Positions 1 to 34,543 are shown, counted from the stretch's first letter. The stretch: 34,543 nt of DNA from an uncultured Candidatus Saccharibacteria bacterium (GCA_964361495.1 CAYIAH010000002.1:6217-40759), one strand, 5' to 3'. A program made the numbers and translations. The notes: generated by a model not told the origin, from the sequence alone.

Positions 1-2
1 TC

Positions 3-3000
3 GCGAGAATTGATGAATTGGTGAAGCGCGCCGCGGCGCTCGACATGGGTTCCCTTGCACTCACTGACCACGGGAATCTGTACGGCGCGATTGAATTCTA
101 CCAAAAAGCCCGGAAAGCCGGCATCAAACCAATTATCGGCGTTGAAGCATATATTGCCCGCGAGCGCATGCAGGACAAGCGGCCGGGCATTGACGACAAG
201 CGTTTTCATCTCGTCCTGCTCGCCGTGACGAACGAGGGATACCACAATCTTATCCGGCTTGTCACGAAAGCGCATCTTGACGGATTTTACTATAAACCGC
301 GGCTCGATAAACAGGCGCTCCGCGAGCACAGCCGCGGTCTCATCGCGCTCTCCGGCTGTTTCAACGGCGAAATCCCGCGCGCCCTGCAGAATAAAAAGCC
401 GGAGCTCGCCCTGCGGCTCGTCGGCGAGTATCAGGAAATCTTCGGCAAAGAAAATTTTTATCTTGAAATCCAGCCGCATTTCAACTTTGAAAATCAAAAA
501 ATCATCAATGACGGCATGCGCCTCCTCTCGCAGAAAACCGCCGCTCCGTGCGTCGCCACCAACGACATTCATTATATACACGCCGAAGATGCCGAAGCGC
601 AGGATATCCTCGTTTCCGTGCAGACCGGCGCCCGATTTGAAGACGAAGACCGCCTTACCATGAAAGGCGCCAATCTTTCAATGAGAAGCGCCGAGGACAT
701 GACCGCGCTCTTCCCCGACATCCCAGAAGCGATCGCGGCGACCGAGGAAATCGCATCGCGCGCAGCGCTCCATCTTGAATTGGGCGTACCAAAACTTCCC
801 ACTTTCCGCGTTCCCGAAGGATACACGGCCGACTCCTATCTCGGGGAACTGTGCGCCAAAGGACTTCAACCAAGATACGGCGCGATGCTTCCGGAACAAC
901 AAAAGGTGGTTGCCGAACGTTTACAATACGAGCTGAAGGTCATCGGACAAACGGGATTTGCAAGTTACTTTCTCATTGTGCAGGATTTCGTGAGTTGGGC
1001 AAAAAAGAACGGCATTGTCGTCGGGCCCGGCCGCGGCTCTGCCGCGGGTTCGCTCGTCTCGTATCTTTTGGGCGTGACAAACATCGACCCTCTCAAGTAC
1101 AACCTCCTCTTTGAGCGGTTCCTCAATCCGGAACGGATTTCCATGCCCGATATTGATCTTGATTTTACCGACACCCGCCGTGATGAGGTGCTCGACTATG
1201 TCGCAATAACCTCCGGCCGCCCCCGCGGCGCCAAAATAATCACATTCGGCACCATGGCGGCGCGCGCCGCGATTCGAGATACGGGCCGGGCTCTCGGCAT
1301 CCCTTACAGTTTCTGCGATCAGATCGCGAAAATGATTCCTTTCAACCCCACCCAAGGAGAAAAATCGGGATGGCTTAAGAAAAGTCTGGAACACGTATAC
1401 GAACTCAAAGATATCTACGGCCGCGATCCGGAGGCAAAGCGTCTTATTGACGCGGCAATGAAACTTGAAGGAGTTGCGCGCCACGCATCAACGCATGCCT
1501 GCGGCGTCGTGATCTCCCCCGAGCCGCTCATTGACTCGATTCCTCTCCAATATGCGCTCCGGCACGGCGGCGCCAAAGGAGATGAAACAAACCAAGTCGT
1601 CGTGACGCAATATGAAATGCATGCGATCGAAGATCTTGGACTTCTCAAAATGGACTTTCTCGGATTGCGTAATCTTACCATCATTGAAGGCGCGCTCAAT
1701 CTTATAAAAAGCCGCCACGGAGAAACCATCAACATTGATTCCATTCCACTCGACGATCGCAAGACTTTTCAACTTTTTCAAAGAGGCGAGACGGCCGGTT
1801 TGTTCCAATTTGAAAGCGCCGGAATTACGCGCCACCTCAAAGAGCTCAAACCCACAGAATTTGAAGACCTCACCGCCATGGTCGCGCTCTACCGTCCCGG
1901 CCCCATGGAACTTATTCCGAGCTACATTAAAAGAAAACATGGCCAAGAACGCATTGAATATCTTCATCCGAAACTCGCCCCGATCTTAAAAAACACCTAC
2001 GGGATAGGCGTGTATCAGGAACAGATGATGCAGATTGCGCGCGACCTCGCGGGATTCACGCTCCCCGAGGCAGACACTCTGCGTAAAGCCATTGGCAAAA
2101 AAATCAAATCGCTCCTCAATGAACAGCGAGAAAAACTCATCAACGGCATGCAGAAAAACGGCATCGGGGCGAAGACCGCAGAAGCGATCTGGGAGCTGTT
2201 TCCTCCGTTTGCGCGCTATGGATTTAACAGGAGCCACGCAGCATGCTATGCGCTCATCGCGTATCACACCGGATGGCTGAAAGCCCACTACCCGACGGAA
2301 TTTATGACCGCGCTCCTTGCCGCGGAATCGGGCGATATCGAAAAGGCCGCATTCTTTATTGATGAAGCGCGCGCGATGGGAATTAAGGTACTCCCCCCAG
2401 ACATCAACGAGAGCGCGGCCGATTTCGCCATCGTCGGTCCTCTTCAAATTCGCTTCGGCATCGGCGCGGTGAAAAACGTCGGCAGTAATATCGTTGAAGC
2501 GATCAAGCGGGAGCGGGATACCGGCGGAAAATTTCTTTCCATCACCGATTTTGCCGAGCGGATCCATCACAAAGATTTCAATAAAAAATCGGTTGAGTCA
2601 CTCGCGAAATGCGGCGCCCTCGATTCGCTCGGCGAACGAAATCAGCTCCTTGAAAATCTTGACCTTATTCTTGAATACAATCGCGAATCGCAGCGCGCCC
2701 ATGCGGGCGGGCAGACGAGCCTCTTTAGCGCGACACCCGACATCCGCGTCACCTCTCTCGGACTGAAAGCGGCCGAGAGCGCTTCCAAACACGAGCGGCT
2801 GCAATGGGAAAAAGAGCTTCTCGGTTTGTATGTGACCGAACACCCGATACAAGACTATCTTGAAGAATTGAAAAAAAATCATGTTCTGCCGCTCAAAAAT
2901 CTTACCATCAACCTCCGGAATCAAATGGTCGCGATTGGCGGCCTTGTTGCGGACATCAAGAAAGTTATGACGAAATCCGGCCAGCCAATGCTCTTTGTAA

Positions 3001-3170
3001 AAATGGAGGACCTGACCAGCCACACCGAAGTGCTCGTCTTTCCCAAGGTGCTTGCCAGAAACCCCGGCGTCTGGCAACAGGAAAAAGTCCTCATCGTGCG
3101 CGGGAGAGTGTCTGATAAAGACGGTATCACGAAGATCCTCTGCGAAGAGGCATTTGAAATTCCCACGTAA
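3..3170 (+). CDS. dnaE: DNA polymerase III alpha subunit, 5'-truncated at contig edge
   Basis: PHP motifs (ALTDHGNLYG, KPIIGVEAY), GPGRGSAAGS, MPDIDLDF, GLLKMDFLGL, YGFNRSH and C-terminal OB fold. Frame is open back to position 3 (ARIDELVK); the usual N-terminal HLHxHS motif is off-contig. Confidence 0.97.
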   Translation, partial: ARIDELVKRAAALDMGSLALTDHGNLYGAIEFYQKARKAGIKPIIGVEAYIARERMQDKRPGIDDKRFHLVLLAVTNEGYHNLIRLVTKAHLDGFYYKPRLDKQALREHSRGLIALSGCFNGEIPRALQNKKPELALRLVGEYQEIFGKENFYLEIQPHFNFENQKIINDGMRLLSQKTAAPCVATNDIHYIHAEDAEAQDILVSVQTGARFEDEDRLTMKGANLSMRSAEDMTALFPDIPEAIAATEEIASRAALHLELGVPKLPTFRVPEGYTADSYLGELCAKGLQPRYGAMLPEQQKVVAERLQYELKVIGQTGFASYFLIVQDFVSWAKKNGIVVGPGRGSAAGSLVSYLLGVTNIDPLKYNLLFERFLNPERISMPDIDLDFTDTRRDEVLDYVAITSGRPRGAKIITFGTMAARAAIRDTGRALGIPYSFCDQIAKMIPFNPTQGEKSGWLKKSLEHVYELKDIYGRDPEAKRLIDAAMKLEGVARHASTHACGVVISPEPLIDSIPLQYALRHGGAKGDETNQVVVTQYEMHAIEDLGLLKMDFLGLRNLTIIEGALNLIKSRHGETINIDSIPLDDRKTFQLFQRGETAGLFQFESAGITRHLKELKPTEFEDLTAMVALYRPGPMELIPSYIKRKHGQERIEYLHPKLAPILKNTYGIGVYQEQMMQIARDLAGFTLPEADTLRKAIGKKIKSLLNEQREKLINGMQKNGIGAKTAEAIWELFPPFARYGFNRSHAACYALIAYHTGWLKAHYPTEFMTALLAAESGDIEKAAFFIDEARAMGIKVLPPDINESAADFAIVGPLQIRFGIGAVKNVGSNIVEAIKRERDTGGKFLSITDFAERIHHKDFNKKSVESLAKCGALDSLGERNQLLENLDLILEYNRESQRAHAGGQTSLFSATPDIRVTSLGLKAAESASKHERLQWEKELLGLYVTEHPIQDYLEELKKNHVLPLKNLTINLRNQMVAIGGLVADIKKVMTKSGQPMLFVKMEDLTSHTEVLVFPKVLARNPGVWQQEKVLIVRGRVSDKDGITKILCEEAFEIPT

Positions 3171-3183
3171 ACTGCGCTACACT
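3154..3183 (+). promoter_or_regulatory. Putative sigma70 promoter for thrS (TTGAAA-18-TACACT)
   Basis: The -10 hexamer ends 6 nt before ATG 3190; no Shine-Dalgarno sequence visible. Confidence 0.45.
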
Positions 3184-3189
3184 ATTTTC

Positions 3190-4422
3190 ATGAAAACACT
3201 GCACGAGGCCGGCGCGGAAAAACTTCCCGATAATGACCACCGCGTACTCGGCCAGAAGCTCGATCTTTTTTCATTTCACGAGGTTGCTCCCGGCGTTCCT
3301 TTCTGGCATCACAAAGGAATGAGTATCTTCAGGACGCTGGAGCACTATGCCCGTGCGGTCAACGATAAAGAAGGATATCTTGAAATTGCAACGCCGATCC
3401 TCGTAAAAAAGGAACTCTTTGAACAATCGGGTCACTGGCAGCACTACCGCGAGAACATGTTCTGGTTCCGAAACCCCCGCGATAAAAAAGAAACGCTCGT
3501 CCTCAAGCCCATGAACTGCCCGGAGTCAACATTCATCTACAATGCCGCCAAACGAAGCTACAAAGATCTTCCTCTTCGTCTCGCGGAACTCGGCCGGCTC
3601 CATCGAAATGAACGCTCCGGAACGCTCGGCGGGCTCTTCCGCGTCCGCCAACTCACCATGGACGACGCGCATATCTATGTCGAGCCCGATCGCGCTGAAG
3701 ACGAAATCGCTTCGGTCATGACCTCAATCCAACATTTCTATCTCCTGTTCGGATGGAAAGCGCGTTATATTCTCGCGACCCGCCCCGCCGACGCGCTCGG
3801 CACCAAAAAAGAATGGGGCCTCGCCGAAACAGCTCTTGCGAATGTCCTTGCAAAAATAAATGTTCCGTACGCGACCGAAAAAGGGACAGGCGCTTTTTAC
3901 GGTCCCAAAGTTGAGGTCCATATGGAGGATTCGCAGGGACGGGATTGGCAAATGGGAACCGTGCAGCTTGACCTCGCGATGCTTCCAAAACAATTCAAAC
4001 TCTCCTATATTGACGTCCGGGGAGAAAAGCAAAAACCGTGGGTGATCCATCGCGCGGTTTTCGGATCATTTGAACGATTCATTGGAATACTGCTGGAACA
4101 TTTTGCGGGTGCGCTCCCGGTGTGGCTCGCGCCGGTGCAGGCCGCAGTTGTGCCCGTGAGCGAGAAGTTTGATGCGTATACTATTGAGATTCAGAAGGAA
4201 CTTCGTGGGGAAGGAATCCGCGCGGAAATCTCCGGCGCAACCGAAACGCTTGGCAAGCGCATCCGCGAAGCGGAATTGCAAAAAATTCCTTACATTCTTG
4301 TCATCGGCGAGCGCGAGGCGGCGGCGCGCACCGTGACCGCGCGTCTCCGCGGCGTACGGGATCAGCGCGAAATGACGGTGCGCGAACTCATTGATGCTAT
4401 CAAAAAAGAAAATCCCGAATGA
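3190..4422 (+). CDS. thrS: Threonine--tRNA ligase, short form lacking TGS and editing domains
   Basis: DHRVLGQKLDLF, LKPMNCP, GLFRVRQLTMDDAH, AFYGPK, IHRAVFGSFERF, WLAPVQ and anticodon-binding domain. ATG 3190 preferred over the ORF-track start 3052, which lies inside dnaE. Confidence 0.95.
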   Translation: MKTLHEAGAEKLPDNDHRVLGQKLDLFSFHEVAPGVPFWHHKGMSIFRTLEHYARAVNDKEGYLEIATPILVKKELFEQSGHWQHYRENMFWFRNPRDKKETLVLKPMNCPESTFIYNAAKRSYKDLPLRLAELGRLHRNERSGTLGGLFRVRQLTMDDAHIYVEPDRAEDEIASVMTSIQHFYLLFGWKARYILATRPADALGTKKEWGLAETALANVLAKINVPYATEKGTGAFYGPKVEVHMEDSQGRDWQMGTVQLDLAMLPKQFKLSYIDVRGEKQKPWVIHRAVFGSFERFIGILLEHFAGALPVWLAPVQAAVVPVSEKFDAYTIEIQKELRGEGIRAEISGATETLGKRIREAELQKIPYILVIGEREAAARTVTARLRGVRDQREMTVRELIDAIKKENPE

Positions 4423-4446
4423 CGATCCGCAGTAATTGACGGACTG

Positions 4447-5403
4447 ATGCCCTCAAAACCGAAACTCATTGTTATTGTCGGCCCTACCGCGTCGGGAAAA
4501 TCAGAATGTGCGGTGCGGCTCGCAAAAAAATTCAACGGCGAAATCGTTTCAGCGGATTCCCGCCAGATTTATAAAGGTCTCAACATCGGCACCGGAAAAG
4601 TGCCGGGAAGGTGGCGAAAAGTAAAAGGCCGCGGAGAATTTTTTGTTTACAAAAAAATTCCGCACCACTGCATTGATTTTGTCCCTCCCCGCCGCATCTT
4701 CACTGCCGCGGAATATCAACAGTGCGCCAAACACGCAATCCGAGAGACCGCTCGACGGGACGCGCTCCCCTTTCTTGTCGGCGGCAGCATGTTCTGGATT
4801 GACGCCGCGGTCTATAACCTATCCTTCCCCGCGATCAAACCGCAGGAGAAACTCCGGGCGCGTCTTGCCAAAAAAAATGCGGCGGAGCTTTTAAGAATAC
4901 TCGTGAAGCTTGATCCGGAACGCGCCGCCGCTATTGAGCAAAAAAATCCGCGGCGGCTCATCCGCGCCATTGAGATTGCGCGCGCCTTCGGACGCGTGCC
5001 GAAACTCGCCAAGAAAATTCCCGCGTACGACGCGCTGTGGATCGGCCTCAACCCTTCGTATGAGATGCGATCTCGCAAGATTCGCGACCGATTGCATGCG
5101 CGTCTTCGTATGGGTTTAATCCATGAGGCCGAGCGCCTCCACGACGAGAACGTGCCTTGGAAACGTTTCTATGAGTGGGGGCTTGAATACCGGTTTCTTG
5201 CCGACTATCTTCGGGGCAAACTCGCGAAAAAAGAGATGATCGCCGCGCTTGAGCGCGCGATCAACGACTATGCGCGCCGGCAGATGGTCTGGTGGAAGAA
5301 AAATCGTTCAATCCGCTGGGTGACGAACTATCGCGATGCGGAATCGCTTTTAAAAAATTTCTTGATCACGCCCCAGCGCGTGTCTTCGCGCGCGGCATCT
5401 TGA
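4447..5403 (+). CDS. miaA: tRNA dimethylallyltransferase
   Basis: GPTASGKS, EIVSADSRQIYKGLNIGTGK, PHHCID, NPRRLIRAIE, YARRQMVW. Confidence 0.96.
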   Translation: MPSKPKLIVIVGPTASGKSECAVRLAKKFNGEIVSADSRQIYKGLNIGTGKVPGRWRKVKGRGEFFVYKKIPHHCIDFVPPRRIFTAAEYQQCAKHAIRETARRDALPFLVGGSMFWIDAAVYNLSFPAIKPQEKLRARLAKKNAAELLRILVKLDPERAAAIEQKNPRRLIRAIEIARAFGRVPKLAKKIPAYDALWIGLNPSYEMRSRKIRDRLHARLRMGLIHEAERLHDENVPWKRFYEWGLEYRFLADYLRGKLAKKEMIAALERAINDYARRQMVWWKKNRSIRWVTNYRDAESLLKNFLITPQRVSSRAAS

Positions 5404-5717
5404 TTTCTTTCTGTATGATCCTCGGGCACGACGACCACCTCTTCTCCCATCTTTTTCAGATTGAACCGCTCCTTCGCGAAACGTTCCCTTGCTTCCGGCG
5501 TTTCCAATTCCGCGCGATATGTCTCAAGTTCGCGATTGCGCTCACCGAGCGCCTCCAGTGACGCGGACATCAAAAGATACTCCCGCCGGACGATTATCAT
5601 ATCCCGCACTAATCTATACAACTGCACACCGCCAATCGCGACGGCCGCACTCAATGCAGCCGCAACGAGAACAGAGCGCGCGCGAAATTTATTTTCATTG
5701 GGTTGCGCCTCACGCAT
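5328..5717 (-). CDS. Septum formation initiator family protein (FtsB/DivIC-like)
   Basis: Single TM helix, coiled coil, then ERFAKERFNLKKMGEEVVVV, typical of FtsB/DivIC. Its 3' end overlaps the 3' end of miaA. Confidence 0.8.
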   Translation of the reverse strand: MREAQPNENKFRARSVLVAAALSAAVAIGGVQLYRLVRDMIIVRREYLLMSASLEALGERNRELETYRAELETPEARERFAKERFNLKKMGEEVVVVPEDHTERNQDAAREDTRWGVIKKFFKSDSASR

Positions 5718-5743
5718 AGGACAATTACAATAAAAATGACGCT

Positions 5744-5851
5744 ATGTTTATCAAACGCTCAAAACTCAAATTGATCTGGATGGTCATTTCTATTTTTGCG
5801 GTGATTTCAATGGTCGCCTATCTTCTCCTCCCGCTTATCGTATACCTCTAA
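5744..5851 (+). CDS. Small single-pass membrane protein, 35 aa (MFIKRSKLKLIWMVISIFAVISMVAYLLLPLIVYL)
   Basis: Hand-translated from ATG 5744 to TAA 5851: basic N-terminus plus about 24 hydrophobic residues. Fills the intergenic gap and is below the ORF-track cutoff. Confidence 0.65.
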   Translation: MFIKRSKLKLIWMVISIFAVISMVAYLLLPLIVYL

Positions 5852-5868
5852 ACATTTTTTCGCGATTC

Positions 5869-5897
5869 TTGACTCGTCATATCAATCGCGCTATCGT
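5869..5897 (+). promoter_or_regulatory. Putative sigma70 promoter (TTGACT-17-TATCGT) upstream of the dehydrogenase
   Basis: Hexamers with 17-nt spacing in the intergenic region. Confidence 0.5.
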
Positions 5898-5954
5898 GCG
5901 AACGGAACGTTCACAATGAAGGTATCCTTTTCTCTTGGAAAGGGGACAACGACT

Positions 5955-7271
5955 ATGGAACAGGCGGTCAATCTCACTGAGACCGCGCTGACGTTTTATC
6001 GCCAAGCCGCGGAACACCTCAATCTTTCGCCAAGAATCTATCAATCGCTACAGGAACCGGAACGAGTATTGAGGGTCAGGATTCCGGTTGAAATGGGTGA
6101 TGGAAGCTGTGTCATTTTTAGGGGTTGGCGCTCAATTCACAACACATGGCGCGGTCCGGGAAAAGGCGGCATCCGCTACCATCCCGACGTCACGGAGGAT
6201 GAAGTGGTCGGGCTTTCCATGTTCATGACATGGAAATGCGCCGTTGTCGGAATTCCGTTTGGCGGCGCAAAAGGCGGCATTGCGCCCGCGTGGAATCTGC
6301 TTGACGAAACAGAGCGCGCGGCGTGGAAACAGAAATTCCCCAAACGGATGTCAAAACGGGAACTTGAACAGATGACGCGCGGATATGTCCAGAAAATTCT
6401 CCCGCTTCTCGGCCCGGAAAAAGATATTCCCGCACCCGATGTATACACAGACGCCGAAACCATGGGCTGGATCATGGATGAATACAGCAAGATCATGGGT
6501 TACACGATCCCGAGCGTGGTCACCGGAAAACCGATTTCCATCGGCGGCTCGGTCGGCCGCGATGAAGCAACCGGACGCGGCTGTTATATCACGATCCTCA
6601 AAGCGCTCAAGCACCGCAGTCTCAATGGAGGTAATGCGGTTATTCAAGGATTCGGCAACGCAGGATCAAAAGTCGCCGAGCTCCTCTATAAAGACGGAAT
6701 CCAAATCATCGGGATCTCGGATTCCCGCGGAGGTATTGTCAATATGAAGTTGGGTCTTGATCCTGCGCGCGTACGTGAATTCAAAAATAAAACAGGCACG
6801 GTTGTCGGATTCCCAGATGCGGATTCATGCACAAACGAAGAACTCCTTGAACTGCCAACCACCATCCTCGTTCCGGCCGCACTCGAAGGAACGATCACGG
6901 CGCGCAATGCGAGACGCATCCATGCCTATATTATCGCTGAGGCGGCAAACGGCCCAACCACGCCCGATGCCGATCCCATACTCAATGAGAATAATGTATT
7001 CGTCATCCCGGATATCCTTGCGAATGCCGGAGGGGTAACGGTTTCCTACTTTGAATGGGTACAGGGACTTCAGCGCCTTTTCTGGGATCTCGGCCGAGTC
7101 AGGAACGAACTTGAAACGATCATGTCCAATGCCTTTGACCAAGTCGTGGCCTATGCAATCAAACATTGTGTCCCGATGAGAAACGCCGCATTCGCAGTCG
7201 CGATTAACACGGTCGCGCAAGCGGGAATTGACCGCGGTAAAAATTCCGGCAGACAGGGGAATGTCCTTTAA
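5955..7271 (+). CDS. Glu/Leu/Phe/Val dehydrogenase (likely glutamate dehydrogenase)
   Basis: GPGKGGIRYHP, MTWKCA, PFGGAKGG, DIPAPD, VTGKP, QGFGNAG, EAANGP, PDILANAGGVTVSYFEWVQ. ATG 5955 follows AAGGGG (alternative start 5916). Confidence 0.93.
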   Translation: MEQAVNLTETALTFYRQAAEHLNLSPRIYQSLQEPERVLRVRIPVEMGDGSCVIFRGWRSIHNTWRGPGKGGIRYHPDVTEDEVVGLSMFMTWKCAVVGIPFGGAKGGIAPAWNLLDETERAAWKQKFPKRMSKRELEQMTRGYVQKILPLLGPEKDIPAPDVYTDAETMGWIMDEYSKIMGYTIPSVVTGKPISIGGSVGRDEATGRGCYITILKALKHRSLNGGNAVIQGFGNAGSKVAELLYKDGIQIIGISDSRGGIVNMKLGLDPARVREFKNKTGTVVGFPDADSCTNEELLELPTTILVPAALEGTITARNARRIHAYIIAEAANGPTTPDADPILNENNVFVIPDILANAGGVTVSYFEWVQGLQRLFWDLGRVRNELETIMSNAFDQVVAYAIKHCVPMRNAAFAVAINTVAQAGIDRGKNSGRQGNVL

Positions 7272-9091
7272 TTTTTTTCATTCCGCAGCATTTTCAAGAA
7301 CACGTCGGGCGGAATAGCAACGTGAGCGCGCGCGGCAAGTTTTTCCTTGCCGCGTTTTTGTTTTTTCCAAAGTTTCATCTTTCGCGTCCGGTCGCCACCA
7401 TAGAGATACCCGGTGACGTCTTTTCGCTGGGCGGGGATGGTTTCTCGCGCAATAATTCTTCCCTCCACTTCCGCCTGAAGCGCAATTGGAAAGAGAGAAC
7501 GCGCAAGCAGCTCCTTAAGGCGCTGAACCCGACTCCTGCCGATGCGGCCGGCATCGCGGCGCGATACAATTTCTGCAAATGCCGGCACGTCCTCGCCCGC
7601 GATCAGAATCGCGACCTTCACGAGATCCCCGGGCCGATATTCAAAAAATTCATAGGCGAGCGACGCAAATCCATGAGAGATGCTTTTGAGACGATCATAA
7701 AAATCAATAATAATTCCGCGCAGCGGGGCCTCCGCGCGAAGAAACAGACGCTCGCGTGAGAGCGATACCGTGTCCTGCAGTGCGCCTTGGTAGTCCGCAA
7801 GGAGCGCGGCAACACTTCCCAGATACAGAGCAGGCGTGATAATTTCAAGCCGCGCCCACGGTTCCTCAATTACCCCGCGATCGCGCGTCTCTTCAAGCGC
7901 CGATGCGCGATAGATATGTTCATAACGCCCCTCTTTTGTCAGTATGCGGAATCCCACAGAGGGCGTTGAGAGCACCACGGGTATTTCGTATTCTCGGCGG
8001 ATCCGCTCATAGATGATTTCCATATGCAGGAGCCCGAGAAACCCAACCCGAAATCCGCGGCCGAGCGCGGCAGCGCTTTCCGGTTCAAATGAAAACGCGC
8101 TGTCTTCAAGCCGCAATTTTGAAAGGGCATCACGAAGCATTTCGTAGTGCGATTGATTCTCCGGAAAAAACGAGGCGAATACCAGCGGCCGCACTTCCTC
8201 GTACCCGGGAAGTACTGCAGCGGCCATTCTTCCAATAGACAAAGATTTCACTATATCCGCATGAACAATCGTGTCGCCTGCGCGGACCATCGCGGGCTCT
8301 TTAATGCCTGTTGCAATATATCCTATCTCACCCTCGCCAAGCATCGGTGAAGGAATGCGTTCCGGCTTAAAAACGCCGACTTCAAGCGCGGATGCGGCCG
8401 CGCCGGTCGCAAGAAAAAGAAGCGAATCATCTTTTTTTACCCCACCCTCAACAACGCGCACATGCGCGAGAACCCCATGATAAGCGTCATACTGCGAATC
8501 AAACACAAGTGCGCGTAGCTCGCCGGGCACAGAACCCGCGCGCCTTCGACCCGCTTTATCTGGCGGAGGGATTTTTTCCACGACCGCATGGAGCATATCT
8601 TCCACTCCCGTTCCCTCTTTCGCCGACACATAAAAAATTTTCTCATCCGCGCCGACTAATTCCTTCAATTCTTCTCCCACGCGCGAAGGATCCGCGGAGG
8701 GGAGATCAATCTTATTGACCGCCGGAATCACCACCAGATTTTGTCCCCGCGCGAGCGCGAGATTCGCGACTGTCTGCGCCTGTATGCCCTGCGTCGCATC
8801 CACCAAAAGAATCGCGCCCTCCACTGCGGCGAGCGCGCGAGAGACCTCATACGAAAAATCAACGTGCCCGGGCGTATCAATTAAATTCAAAATAAAGTTC
8901 TTCCATCTCATCCGCACGGGCTGCATTTTAATCGTAATCCCCTTTTCCCGTTCGAGCGGATGCATATCAAGATACTGCGCACGCATCTTCCGTTTCTCAA
9001 TCGTTCCGGTCAGTTCCAAAAAACGATCGGCAAGAGTACTCTTCCCGTGATCCACATGCGCGAGTATGCAAAAATTGCGAATGAGGTTCAT
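7268..9091 (-). CDS. lepA: Elongation factor 4 (LepA)
   Basis: IRNFCILAHVDHGKSTLADR, REKGITIK, DTPGHVDF, GFLGLLHMEI, YGGDRTRKMKL. Start at MNLIRNF. Confidence 0.96.
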   Translation of the reverse strand: MNLIRNFCILAHVDHGKSTLADRFLELTGTIEKRKMRAQYLDMHPLEREKGITIKMQPVRMRWKNFILNLIDTPGHVDFSYEVSRALAAVEGAILLVDATQGIQAQTVANLALARGQNLVVIPAVNKIDLPSADPSRVGEELKELVGADEKIFYVSAKEGTGVEDMLHAVVEKIPPPDKAGRRRAGSVPGELRALVFDSQYDAYHGVLAHVRVVEGGVKKDDSLLFLATGAAASALEVGVFKPERIPSPMLGEGEIGYIATGIKEPAMVRAGDTIVHADIVKSLSIGRMAAAVLPGYEEVRPLVFASFFPENQSHYEMLRDALSKLRLEDSAFSFEPESAAALGRGFRVGFLGLLHMEIIYERIRREYEIPVVLSTPSVGFRILTKEGRYEHIYRASALEETRDRGVIEEPWARLEIITPALYLGSVAALLADYQGALQDTVSLSRERLFLRAEAPLRGIIIDFYDRLKSISHGFASLAYEFFEYRPGDLVKVAILIAGEDVPAFAEIVSRRDAGRIGRSRVQRLKELLARSLFPIALQAEVEGRIIARETIPAQRKDVTGYLYGGDRTRKMKLWKKQKRGKEKLAARAHVAIPPDVFLKMLRNEKN

Positions 9092-9101
9092 GGTATCCGT
9101 C

Positions 9102-10796
9102 TCACCGCATTTCCTCGCCATCCCAGCTCTTAGGGAGCATTCCTACTTTCAGAAGCCGGCGTTCAAAAGTATGCCAGAATGCATAGACCGCTTCCTCGCG
9201 AAGTGCGGCAAGCATTCCGAAGTATACCGCGATCCCCGCCGCTCCCGCGACAACCCCCTGCGCGAGCACCTGCGCCAAGCTAATAAGCGGAAACGTATGC
9301 GAGAAACTTGCTCGGACCAGATACGCAACGCCGCCTGCCGCGAGCGACGCCGCACCAATCTTCAGCAACGCGATACCCGGAAACGCGCCGTCTCGCCCAA
9401 GGACGCGGCGCGCGAGCTGCCGCAGGGCAATGAAAAGTACCACCACATTGACCGTCACGCCGATTGCAAATCCAAGACCGAGTCCGAGCACTTCCGGATT
9501 TTGAAGATCGTCAATCCTGAAAAATGCCGCGAGTTCCCTGCCGAACATATTCTCCGGATTGCCCAACGCCTGCACGAACAAAAAAGCACATGCAATAGAA
9601 AGTCCTGATGCGCCAACATTGATGATGAGCGGAAGCCATGTCCGCTCAAGCGCGTAAAAACCGCGCAGAAGCAACGTGATCAAACTTCCCCCGCCGATCG
9701 CGAGCGCAAGCGCCGCGAGAACCGCCGCCGTGAGTCGCGTGTCCTCCCATGAAAACGCGCCCGCGCCCAGCGCCGCACGCACCAGATGCGCGCGAAGAAT
9801 AACCATAAGCACCGCGCTCGGCATAACCCAGAAAAGAATTGTCCGAATGCCGGTATGGAGCTCTTCAAAAAATTCGCGTCCATTTTTCCCCAGATACGCC
9901 CGGTTGAGCCGCGGAAAAAGAGCAATGCTGTAGCTCACGCCAAAAATGCCGATCGGCACAAAATAAAGATTGTACGCAAGCGTGTACACCGCAACGCTCC
10001 CTTCATTCAGGGTCGAACCGAGCGCCAAGAGCGCCACGGTCGTGATCTGAGAAACGGAAATGGAGAGCACCCGCGGAAACGACACCGCGGCAACTCTCCC
10101 CACTCCGTCGCGCATGAAGTGAAGAAAAAAGCGCGGCGCAAATCCAAGAGTCCGCGCTGATATAAATTGAATCCCCATGTGAAGAAACGCTCCTGTAATG
10201 ACTCCGAGTCCGGCTCCAAACACGCCCATCGACGGCGCGAGAAAGATAATTCCCGCAATGATTCCCAGATTGTAAAGAATGGGCGCCAATGCAAAAATAA
10301 CGAATCGCCCAAAGGTCTGGACCACTGCGGAAAATATGCTTGAGAGACCGAGAAAAATGGGCGCAACCAAGAGGATTCGAGCGAGTGCCGCGGTAGACGC
10401 CTGCTCTTCTGGCGAGAAACCCGGCGCGATCACGCGAATCATCTGCGGGACGCCGAAAACCGCCGCCGCGGTCAATCCCGCCGCGATGACAACGAAGAGC
10501 GAAGTCACGCCGGAAATCAGCTGTTTCGCGCGGCGTGTATCGCTCCCGAGATATTCCTGAAAGACCGGGATGATCGCAGCGCTTGCCGCACCCAGCAAAA
10601 AAAGCGTGGAGAGAAAATCGGGGATCTGAAACGCTGCATAGTAAATGTCGAGCTCGCGGCCTGCGCCGAAATGCGCCGCAAGCAGACGATCGCGAAGGAT
10701 TCCCAAAATTCTGCTTAAAAGTCCCGCGACTCCCAAGAGCAGAGCCGCGGCGTGAACGCTCGATACTTCATGGTTAAAAACCCCAAATCCGATCAT
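9102..10796 (-). CDS. murJ: Lipid II flippase MurJ (MviN)
   Basis: LSRILGILRDRLLAAHFGAGRELDIYYAAFQIPD, PILYNLGII, PIGIFG, LRGFYA; many TM helices. Confidence 0.93.
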   Translation of the reverse strand: MIGFGVFNHEVSSVHAAALLLGVAGLLSRILGILRDRLLAAHFGAGRELDIYYAAFQIPDFLSTLFLLGAASAAIIPVFQEYLGSDTRRAKQLISGVTSLFVVIAAGLTAAAVFGVPQMIRVIAPGFSPEEQASTAALARILLVAPIFLGLSSIFSAVVQTFGRFVIFALAPILYNLGIIAGIIFLAPSMGVFGAGLGVITGAFLHMGIQFISARTLGFAPRFFLHFMRDGVGRVAAVSFPRVLSISVSQITTVALLALGSTLNEGSVAVYTLAYNLYFVPIGIFGVSYSIALFPRLNRAYLGKNGREFFEELHTGIRTILFWVMPSAVLMVILRAHLVRAALGAGAFSWEDTRLTAAVLAALALAIGGGSLITLLLRGFYALERTWLPLIINVGASGLSIACAFLFVQALGNPENMFGRELAAFFRIDDLQNPEVLGLGLGFAIGVTVNVVVLFIALRQLARRVLGRDGAFPGIALLKIGAASLAAGGVAYLVRASFSHTFPLISLAQVLAQGVVAGAAGIAVYFGMLAALREEAVYAFWHTFERRLLKVGMLPKSWDGEEMR

Positions 10797-13372
10797 GGTC
10801 TCGCCCGACCGCTTTTTCCTTTTTCCTTCCCCTCTTCAAGAGGAACTTCCTTGCGTTTTTCCGGCGGCTCTCCAGGCGGCACAATCCCTTCCAATGCCGG
10901 CTTGTCTCTCCGGAGATTCTCTAAAATCCTTGCTACTTCCTGATTATCTGGATTGGACTTTCTCACTAACTCAAACTCCGCTGACGCCCGTGTCCGATCT
11001 CCTTTGCGATCGTAAATCAAACCAAGGAAATAACGCGCGTTGGAATAATTCGCATTGAGCGATACCGCCCGCTCAAATTCAAGCTGTGCCTTGTCCACCT
11101 GATTCGTCTGGTAATAAAGGACGCCAAGCTGAAATGCGACGCCGATGTCAAAAGGGGCGATTGTTTTAGTAATCTCCCCGCTCTTAATCGCCTGCTCGAC
11201 ATTGCCGAGACGCAACGCGGCCTGCGTCAGGAGAAAATGCGCCTGCGCGTAATCGGACTTAAGAGAGACCGCTTTCTCAAGCGATTTTCTCGCCTCCTCA
11301 AGCGCGCCCCGCCGCGCCGCGTCAAGTGACGCCCGTTCTTCCTCGCGCACTTGCCCAATCCCGAGCTGAATCCGATCCGCAAGCGTCAAAAGCGCTCTCC
11401 CCCGATCAACGACGAGCGCCGGATTTGAAGGATCAAATTCCGCCGCTTTCAGATAACTTTCATTCGCAAGACGTTCCGAGCCCTGCACAAAAGGAATCAG
11501 CGTCTCGTAGAACGCCCCTTGCACGCGCCACACCAAAGGATCGCGCGGATTAAGAGCGGTCGCGCGGGATGCGTGTTGGATCGCGCGCGCGACGGCTGTC
11601 TGAAATTCCTGTTCAACTTTCTCTCCGCGCGCGGCGCGCCCAAGAAGCGTCTTCATCTTTGAAATTGAAATCTCAATAAATCCGAGATCGGTCCGAAAAT
11701 TCCCTTTCTCAAACGCCGAAGCGTTTTCAAACTGCTCAAGCGCGCGATCAACATTTCCCTCGCGAAAAGAAGCAACCCCGCGCTCACGGGCAAATGCGGC
11801 GCGCGCCTGCGTCGCTTCAAAATAAATGACGCCGAGTCCCAAAAATAGAAAAAAGATGACAAAGAGCGACGACATGAAAAGCGCCCATGGCTCTTCAAAA
11901 CGAATGGTGCGTTCCCGGAGCGCGAAGAAAGAAGAGAACGCCATACTTTTTTCTTCACCTCCCGCGCCCTCAACAAACGCATTGTTATTTTCCTTTCCGG
12001 AAAAAAAATTATTGGCCGCCGGTCCCGCGCGCAGAAGACTCGTGAGAAGTCCGATCAAAATAAAAAGCAGGAGAACCAGAGTGAAATTTGCCGGATAGAG
12101 AAATGCAGCGAGCGCGAGCGCGATCACGCCGAGCATCAATCCTTTCGTGATACCCGGCGTCTCGCGAACTACAAGAAGCATTTTTAAAGGAATGAAGAAC
12201 GCGAGAATAATAAAAATAAGAAAGCTCACCGTTCCTGATACGCCGATCGTTGCGAGAATCGTCGAAAACCATGAGAAGCCCTGCGCAAAACGCATACCCC
12301 AAAAGGGACTCGCGTTGATCGAAGGATCTTTGTAGAGCGACCAATCAAGTCCGAATGTCCCGGGCCCCGAACCGAAAAGCGTCGCAAAAAGCCCTTCGCG
12401 GAATACCGAACGAGCAATGGCAACGGTCGTCGAAAAGGTAGGCGCGACTTCAATCGGGGGCGTAAAGAGGAACGGAGCTATACCGATAACAATCATAAAA
12501 AGCGCGAGTGCGAGCATCACCAATGTCGTCGAATATCGCCAGCCAAATCGTCTCTGTGTCGCAGAACTTCCACTTTCTTCCCCCGAGATCGCTTCCCGGA
12601 AATCGATTCTTTCTCGAGCGTATTTAACGACAAATCCAAGGAGGAACACGCCCGAGCCAAGAATAATCATCCAGCTCGCCCGATAGTTCACCAAGACAAT
12701 ATTGATGAGAGACAACCCCGCAATCGATCCAAAAAAAATCCGCCATATTTTTCTTTCCGAAAAAAAGAGAGCGCCGAGACCCATCATAAAAAACGCCGAG
12801 TACATAAGCGAGAGGCCGTTTGCAGTCCCCACCACGTTAAAATCCTGACCCTGCGCGCCCGGAATTCCAACGAGCCCGCCGATTGAAATCCCAGAAATAA
12901 ATTGGAATGCGGTCATAAGCGCCCCTGCACCGCCCGATGCCATGAGCACGAGAAACGCTAATTTCCATTCGCGACGGCTTCGCATCGCCGCTCCTAAGAG
13001 CACCATGGCAAGCATCCCCAATGCGAGTGTCGAAAATTTCTCGGCGCTCACATCGCCAAAGAAAGAGGCCTTAATCGGCACGCGAGAAAATACGGCGCTC
13101 ACCGCCCAGACGACCATCAACAATCCCGCTCCCCAAAGAATCGCTGAATGCGTATATCTGATTTCTCCGCGCGAAAAAAGAGAGAGAAGCCACAAGAGTG
13201 CCGCAAGCACAATAAGAATACTCAAGGTAATTTCCCGTCCGATGTCCGGTTCAATCTGCAAAGGGATAAACCAAATCGGCACAAGGGCAATCGCGAGATA
13301 CAACAATACTTTTGCCCCAAACTCAAAGTAATTAAAAATAGAAGAGGAATTCATAGAAACAATAATAAACAA
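10793..13372 (-). CDS. Polytopic membrane protein with O-antigen ligase/Wzy-like region and C-terminal TPR repeats
   Basis: About a dozen hydrophobic segments, LFGSGPGTF loop typical of O-antigen-ligase-like proteins, several TPR-like repeats. ATGA overlap with murJ. Start may be 13354. Confidence 0.75.
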   Translation of the reverse strand: MFIIVSMNSSSIFNYFEFGAKVLLYLAIALVPIWFIPLQIEPDIGREITLSILIVLAALLWLLSLFSRGEIRYTHSAILWGAGLLMVVWAVSAVFSRVPIKASFFGDVSAEKFSTLALGMLAMVLLGAAMRSRREWKLAFLVLMASGGAGALMTAFQFISGISIGGLVGIPGAQGQDFNVVGTANGLSLMYSAFFMMGLGALFFSERKIWRIFFGSIAGLSLINIVLVNYRASWMIILGSGVFLLGFVVKYARERIDFREAISGEESGSSATQRRFGWRYSTTLVMLALALFMIVIGIAPFLFTPPIEVAPTFSTTVAIARSVFREGLFATLFGSGPGTFGLDWSLYKDPSINASPFWGMRFAQGFSWFSTILATIGVSGTVSFLIFIILAFFIPLKMLLVVRETPGITKGLMLGVIALALAAFLYPANFTLVLLLFILIGLLTSLLRAGPAANNFFSGKENNNAFVEGAGGEEKSMAFSSFFALRERTIRFEEPWALFMSSLFVIFFLFLGLGVIYFEATQARAAFARERGVASFREGNVDRALEQFENASAFEKGNFRTDLGFIEISISKMKTLLGRAARGEKVEQEFQTAVARAIQHASRATALNPRDPLVWRVQGAFYETLIPFVQGSERLANESYLKAAEFDPSNPALVVDRGRALLTLADRIQLGIGQVREEERASLDAARRGALEEARKSLEKAVSLKSDYAQAHFLLTQAALRLGNVEQAIKSGEITKTIAPFDIGVAFQLGVLYYQTNQVDKAQLEFERAVSLNANYSNARYFLGLIYDRKGDRTRASAEFELVRKSNPDNQEVARILENLRRDKPALEGIVPPGEPPEKRKEVPLEEGKEKGKSGRARP

Positions 13373-13478
13373 AAAGTTAAGTTAGACTAGATAAAAATGG
13401 ATGTAAGCGATGATTATACAATACTCTTGCCCCTCTCTACGGGTCAAGATCCGTCAAGAAACCGATCGCGACCACGTC

Positions 13479-13487
13479 TGTGGATAA
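13479..13487 (-). promoter_or_regulatory. Perfect DnaA box (TTATCCACA)
   Basis: TGTGGATAA on the + strand within an AT-rich divergent intergenic region. Confidence 0.5.
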
Positions 13488-13624
13488 CTCTCATTGACTC
13501 ATCATGTTACCGCGGAAGAAAATGTGTAATAATAAAACAAACATTACTAAAACCGCATGACCCTTTATAAACATTGCTATTCATCCATCACTTATATAGT
13601 AAGGTTTATAGAGGTTTTCTCAAT

Positions 13625-13849
13625 ATGAATGATGACCGATATCTCTCCATACATGAGGCCGCGAAATTTCTTGGAGTCACTTCTCTGACGCTCCGCAATT
13701 GGGATAAAAAGGGAGTCCTCACTGCGTATCGCAATCCGGTAAATAACTACCGCGTCTATCGCCGCGACCAGATTGATTTTTTTCTGAGACGAATGGAGAA
13801 TTCAAAAAATAGACAACGGGGAAGAAAAATTGATATTTCCGTGGCCTGA
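13625..13849 (+). CDS. MerR-like/excisionase-like stand-alone HTH DNA-binding protein
   Basis: YLSIHEAAKFLGVTSLTLRNWDKKG..RNPVNNYRVY; ATG 13625, 74 aa. Confidence 0.85.
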   Translation: MNDDRYLSIHEAAKFLGVTSLTLRNWDKKGVLTAYRNPVNNYRVYRRDQIDFFLRRMENSKNRQRGRKIDISVA

Positions 13850-13867
13850 TTTTTCAATATTGAAAAA
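13850..13867. repeat. Perfect 18-bp palindrome TTTTTCAATATTGAAAAA
   Basis: Read directly; starts immediately after the HTH gene stop codon. Confidence 0.7.
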
Positions 13868-13870
13868 GCC

Positions 13871-13908
13871 ACATCATAAAATCCGGCGTGCGCCGGATTT
13901 TATGATGT
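13871..13908. terminator. 18-bp perfect inverted repeat, likely bidirectional terminator between the HTH gene and rnpB
   Basis: ACATCATAAAATCCGGCG-TG-CGCCGGATTTTATGATGT, with A/T runs flanking the GC core on both strands. Confidence 0.75.
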
Positions 13909-14343
13909 TCCTTCCATCTATAAGCCGAATTCTGTCCGAGCGCATCACGCACTCGGGGTGATCATTTCTCTGGTCTCGGCATTACTTTCGAGATCAAGCC
14001 CTCTTCCCCACTTCAAAGATGGAGAGAAGTTGCACCGGATAGGTGTTTTTCTCTCCCGCGAGTTGCCTCGCGGGACTGTGAGCTCTTACCTCACCTCTTT
14101 TCACCCTTGCGCGATCAACGTTCTTGGCTTTCAACCGAGAATGATGACGTCCGCGGTATAGTTTCTGTGACACTGTCCCGTTCGTCAATGATTGGTAACT
14201 GTAACCAGTAACTAGTCACTGACTATGGCGGCCGTTAGCCGTTATCTCTAACTCGACATTTCGATATTCCGAAAAGTCGAGCTGGTGTTCGGACTTTCCT
14301 CCCCTGCCTCAACGGGCAGGAGCGATCACCCGATGGAAAGAAC
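13907..14343 (-). ncRNA. rnpB: RNase P RNA
   Basis: Minus strand has GAGGAAAGUCC, AGUGUCACAGAAA, GGUGAAA, GGUAAGAGC and ACAGAAUUCGGCUUA; P1 GUUCUUUCCAUC/GAUGGAAGGAAC; P2 GGUGAUC/GAUCACC. Confidence 0.95.
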
Positions 14344-14349
14344 AACAAT

Positions 14350-14378
14350 AGTATACTCCTTTGGGCAATAAAAATCAA
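14350..14378 (-). promoter_or_regulatory. rnpB promoter (TTGATT-17-TATACT)
   Basis: Predicted start site near 14343 coincides with the 5' end of helix P1. Confidence 0.7.
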
Positions 14379-14824
14379 GAGAAGAGTTTCATTTGTTCGC
14401 GATCGAGCGCTTCGTTCACAAGGCGATCCGCATCACGATTCTGTTCCCTCCGGATGTGATGAAACTGAACATTATTGAACTCAAGCTTGAGATTCCATAT
14501 TTTAATGAACAAAGGGAACAGTCGTTCCTCCTCAATTTTATACTGTCCCGTGAGCTGACGAGCCACAAGCTCACTATCCATTCTCATCTCAACGCGAGCT
14601 TCATGCGCGCGCGCGCCGCCGATGAGCGCTTTTATTTTCTCGAGCGCCCGCGCGACCGCCCGATATTCGGCTTCATTGTTCGTCGCGATCCCCAACGACT
14701 CGCCGAAACTTTTCATCACCTTTCCTTCGGCATCCTGAATGACGACGCCGACTGCCGCAGGTCCCGGATTCCCCCGCGCCCCGCCGTCCGTATAGACAAT
14801 AAATTTTTCTGAATTTTTTGCCAT
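14375..14824 (-). CDS. rnhA: Ribonuclease HI family protein
   Basis: YTDGGARGNPGPA, TNNEAEY, DSELV, HIRREQNRDADRLVN (D-E-D-D catalytic set); compact type without basic protrusion. Confidence 0.92.
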   Translation of the reverse strand: MAKNSEKFIVYTDGGARGNPGPAAVGVVIQDAEGKVMKSFGESLGIATNNEAEYRAVARALEKIKALIGGARAHEARVEMRMDSELVARQLTGQYKIEEERLFPLFIKIWNLKLEFNNVQFHHIRREQNRDADRLVNEALDREQMKLFS

Positions 14825-14825
14825 A

Positions 14826-15602
14826 TCAGATACTATACCCGATTTTCTTCAACCAGTACGCATTATCCCATTCCCAAAGGATCTTTGCCGCAACAAACGC
14901 GCGGGCATCTCTTTGAGAAAAAGGAAATTCCCGCAGTTCGACATCGCCCTCCTCATCGCCCCACTGATGTTCGGCGCATGCCCCCTTGCCGTTCCGGATT
15001 TTCGTTCTCCCTCCTTTGGTGCGCAGTGTTCCCCCGCAAACGCGGCAGATCCGACGCTGGTCAATCCGCAGGATCCAGCGCGTCCCGATCTCTGACGTGA
15101 GGCCAAGAATCTTGCGCACCGACAGTTCCTGAAGTGCAGTCGCATACGCAGCAGTCTGCAGGTTATACTCAGGATAAAACCCTGTGGATGTTTTTATGTC
15201 AAGGACGCCAAGCTTTCCGTCAATAGTCGCGAGCGCATCAATTGTTCCCGCATATCGATACCGCTGAGACCACACCGTGCGTTCAATGAATTCGGGATGA
15301 AATGCGATCTTCCGATGCGCATTGAACACGCGGAATGCCGCGACCGCAGGAACGATCACCGAAGGAATCTCAACCGTTTCGCCGCGAACCACTTTCTGTA
15401 TAGTTTCGTGTACCAGCGAACCGTGCGCCGCGGATTTTTCTTTCACTTCTTCCGCGGATGCATAACTGCCCATCTCTTTAAAAAAACCTTCAAGCGCGGG
15501 CTTCGCTTTTATGTCTAAAATCTTGGTCACGCGGGGATACCATGTGCCATTCACTTCATATCCATTATGCGCTTTGAACTCAATTCCGTCCTTGTACCAC
15601 AC
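14826..15602 (-). CDS. PD-(D/E)XK (RecB-like) nuclease, MGME1/phage exonuclease-like, with putative Zn-ribbon insert
   Basis: YPRVTKIL, GSLVHE, YAGTIDAL, LDIKTS and LQTAAY motifs; CRVC...CAEH insert near the C-terminus; GTG start. Confidence 0.8.
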   Translation of the reverse strand: MWYKDGIEFKAHNGYEVNGTWYPRVTKILDIKAKPALEGFFKEMGSYASAEEVKEKSAAHGSLVHETIQKVVRGETVEIPSVIVPAVAAFRVFNAHRKIAFHPEFIERTVWSQRYRYAGTIDALATIDGKLGVLDIKTSTGFYPEYNLQTAAYATALQELSVRKILGLTSEIGTRWILRIDQRRICRVCGGTLRTKGGRTKIRNGKGACAEHQWGDEEGDVELREFPFSQRDARAFVAAKILWEWDNAYWLKKIGYSI

Positions 15603-15612
15603 AGTAAAAAAA

Positions 15613-16776
15613 TTATCGTTTCAACGCCTCTACGCCTGCAAGCTTTTCTCCTGACAAAAACTGAAGCAATGCGCCTCCGCCGGTGGACACATGCGAAAAT
15701 CCTTTAAGCAGACGATATTTCTGCAGAATGCCGATCGTGTCGCCGCCGCCGACAACTTTATACGCCTTGACGCGGGAGAGAATCTCGGCAATCCTGCGCG
15801 TCCCCGCGGCAAAGGTCGCCGCTTCCGCATAGCCGAGCGGGCCATTCCAGAGCACCGTCCGGGCGCGCTTGAGATGGACCCCAAATGAAGCGGCAGTCGC
15901 CGGGCCGATATCCAAAGCATATTCGCGAGGATCCATGCCTTCGGGATCCGTGATGCGCCCTGATCTGCGCCCCGTCATACTCTTTGCCGCAACGACATCC
16001 TCCGGCACACAAAGCTTCTCATTCGTCTTGAGCGTATGCAATTCTTCTTTTGTGAGCGTTCCCGTGAATGGAGGAACGATGCCCATTGCTATTCCTCGTA
16101 GTGATAAAAGCGCATTCGCAAGCGCGCCGCCGACGAGGACGCGATCCGCCTGTTCAAGAAACCGCATGATCAAAGGGAGTTTCGTTTCGAGCTTCGCGCC
16201 CCCGACAATAACCACGAAAGGTCGCTTTGGACGCTCGGTCAATGCCCCAAGATGCCGCAGTTCACGCTCAAGATGAAATCCCGCATACGAAGAGAGGAGC
16301 TTCGGCAGCAATGTCATAGATGCATGCGCACGGTGACTATTCGCAAACGCTTCATTCACATAAAGATCTCCCCAGCGAGCAAGCGCTTCGGCAAATGTGG
16401 AGTCGCCGCGCTCTTCTCCGGCCCAAAAACGGATATTCTCAAACAGGAGCACGGAACCATCCATGCCATACTTTTTCAACGCGGAGCGATCAAACGGATC
16501 CGCAACAAAGGTGACTGGTTTGTTCAATAATCGCTCAAGGAGCGGCGCGATTTTTTTCAAAGAAAACTTCGCCGGAGACATCCCCTCCGGCCTGCCAAGA
16601 TGCGTTACAATCCGTATCATTCCGCCGTGCGCCGCGATCCATCGGAATGTCGGAAGCGTCTCGCGTATTCTGAATTCGTCAGCGACCTTGCCGCTCCGCA
16701 ACGGCACATCAAAATCTGCGCGCACCATGACACGCCGTCCCTTCACGTCCGCTTCTTTGAGCGAATAAATACGCAT
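15613..16776 (-). CDS. pgk: Phosphoglycerate kinase
   Basis: RADFDVP, HLGRP, ENIRF, HRAHAS, GGAK, LDIGP, WNGPLG, GGGDT, HVSTGGGA. Confidence 0.96.
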   Translation of the reverse strand: MRIYSLKEADVKGRRVMVRADFDVPLRSGKVADEFRIRETLPTFRWIAAHGGMIRIVTHLGRPEGMSPAKFSLKKIAPLLERLLNKPVTFVADPFDRSALKKYGMDGSVLLFENIRFWAGEERGDSTFAEALARWGDLYVNEAFANSHRAHASMTLLPKLLSSYAGFHLERELRHLGALTERPKRPFVVIVGGAKLETKLPLIMRFLEQADRVLVGGALANALLSLRGIAMGIVPPFTGTLTKEELHTLKTNEKLCVPEDVVAAKSMTGRRSGRITDPEGMDPREYALDIGPATAASFGVHLKRARTVLWNGPLGYAEAATFAAGTRRIAEILSRVKAYKVVGGGDTIGILQKYRLLKGFSHVSTGGGALLQFLSGEKLAGVEALKR

Positions 16777-16817
16777 ATCCCCATGCTATCCCATTCATGT
16801 TAGAATGTCATCATTAC

Positions 16818-17042
16818 CACCTCGGAGGGAGAAACCCTTGCGGCTTCGCGCGCGAAAGACCCGGGGTGATTCTTCCCGCTCGCACGTGCTTCGCACGGCT
16901 CGCGGAATCGCCCGTTGAAGCAGTGCTTCAACCCTTCCGACGCTCGCTTCGCTCACTGCCTCCCCCTTCCAAGGAGGCCGTAGAACGGAGAATGAATCTC
17001 CGTTCTACGGCGGGATTTATACCCCGCGCCAAGGGCGCGGGG
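16818..17042. other. GC-rich multi-hairpin intergenic element (REP-like repeat or unknown structured RNA)
   Basis: Inverted repeats at 16914-16932, 16977-17011 (15-bp perfect arms) and 17022-17042; several GCTTCGC motifs; 5' part similar to 29928-29958. Confidence 0.6.
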
Positions 17043-17056
17043 AGATCACTACGATT

Positions 17057-18307
17057 ATGTCCGGAGAAAAAAAACATATTATCATCGTCGGCGGAGGATT
17101 TGGCGGAATCACCGCCGCACTGCATCTCGGCCGGCGCTATGCACAAAAACTTGCCCGCCGCGACTATGACCTTATCCTCATAGACCGCCACCGCCACCAG
17201 CTTTTCACTCCCGCGCTCTATGAGCTTGCCGCAATCCCGCGCGAATATGCGCTTGATACGTTTTTGGTTACCGCATCGCTTATTTCTCTCGAGACGATCA
17301 CACGAAGAATCCCCATTCGACTGCTTTCTGATGAATTTCTTTCCCTTGACACCGCGAGCCATTCCATTACGCTCGGCGGACAAGGAAGAATCCCGTATGC
17401 CTATCTGATCCTCGCGCTTGGATCAGAGACCAATTTTTTTGATATCCCGGGCCTCCGCGAACACGCGCTCACGCTCAAAACCGGCGATGACGCGGTCAGA
17501 CTCCGCAATAAAATCGAGGCTGCCGTTCGCCGCGGCGCGCCGCGGCTCAAAATTATTGTCGGCGGCGGCGGAGCAACGGGCGTGGAGCTTGCGGCGGAAC
17601 TCGTCAATTTCGTCTCGGCAATTCGGAAATACTCTCCTCAATCCCCATTCCGTACCGCGACCATTACGCTCATGGAAGCCGCGCCTCAGATTCTATCGGG
17701 ATTCCATCCTTCGGTTATCCGCCGTGCGCGAAAACGCCTTGAGTCCCTCGGCGTCGAAATCAAAACAGAAACCACAATTACTGCGGTTCGCGATCACGAA
17801 CTCGTCTGTGACGGCGGCGTGCATGAATCTTTTGATATTCTTATCTGGACCGGCGGCGTCAAAGGACCTTCAATCCTCTCAACGCTCGGGCTTCCGCTTT
17901 CTTCAAAAGGCGCGGTGCTTGTTGATGAGTATCTCACGGTTCAAAGCGCTCCCTCGGTAAAAGCGATCGGAGACAATGCCGCCTATAGAGATGCCCGGAC
18001 GGACATCTTCATGCCATGGACTATTCCCGCCGCCGAACATGAGGGACGCTATATTGCACATGAACTCATCAGAGAAATATCCGGCAAAAAAAAGAACCCG
18101 TTCAGGCCCTTCAAAAACTATCCATTTATACTCGCCGTCGGCAAAAAATACGCGATCGCGGATTTTGCGTTCATCCGACTCTCCGGATTCGCGGGGTGGC
18201 TTGTCAAGATTCTCGCGGAACTCCGCTATTTCACTCTTATTCTTCCTTTCCCGCGTGCAGTACGGATGTGGTGGAAAACCGTACGGCTTTACCGTTCCAA
18301 TGATTAG
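17057..18307 (+). CDS. NAD(P)/FAD-dependent oxidoreductase, type II NADH dehydrogenase family
   Basis: IVGGGFGG, FTPALYE, LILALGS..FFDIPG, GGGATGVELAAEL, IWTGGV, AIGD and a C-terminal amphipathic region. Confidence 0.88.
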   Translation: MSGEKKHIIIVGGGFGGITAALHLGRRYAQKLARRDYDLILIDRHRHQLFTPALYELAAIPREYALDTFLVTASLISLETITRRIPIRLLSDEFLSLDTASHSITLGGQGRIPYAYLILALGSETNFFDIPGLREHALTLKTGDDAVRLRNKIEAAVRRGAPRLKIIVGGGGATGVELAAELVNFVSAIRKYSPQSPFRTATITLMEAAPQILSGFHPSVIRRARKRLESLGVEIKTETTITAVRDHELVCDGGVHESFDILIWTGGVKGPSILSTLGLPLSSKGAVLVDEYLTVQSAPSVKAIGDNAAYRDARTDIFMPWTIPAAEHEGRYIAHELIREISGKKKNPFRPFKNYPFILAVGKKYAIADFAFIRLSGFAGWLVKILAELRYFTLILPFPRAVRMWWKTVRLYRSND

Positions 18308-18338
18308 TAACTAGTTACTGGTTACTGGTAACTAATCA
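18301..18338. repeat. Heptamer (TRGTWAC) tandem/inverted repeat between convergent stop codons
   Basis: TGATTAGTAACTAGTTACTGGTTACTGGTAACTAATCA; related copies at 14184-14223 and 28677-28725. Confidence 0.75.
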
Positions 18339-19093
18339 CTATGCCCCGCAGCGGCGAGGAGTATTTTTTCGAACTCTTTCGGACGAAGACTTGCGCCGCC
18401 GACAAGCGCGCCCCCCATGGCCCCCTCTTTGAGAAATCCCGAGATCGTAGCGGCCGTCACTGATCCGCCATAGATGAAACGGACATGCCGCGCCGCGGTG
18501 TATCCATACAGACCCGCGAGGACCCTGCGAAGGTAAAGCGACATTCGAAAAACGTTCTCCGGAGTATCCGGCTCCGCGCCCGGCATCGTACTGATCGCCC
18601 ACACCGGCTCATACGTCACCACGACATGCTTCAAAAGATTTTTTCTGATGCCGCGCAGCGCGTTTTTAAGCTGTCCGCCCACCACTGCGGGAGCTTCGTC
18701 CCCGCGCTCCCGTTCCCCGACGCACAGCACCGGCGTCATGCCGTGCTCAACAAGCGCCCTCGCTTTTTTATTAATCATCTCTTCGGTTTCTCCTGACCAG
18801 ATTTTCCGTTCCGAGTGCCCCACAATCACATACCGCGCGCCGATCTCTCTCAACTGACGCCATGAAATCTCGCCTGTATAGGGGCCGCCTTCTGCCCAAA
18901 ATGAGTTCTGCGCCCCGAGTTTCGCGCGATGGAGCGCTTCTTTTACCGGCAGAAGAAATGGGGCGGGGGGCACAATCACCACATCAAGACTTCGTGAAGA
19001 GGGAATTCGTTCTTCAATGGCGCGAGCGAGCCGCACCGCGCGTCCGGAGGTATCAGGATTTGATTTCCAATTCGCAATGATAAGTGTTTTCAT
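18332..19093 (-). CDS. tpiA: Triosephosphate isomerase
   Basis: ANWK, GPYTGEIS, GHSER, LCVGE, YEPVWAI, YGGSV, LVGGASL. Confidence 0.96.
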   Translation of the reverse strand: MKTLIIANWKSNPDTSGRAVRLARAIEERIPSSRSLDVVIVPPAPFLLPVKEALHRAKLGAQNSFWAEGGPYTGEISWRQLREIGARYVIVGHSERKIWSGETEEMINKKARALVEHGMTPVLCVGERERGDEAPAVVGGQLKNALRGIRKNLLKHVVVTYEPVWAISTMPGAEPDTPENVFRMSLYLRRVLAGLYGYTAARHVRFIYGGSVTAATISGFLKEGAMGGALVGGASLRPKEFEKILLAAAGHSD

Positions 19094-19100
19094 GAATCAT

Positions 19101-19261
19101 TAGACCCGTTGCGTAATAATCTTTCTGCTGCAATTTCCATATTTTGGTTGCGGCTTTGCAAAAATTTTTCAACAGATACTCTGTATATGCTTCAAAATTT
19201 TTGCTTCGCCTCGCTCAAAATCTGAAAATTTCGCTACGAAAATTATTACGCAACAGGTCTA
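19101..19261. mobile_element. MITE-like non-autonomous element with 20-bp terminal inverted repeats
   Basis: TAGACCCGTTGCGTAATAAT ... ATTATTACGCAACAGGTCTA (19/20 match), TA at both ends, internal arms also complementary, AT-rich, no credible ORF. Confidence 0.7.
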
Positions 19262-20269
19262 TTCAATATTTCTCAAAAACGCGGCCGCGGTCTCGGGCGC
19301 AATCGTCGAAATTTCGATGCCCGTCCCGATCTCAAATCCTGCCCAAATCGCGGTTTTCGGAAGAATTTCTACATGCCAGTGGTAATGGCCCAATTCCGGT
19401 TCCGAATCCTGCGTCGGCGCCGTATGAAAGAAAAAATTGTAATCGGGATTGCCCAGTCCATGATACAGTTTCGCGAGTGCCACGCGCAGTGCCGCCCCAA
19501 AAGCATAACGCTCTTCGGCGCTGATATCTTCAAACCGCGCGCTGTGCCGCCGGGGAACGAGCCGCAGTTCAAACGCGCTCTTTGATGCAAAGGGTGCGAA
19601 TACAATAAAATGCTTGTTTTCCCACACGAGCCGCTCTTTCACTTTCAATTCGTATGCGATCAACGTGCAGTACACACAGCTTTTATGCTCATGCTGGTAT
19701 GCCGCGGATCCCGTTAAGCTCCTGCCGAAGTCAGGAGGAATCACCGGCAGAGTGATAATTTGAGAATGAGGATGCGCGATTGTCGCCCCTGCGTGGCGTC
19801 CGTGATTATGAAAAATGGAGATATATTTTACATTCGGTTTTTCGCGAAGCGCCAAAAATCGTTCCTGATACGCCCGTACGACGAGTTCCGCCTCCGCATC
19901 GTCCATCAGACCGAACGACCGCTCGTGGTCGCGCGTGACGACAACCTCATGAAAACCAATCCCCTCCATCCAATGATACGGTCCCGCTTGACGCCGAGAC
20001 GCATGCATACCCGAGCCCAGCGCCGGATATTTGTTGGAAACAACTTCAACCCACCAATCACTCTCGTCTCTACCCTTTTTCGCCCCGCCATGCATAAACA
20101 TAAGGAGGGATTTTTCTGCACGGCGCTCGAAAGGGCACATGCGGCGCGACCGCGTAGATTCGGACCGTCTTTCTTTAAGAAAATCATCCGGACGCTTCGC
20201 CCGCCCGGTCGCGACGACGACCCAGTCGCCCGAAACGATATCCTGTCGCAATTCAGAAACGGATGTCAT
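19259..20269 (-). CDS. galT: Galactose-1-phosphate uridylyltransferase family protein
   Basis: SELRQD..W....RAKRP, CPF, NKYPAL, HEVVV, NHG..AGATIAHPHSQ, HWHVEILP, GFEIGTG. Confidence 0.9.
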   Translation of the reverse strand: MTSVSELRQDIVSGDWVVVATGRAKRPDDFLKERRSESTRSRRMCPFERRAEKSLLMFMHGGAKKGRDESDWWVEVVSNKYPALGSGMHASRRQAGPYHWMEGIGFHEVVVTRDHERSFGLMDDAEAELVVRAYQERFLALREKPNVKYISIFHNHGRHAGATIAHPHSQIITLPVIPPDFGRSLTGSAAYQHEHKSCVYCTLIAYELKVKERLVWENKHFIVFAPFASKSAFELRLVPRRHSARFEDISAEERYAFGAALRVALAKLYHGLGNPDYNFFFHTAPTQDSEPELGHYHWHVEILPKTAIWAGFEIGTGIEISTIAPETAAAFLRNIE

Positions 20270-21008
20270 GCGGTTTTTTTATATCGTATTTATTGACCGC
20301 CAAATTCCACCTGATTCTGAACACGTCGCGAAGCACTTCAAAATAGGTCTTCGGCGTCACTTTACTCTCCGGCTCAAATCGCCAGCGCACCGGGATGATC
20401 CCGATCTTATATTTCAGCTGCCGCGCGAGCGCGAGCGCCTCAACGTCAAATGAAAATCCGGTCATGCGCGTTCGGGAGAAAATGTTTTCTGCGGCGGATG
20501 CAGTGAATCCCTTGAAACCGTTCTGCGTATCGTGAATGCCGGATACGCCCACCAACCGGATAATGCGGTTTCCGAGCGCCCCCAGTATCTCGCGATAGCG
20601 CGGCTCTTCAACATCCCGCCCGGCGCCCGGCGCGTCTTTCGCATTTCGTGACGATATCACCACGTCGCATCCGCGGGCAAAAAAGGGTTCCATTAAATCA
20701 AACGATTGAGGAGACGTTGAGTTATCCGCATCCGAGAAGACACGAATCGCGCCCCGCGCTTTCAGCATGCCCTGTTTTACGGCCCAACCCTTTCCATGGT
20801 TCTCGGCGGCAATAAGAGAAAGGTCGGGTATAAAATGTGCCAGGTTTTTCACAATCTCGCCGGTGCGGTCGCGCGAGGAAGAATCCACAACGATAATTTC
20901 GTACCCGTCCGGAAAATTCTTTGACTTCAAGTACGCCTCTGTCTCGCGCAGTGTTTTTTCAATCCGCTTCTCTTCGTTATACGCGGGGATGATCCAGGAA
21001 AGATACAA
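20253..21008 (-). CDS. Glycosyltransferase family 2 (dolichyl-phosphate glucosyltransferase-like)
   Basis: LSWIIPAYNEE, EIIVVD.SS.D.T, NHGKG.AV, FSDAD, DTQNGFK, FSFDVE; TTG start with an in-frame TAG two codons upstream. Confidence 0.9.
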   Translation of the reverse strand: MYLSWIIPAYNEEKRIEKTLRETEAYLKSKNFPDGYEIIVVDSSSRDRTGEIVKNLAHFIPDLSLIAAENHGKGWAVKQGMLKARGAIRVFSDADNSTSPQSFDLMEPFFARGCDVVISSRNAKDAPGAGRDVEEPRYREILGALGNRIIRLVGVSGIHDTQNGFKGFTASAAENIFSRTRMTGFSFDVEALALARQLKYKIGIIPVRWRFEPESKVTPKTYFEVLRDVFRIRWNLAVNKYDIKKPHDIRF

Positions 21009-21009
21009 A

Positions 21010-21080
21010 TTCTATTTTCTATTTTCAATTTTCAATTTTCAAAATTTTTGGAAATTGAAATACTGAAAATTGGTTGGAAT
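21010..21080. repeat. Heptamer (ATTTTCA / TGAAAAT) tandem-inverted repeat
   Basis: (ATTTTCW) tandem followed by degenerate reverse-complement units; same architecture as 26498-26583. Confidence 0.7.
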
Positions 21081-21467
21081 TTATCTTATTCTATCCAAAT
21101 ACGATTGCAAAATGAGCGCCGCGGACGATGCGTCTCTGTGCTCTTTTTTAACTCCGGCCTGCCGCGCGATCTTTGTGGTGAGCATCTCGTTTTCAAATGC
21201 GACGGCGCATTTTATCTGTTTTTGAAGAACCCGGGCAAATGCGCGGACCTCCTCCGTCATTTTCGTTTCGCGGCCGTCAAGCGAGGCGGGCAATCCGATA
21301 ACGACCTGCTCGATTTTTTCGCACTTCATGAGTTCCGCGATTTCCCGAATCGCCTGTACCGTCGAATGACGCGTGAGGACCCTCCGGGGAAATGCAATCT
21401 TTCCCTCCGGATCAGAAATCGCAATCCCAATCCGTTTCCTTCCGTAATCAATGCCAAGATGCCTCAT
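21081..21467 (-). CDS. ruvX: YqgF/RuvX family nuclease (pre-16S rRNA processing / resolvase-like)
   Basis: LGIDYGRKRIGIAISD, VIGLP, ENEMLTT, DASSAALILQSYLD. Confidence 0.93.
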   Translation of the reverse strand: MRHLGIDYGRKRIGIAISDPEGKIAFPRRVLTRHSTVQAIREIAELMKCEKIEQVVIGLPASLDGRETKMTEEVRAFARVLQKQIKCAVAFENEMLTTKIARQAGVKKEHRDASSAALILQSYLDRIR

Positions 21468-21514
21468 CAATTCCTATCTTACGCGACAATCGTGCTGCCC
21501 GCAATAATACGATA

Positions 21515-22312
21515 TCACGCCATCGTAAGCACTTCCGCGCCTTCATGCGTCACCGCGACCGTGTGCTCAAAATGCGCGGCGATACTCCCGTCAGCCGTTT
21601 TGAAAGTCCATTCATCATCTTCCAGTATGACGCGCCAATCGCCAAGAGTCGCCATGGGCTCAATCGCAATCACCATTCCCTCTTTCAACTCGGCGCCGGT
21701 GCCTTCTCTGCCATAATTTGGAATGAGCGGCTCTTCGTGCACCCGATATCCAACGCCATGCCCCGCAAGATCCCGGATAATGCCGAGATTATTTTTTCCC
21801 AGATGCGCCCCGACAGCCGCGCCGATATCGCCGACGCGCGCACCAGGCCGCACGGCGCGAATGCCAATCTCAAGCGCCTCTCGCGTCGCACGAATCAAAT
21901 GTTCCGCTTCTCGCGAAATTTTTCCGATTCCCGCGGTCACTGCCATATCCGTACATAAAGATGGTAAACTTTTTGCTTTATCCGGCCACCACATTCCCAC
22001 ATCAATCCCGACCACATCGCCCTTTTTCAGCAACACCGCGCGGCGCGGAATCGCATGCACCACCTCATTGTTTATCGAGACGCAAATACTGCACGGATAG
22101 GACGCGCGCGCATCTTTGATTTTATAGCCCTTAAACGACGGTACGCCACCCGCTTCGCGCATCAAATGCTCTCCGAGGATATCAAGATCATACGTTGAGA
22201 CTCCGGGACGGGCCGCCGCGACAATCGCATCCAGAATCTCGGCAAGGCGCTTGCCGCCTTCGCGCAGTATCGCAATTTCTTCATGACTTTTAATAGTAAT
22301 CGCCATGGTCAT
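21515..22312 (-). CDS. map: Methionine aminopeptidase type I
   Basis: CVSINNEVVHAIP, D..D metal ligands, GHGVG..VHEEP, AIEPM, AHFEHT. ATG 22312 overlaps the adk stop (ATGA). Confidence 0.96.
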   Translation of the reverse strand: MTMAITIKSHEEIAILREGGKRLAEILDAIVAAARPGVSTYDLDILGEHLMREAGGVPSFKGYKIKDARASYPCSICVSINNEVVHAIPRRAVLLKKGDVVGIDVGMWWPDKAKSLPSLCTDMAVTAGIGKISREAEHLIRATREALEIGIRAVRPGARVGDIGAAVGAHLGKNNLGIIRDLAGHGVGYRVHEEPLIPNYGREGTGAELKEGMVIAIEPMATLGDWRVILEDDEWTFKTADGSIAAHFEHTVAVTHEGAEVLTMA

Positions 22313-22932
22313 AGTGACCCCCATTTTTTGCCGATTTTCTTCTTGTTCTTGAGCATTGTCTCCAAATCACGCCACACGTCTTCTACCGATTGTTCGCCGT
22401 TAATTCGTATAAGCCGTCCGCTCTTTTCGTAATAGTGAATCACTGGCACGACAAAATGAGTAAACGCCCAGAGCCGCCCGCGGATTGCGGCGGGGTTATC
22501 ATCTGCGCGGCCGCGGCTCAACAGCCGCCGCCCCGCCTCCTTTGCGCTCACTTCAATGATGATCGCAATCGGCAAGGGACGCCTATGCCATGCCATAATT
22601 TCATCAATCACGCGCGCCTCCCACTCCATGCGCGGAGATCCGTCAAACACCAAATGCTTGCCGCCGTGCCCGCCCTCAATAAATTCATTAAGCCATGCAA
22701 AAAGCGCGAGCCACGGCGGCACAAATTGGCCCTTTCTCAATACTTCGCGACTCAATGATGTCGTCGGATTATCGTAACGCTCATTGAGCGCACGAAGAAA
22801 CCGCCCCGTCTCAAATCGGAATCCCTTTCCCCCGAATCGCTTCATCAAAAGTTCCGCCTGCGTTCCCTTGCCGGAACCGGAGCGGCCGAGGATTACGAAT
22901 GCAAGTTTATTTTTTAGGTCGAGGATTCTCAT
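22309..22932 (-). CDS. adk: Adenylate kinase (short-LID type)
   Basis: GRSGSGKGTQ, DGSPR, LLSRGRADD; canonical secY-adk-map position. Confidence 0.88.
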   Translation of the reverse strand: MRILDLKNKLAFVILGRSGSGKGTQAELLMKRFGGKGFRFETGRFLRALNERYDNPTTSLSREVLRKGQFVPPWLALFAWLNEFIEGGHGGKHLVFDGSPRMEWEARVIDEIMAWHRRPLPIAIIIEVSAKEAGRRLLSRGRADDNPAAIRGRLWAFTHFVVPVIHYYEKSGRLIRINGEQSVEDVWRDLETMLKNKKKIGKKWGSL

Positions 22933-24204
22933 TTACATATTCTCATACTCTCTCATCACCACCTGCGCTTCAATCTGCTTCATGGTTTCCAGTACCACTG
23001 ATACCACAATAAGGAGCGCGGTGCCGCCGATCGTCAGCGCCTGCACTCGAAATGCATTCTGAACGAGAATTGGCAGCACCGCAATCACGCCAAGGAAAAG
23101 CCCGCCCGCGAGCGTAATGCGGCTAATAATGTAGGCGAGAAACTCCGCCGTCGGCTTGCCCGGCCGCACCCCCAAGATAAACCCGCCCTGTTTCTGAATA
23201 TTTTCGGCAATCGCGTTCGGATCAAAAGTCACGGCCGTATAGAAATAGGTGAACACGAACACCATCAAGAAATATACCGCTCCGTACGCCCACTGATTAT
23301 TAAATGCCTGAATAAGAAACCGCGATATCTCCTGCATATACGGATTCGGAATCCCCGCAAGAAAACTCCCGATCAGTCCCGGAAAAAGAATAACCGACAC
23401 CGCAAAAATAATGGGAATCACTCCTGCCTGATTGACGCGCAACGGCAGATGAGTCGACACGCCGCCGTAAAGCCGCATGCCCCGTATCCGCTTTGCATAT
23501 GAGACCGGGATATTGCGCTGGCCCTCGGTGATGAAAACCACCCCCGCAATCACCGCAATGCTCGTCACCAAAAACACAAGGAAAAAAGGAAGTTTGTCCG
23601 GCGTGAAGGTAAACAACTCCTGCTGCAGCGACCGCGGAAGCGTCGCCACAATACCCGCAAAAATGAGAAGCGAGATGCCGTTACCGATTCCTTTTTCCGT
23701 GATAAGCTCACCGAGCCACATAAGAAACATCGTCCCTGCGGTAATCACAATCATATTTGACAGATACCCCAAGGGACCAAGCGGCGGGATTACCCCCTGA
23801 CGAATCAGAAGCACGAGAAGTCCGTATGCTTGCACGAATCCGAGCGGCACAGCGAGAAACCGCGTGTAGTGGTTAAATCGCGTTCTCCCCGCCTCACCTT
23901 CTTCATGATATATTTCTTTAAGCCGCGGCACGAGCATAGTCAAAAGCTGCATGATGATGGAAGCCGTGATATACGGGCCCACGCCGAGCATCACGATTGA
24001 AAGATTATCAAGCACGCCGCCGGAGAAAATATTGAAAAGGCCGAAGAATTGGTTTCCTGTAAGAAACGACTTGAGCCGCAGGGGATCCACTCCCGGGACC
24101 GGAATCATTGCCGCCACGCGAAAAACCACCAGCATTGAGATCACAAACAACACTTTTCTCCGCAAGTCCGGAATCGTAAAAAGAAGAGAAAATTTACGGA
24201 ACAT
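22933..24204 (-). CDS. secY: Preprotein translocase subunit SecY
   Basis: LGVGPYITASIIMQLL, WLGELITEKGIGNGISLLIF, AGVIPIIFA, GVRPG, GGTALLIVVSV. Confidence 0.98.
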   Translation of the reverse strand: MFRKFSLLFTIPDLRRKVLFVISMLVVFRVAAMIPVPGVDPLRLKSFLTGNQFFGLFNIFSGGVLDNLSIVMLGVGPYITASIIMQLLTMLVPRLKEIYHEEGEAGRTRFNHYTRFLAVPLGFVQAYGLLVLLIRQGVIPPLGPLGYLSNMIVITAGTMFLMWLGELITEKGIGNGISLLIFAGIVATLPRSLQQELFTFTPDKLPFFLVFLVTSIAVIAGVVFITEGQRNIPVSYAKRIRGMRLYGGVSTHLPLRVNQAGVIPIIFAVSVILFPGLIGSFLAGIPNPYMQEISRFLIQAFNNQWAYGAVYFLMVFVFTYFYTAVTFDPNAIAENIQKQGGFILGVRPGKPTAEFLAYIISRITLAGGLFLGVIAVLPILVQNAFRVQALTIGGTALLIVVSVVLETMKQIEAQVVMREYENM

Positions 24205-24616
24205 GTATATCGGGGACGCCCTCTTTATTCCGAGAAAAAGAGACGCCCCTGAAGGAAAACTTTTTCTTGATACCCCCCGCGCCGAGTATCTTCACCGCGG
24301 GCATTCGTCCTTTTGCTTTATGGATGAGTCCCGCCCGAAGGAGGGTCTCGGGCGATACCGTGTCCCCTTCGTTAAATTTCTTTTCAAGAGCCGCGCCGCT
24401 CACCACTGCGGGTTTTTCCCGGAACGATTTAAATTTATAGCCGCGCAGTTTCGGAATTTTTTTGAGAATCTCGCGCTCGGCTGGCCTCCTTTTTGCGCCG
24501 GCGCGCGCGCCCATACCCTTGATGCCGCGGCCCGAATACGTGCCGCGTTTGCCGCCCCTGCCGATCCGCCGCGCTCTGCGGCCTCGGTGATATGGTTGTA
24601 ATTGATGCGCCTGCAT
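24194..24616 (-). CDS. rplO: 50S ribosomal protein uL15
   Basis: RIGRGGKRGTYSGRGIKG..AR, PKLRG, VKILG; operon position. Confidence 0.92.
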   Translation of the reverse strand: MQAHQLQPYHRGRRARRIGRGGKRGTYSGRGIKGMGARAGAKRRPAEREILKKIPKLRGYKFKSFREKPAVVSGAALEKKFNEGDTVSPETLLRAGLIHKAKGRMPAVKILGAGGIKKKFSFRGVSFSRNKEGVPDIHVP

Positions 24617-24642
24617 AGAAGATAAAAATCACCCGGCAAACA

Positions 24643-25134
24643 TTATGCGTTTTGGTTTTTAACTTTTAATTTTTTGAGCGCCTCCATTGCCGCGCGTCCG
24701 TTATTCAATTTATTGACGGTGCGTCCCAGGATTTTTGCCGTCATGTTTTTGATTCCCGCCATATCCGCAATCACCCGCACCGGCCCGCCCGCAACAAGAC
24801 CCTTGCCTTCCCGCGCCGGCTTCATGATGAGATGCGCGGATGCATATTTTGCGTCCGTCTCGTGAGGAATACTCTTCTCATGCGTGAGCGGAACAGTGAT
24901 CAATTGCTTTCGCGCTTGATACACTGCTTTTTCAATCGCGTTCGACACATCCGCTCCTTTTCCGACCCCAAGCCCCACTTTTCCGTTCCGATTCCCTATC
25001 ACGACGACTGCGCGAAAACTAAACCGCCGTCCTCCCGCCACCACGCGGGCAGTGCGGCGGATATCAAGCGTCCTCTGATCAAATTCCGACTTCTCTGAAG
25101 ACCGGCCGTATGGCCCTGTTCGTCGTACCATCAT
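24643..25134 (-). CDS. rpsE: 30S ribosomal protein uS5
   Basis: VVAGGRRFSFRAVVVIGN, GLVAGGPVR. Confidence 0.96.
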   Translation of the reverse strand: MMVRRTGPYGRSSEKSEFDQRTLDIRRTARVVAGGRRFSFRAVVVIGNRNGKVGLGVGKGADVSNAIEKAVYQARKQLITVPLTHEKSIPHETDAKYASAHLIMKPAREGKGLVAGGPVRVIADMAGIKNMTAKILGRTVNKLNNGRAAMEALKKLKVKNQNA

Positions 25135-25147
25135 AAATATTTAAAGT

Positions 25148-25510
25148 TTAAATTTTTAAACCGCCTTCCCGCGCGCTTTCAGCGACCGCTTTTACCGCTC
25201 CGTGATACGTATAGCCCCCCCGGTCAAAAACGGCCCGCACAATTCCTTGTGCGCGCGCCTTCTCGGCAAGATCTGCGCCGACGCGCCCTGCGCGCGCCAC
25301 CTTATTTTTGTTTTTCATTCTTTTGCGATCGCGGGAACCTGCTTCGTCATATGCCGCAACAAGCGTCATGCCGTGCGCGTCATCAATAAGCTGCGCGCCG
25401 ATGTGCCGATTAGAACGAAAAATCGCCATCCGGGGCCGATCTGCAGTGCCCCGTATTTTGGCCCGTACCCGACGATGGCGTCTTATTCGTTTTTCACGCG
25501 CGGTATTCAT
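25148..25510 (-). CDS. rplR: 50S ribosomal protein uL18
   Basis: RPRMAIFRSNRHI.AQLIDD, VFDRGGY.YHG. Confidence 0.96.
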   Translation of the reverse strand: MNTAREKRIRRHRRVRAKIRGTADRPRMAIFRSNRHIGAQLIDDAHGMTLVAAYDEAGSRDRKRMKNKNKVARAGRVGADLAEKARAQGIVRAVFDRGGYTYHGAVKAVAESAREGGLKI

Positions 25511-25554
25511 ACTCCATCTTTATATTAAATCTTACATCATTTTTTATGACTCTT

Positions 25555-26100
25555 TTATGATGCGGCGGTGATCGCTTTCTTTCCCGCCTTTCTTCGAATC
25601 ACCTCTCCGCGGTACCTGATGCCTTTTCCTTTATACGGCTCCGGGGGCTTCAACGCGCGGATGCGGGCGGCGGTCTCGCCAACGAGCGCTTTATCGACGC
25701 CGGTGATCGTGATCACATTCTTCTCAATCCCCAGCATGATTCCCTGCGGAGAGCTAAACCGCACCGGATGAGAAAATCCGAGCTGGAAAATGAGCGTCTG
25801 TCCGTCGAGTTGCGCACGAAATCCTATTCCCTCATATTCCAATTCTTTGCGAAAACCGCGATCAACTCCTTCAACCATATTCGCAATCAATGAACGGGTG
25901 AGCCCCCAAAGCGCCGCGCTCTTTTTTGACTGGCGGCGAGGCGTAACCCGCACTTCGCGACCCTCAACGACAGCCCCGATATCACGATGAAGCCGGTGCG
26001 CGAGTTCTCCTTTAGGCCCTTTCGCGGATACCACAAAATCAGCGACGGACACCGCCACTCCATCGGGCACTGCAATTGGTTTTTGACCTATACGACTCAT
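25555..26100 (-). CDS. rplF: 50S ribosomal protein uL6
   Basis: MSRIG..P, GFSHP, PEPYKGKGIRY. Confidence 0.97.
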   Translation of the reverse strand: MSRIGQKPIAVPDGVAVSVADFVVSAKGPKGELAHRLHRDIGAVVEGREVRVTPRRQSKKSAALWGLTRSLIANMVEGVDRGFRKELEYEGIGFRAQLDGQTLIFQLGFSHPVRFSSPQGIMLGIEKNVITITGVDKALVGETAARIRALKPPEPYKGKGIRYRGEVIRRKAGKKAITAAS

Positions 26101-26111
26101 GATTTTTCACT

Positions 26112-26495
26112 TCACCAAATTTCCGCGATGAGCTCTCCGCCTATTTTCTCCTTATATGCTTCTTTCTCGCTCATGATCCCCTTGGACGTTGAAAGAATAA
26201 TGATGCCGCCATGCGCTGCACGACGCAATTTCTTATAAGGTATTTGAAGCCGCCTCCCCGGCCGCGAGAACATTTTTACTTCCCGGACTGCCGGCGCGCC
26301 ATCGCGCCAGACGAGTGTGGTTTGCAAGATTTTTCGCACGCGCTTGCCTCGTCGCTCAATCTCGCCAACGAATCCGTGACGAAAAAGGGCTTTCAGAATT
26401 TCATGTTTAAATTTCGAATGAGGAATACGCACCGATTCATGGCGGGCCCTTTGCGCATTCTTGATACGGATGAACATGTCAGAAATGGGATCCAA
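26112..26495 (-). CDS. rpsH: 30S ribosomal protein uS8
   Basis: DPISDMFIRIKNA, SRPGRR, STSKG, IGGE. TTG 26495 matches the usual M-DPI start (track start 26507 lies in the repeat). Confidence 0.95.
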   Translation of the reverse strand: MDPISDMFIRIKNAQRARHESVRIPHSKFKHEILKALFRHGFVGEIERRGKRVRKILQTTLVWRDGAPAVREVKMFSRPGRRLQIPYKKLRRAAHGGIIILSTSKGIMSEKEAYKEKIGGELIAEIW

Positions 26496-26497
26496 CT

Positions 26498-26583
26498 TAA
26501 TTTTCAATTTTCAATTTTCAATTTTCAAACGTTTGAAAATTGAATCATTGAAAATTGATTGAAAATTCCAAAATTGAAAATTT
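26498..26583. repeat. Heptamer (ATTTTCA)x4 plus inverted (TGAAAAT) array
   Basis: Read directly between the rpsN stop and the rpsH start. Confidence 0.8.
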
Positions 26584-26768
26584 TACCACGATGACTTCGT
26601 TACCCCCGGTATCTCCCCGCGATTAGCGAGTTCTCTAAAACAAATCCTACAAAGATCAAACATCCTCATGAAGCCGCGCTTTCGGCCGCAACGGAAACAA
26701 CGGCGCACGATGCGCGATTTATATTTGGGCTTCTTGAGCGCCCGCGCAATGACCGATTGTTTCGCCAC
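26583..26768 (-). CDS. rpsN: 30S ribosomal protein uS14, zinc-binding type Z
   Basis: 61 aa, RCFRCGR...[16 protein letters not shown]; GTG start. Confidence 0.96.
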
Positions 26769-26777
26769 GGCAAAAAA

Positions 26778-27311
26778 TTATTTGAGGGGAAATCCCAATA
26801 ATCGTAAAAGCTGAATGCTCTGGGCGCGCGTCCGCGCATTCGTGACCACCGTCGCTTCAAATCCAAATAAAAACCGATAATCCTCGCCGATCATCTCAGG
26901 AAAAACTATATGTTCTTTTACGCCCAAAGTCAAGTTGCCGCTCGCATCAAATGATGTCTCGTCAATTCCCCTGAAGTCGCGGGTGCGCGGAAGCGCCACA
27001 TTGATGAGCCGCGACAAAAAATCATACATCCGTTTCCCGCGCATGGTGACCTGATAACCAATGATGAGGCCTTCGCGCGTCTTAAATGCCGAAATTGCTT
27101 TTTTCGCGGGCCGCGGCGCAACCTTCTGGCCTGTGATGAGCGTCAGGTATTTTTGAATCTCCTCGCGCTCTTTATCGTCCTTGATTTTGCCTACCCCGCA
27201 ATTGACCACCACTTTTATAATCTTCGGGATGGCCATCACATTTTTATATCCAAACGCCGCCATCATCTTTGGCATTACTTCTTTGCGGTATTTTTCGTAA
27301 ACAGACATCAT
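26778..27311 (-). CDS. rplE: 50S ribosomal protein uL5
   Basis: PKIIKVVVN.G, ITGQK, LPRTRDFRG, EHIVFPE. Confidence 0.96.
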   Translation of the reverse strand: MMSVYEKYRKEVMPKMMAAFGYKNVMAIPKIIKVVVNCGVGKIKDDKEREEIQKYLTLITGQKVAPRPAKKAISAFKTREGLIIGYQVTMRGKRMYDFLSRLINVALPRTRDFRGIDETSFDASGNLTLGVKEHIVFPEMIGEDYRFLFGFEATVVTNARTRAQSIQLLRLLGFPLK

Positions 27312-27316
27312 GGCAG

Positions 27317-27622
27317 TTATAATTCCTTGCCGCATTTTTTACATATCCGATATTTCCTCTGTTCAATAATCCGATGGCCAATGCGGACCGCCTGATCGCA
27401 TTTCGAGCATACAAGCATGACGCGCGAAGCCGCAAAGGGCGCCGGAATCCGCACGAGTTCTCCTTTCTGCCCCTGCCGCCGCGGCCGCACATGCTTCTTT
27501 TTGATATTGATGCCTTCAACCGCAATAATGCCGCGCCGAGGAAACACCGCAAGAACCGCGCCCTGCTTTCCTTTGTCGTTGCCGGAAATAATTTTAACTT
27601 TATCCCCTTTGCGAAGATTCAT
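27317..27622 (-). CDS. rplX: 50S ribosomal protein uL24 (with CxxC...CxxC ribbon)
   Basis: KGDKVKIISGNDKGKQG KOW motif, VEGIN; CSKC and CKKC. Confidence 0.96.
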   Translation of the reverse strand: MNLRKGDKVKIISGNDKGKQGAVLAVFPRRGIIAVEGINIKKKHVRPRRQGQKGELVRIPAPFAASRVMLVCSKCDQAVRIGHRIIEQRKYRICKKCGKEL

Positions 27623-27637
27623 ATCTTACCTATTTAT

Positions 27638-28003
27638 TTACACCACCTCCTGCGCGAGCGAGATAATTTTTATAAACCCGCGTTCGCGCAACTCCCGTGC
27701 GATAGGGCCAAAAATGCGTCCCCCTTTCGGTTCGCGCCCGTCAACAATCACGGCGGCATTCTCATCAAAACGAACGTACGAACCATCCTCGCGCCGGAAC
27801 GGCGCGCGCATCCGGACGATCACTGCGCGCACGAGATCTTTCTTTTTAATAAGTTTGCGGGGCTCGGCAACTTTCACCGACGCGACCACCACGTCTCCGA
27901 GACGCGCGTACCTTCGACGCGTCCCCCCCAGTACTTTAATAACCTGAAGCAGTTTTGCTCCGGTGTTATCCGCAACTTTCAGCATGGATCTGGGCTGTAT
28001 CAT
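27638..28003 (-). CDS. rplN: 50S ribosomal protein uL14
   Basis: MIQ....[26 protein letters not shown]. Confidence 0.98.
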
Positions 28004-28269
28004 AGAATAGGCGATTCAGCGTGTTCCTCGCTCATTGGCCTCTTGATCAAAGAGGCTACCTTCCATCGTTTTTCTTTTGAACGCGGCCGCGTCTCTTCAA
28101 TCACTACAATGTCTCCTCTGCGAAATTCTCCTTTCTCATCGTGCGCTTTTATCTTCTTGGAAATGCGAATTTGTTTCTGATATTTCGGATGTTTTTTCAG
28201 GCGATCAATACGAATGACCACAGTTTTTTGCATCTTATGCGAAATGACAGTCCCTTGAAGCGTTCTCAT
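28000..28269 (-). CDS. rpsQ: 30S ribosomal protein uS17
   Basis: GTVIS.KMQKTVV, HPKY.K, AHDE, ETRP.SK.KRW. Confidence 0.96.
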
Positions 28270-28673
28270 ATTTTACTTACTAATCTTGTTTTAACCGGAA
28301 GTTTATGGGCGGCGCGCCGGAGCGCTTCCTCGGCGATCTCGGCGCTCACGCCATCAATTTCAAAAAGAATCCGTCCCGGACGGACCGGCGCGACATACCG
28401 ATCAACCGATCCTTTCCCTCCGCCAAGCGTCACTTCCGGGGGCTTCTTCGTCACGGGCTTATCGGGAAATATTCGTATCCAAATTTTCCCTCCGCGCTGG
28501 ACATAATGCGTCATCGCGCGGCGCGCCGCCTCAATCTGACGCGCCGTAATCCAGCATGCCTCGAGAGATTTGAGACCGTGGGCGCCGAAATTGAGTTCGG
28601 TGCCGCGGGTTTCAATCCCCCTCGTCCGACCTCTCTGCCATTTTCTATGTTTTACCTTTTTTGGCTGCAGCAT
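28266..28673 (-). CDS. rplP: 50S ribosomal protein uL16
   Basis: [31 protein letters not shown]. Confidence 0.97.
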
Positions 28674-28676
28674 AAT

Positions 28677-28725
28677 TAATCACTAGTAACTAGTAACTGG
28701 TTACTGATTACTGTTACTAGTTACT
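28677..28725. repeat. Heptamer (TAGTAAC / GTTACTA) tandem-inverted repeat
   Basis: TAATCACTAGTAACTAGTAACTGGTTACTGATTACTGTTACTAGTTACT between rpsC and rplP. Confidence 0.75.
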
Positions 28726-29389
28726 TTGCGAAAACGTCTCCTTTATAAATCCACACTTTCACGCCCAACGTCCCGTAACTCATGTATGCGGTCTTATCCG
28801 AATAGTCAACATGGGCGCGGATTGTCTGAAGCGGAATTCGTCCCCTTTTCCCCCATTCGTATCGGGCCATCTCCGCGCCGTCAAGACGTCCTTTAAGTGA
28901 AATCTTCACGCCCTTGACCTCTTTTGACGCGGAAATCTTCTCAAGATGCTGTTTGAGCACGCGGCGGAAAGGAAGCCGTTTTTCAAGATCATCAACAATC
29001 ATCTGTGCGGCGAGCGCCGCGTGCGATTCCGGCGATGATACCTCCTGAATAGTCACCTTCACCTCCCGTTTTTCCGGCACGCGCCCGAAGCGTCTGCGCA
29101 CCTTCTGCAAAAACCGCGTAATGTCTTCTTTTAGTCGTTCCGCCCCTTCCCCGCCGCGCCCGATGATGAACCCAGGCCGCGCCGTTTTTATAATGACGTG
29201 CACGGCGTTCGGCGAACGCTCGATCTCAACCGTCTCGACATGGCTCTGCCGCAAACGGCGAAGCAGCCATTCGCGCAGCATCGTATCCTCGAGCAAGTAC
29301 TCGGCGTATTTCTTTCGATTAAACCAGCGCGACTTCCATGTATAAAGCTGGCTGACTCTGAAAATGTACGGATGAACTCGATGCGTCAT
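28721..29389 (-). CDS. rpsC: 30S ribosomal protein uS3
   Basis: TARPG.IIGRGG, GRLDGAEMAR, PLQTIRA, YGTLGVKVWI. Confidence 0.97.
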   Translation of the reverse strand: MTHRVHPYIFRVSQLYTWKSRWFNRKKYAEYLLEDTMLREWLLRRLRQSHVETVEIERSPNAVHVIIKTARPGFIIGRGGEGAERLKEDITRFLQKVRRRFGRVPEKREVKVTIQEVSSPESHAALAAQMIVDDLEKRLPFRRVLKQHLEKISASKEVKGVKISLKGRLDGAEMARYEWGKRGRIPLQTIRAHVDYSDKTAYMSYGTLGVKVWIYKGDVFAK

Positions 29390-29398
29390 AAAATCTAT

Positions 29399-29917
29399 TT
29401 AAATAGCTTTTCTTCTGAATACTCTTTGAACGAATCCTTTTCGCAAAGGACGGCTCATGCGCCGCGCATCCTCCCGCACTTCTTTCTTTCGAAATCCCAT
29501 ACCCTTGATATCTTCGGCGCCGAATTCCCGCACTGCGGGCCCCGCGCTTTTTCGTTCGACTCCCCGCTGACCGCGCGCCGCGTCCTTTTTTGTATCCAGC
29601 ACAAGCGACACATGACTCGTCTTTTTTCGCCGCGGCGCCGCGCGTCCGAACGCGCGCGGCATGAACCGCTTCTCTGCCGGACCCCCATCAACGCGGAGCT
29701 CTTTAATGTACAAGTCGCCCTCATCCACATGAAAGTTATGCCGCGCATTTGCCGCTGCCGATTGAATGAGCTTCAGCAGGGGGAGCGCTGCCCGTTTCGG
29801 CACGCCCCGCACCTGCCTCATTGCTCGCGCAATATCTTTGCCGCGCAAAAGATCTGCAAGGATCCGGACCTTGCGCGGGGCGATATGCACATACTGTAGC
29901 GATGCTTTAATTTCCAT
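29399..29917 (-). CDS. rplV: 50S ribosomal protein uL22 with ~64-aa C-terminal extension
   Basis: APRKVR, SAAANA, PRAFGRA, TSHVSLVL, then a charged tail ending KGFVQRVFRRKAI; ATG 29917. Confidence 0.95.
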   Translation of the reverse strand: MEIKASLQYVHIAPRKVRILADLLRGKDIARAMRQVRGVPKRAALPLLKLIQSAAANARHNFHVDEGDLYIKELRVDGGPAEKRFMPRAFGRAAPRRKKTSHVSLVLDTKKDAARGQRGVERKSAGPAVREFGAEDIKGMGFRKKEVREDARRMSRPLRKGFVQRVFRRKAI

Positions 29918-29927
29918 GATTATTCGG

Positions 29928-29995
29928 CTCGGAGGAGGAAACCCTCGCGCTTCGCGCGTCACTCTAGGGTTCTTTGCCTTCTCGGCGAAGCGATG
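29928..29995. repeat. Short copy of the structured element at 16821
   Basis: CTCGGAGGAGGAAACCCTCGCGCTTCGCGCG versus CTCGGAGGGAGAAACCCTTGCGGCTTCGCGCG; AACCCT/AGGGTT stem. Confidence 0.6.
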
Positions 29996-30001
29996 ATGTT
30001 A

Positions 30002-30334
30002 TTATTTTTTATCGGGCGCGGGGGCTTCTGCTTTTTGTTTTTCGGCTTCCGCCGCTTTCTGCTCAAGTTCGCGCTGCATTCTTCCGCCGTGCCGGATAAA
30101 TTTTCGCGTCGGCGAAAATTCTCCCAAGCGATATCCGACCATATCCTCCATAATTTTTACTTCCGTAAATGCGCGCCCGTTGTGCACGCCAAACGTATAC
30201 CCAATCATCTCGGGACTGATCATAGAATCCCGCGACCATGTCTTAATGATCGTCTTGGAGCCGGGCGCAATACGGGACATATGCTTCAGAATGCTCGGAT
30301 GTATGTATGGACCTTTCTTTAGTGACCGTGACAT
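30002..30334 (-). CDS. rpsS: 30S ribosomal protein uS19
   Basis: MSRSLKKGP, KTWSR, VHNG, LGEFSPTR; short charged C-terminal tail. Confidence 0.97.
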   Translation of the reverse strand: MSRSLKKGPYIHPSILKHMSRIAPGSKTIIKTWSRDSMISPEMIGYTFGVHNGRAFTEVKIMEDMVGYRLGEFSPTRKFIRHGGRMQRELEQKAAEAEKQKAEAPAPDKK

Positions 30335-30353
30335 TGATAAAATTTCAATTAGT

Positions 30354-31184
30354 TCATTTCCTGCGCCTTGAGATAATAAACATGTCGGATTTCTTGCTCT
30401 TCTTTCTCGTCTTCACTCCCCGTGCCGGCTTGCCCCAAGGCGTCGCGGGCCCCCGGCGCCGGCCAATGAGTGTGCGTCCTTCTCCTCCGCCGTGCGGGTG
30501 ATCCACCGGATTCATTGCTGATCCCCGTACCGTGGGCCGCACCCCCCTCCGGCGCGCTCTGCCCGCATTGCCGACCACCATAAACTCGTGTTCCTCATTG
30601 GAGAGCGCGCCGAGCGACGCCCAATTCATTGAAAGAATTTTTCTCACTTCCTTCGACGGAAGCTGCACATGAGTATACGCCCCCTCATGCGCGAGCACCG
30701 TGGCGCCCGCTCCCGCAGCACGCGCGATTGCAGCGCCCCGGCCGCGTTCAAGTTCGATATTGTACACAGATGCCCCGACCGGAATTTTCCCCAAAGGAAG
30801 ACGATTCCCCGACTCAATGGGCGCATCTTCCGAAGCGATGACTTCGGCGCCAATCTTCAAACCGCGCGGCGCAAGGACATACCGTTTCTCTCCGTCGCGG
30901 TACTGAAGCAGTGCGATAAAACTTGTCCGGTTTGGATCGTACTCAATTGAAACCACCCGGCCGGGTATATTTACTTTGTCGTATCTAAAATCAATCGCGC
31001 GCCACAGCCGTTTTACCCCGCCGCCTTTATGGCGAGTCGTAATGCGCCCCTGATTATTGCGTCCGACCGGCCGCGTCCGTCCGAAGGTGAGCGATCGTTC
31101 CGGCTCGCGCGCGGTGATCGCCGTTTTCCACTCAGGAAACAGAGCTTGCCGCCGGGCCGGAGAAGTTGGAGGATATTTTTTCAT
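30354..31184 (-). CDS. rplB: 50S ribosomal protein uL2
   Basis: GRNNQGRIT, IEYDPNR, VRGSAMNPVDHPHGGGEG, TPWG. Confidence 0.98.
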   Translation of the reverse strand: MKKYPPTSPARRQALFPEWKTAITAREPERSLTFGRTRPVGRNNQGRITTRHKGGGVKRLWRAIDFRYDKVNIPGRVVSIEYDPNRTSFIALLQYRDGEKRYVLAPRGLKIGAEVIASEDAPIESGNRLPLGKIPVGASVYNIELERGRGAAIARAAGAGATVLAHEGAYTHVQLPSKEVRKILSMNWASLGALSNEEHEFMVVGNAGRARRRGVRPTVRGSAMNPVDHPHGGGEGRTLIGRRRGPATPWGKPARGVKTRKKSKKSDMFIISRRRK

Positions 31185-31215
31185 ATAACGTACCGTGACA
31201 ACTTATTATTACAAA

Positions 31216-31611
31216 TTACAAACCTTCAATCGTCTGCCCTTTCTTGATCGTCACCACCGCTTTTTTCACCCCATGCTTCCATCCGATCTGTCGGCCGCGG
31301 CGGCGCATTTTGTCGCGCGCCGCAATCACATGCACCGCGCACACATTCACGCCGTAGCGCGCCTCGACCGCGCGCGCAATCTGAATTTTATTGGCGCGAT
31401 TCCCCGCCACAAACGTATATTTATTTTCCTTCATCCCCGCGTTTGATTTCTCCGTCATACGGGCGCGAATAAGCACGCCTTTCACCAAGGGCCCCCGAAC
31501 ATCCGCGGCGGCGGTCTTCGGCGCCTCTTCAAGCGCGCCGGACACTTTCGACGCCGCCGAAGTTATTTCTTTTCCCTCTCTTCCTCTGAAAATTTTACGA
31601 AAAAAACTCAT
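31216..31611 (-). CDS. rplW: 50S ribosomal protein uL23 with ~40-aa N-terminal extension
   Basis: TEKS, Y.F, ANKIQI..AVE, KKAVVT..GQ.I. ATG is 4 nt after the rplD stop; extension starts MSFFRKIFRG. Confidence 0.94.
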   Translation of the reverse strand: MSFFRKIFRGREGKEITSAASKVSGALEEAPKTAAADVRGPLVKGVLIRARMTEKSNAGMKENKYTFVAGNRANKIQIARAVEARYGVNVCAVHVIAARDKMRRRGRQIGWKHGVKKAVVTIKKGQTIEGL

Positions 31612-31615
31612 GGTA

Positions 31616-32251
31616 TTAATGCAACAACGCGTCTATCGCATTCTGCGACATCATTACATATTTATAATTCATCGCCCCATAGGCGTTGAGGTTACGCGCC
31701 TCTTCAATTCCCGTATACGGGAGATTGCGAAGCGCGCGGCGCGCGGCATCATCTTTTTTTGAGAGCGCAACAAGCACTCCGTTGCGTGTCCGAATCTTTC
31801 CGAATTTCTGCGAAAACTTTCCGAACATCGCGTGCGCACTTTTTGTCTTTGCTTCCGGAAACGCCATGTCATCCACGATCACGATTTCGTGATCTCGCGC
31901 TTTTCCCGAAAGAATGACATACAATGCCTTCCTCGCCATTTTCTTGTTGATTTTCCTGTGATAATTTTTTTCCGTCCTCGGCCCATGCGTCACCCCTCCG
32001 CCAATCCAAATCGGGGAACGAATGGAACCGTGCCGCGCCCGTCCCGTGCCTTTCTGCCGCCAGGGCTTGCGGCCGCCGCCGCGCACCTCGCCCCGGGTCT
32101 TCGCATGCGCGGTTCCCCGCCTGCGGTTCGCCGCCTGACTCGTTACCACCTGATGCACTAAATCCGCATTCCATTTCAACCCGAACACGCGATCCGGCAA
32201 TTCAACCGTACCGGTCTCTTCAGCGGATTGATTGTAAAGCTTGACATGCAT
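31616..32251 (-). CDS. rplD: 50S ribosomal protein uL4
   Basis: KTRGEVRGGGRKPWRQKGTGRARHGSIRSP.W.GGG. Confidence 0.98.
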   Translation of the reverse strand: MHVKLYNQSAEETGTVELPDRVFGLKWNADLVHQVVTSQAANRRRGTAHAKTRGEVRGGGRKPWRQKGTGRARHGSIRSPIWIGGGVTHGPRTEKNYHRKINKKMARKALYVILSGKARDHEIVIVDDMAFPEAKTKSAHAMFGKFSQKFGKIRTRNGVLVALSKKDDAARRALRNLPYTGIEEARNLNAYGAMNYKYVMMSQNAIDALLH

Positions 32252-32269
32252 AACTTATTACTTTATACT
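32241..32269 (+). promoter_or_regulatory. Near-consensus sigma70 promoter TTGACA-17-TATACT, antisense to the S10 operon
   Basis: -35 at 32241-32246 (inside the first codons of rplD), -10 at 32264-32269; points into the 32322 ORF. Confidence 0.7.
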
Positions 32270-32321
32270 TATTTTCAGCTCATCTACATCATATAAACCT
32301 GCACCAAGAGGAGAGCTTACG

Positions 32322-32585
32322 ATGCAAAAGGTAAAACTCTTTTTAATCTTTCTCTTGTTGGGCGGTCTCGCGATATTTGCCGCGAGTTGTGACCGTCGTG
32401 GACAGGACTGGCCCGATGCCTCATCACTTGAATCGCGCAGCGGCGTGCATTACGAATGTCCGCACGGAATCACCTTTTTGAGTAACTCGATCAGCTGTTA
32501 TCAAGATGGTCTTAAGAAGCTGAACCTCAATTACGACCAAATGAATAGCCTATCAACTGCTTGGAAAAAACCCGCCGAGCAATAA
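32322..32585 (+). CDS. Hypothetical lipoprotein, 87 aa
   Basis: AGAGGAG RBS; MQKVK plus hydrophobic core plus AASC lipobox-like motif; two further Cys; fills the rplC-rplD gap. Confidence 0.75.
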   Translation: MQKVKLFLIFLLLGGLAIFAASCDRRGQDWPDASSLESRSGVHYECPHGITFLSNSISCYQDGLKKLNLNYDQMNSLSTAWKKPAEQ

Positions 32586-32635
32586 GTAATTCCTTCAGAC
32601 GCGACCATTCTTTGGTCGCTTTTGTTTTTAACCTT

Positions 32636-33253
32636 CTATCCCCGAATTTCAAGCAGTGTTCCTCGTCTGCCGGGCACTGCGCCCGATATCGCGAGCATAT
32701 TATTTTCAACGTCCACCTTCACAATTTTCAAATTCTTCACCGTGACTCGTTCTCCGCCCATACGCCCCGCCATCCGCATCCCTTTGGACACCCTGCCGCC
32801 CGCGCGCCCGCGCCCGCCGATGGAACCCGGTTCACGATGCGCATGCTTGGTGCCGTGAGTCGCCGGCGCTCCGTGAAATCCGTGGCGCTTCACCACGCCC
32901 TGAAATCCTTTGCCCTTCGAGATGCCCGCAACCTTCACCGCATCCCCCCCATTGAAAATCGACACATTGAACGCGTCCCCCCGCTTCAAGCCCGACTCTT
33001 CCCCATTGATACGCGCTTCCCGCACATAACGAAAATTGCCCAAATCCGCAAAATCGCCTCGCTGGGGCTTTCTGATATTTTTCGCCTTCCGTGCCCCCGC
33101 GCCGATTTGTACCGCTTCATAGCCGTCCCGTTCCCGCGTTTTTATATGCAGCACTACATTGGAGGCCGCATGCACCAAGGTCACCGGCACGACATTCCCT
33201 TCCGCGTCAAACATCTGCGACATCTTTATTTTTTCTCCCAAAAGAAATTTCAT
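32636..33253 (-). CDS. rplC: 50S ribosomal protein uL3
   Basis: DGYEAVQIG, SKGKGFQGVVKRHGF, HREPGSIG, MAGRMG, GAVPG. Confidence 0.97.
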   Translation of the reverse strand: MKFLLGEKIKMSQMFDAEGNVVPVTLVHAASNVVLHIKTRERDGYEAVQIGAGARKAKNIRKPQRGDFADLGNFRYVREARINGEESGLKRGDAFNVSIFNGGDAVKVAGISKGKGFQGVVKRHGFHGAPATHGTKHAHREPGSIGGRGRAGGRVSKGMRMAGRMGGERVTVKNLKIVKVDVENNMLAISGAVPGRRGTLLEIRG

Positions 33254-33457
33254 AGTGGCAGAGGCCTCCCCTCCGAGGTGAAATTAAAAACAGCCGGAAT
33301 CCCCGGCCGTTCACGACCAGCGAAATTCCCAACCTTACCGATAAATTTCGGTAAACACCTTCATATTAACCAATGATGAGTGATCACTGAATCACTCAAG
33401 ATTCGATCCCAAATATATCTCGAGACCGAAGGATTGAAAGATTCAATTTAAATTTTT
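33254..33457 (-). promoter_or_regulatory. Structured leader upstream of rplC with candidate terminator/antiterminator
   Basis: GGCCGGG-GAU-UCCGGCU followed by GUUUUU (33286-33308); overlapping alternative stem CUGGUCG-UGAA-CGGCCGG (33303-33320); additional hairpins at 33335-33354 and 33377-33398. Confidence 0.5.
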
Positions 33458-33745
33458 TTATACTTTTGCTTCCAATTTTTTAATCCTCTGATCATGGCCG
33501 TGCAATTCATCAGTAATCCGCCCGTGAAGCACGGCGTGCGCCGCATGATCTTTCTCCGCCTTATCAAAACGAGTAATGATCTTATCCACCCCCTGAAGTA
33601 TCTTTGCGGTCTCCCCCCTTATTTCTTCTCTCATTTCTCCCATTATCTCCTCTTTTATCTCCCCTTTGAATTCTCCGAGTCGCGCATCAAGGTACTGTTC
33701 GGTGACGAACCGTTCGCGATTGGTTTTTCGCGTGACCTTTTTCAT
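33458..33745 (-). CDS. Hypothetical coiled-coil protein, 95 aa
   Basis: ATG 10 nt after the rpsJ stop; E/K-rich helical pattern ending DQRIKKLE. Confidence 0.75.
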   Translation of the reverse strand: MKKVTRKTNRERFVTEQYLDARLGEFKGEIKEEIMGEMREEIRGETAKILQGVDKIITRFDKAEKDHAAHAVLHGRITDELHGHDQRIKKLEAKV

Positions 33746-33755
33746 GGATTAAAAT

Positions 33756-34088
33756 TTACATCATTTTGATTTCGACATCTATTCCTGCGGGTAAGGTAAG
33801 CGTCGTCAACGCGTTGATCGTGCTTGACGAGGGATTCATGATATCAACCAGCCGCTTGTGCACCCGCATCTCGTACTGCTCCCGCGCATTTTTATGGACA
33901 AAACTTGAGCGATTCACCGTATATTTATGAATTTCTGTCGGCAACGGCACTGGCCCCACCACCTCCGCGCCATTGCGAAGCGCGGTATCCACGATTTGTT
34001 TGACTGAATTATCAATAATCTTCGAGTCGTATGCCCGAACCTTGATGCGAAGCTGCGTCTTCATTTCTTCTGTCTTTTTTGCCGCCAT
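33756..34088 (-). CDS. rpsJ: 30S ribosomal protein uS10
   Basis: RIKVRAYD, GPVPLPT, HKNAREQYEMRVHKR, LPAGIDVEIK. Confidence 0.97.
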   Translation of the reverse strand: MAAKKTEEMKTQLRIKVRAYDSKIIDNSVKQIVDTALRNGAEVVGPVPLPTEIHKYTVNRSSFVHKNAREQYEMRVHKRLVDIMNPSSSTINALTTLTLPAGIDVEIKMM

Positions 34089-34151
34089 TTTGGAAAGAGC
34101 CGTTTACCATAAAACCCATAAACCCCGTCGGGCTTACAGGTCTTATAGACA

Positions 34152-34514
34152 TCACTTCATAATCTTCGTTACGACGCCCGCGCCAACGGTCTTTCCTCCT
34201 TCGCGGATCGCAAAGCGCTGCTTTTCTTCGAGCGCAACCGGCGCAATTAATTTTACGGCAAAGGTAATCGTATCTCCCGGCATGACCATTTCGGTTCCCT
34301 GCGGAAGGGTCACTTCGCCGGTCACGTCGGTCGTGCGGATATAGAACTGCGGCTTGTAACCAGTGAAGAACGGCTTATGGCGACCACCTTCCTCCTTCGT
34401 GAGTGCGTACACCTCCGCCTCGAACTCCGTGTGCGGTGTGACGGAACCCGGCTTTGCGATAACCTGGCCGCGCTCGATGTCCTCCTTCTTGAGTCCGCGG
34501 AGGAGAAGTCCGAC
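34152..34514 (-). CDS. tuf: Elongation factor Tu, C-terminal fragment (contig edge)
   Basis: [50 protein letters not shown]. Confidence 0.97.
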
Positions 34515-34543
34515 AGATCGGAAGAGCACACGTCTGAACTCCA
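34515..34543 (+). other. Illumina TruSeq adapter remnant (artifact)
   Basis: AGATCGGAAGAGCACACGTCTGAACTCCA is the standard adapter read-through sequence. Confidence 0.98.

Follow-up and report, generated by a model that had tools for sequence, protein, structure and literature searches.

Conserved amphipathic end peptides on the exit-rim proteins uL22 and uL23 of Parcubacteria-type ribosomes as possible membrane tethers

Several systems are described in which a short segment or an added subunit brings translation or its targeting factors to a membrane. According to the available parts of PMC5094494 and PMC2928010, two segments of E. coli FtsY bind lipid, residues 1-14 and the membrane-targeting sequence (residues 196-207), and through its helices FtsY keeps part of the machinery for co-translational targeting on anionic lipids beside SecYEG. 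Mitoribosomes are tethered by mL45 in mammals, by Mba1 and the rRNA expansion 96-ES1 in yeast, and by mL119 in Chlamydomonas, as described in portions of PMC8998825 and PMC8321541. In the excerpt of PMC4508563 that cites Seitl et al. 2014, the ribosome-binding C-terminal tails of YidC/Oxa1 are said to take over part of the SRP receptor's role. Reports already exist of SRP loss in Parcubacteria and of longer uL22 and uL23 proteins in CPR: the available text of Nelson and Stegen 2015 gives ffh and ffs as undetected in Parcubacteria, and that of Tsurumaki et al. 2022 (RNA 28:1041) lists uL22 and uL23 among the proteins enlarged in CPR, with an amino-terminal uL23 region in part of the CPR and a lineage-specific loss of uL29. 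The same text holds no mention of a motif, amphipathicity, a link to SRP loss or a membrane role, and calls the function uncharacterised. No published description of the uL22 and uL23 end motifs, or of their reading as a tether, was found.

The window (the whole stretch of 34,543 nucleotides analysed here) contains the S10-spc ribosomal operon. Its source belongs to the Patescibacteria (CPR) and is of Parcubacteria type, with an assembly of 655,551 bp rated 99.1% complete. The features considered are collected in Table 1. A sequence-only reading of this DNA had proposed that uL22 and uL23 carry membrane-binding tails and that the loss of uL29 belongs to the same adaptation, an interpretation that is partly supported by the present analysis.

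Table 1. Coordinates of the features considered, counted from the first letter of the window
Feature	Position	Strand	Evidence or remark
secY, translocon channel	22933..24204	(-)	Pfam PF00344, 356.6 bits
rpsQ, uS17	28000..28269	(-)	Pfam PF00366, 98 bits
ATGA, overlap of rplP stop and rpsQ start	28266..28269	(-)	rpmC (uL29) absent from its usual site
rplP, uL16	28266..28673	(-)	Pfam PF00252, 169 bits
rplV, uL22	29399..29962	(-)	PF00237, 105.7 bits, residues 20-122; 187 aa from GTG 29962
uL22 C-terminal tail, 65 residues past the Pfam domain	29402..29596	(-)	pLDDT 50-65; translation checked
uL22 terminal motif GFVQRVFRRKAI-COOH	29402..29437	(-)	profile over 85 relatives
uL22 conserved mid-tail patch GPAVREFGAEDIKGMGF	29492..29542	(-)	in most tails of the family; coordinates checked
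rplW, uL23, 131 aa	31216..31611	(-)	PF00276, 80.8 bits, residues 46-129
uL23 linker, residues 12-45, A/K/E/S/G-rich	31477..31578	(-)	length and sequence vary among relatives
uL23 N-terminal motif MSFFRKIFRGR	31579..31611	(-)	translation checked; profile over 110 relatives

Both tails are real and close to the lengths first claimed for them (~40 and ~64 residues). Since the Pfam L23 domain begins at residue 46, uL23 has an N-terminal extension of 45 residues, opening with MSFFRKIFRGR, in which a small residue at position 2 is followed by hydrophobic residues at 3-4 and 7-8 and basic ones at 5-6 and 9-11. The rplW ATG lies 4 nt downstream of the rplD stop. Among relatives, the median spacer from the rplD stop to the first ATG is 5 nt with the extension (n = 106) versus 1 nt without it (n = 52), whereas a core-proximal start would leave a median gap of 142 nt after rplD. 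The upstream ATG is therefore likely to be the true start, although the sequence-only reading had allowed for one further downstream. In uL22, the Pfam domain stops at residue 122, so a tail of 65 residues remains; it terminates in KGFVQRVFRRKAI, with GFVQRVFRRKAI as the motif at its very end. The more probable uL22 start is the ATG at 29917, giving 172 aa, because the alignment of relatives begins at that Met; the tail is the same whichever of the two starts is used.

Conservation was surveyed in 170 loci, with one genome per family above the order level. The uL23 motif was defined as an extension of at least 30 residues in which two or more of residues 2-5 are F/I/L/W/M, and the uL22 motif as F-x-[RK]-[RK] with at most six residues after it. 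Within the order, the uL23 motif was found in 44 of 50 loci (26/30 for the family and 18/20 for the order outside it), and beyond it in 37/58 loci of the class and 14/54 of the other classes of the phylum, compared with 3% expected from linker composition alone. The corresponding figures for uL22 were 41 of 48 (23/28 and 18/20), 30/59 and 14/59; of 166 relatives in which the uL22 tail could be assessed, 113 have one of at least 40 residues. Both end motifs are conserved, as the sequence-only reading had anticipated, and the linkers are diverged and of low complexity. Within the class the two tails have been gained or lost independently (counts 19/18/11/9).

The uL23 consensus is M-[A/S/G]-hydrophobic-hydrophobic-x-K-hydrophobic-[K/hydrophobic]-K, positions 3 and 4 being hydrophobic in 79% and 84% of the extension-bearing proteins (n = 110) versus 14.7% in linkers. 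The uL22 consensus is G-F-[VI]-[RK]-[RK]-[IVMF]-F-[RQ]-R-K-[AS]-[IV]. Among 85 motif-bearing tails, R(+2) is present in all and K(+3) in 84, and 76 stop exactly two residues past this K; up to four further residues follow the motif in other classes. The mid-tail patch reads P-x-V-R-E-A-T-x-E-D-L in relatives. The uL22 motif was also cast as a stringent DNA pattern, estimated at ~42 bits with ~0.3 chance matches expected, and scanned against one genome per prokaryotic species (185,579 species). Of 100 stretches listed, 98 were uL22 C-termini and two were cut at the locus edge, and all were CPR-type in appearance; among the matches listed, the motif is restricted to uL22 of CPR-type genomes.

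These data make it extremely unlikely that the uL23 extension is an untranslated leader and the uL22 tail a read-through product or meaningless low-complexity sequence. The available text of Tsurumaki et al. 2022 does caution that the start codons on which N-terminal extensions depend are predictions. However, the frame is open and the uL23 motif stands at the first ATG in 95 of 162 assessable genomes despite linker divergence, and the rplD-to-uL23 spacer has the usual few nucleotides. The uL22 motif is conserved like the core, its R and K being among only seven invariant columns of a 71-sequence alignment whose rows were picked for having the motif.

Ribosomal proteins often use basic, Lys/Arg-rich extensions to bind rRNA, which speaks against a tether, and the linkers of uL22 and uL23 are net basic (K/R 26-28% versus E/D 14-16%; 26%, 14% and 1.1% F/W when uL23 linkers are pooled over relatives). 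The tails could accordingly act inside the ribosome, by binding rRNA at the exit face, plugging the idle tunnel or aiding assembly, with no membrane role; this we regard as unlikely. As reported in the available part of PMC9297842, CPR ribosomes lack the 23S helices H9, H63, H78 and H98 and several proteins, and the larger uL22 and uL23 are noted with the suggestion that extensions may stabilise rRNA. Such binding would perhaps offset reduced rRNA or lost proteins. The same text, however, places the missing rRNA regions on the surface, assigns none of them to the exit, and describes the exit-tunnel region as well conserved. Unlike structural rRNA-binding extensions, the linkers are unconserved, variable in length and predicted to be disordered (15% hydrophobic and 1-2% F/W residues among relatives), and the conserved portions are aromatic-rich amphipathic peptides at the extreme termini. 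The source genome has bL32, bL34 and bL17, and since all three neighbours are present the uL22 tail is no substitute for them. The presence or absence of tails is also independent of uL29.

The amphipathicity of the ends was compared with that of all 8-mers of the source proteome (mean muH 0.33, 95th percentile 0.63, 99th percentile 0.75). The best uL23 8-mer reaches 0.83 (99.8th percentile) and the uL22 8-mer core 0.64-0.67 (96th-97th percentile). Across relatives, the uL22 motif has a median muH of 0.68 versus 0.27 in the linker, and the linker 95th percentile is exceeded by 82% of the uL22 motifs and by 68% of uL23 termini. With the best values in E. coli FtsY being 0.73 (residues 190-207) and 0.62 (residues 1-14), the eight-residue cores of the tails are amphipathic to the same degree as the FtsY lipid-binding helices. 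Two other proteins of the source genome have similar ends: MreB starts with MSILGNLFGSF ahead of its Pfam core (best 8-mer 0.78) and FtsA finishes with KFARWLKSLLP (0.95). The E. coli homologues of MreB and FtsA have membrane anchors at those same termini.

AlphaFold2 models were built from 71-sequence alignments. In uL23, a helix at residues 3-11 is followed by disorder up to residue 46 (linker pLDDT 55-59, no secondary structure) and a well-modelled core (88-97). The uL22 core is well modelled too (94-98) and its tail is disordered, with no helix predicted at the terminal motif (pLDDT 50-58); the sole predicted tail helix covers residues 134-139 in the 172-aa numbering, inside the GPAVREFGAEDIKGMGF patch. 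Taken over 12 residues at 100 degrees per residue, the uL22 end is not amphipathic (muH 0.21, 36th percentile), and just 4% of the relatives' terminal 12-mers exceed the linker 95th percentile. The description of both tails as amphipathic helices on flexible linkers thus fits uL23, and for uL22 it holds for the 8-mer core and fails for the 12-mer and the helix.

The invariant R-K-[A/S]-[I/V]-COOH end of uL22 is in a helical phase that does not match the amphipathic core. Such an end, near-invariant and fixed in position, is typical of C-terminal peptide recognition, and a second conserved patch lies midway along the tail. The peptides might therefore be tethered ligands that bind, instead of lipid, a membrane-side protein (SecYEG, YidC, SecA or a receptor still unknown), which we consider improbable. 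The available text of PMC4508563 reports an unusual charged internal region in parcubacterial YidC. However, the cytoplasmic loop and tail of YidC in the source genome are net basic or neutral, and SecYEG, including its exposed C4/C5 loops, is highly positively charged according to the part of PMC5094494 available; a peptide of +5 to +6 is for these reasons an unlikely ligand of either. The uL23 motif is degenerate, consisting of Lys and two to four large hydrophobic residues of whatever kind, which fits lipid better than a binding pocket, and the uL22 motifs of other classes do not keep to the fixed end.

The sequence-only reading could not see the status of the SRP. In the 655-kb source genome, no SRP54-type GTPase (Ffh or FtsY), SRP_SPB, or small or large SRP RNA was found. 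An SRP-type GTPase was found in none of 61 relatives, and further samples of 121 and 151 genomes gave two and one hits, respectively, all marginal P-loop matches; no genome sampled across the phylum has a convincing one. With the GTPase not found throughout the sampled phylum and the tails patchy, the expected correlation of tails with SRP status cannot be drawn within this phylum.

The absence of a uL29 gene between rplP and rpsQ was borne out by the overlap of the two genes, and in a search of the whole assembly the best PF00831 hit reached 12.7 bits, below the cut-off of 24.5. The rplP/rpsQ junction of G001, of the same genus, is identical and lacks rpmC, whereas the sister genus (G002) has a uL29 ORF of ~60 residues at this site. 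Three of 61 genomes gave no uL29: G000 and G001, which share the genus, and G052, for which the operon contig of only 2007 bp limits the absence. The anticipated co-occurrence with the tails therefore failed: the 58 relatives that retain uL29 all lack SRP and most have tails, so the loss of uL29 appears confined to the source genus and separate from both. It is recent, and perhaps tolerated since the docking partners of uL29 are gone. The source genome combines all three features, the tails and the losses of uL29 and SRP, as would be expected of a single co-evolved, mitoribosome-like remodelling of the exit site, but their phyletic ranges differ (genus-level for uL29, patchy for the tails, phylum-wide in the sample for SRP) and the sister genus combines a retained rpmC with a short uL22, leaving this reading very improbable indeed.

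The source genome encodes SecY, YidC and trigger factor, and its YidC was found to have no basic ribosome-binding tail. Trigger factor docks on uL23 and prefers short segments with many aromatic and basic residues, a preference that both motifs fit in composition, and its gene is present in 98 of 121 genomes of the class. That the peptides are built-in chaperone sites, by which trigger factor (or DnaK) would be retained at the exit, is nevertheless highly unlikely. Trigger_N was not found in 23 of the 121 genomes; eight of these are in the locus sample, and manual cross-reading shows one or both tail motifs in seven of the eight, L092 being counted among them on a reading from a later ATG. The tails are therefore not dependent on trigger factor.

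The reading we favour, at somewhat less than an even chance, is that the uL22 and uL23 end peptides are membrane-targeting elements of the FtsY lipid-helix kind that hold the ribosome with its exit side at the membrane. Two exit-rim proteins bear a short cationic amphipathic peptide on one free terminus, the N-terminus in uL23 and the C-terminus in uL22, each on a predicted disordered, lysine-rich linker of ~35-55 residues. The aromatic face would enter the bilayer and Lys/Arg would contact anionic head groups. The ribosome would thereby be kept at the membrane weakly and constitutively, its exit side facing the bilayer, near SecYEG and YidC, and membrane proteins could be inserted co-translationally without SRP. 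Binding of a single ribosome would be weak because the anchors are short, with two to four hydrophobic residues. It is from the end peptides that we infer lipid binding, the orientation of the ribosome at the membrane and a targeting role. If this is correct, the ribosome of an SRP-less bacterium with a tiny genome holds itself at the membrane. The literature on ribosome position in ultra-small cells yielded nothing usable.

Several observations count against a tether, among them the 12-mer and helix results for the uL22 end and the independent variation of the two tails within the class. The invariant uL22 end resembles recognition of a specific partner more than general affinity for lipid. 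The tails are also not needed for SRP-less life: in a phylum sample with no convincing SRP, both motifs are missing from 46 of the 158 genomes in which the two could be judged, and 37 of these 46 belong to other classes.

Among known systems, the FtsY-type likeness seen in the sequence-only reading extends to both lipid-binding segments of the E. coli protein: in each case a small, positively charged amphipathic segment has an aromatic pair of the G-F-F type with Arg/Lys behind it, lies at the end of a disordered linker and has comparable muH (0.62-0.73 in FtsY, 0.67-0.83 in the tails). The short FtsY of other bacteria has an M-G-F-F-D-R-L-K-type N-terminus, very near many uL23 N-termini. Unlike FtsY, the carriers here are ribosomal proteins and not a GTPase, which would leave neither GTP nor cargo any control over binding. 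The linkers of uL22 and uL23 are basic, that of FtsY is acidic, and FtsY has no counterpart of the invariant R-K-[A/S]-[I/V] end of uL22; the likeness is a resemblance between peptides too short for common descent to be tested. The terminal peptides of MinD, FtsA and MreB, which bind membrane, share with the tails the extreme terminal position, a length of 8-12 residues and a hydrophobic-hydrophobic-x-x-hydrophobic-hydrophobic pattern with basic flanks, and the MinD peptide KGFLKRLFGG is close to the consensus of many uL22 tails, e.g., KGFLKRVFRRK. These proteins gain avidity by polymerising or dimerising, whereas a single ribosome could rely on no more than two anchors, and a polysome on more.

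Mitoribosomes, as described in the available text on them, resemble the proposed arrangement in that SRP is absent or reduced and the exit face of the large subunit is held at the membrane next to the YidC/Oxa1 insertase. Their tethering solutions are lineage-specific (PMC8998825, PMC8321541), consisting of an added protein or rRNA segment that touches Oxa1, whereas the tether proposed here would consist of peptides grown on the universal proteins uL22 and uL23 and binding lipid. The basic tails of YidC/Oxa1, as far as the available account goes, likewise join ribosome and insertase independently of SRP. The direction is the opposite one, however, with the insertase bearing the tail in that case and the ribosome bearing it in this one.

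The window forms part of contig C2 of an assembly of 655,551 bp in 28 contigs, rated 99.1% complete. ORF and Pfam analyses placed in it a ribosomal operon with the gene order tuf, rpsJ, an unknown ORF of 95 aa, rplC, rplD, rplW, rplB, rpsS, rplV, rpsC, followed by rplP, rpsQ, rplN, rplX, rplE, rpsN, rpsH, rplF, rplR, rpsE, rplO, secY, adk and map. The methionine aminopeptidase gene is located at 21515-22324.

Positions in the window of the features discussed
Feature	Position	Strand	Evidence and remarks
Ribosomal operon	~34.5 kb to 22.9 kb	-	ORFs and Pfam
Adapter sequence	34515-34543		exact match at the window end; tuf cut short there
95-aa ORF	33458-33745	-	highly charged, coiled-coil look; between rpsJ and rplC; no Pfam match
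rplW (uL23, 131 aa)	31216-31611	-	PF00276, 80.8 bits (cut-off 30.8), residues 46-129; between rplD and rplB
rpsS (uS19, 110 aa)	30002-30334	-	Pfam domain at residues 3-82
rplV (uL22, 187 aa from GTG)	29399-29962	-	PF00237, 105.7 bits (cut-off 28), residues 20-122; between rpsS and rpsC
Mid-tail patch of uL22	29492-29542	-	G-P-x-V-R-E-x-x-x-E-D-[IL]
rplP	28266-28673	-
rpsQ	28000-28269	-
rpsE end	24643
rplO start	24616
secY	22933-24204	-
149-aa ORF	14375-14824	-	RNase H and RVT_3 matches; adjoins a 258-aa ORF without Pfam match

The sequence-only reading had described an N-terminal extension of uL23 and a charged C-terminal tail of uL22, and both were borne out: the Pfam domain of uL23 begins only at residue 46, and 65 residues of uL22 lie beyond its domain end at residue 122. 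The true start of uL22 is probably the ATG at 29917, giving 172 aa, since 70 relatives align from that Met. The uL23 ATG lies 4 nt past the rplD stop. Among 106 extended uL23 genes that share their strand with rplD, the distance from the rplD stop to the first ATG had a median of 5 nt and fell within -14 to +11 nt in 72 cases; the median was 1 nt in 52 uL23 genes lacking an extension. With a start close to the core, the median gap after rplD would be 142 nt. The caution voiced in the accessible part of PMC9297842, that N-terminal extensions depend on predicted start codons, is answered by these spacer data together with the protein-level motif found at that ATG, and the upstream uL23 start is probably the real one.

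Several further features of the window were recorded. uS19 carries an A/E/K-rich C-terminal tail of ~28 residues past its Pfam domain, without a hydrophobic end motif. The window end matches the sequence AGATCGGAAGAGC..., which we take to be the Illumina TruSeq read-through adapter; within contig C2 this looks like an assembly artefact. The 140-aa ORF downstream of rpsE had no Pfam match at E 1e-4 and is called rplO by position only. The junction of these two genes leaves no space for rpmD (uL30), whose absence is reported for all CPR in the accessible part of PMC9297842.

The rplD-to-rpsC stretch was analyzed in 170 genomes: (i) 50 from the order, including the window's own genome, (ii) 60 from the class, and (iii) 60 from other classes, the latter two sets with one genome per family (the sample does not include G069, G081 or the second members of several families). 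The genes of each locus were identified by BLASTP comparison with the proteins of the window. uL23 was assessable in 162 of the 170 loci (eight were not) and uL22 in 166; the loci left out for uL22 were L016 and L029, in which a contig end cuts the gene, and L099 and L125, in which it was not found within the stretch analyzed.

uL23 is extended by 30 or more residues ahead of its conserved TEK anchor in 27/30 members of the family, 20/20 of the rest of the order, 45/58 of the class and 18/54 of the other classes. The 110 extended proteins have A, S or G at position 2 in 79 cases, a hydrophobic residue at position 3 in 79% and at position 4 in 84% (F, L or W), K/R at position 6 in 55% and a hydrophobic residue at position 7 in 63%, and positions 8-12 are Lys-rich. 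Under the rule that positions 2-5 hold two or more of F/I/L/W/M, this motif was found in 26/30, 18/20, 37/58 and 14/54 proteins of the four groups, respectively, compared to 3% expected from linker composition alone (14.7% hydrophobic, 1.1% F/W). The uL22 motif, defined as F-x-[RK]-[RK] followed by at most six residues, was found in 23/28, 18/20, 30/59 and 14/59. Its profile in 85 tails reads G(47) F(51) [V/I] [R/K] [R/K] [I/V/M/F] F(85) [R/Q] R(85) K(84) [A/S] [I/V], and 76 of these proteins end exactly two residues past the K; hydrophobic residues make up 15.5% of the linkers, and F/W 1.7%. The prediction of conserved ends on divergent linkers was confirmed for uL23 and uL22 alike in the loci from these 170 genomes. 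The mid-tail patch of uL22 is shared by most of the family and part of the order, and is absent from family f3.

Within the class, 19 loci carry both motifs, 18 only that of uL23, 11 only that of uL22 and 9 neither, so the two tails vary independently. An association between them was considered and set aside, as the overall odds ratio of ~4.8 (62/31/19/46) is due to clade structure. None of 48 order genomes lacks both tails, which is uninformative because only ~0.9 would be expected by chance.

The specificity of the uL22 motif was examined with a DNA pattern back-translated from G-F-hydrophobic-x-x-hydrophobic-F-x-R-K-[A/S]-[I/V]-stop and run on 185,579 species, each represented by a single genome. 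At an estimated ~42 bits, ~0.3 chance matches were expected; at least 100 stretches matched, a sample and not a census. Among the 100 matches listed, 98 lie at the C-terminus of a uL22-matching ORF and in the other two the tail is truncated where the locus ends; in many the uL22 motif occurs alongside a short uL23. A hand count of the titles of these 100 gave 84 CPR-type, 11 plain 'bacterium' and five other. The CPR labels among the matches listed comprise Paceibacterota, Parcubacteria, Wolfe-, Colwell-, Yanofsky-, Lipton-, Harrison-, Jorgensen-, Brenner-, Moran- and Sungbacteria, as well as Minisyncoccia, Patescibacteria group and 'uncultured Candidatus Saccharibacteria'; the other labels are Gammaproteobacteria (twice), Bdellovibrionales, Bathyarchaeia and Ca. 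Tyrphobacter (= Vulcanimicrobiota). These five records also look CPR-type: in three of them uL2 shares 70-77% identity with records of Moranbacteria or Colwellbacteria, in one SecY shares 54% identity with that of the window, and in one there is no space for uL30 between rpsE and rplO. The MAG records concerned (L194, L209, L223, L229, L259), with CPR-type ribosomal operons and the uL22 motif, are probably mislabelled or mis-binned contigs. The motif was also considered as a general C-terminal signal and rejected, as in the own genome only uL22 ends in this way; the sole other match there falls in a 98-residue frame that looks non-coding.

The physical character of the tails was assessed by their hydrophobic moment (muH; Fauchere-Pliska scale, 100 degrees per residue) against a background of 8-mers from the genome's own proteome (mean 0.33, 95th percentile 0.63, 99th 0.75). 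The best 8-mer of the uL23 N-terminus, SFFRKIFR, reached 0.83 (99.8th percentile), and those of the uL22 C-terminus, GFVQRVFR and FVQRVFRR, 0.64-0.67 (96th-97th percentile). The best 8-mers of the lipid-binding segments of E. coli FtsY gave 0.73 (residues 190-207) and 0.62 (residues 1-14), that of the own FtsA C-terminus 0.95 and that of the own MreB N-terminus 0.78. The net charge of the terminal peptides is +3 to +6. In uL23 the peptide occupies residues 1-11, before a linker of 34 residues; in uL22 it forms the last 12 residues, after a linker of ~50. Across relatives, the 8-mer core of uL22 had a median muH of 0.68 versus 0.27 for the linker, with 82% of cores above the linker's 95th percentile; for uL23, 68% of the termini lie above the 95th percentile of its linker. 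The full uL22 12-mer gave a muH of only 0.21 (36th percentile), with the moment peaking near 80-90 degrees per residue; therefore, a simple alpha-helical amphipathic model fails for the invariant R-K-[A/S]-[I/V] end.

AlphaFold2, run with 71-sequence alignments, predicted for uL23 a helix at residues 3-11 (pLDDT ~66), no structure up to residue 46 and then a confident core. For uL22 it predicted a confident core to residue 110 and a tail with a pLDDT of 50-65, containing one short helix (134-139) in the conserved mid-tail patch and none at the terminal motif (pLDDT 50-58). The linkers, at a pLDDT of 50-65, are modelled without regular structure save one short helix. Such terminal peptides may fold only on lipid. 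As far as the hydrophobic moment goes, the amphipathic tails proposed in the sequence-only reading are borne out for uL23 and for the 8-mer core of uL22, but not for the whole uL22 12-mer.

We regard a membrane tether as the best single explanation of the tails, at just under an even chance of being correct. FtsY-like peptides on uL23 and uL22, predicted to bind lipid, would hold the exit face at the membrane constitutively, and co-translational insertion would then proceed by proximity instead of signal recognition. Its case is stronger for uL23 than for uL22. A different possibility, that the two peptides bind a specific protein at or near the membrane, draws its main support from the invariant uL22 end; however, the candidate partners, loops of YidC and SecY, are basic like the peptides themselves, and we consider such binding unlikely and claim no specific protein pair for the tails. 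It is similarly improbable that the tails act within the ribosome, through rRNA binding, exit-tunnel plugging or assembly. The uL22 tail was also considered as a replacement for a lost neighbour and rejected, as bL32 (58.3 bits), bL34 (71) and bL17 (81.7) are all encoded.

Nearly all cells retain the SRP and its receptor. The SRP status of this bacterium, which could not be seen from the window, was assessed by searches of its own genome, in which Ffh, FtsY and SRP RNA were not found. The best PF00448 match to an SRP54-type GTPase scored 17.7 bits and lies in a PilT-like ATPase; a divergent SRP GTPase was considered here and rejected, the ORF being a PilT-type ATPase with a PilC-like neighbour. 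Neither the SRP M domain (PF02978) nor a small or large SRP RNA (RF00169, RF01854) was detected in the genome, and a six-frame search for G-domain signature motifs returned unrelated proteins only, the DTAGR and GKTT matches being bL31, triose-phosphate isomerase and unrelated ATPases, not SRP GTPases. In the wider search, an SRP-type GTPase was indicated in 0/61 genomes of the order, 2/121 of the class and 1/151 of the phylum, and each of these three scores 24-26 bits as a partial P-loop match. The protein families were recovered from all 14 control genomes, and the profile search is not blind to the genomes surveyed, because uL2, uL29, YidC and trigger factor were all detectable in them by the same searches.

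SRP loss is already in print (PMC4508563, PMC8080830). According to the accessible parts of these reports, ffh and ffs were undetected in any Parcubacteria genome (Nelson and Stegen 2015) and two SRP subunits are absent from many CPR bacteria (Moreira et al. 2021). An unusual YidC combined with small cells and few signal peptides has been suggested in the accessible literature for SRP-less Parcubacteria. The own genome encodes SecY, YidC and trigger factor, the YidC being a short form without a basic C-terminal tail.

Trigger_N was detected in 98/121 class genomes; it was not found in the other 23, which include whole families (f9 0/4, f21 0/4), so some class lineages appear to be without both SRP and trigger factor. 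A role of the tails in recruiting trigger factor or another chaperone is very unlikely, given that seven of the eight trigger-factor-negative loci in the sample (L065, L071, L076, L077, L092, L104, L109, L115) carry at least one tail motif, a count based on manual reading; in L092 the uL23 motif lies at an ATG downstream of the one picked automatically.

The absence of a uL29 gene between rplP and rpsQ, claimed in the sequence-only reading, was upheld: the stop codon of rplP overlaps the start codon of rpsQ in an ATGA, with no rpmC between them. Relocation of the gene was considered and rejected, as a profile search of the whole assembly did not find uL29 (PF00831; best match 12.7 bits, cut-off 24.5). 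PF00831 was detected in 58 of the 61 genomes of the order, the exceptions being the own genome, G001 of the same genus, which shares the ATGA junction, and G052, for which the result is weak as the operon contig is only 2007 bp long. In G002, from the sister genus, rplP and rpsQ are separated by a uL29 ORF of ~60 residues. The loss is thus a recent event in the window's genus; lineage-specific uL29 loss in CPR has been published (PMC9297842, accessible part). uL29, SRP and the tails each have a different phyletic range. The uL29 part of the earlier interpretation, which linked its loss to the tails and to SRP loss, is therefore wrong, and it is highly improbable that the three form one co-evolved package. 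In six genomes (G044, G025, G054, G041, G015, G059) the uL29 matches fall in long frames of 100-127 aa, compared to the usual 60-78 aa.

The observation of the tails holds, and now reaches beyond this genome to the scale of the class and the phylum. Parcubacteria SRP loss (2015) and enlarged uL22/uL23 with lineage-specific uL29 loss (2022) were already published, according to the accessible parts of those papers. The openly accessible literature gave no description of the terminal motifs or of their likeness to FtsY, MinD or FtsA, and no idea of a ribosome tether for CPR; a search for ribosome position in ultra-small cells yielded nothing usable. Since the loss was noted in 2015, it has been a question by what route a quarter to a third of the proteome of Parcubacteria and their relatives enters the membrane without SRP. 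The tails offer a concrete and cheaply testable hypothesis involving two defined peptides of 8-12 residues. Still more tentatively than for the tether itself, we propose that in much of a large phylum in which SRP and its receptor were not convincingly detected the ribosome carries the receptor's anchor, with its exit face tethered and insertion occurring by proximity. If this is true, ribosome-borne anchors can replace signal-dependent targeting, the conserved enlargements of CPR ribosomal proteins would have a rationale, and these bacteria would be a living example of dispensing with SRP. Membrane-bound mitoribosomes would then have a counterpart in bacteria, and the tethering of ribosomes to the membrane would have a second origin, independent of that in mitochondria. 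Should the tether fail, the near-invariant uL22 end F-[R/Q]-R-K-[A/S]-[I/V] still marks a conserved exit-side interaction in a large share of CPR genomes.

Among known systems, a 2022 report describes uL22 and uL23 as enlarged in CPR and, for part of that group, an N-terminal region of uL23 (PMC9297842, accessible part). The likeness of the tails to the mitoribosomal tethers mL45/Mba1 is one of functional analogy only. In the own genome, MreB has a 12-residue N-terminal peptide (MSILGNLFGSF) before its Pfam core, and FtsA ends in KFARWLKSLLP. A 399-aa protein without Pfam match (G000:C1:70301-71509, minus strand) starts with MGIFSRLFSK, a peptide type like that of uL23 and MreB. FtsY of E. coli, taken from a K-12 record, has R-G-F-F-S-W-L-G at residues 7-14 and G-F-F-A-R-L-K-R-S-L-L-K-T at residues 194-206. 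According to the accessible parts of PMC5094494 and PMC2928010, anionic lipid is bound both by its N-terminus and by the A/N-junction helix (Phe196 plus 197-207), and the A domain between these segments is disordered. On a comparison with E. coli FtsY, plus one FtsY motif of other bacteria, the receptor and the tails are alike in joining a lipid-binding-type peptide, through a disordered tether, to a folded part, the lipid binding of the tails being predicted.
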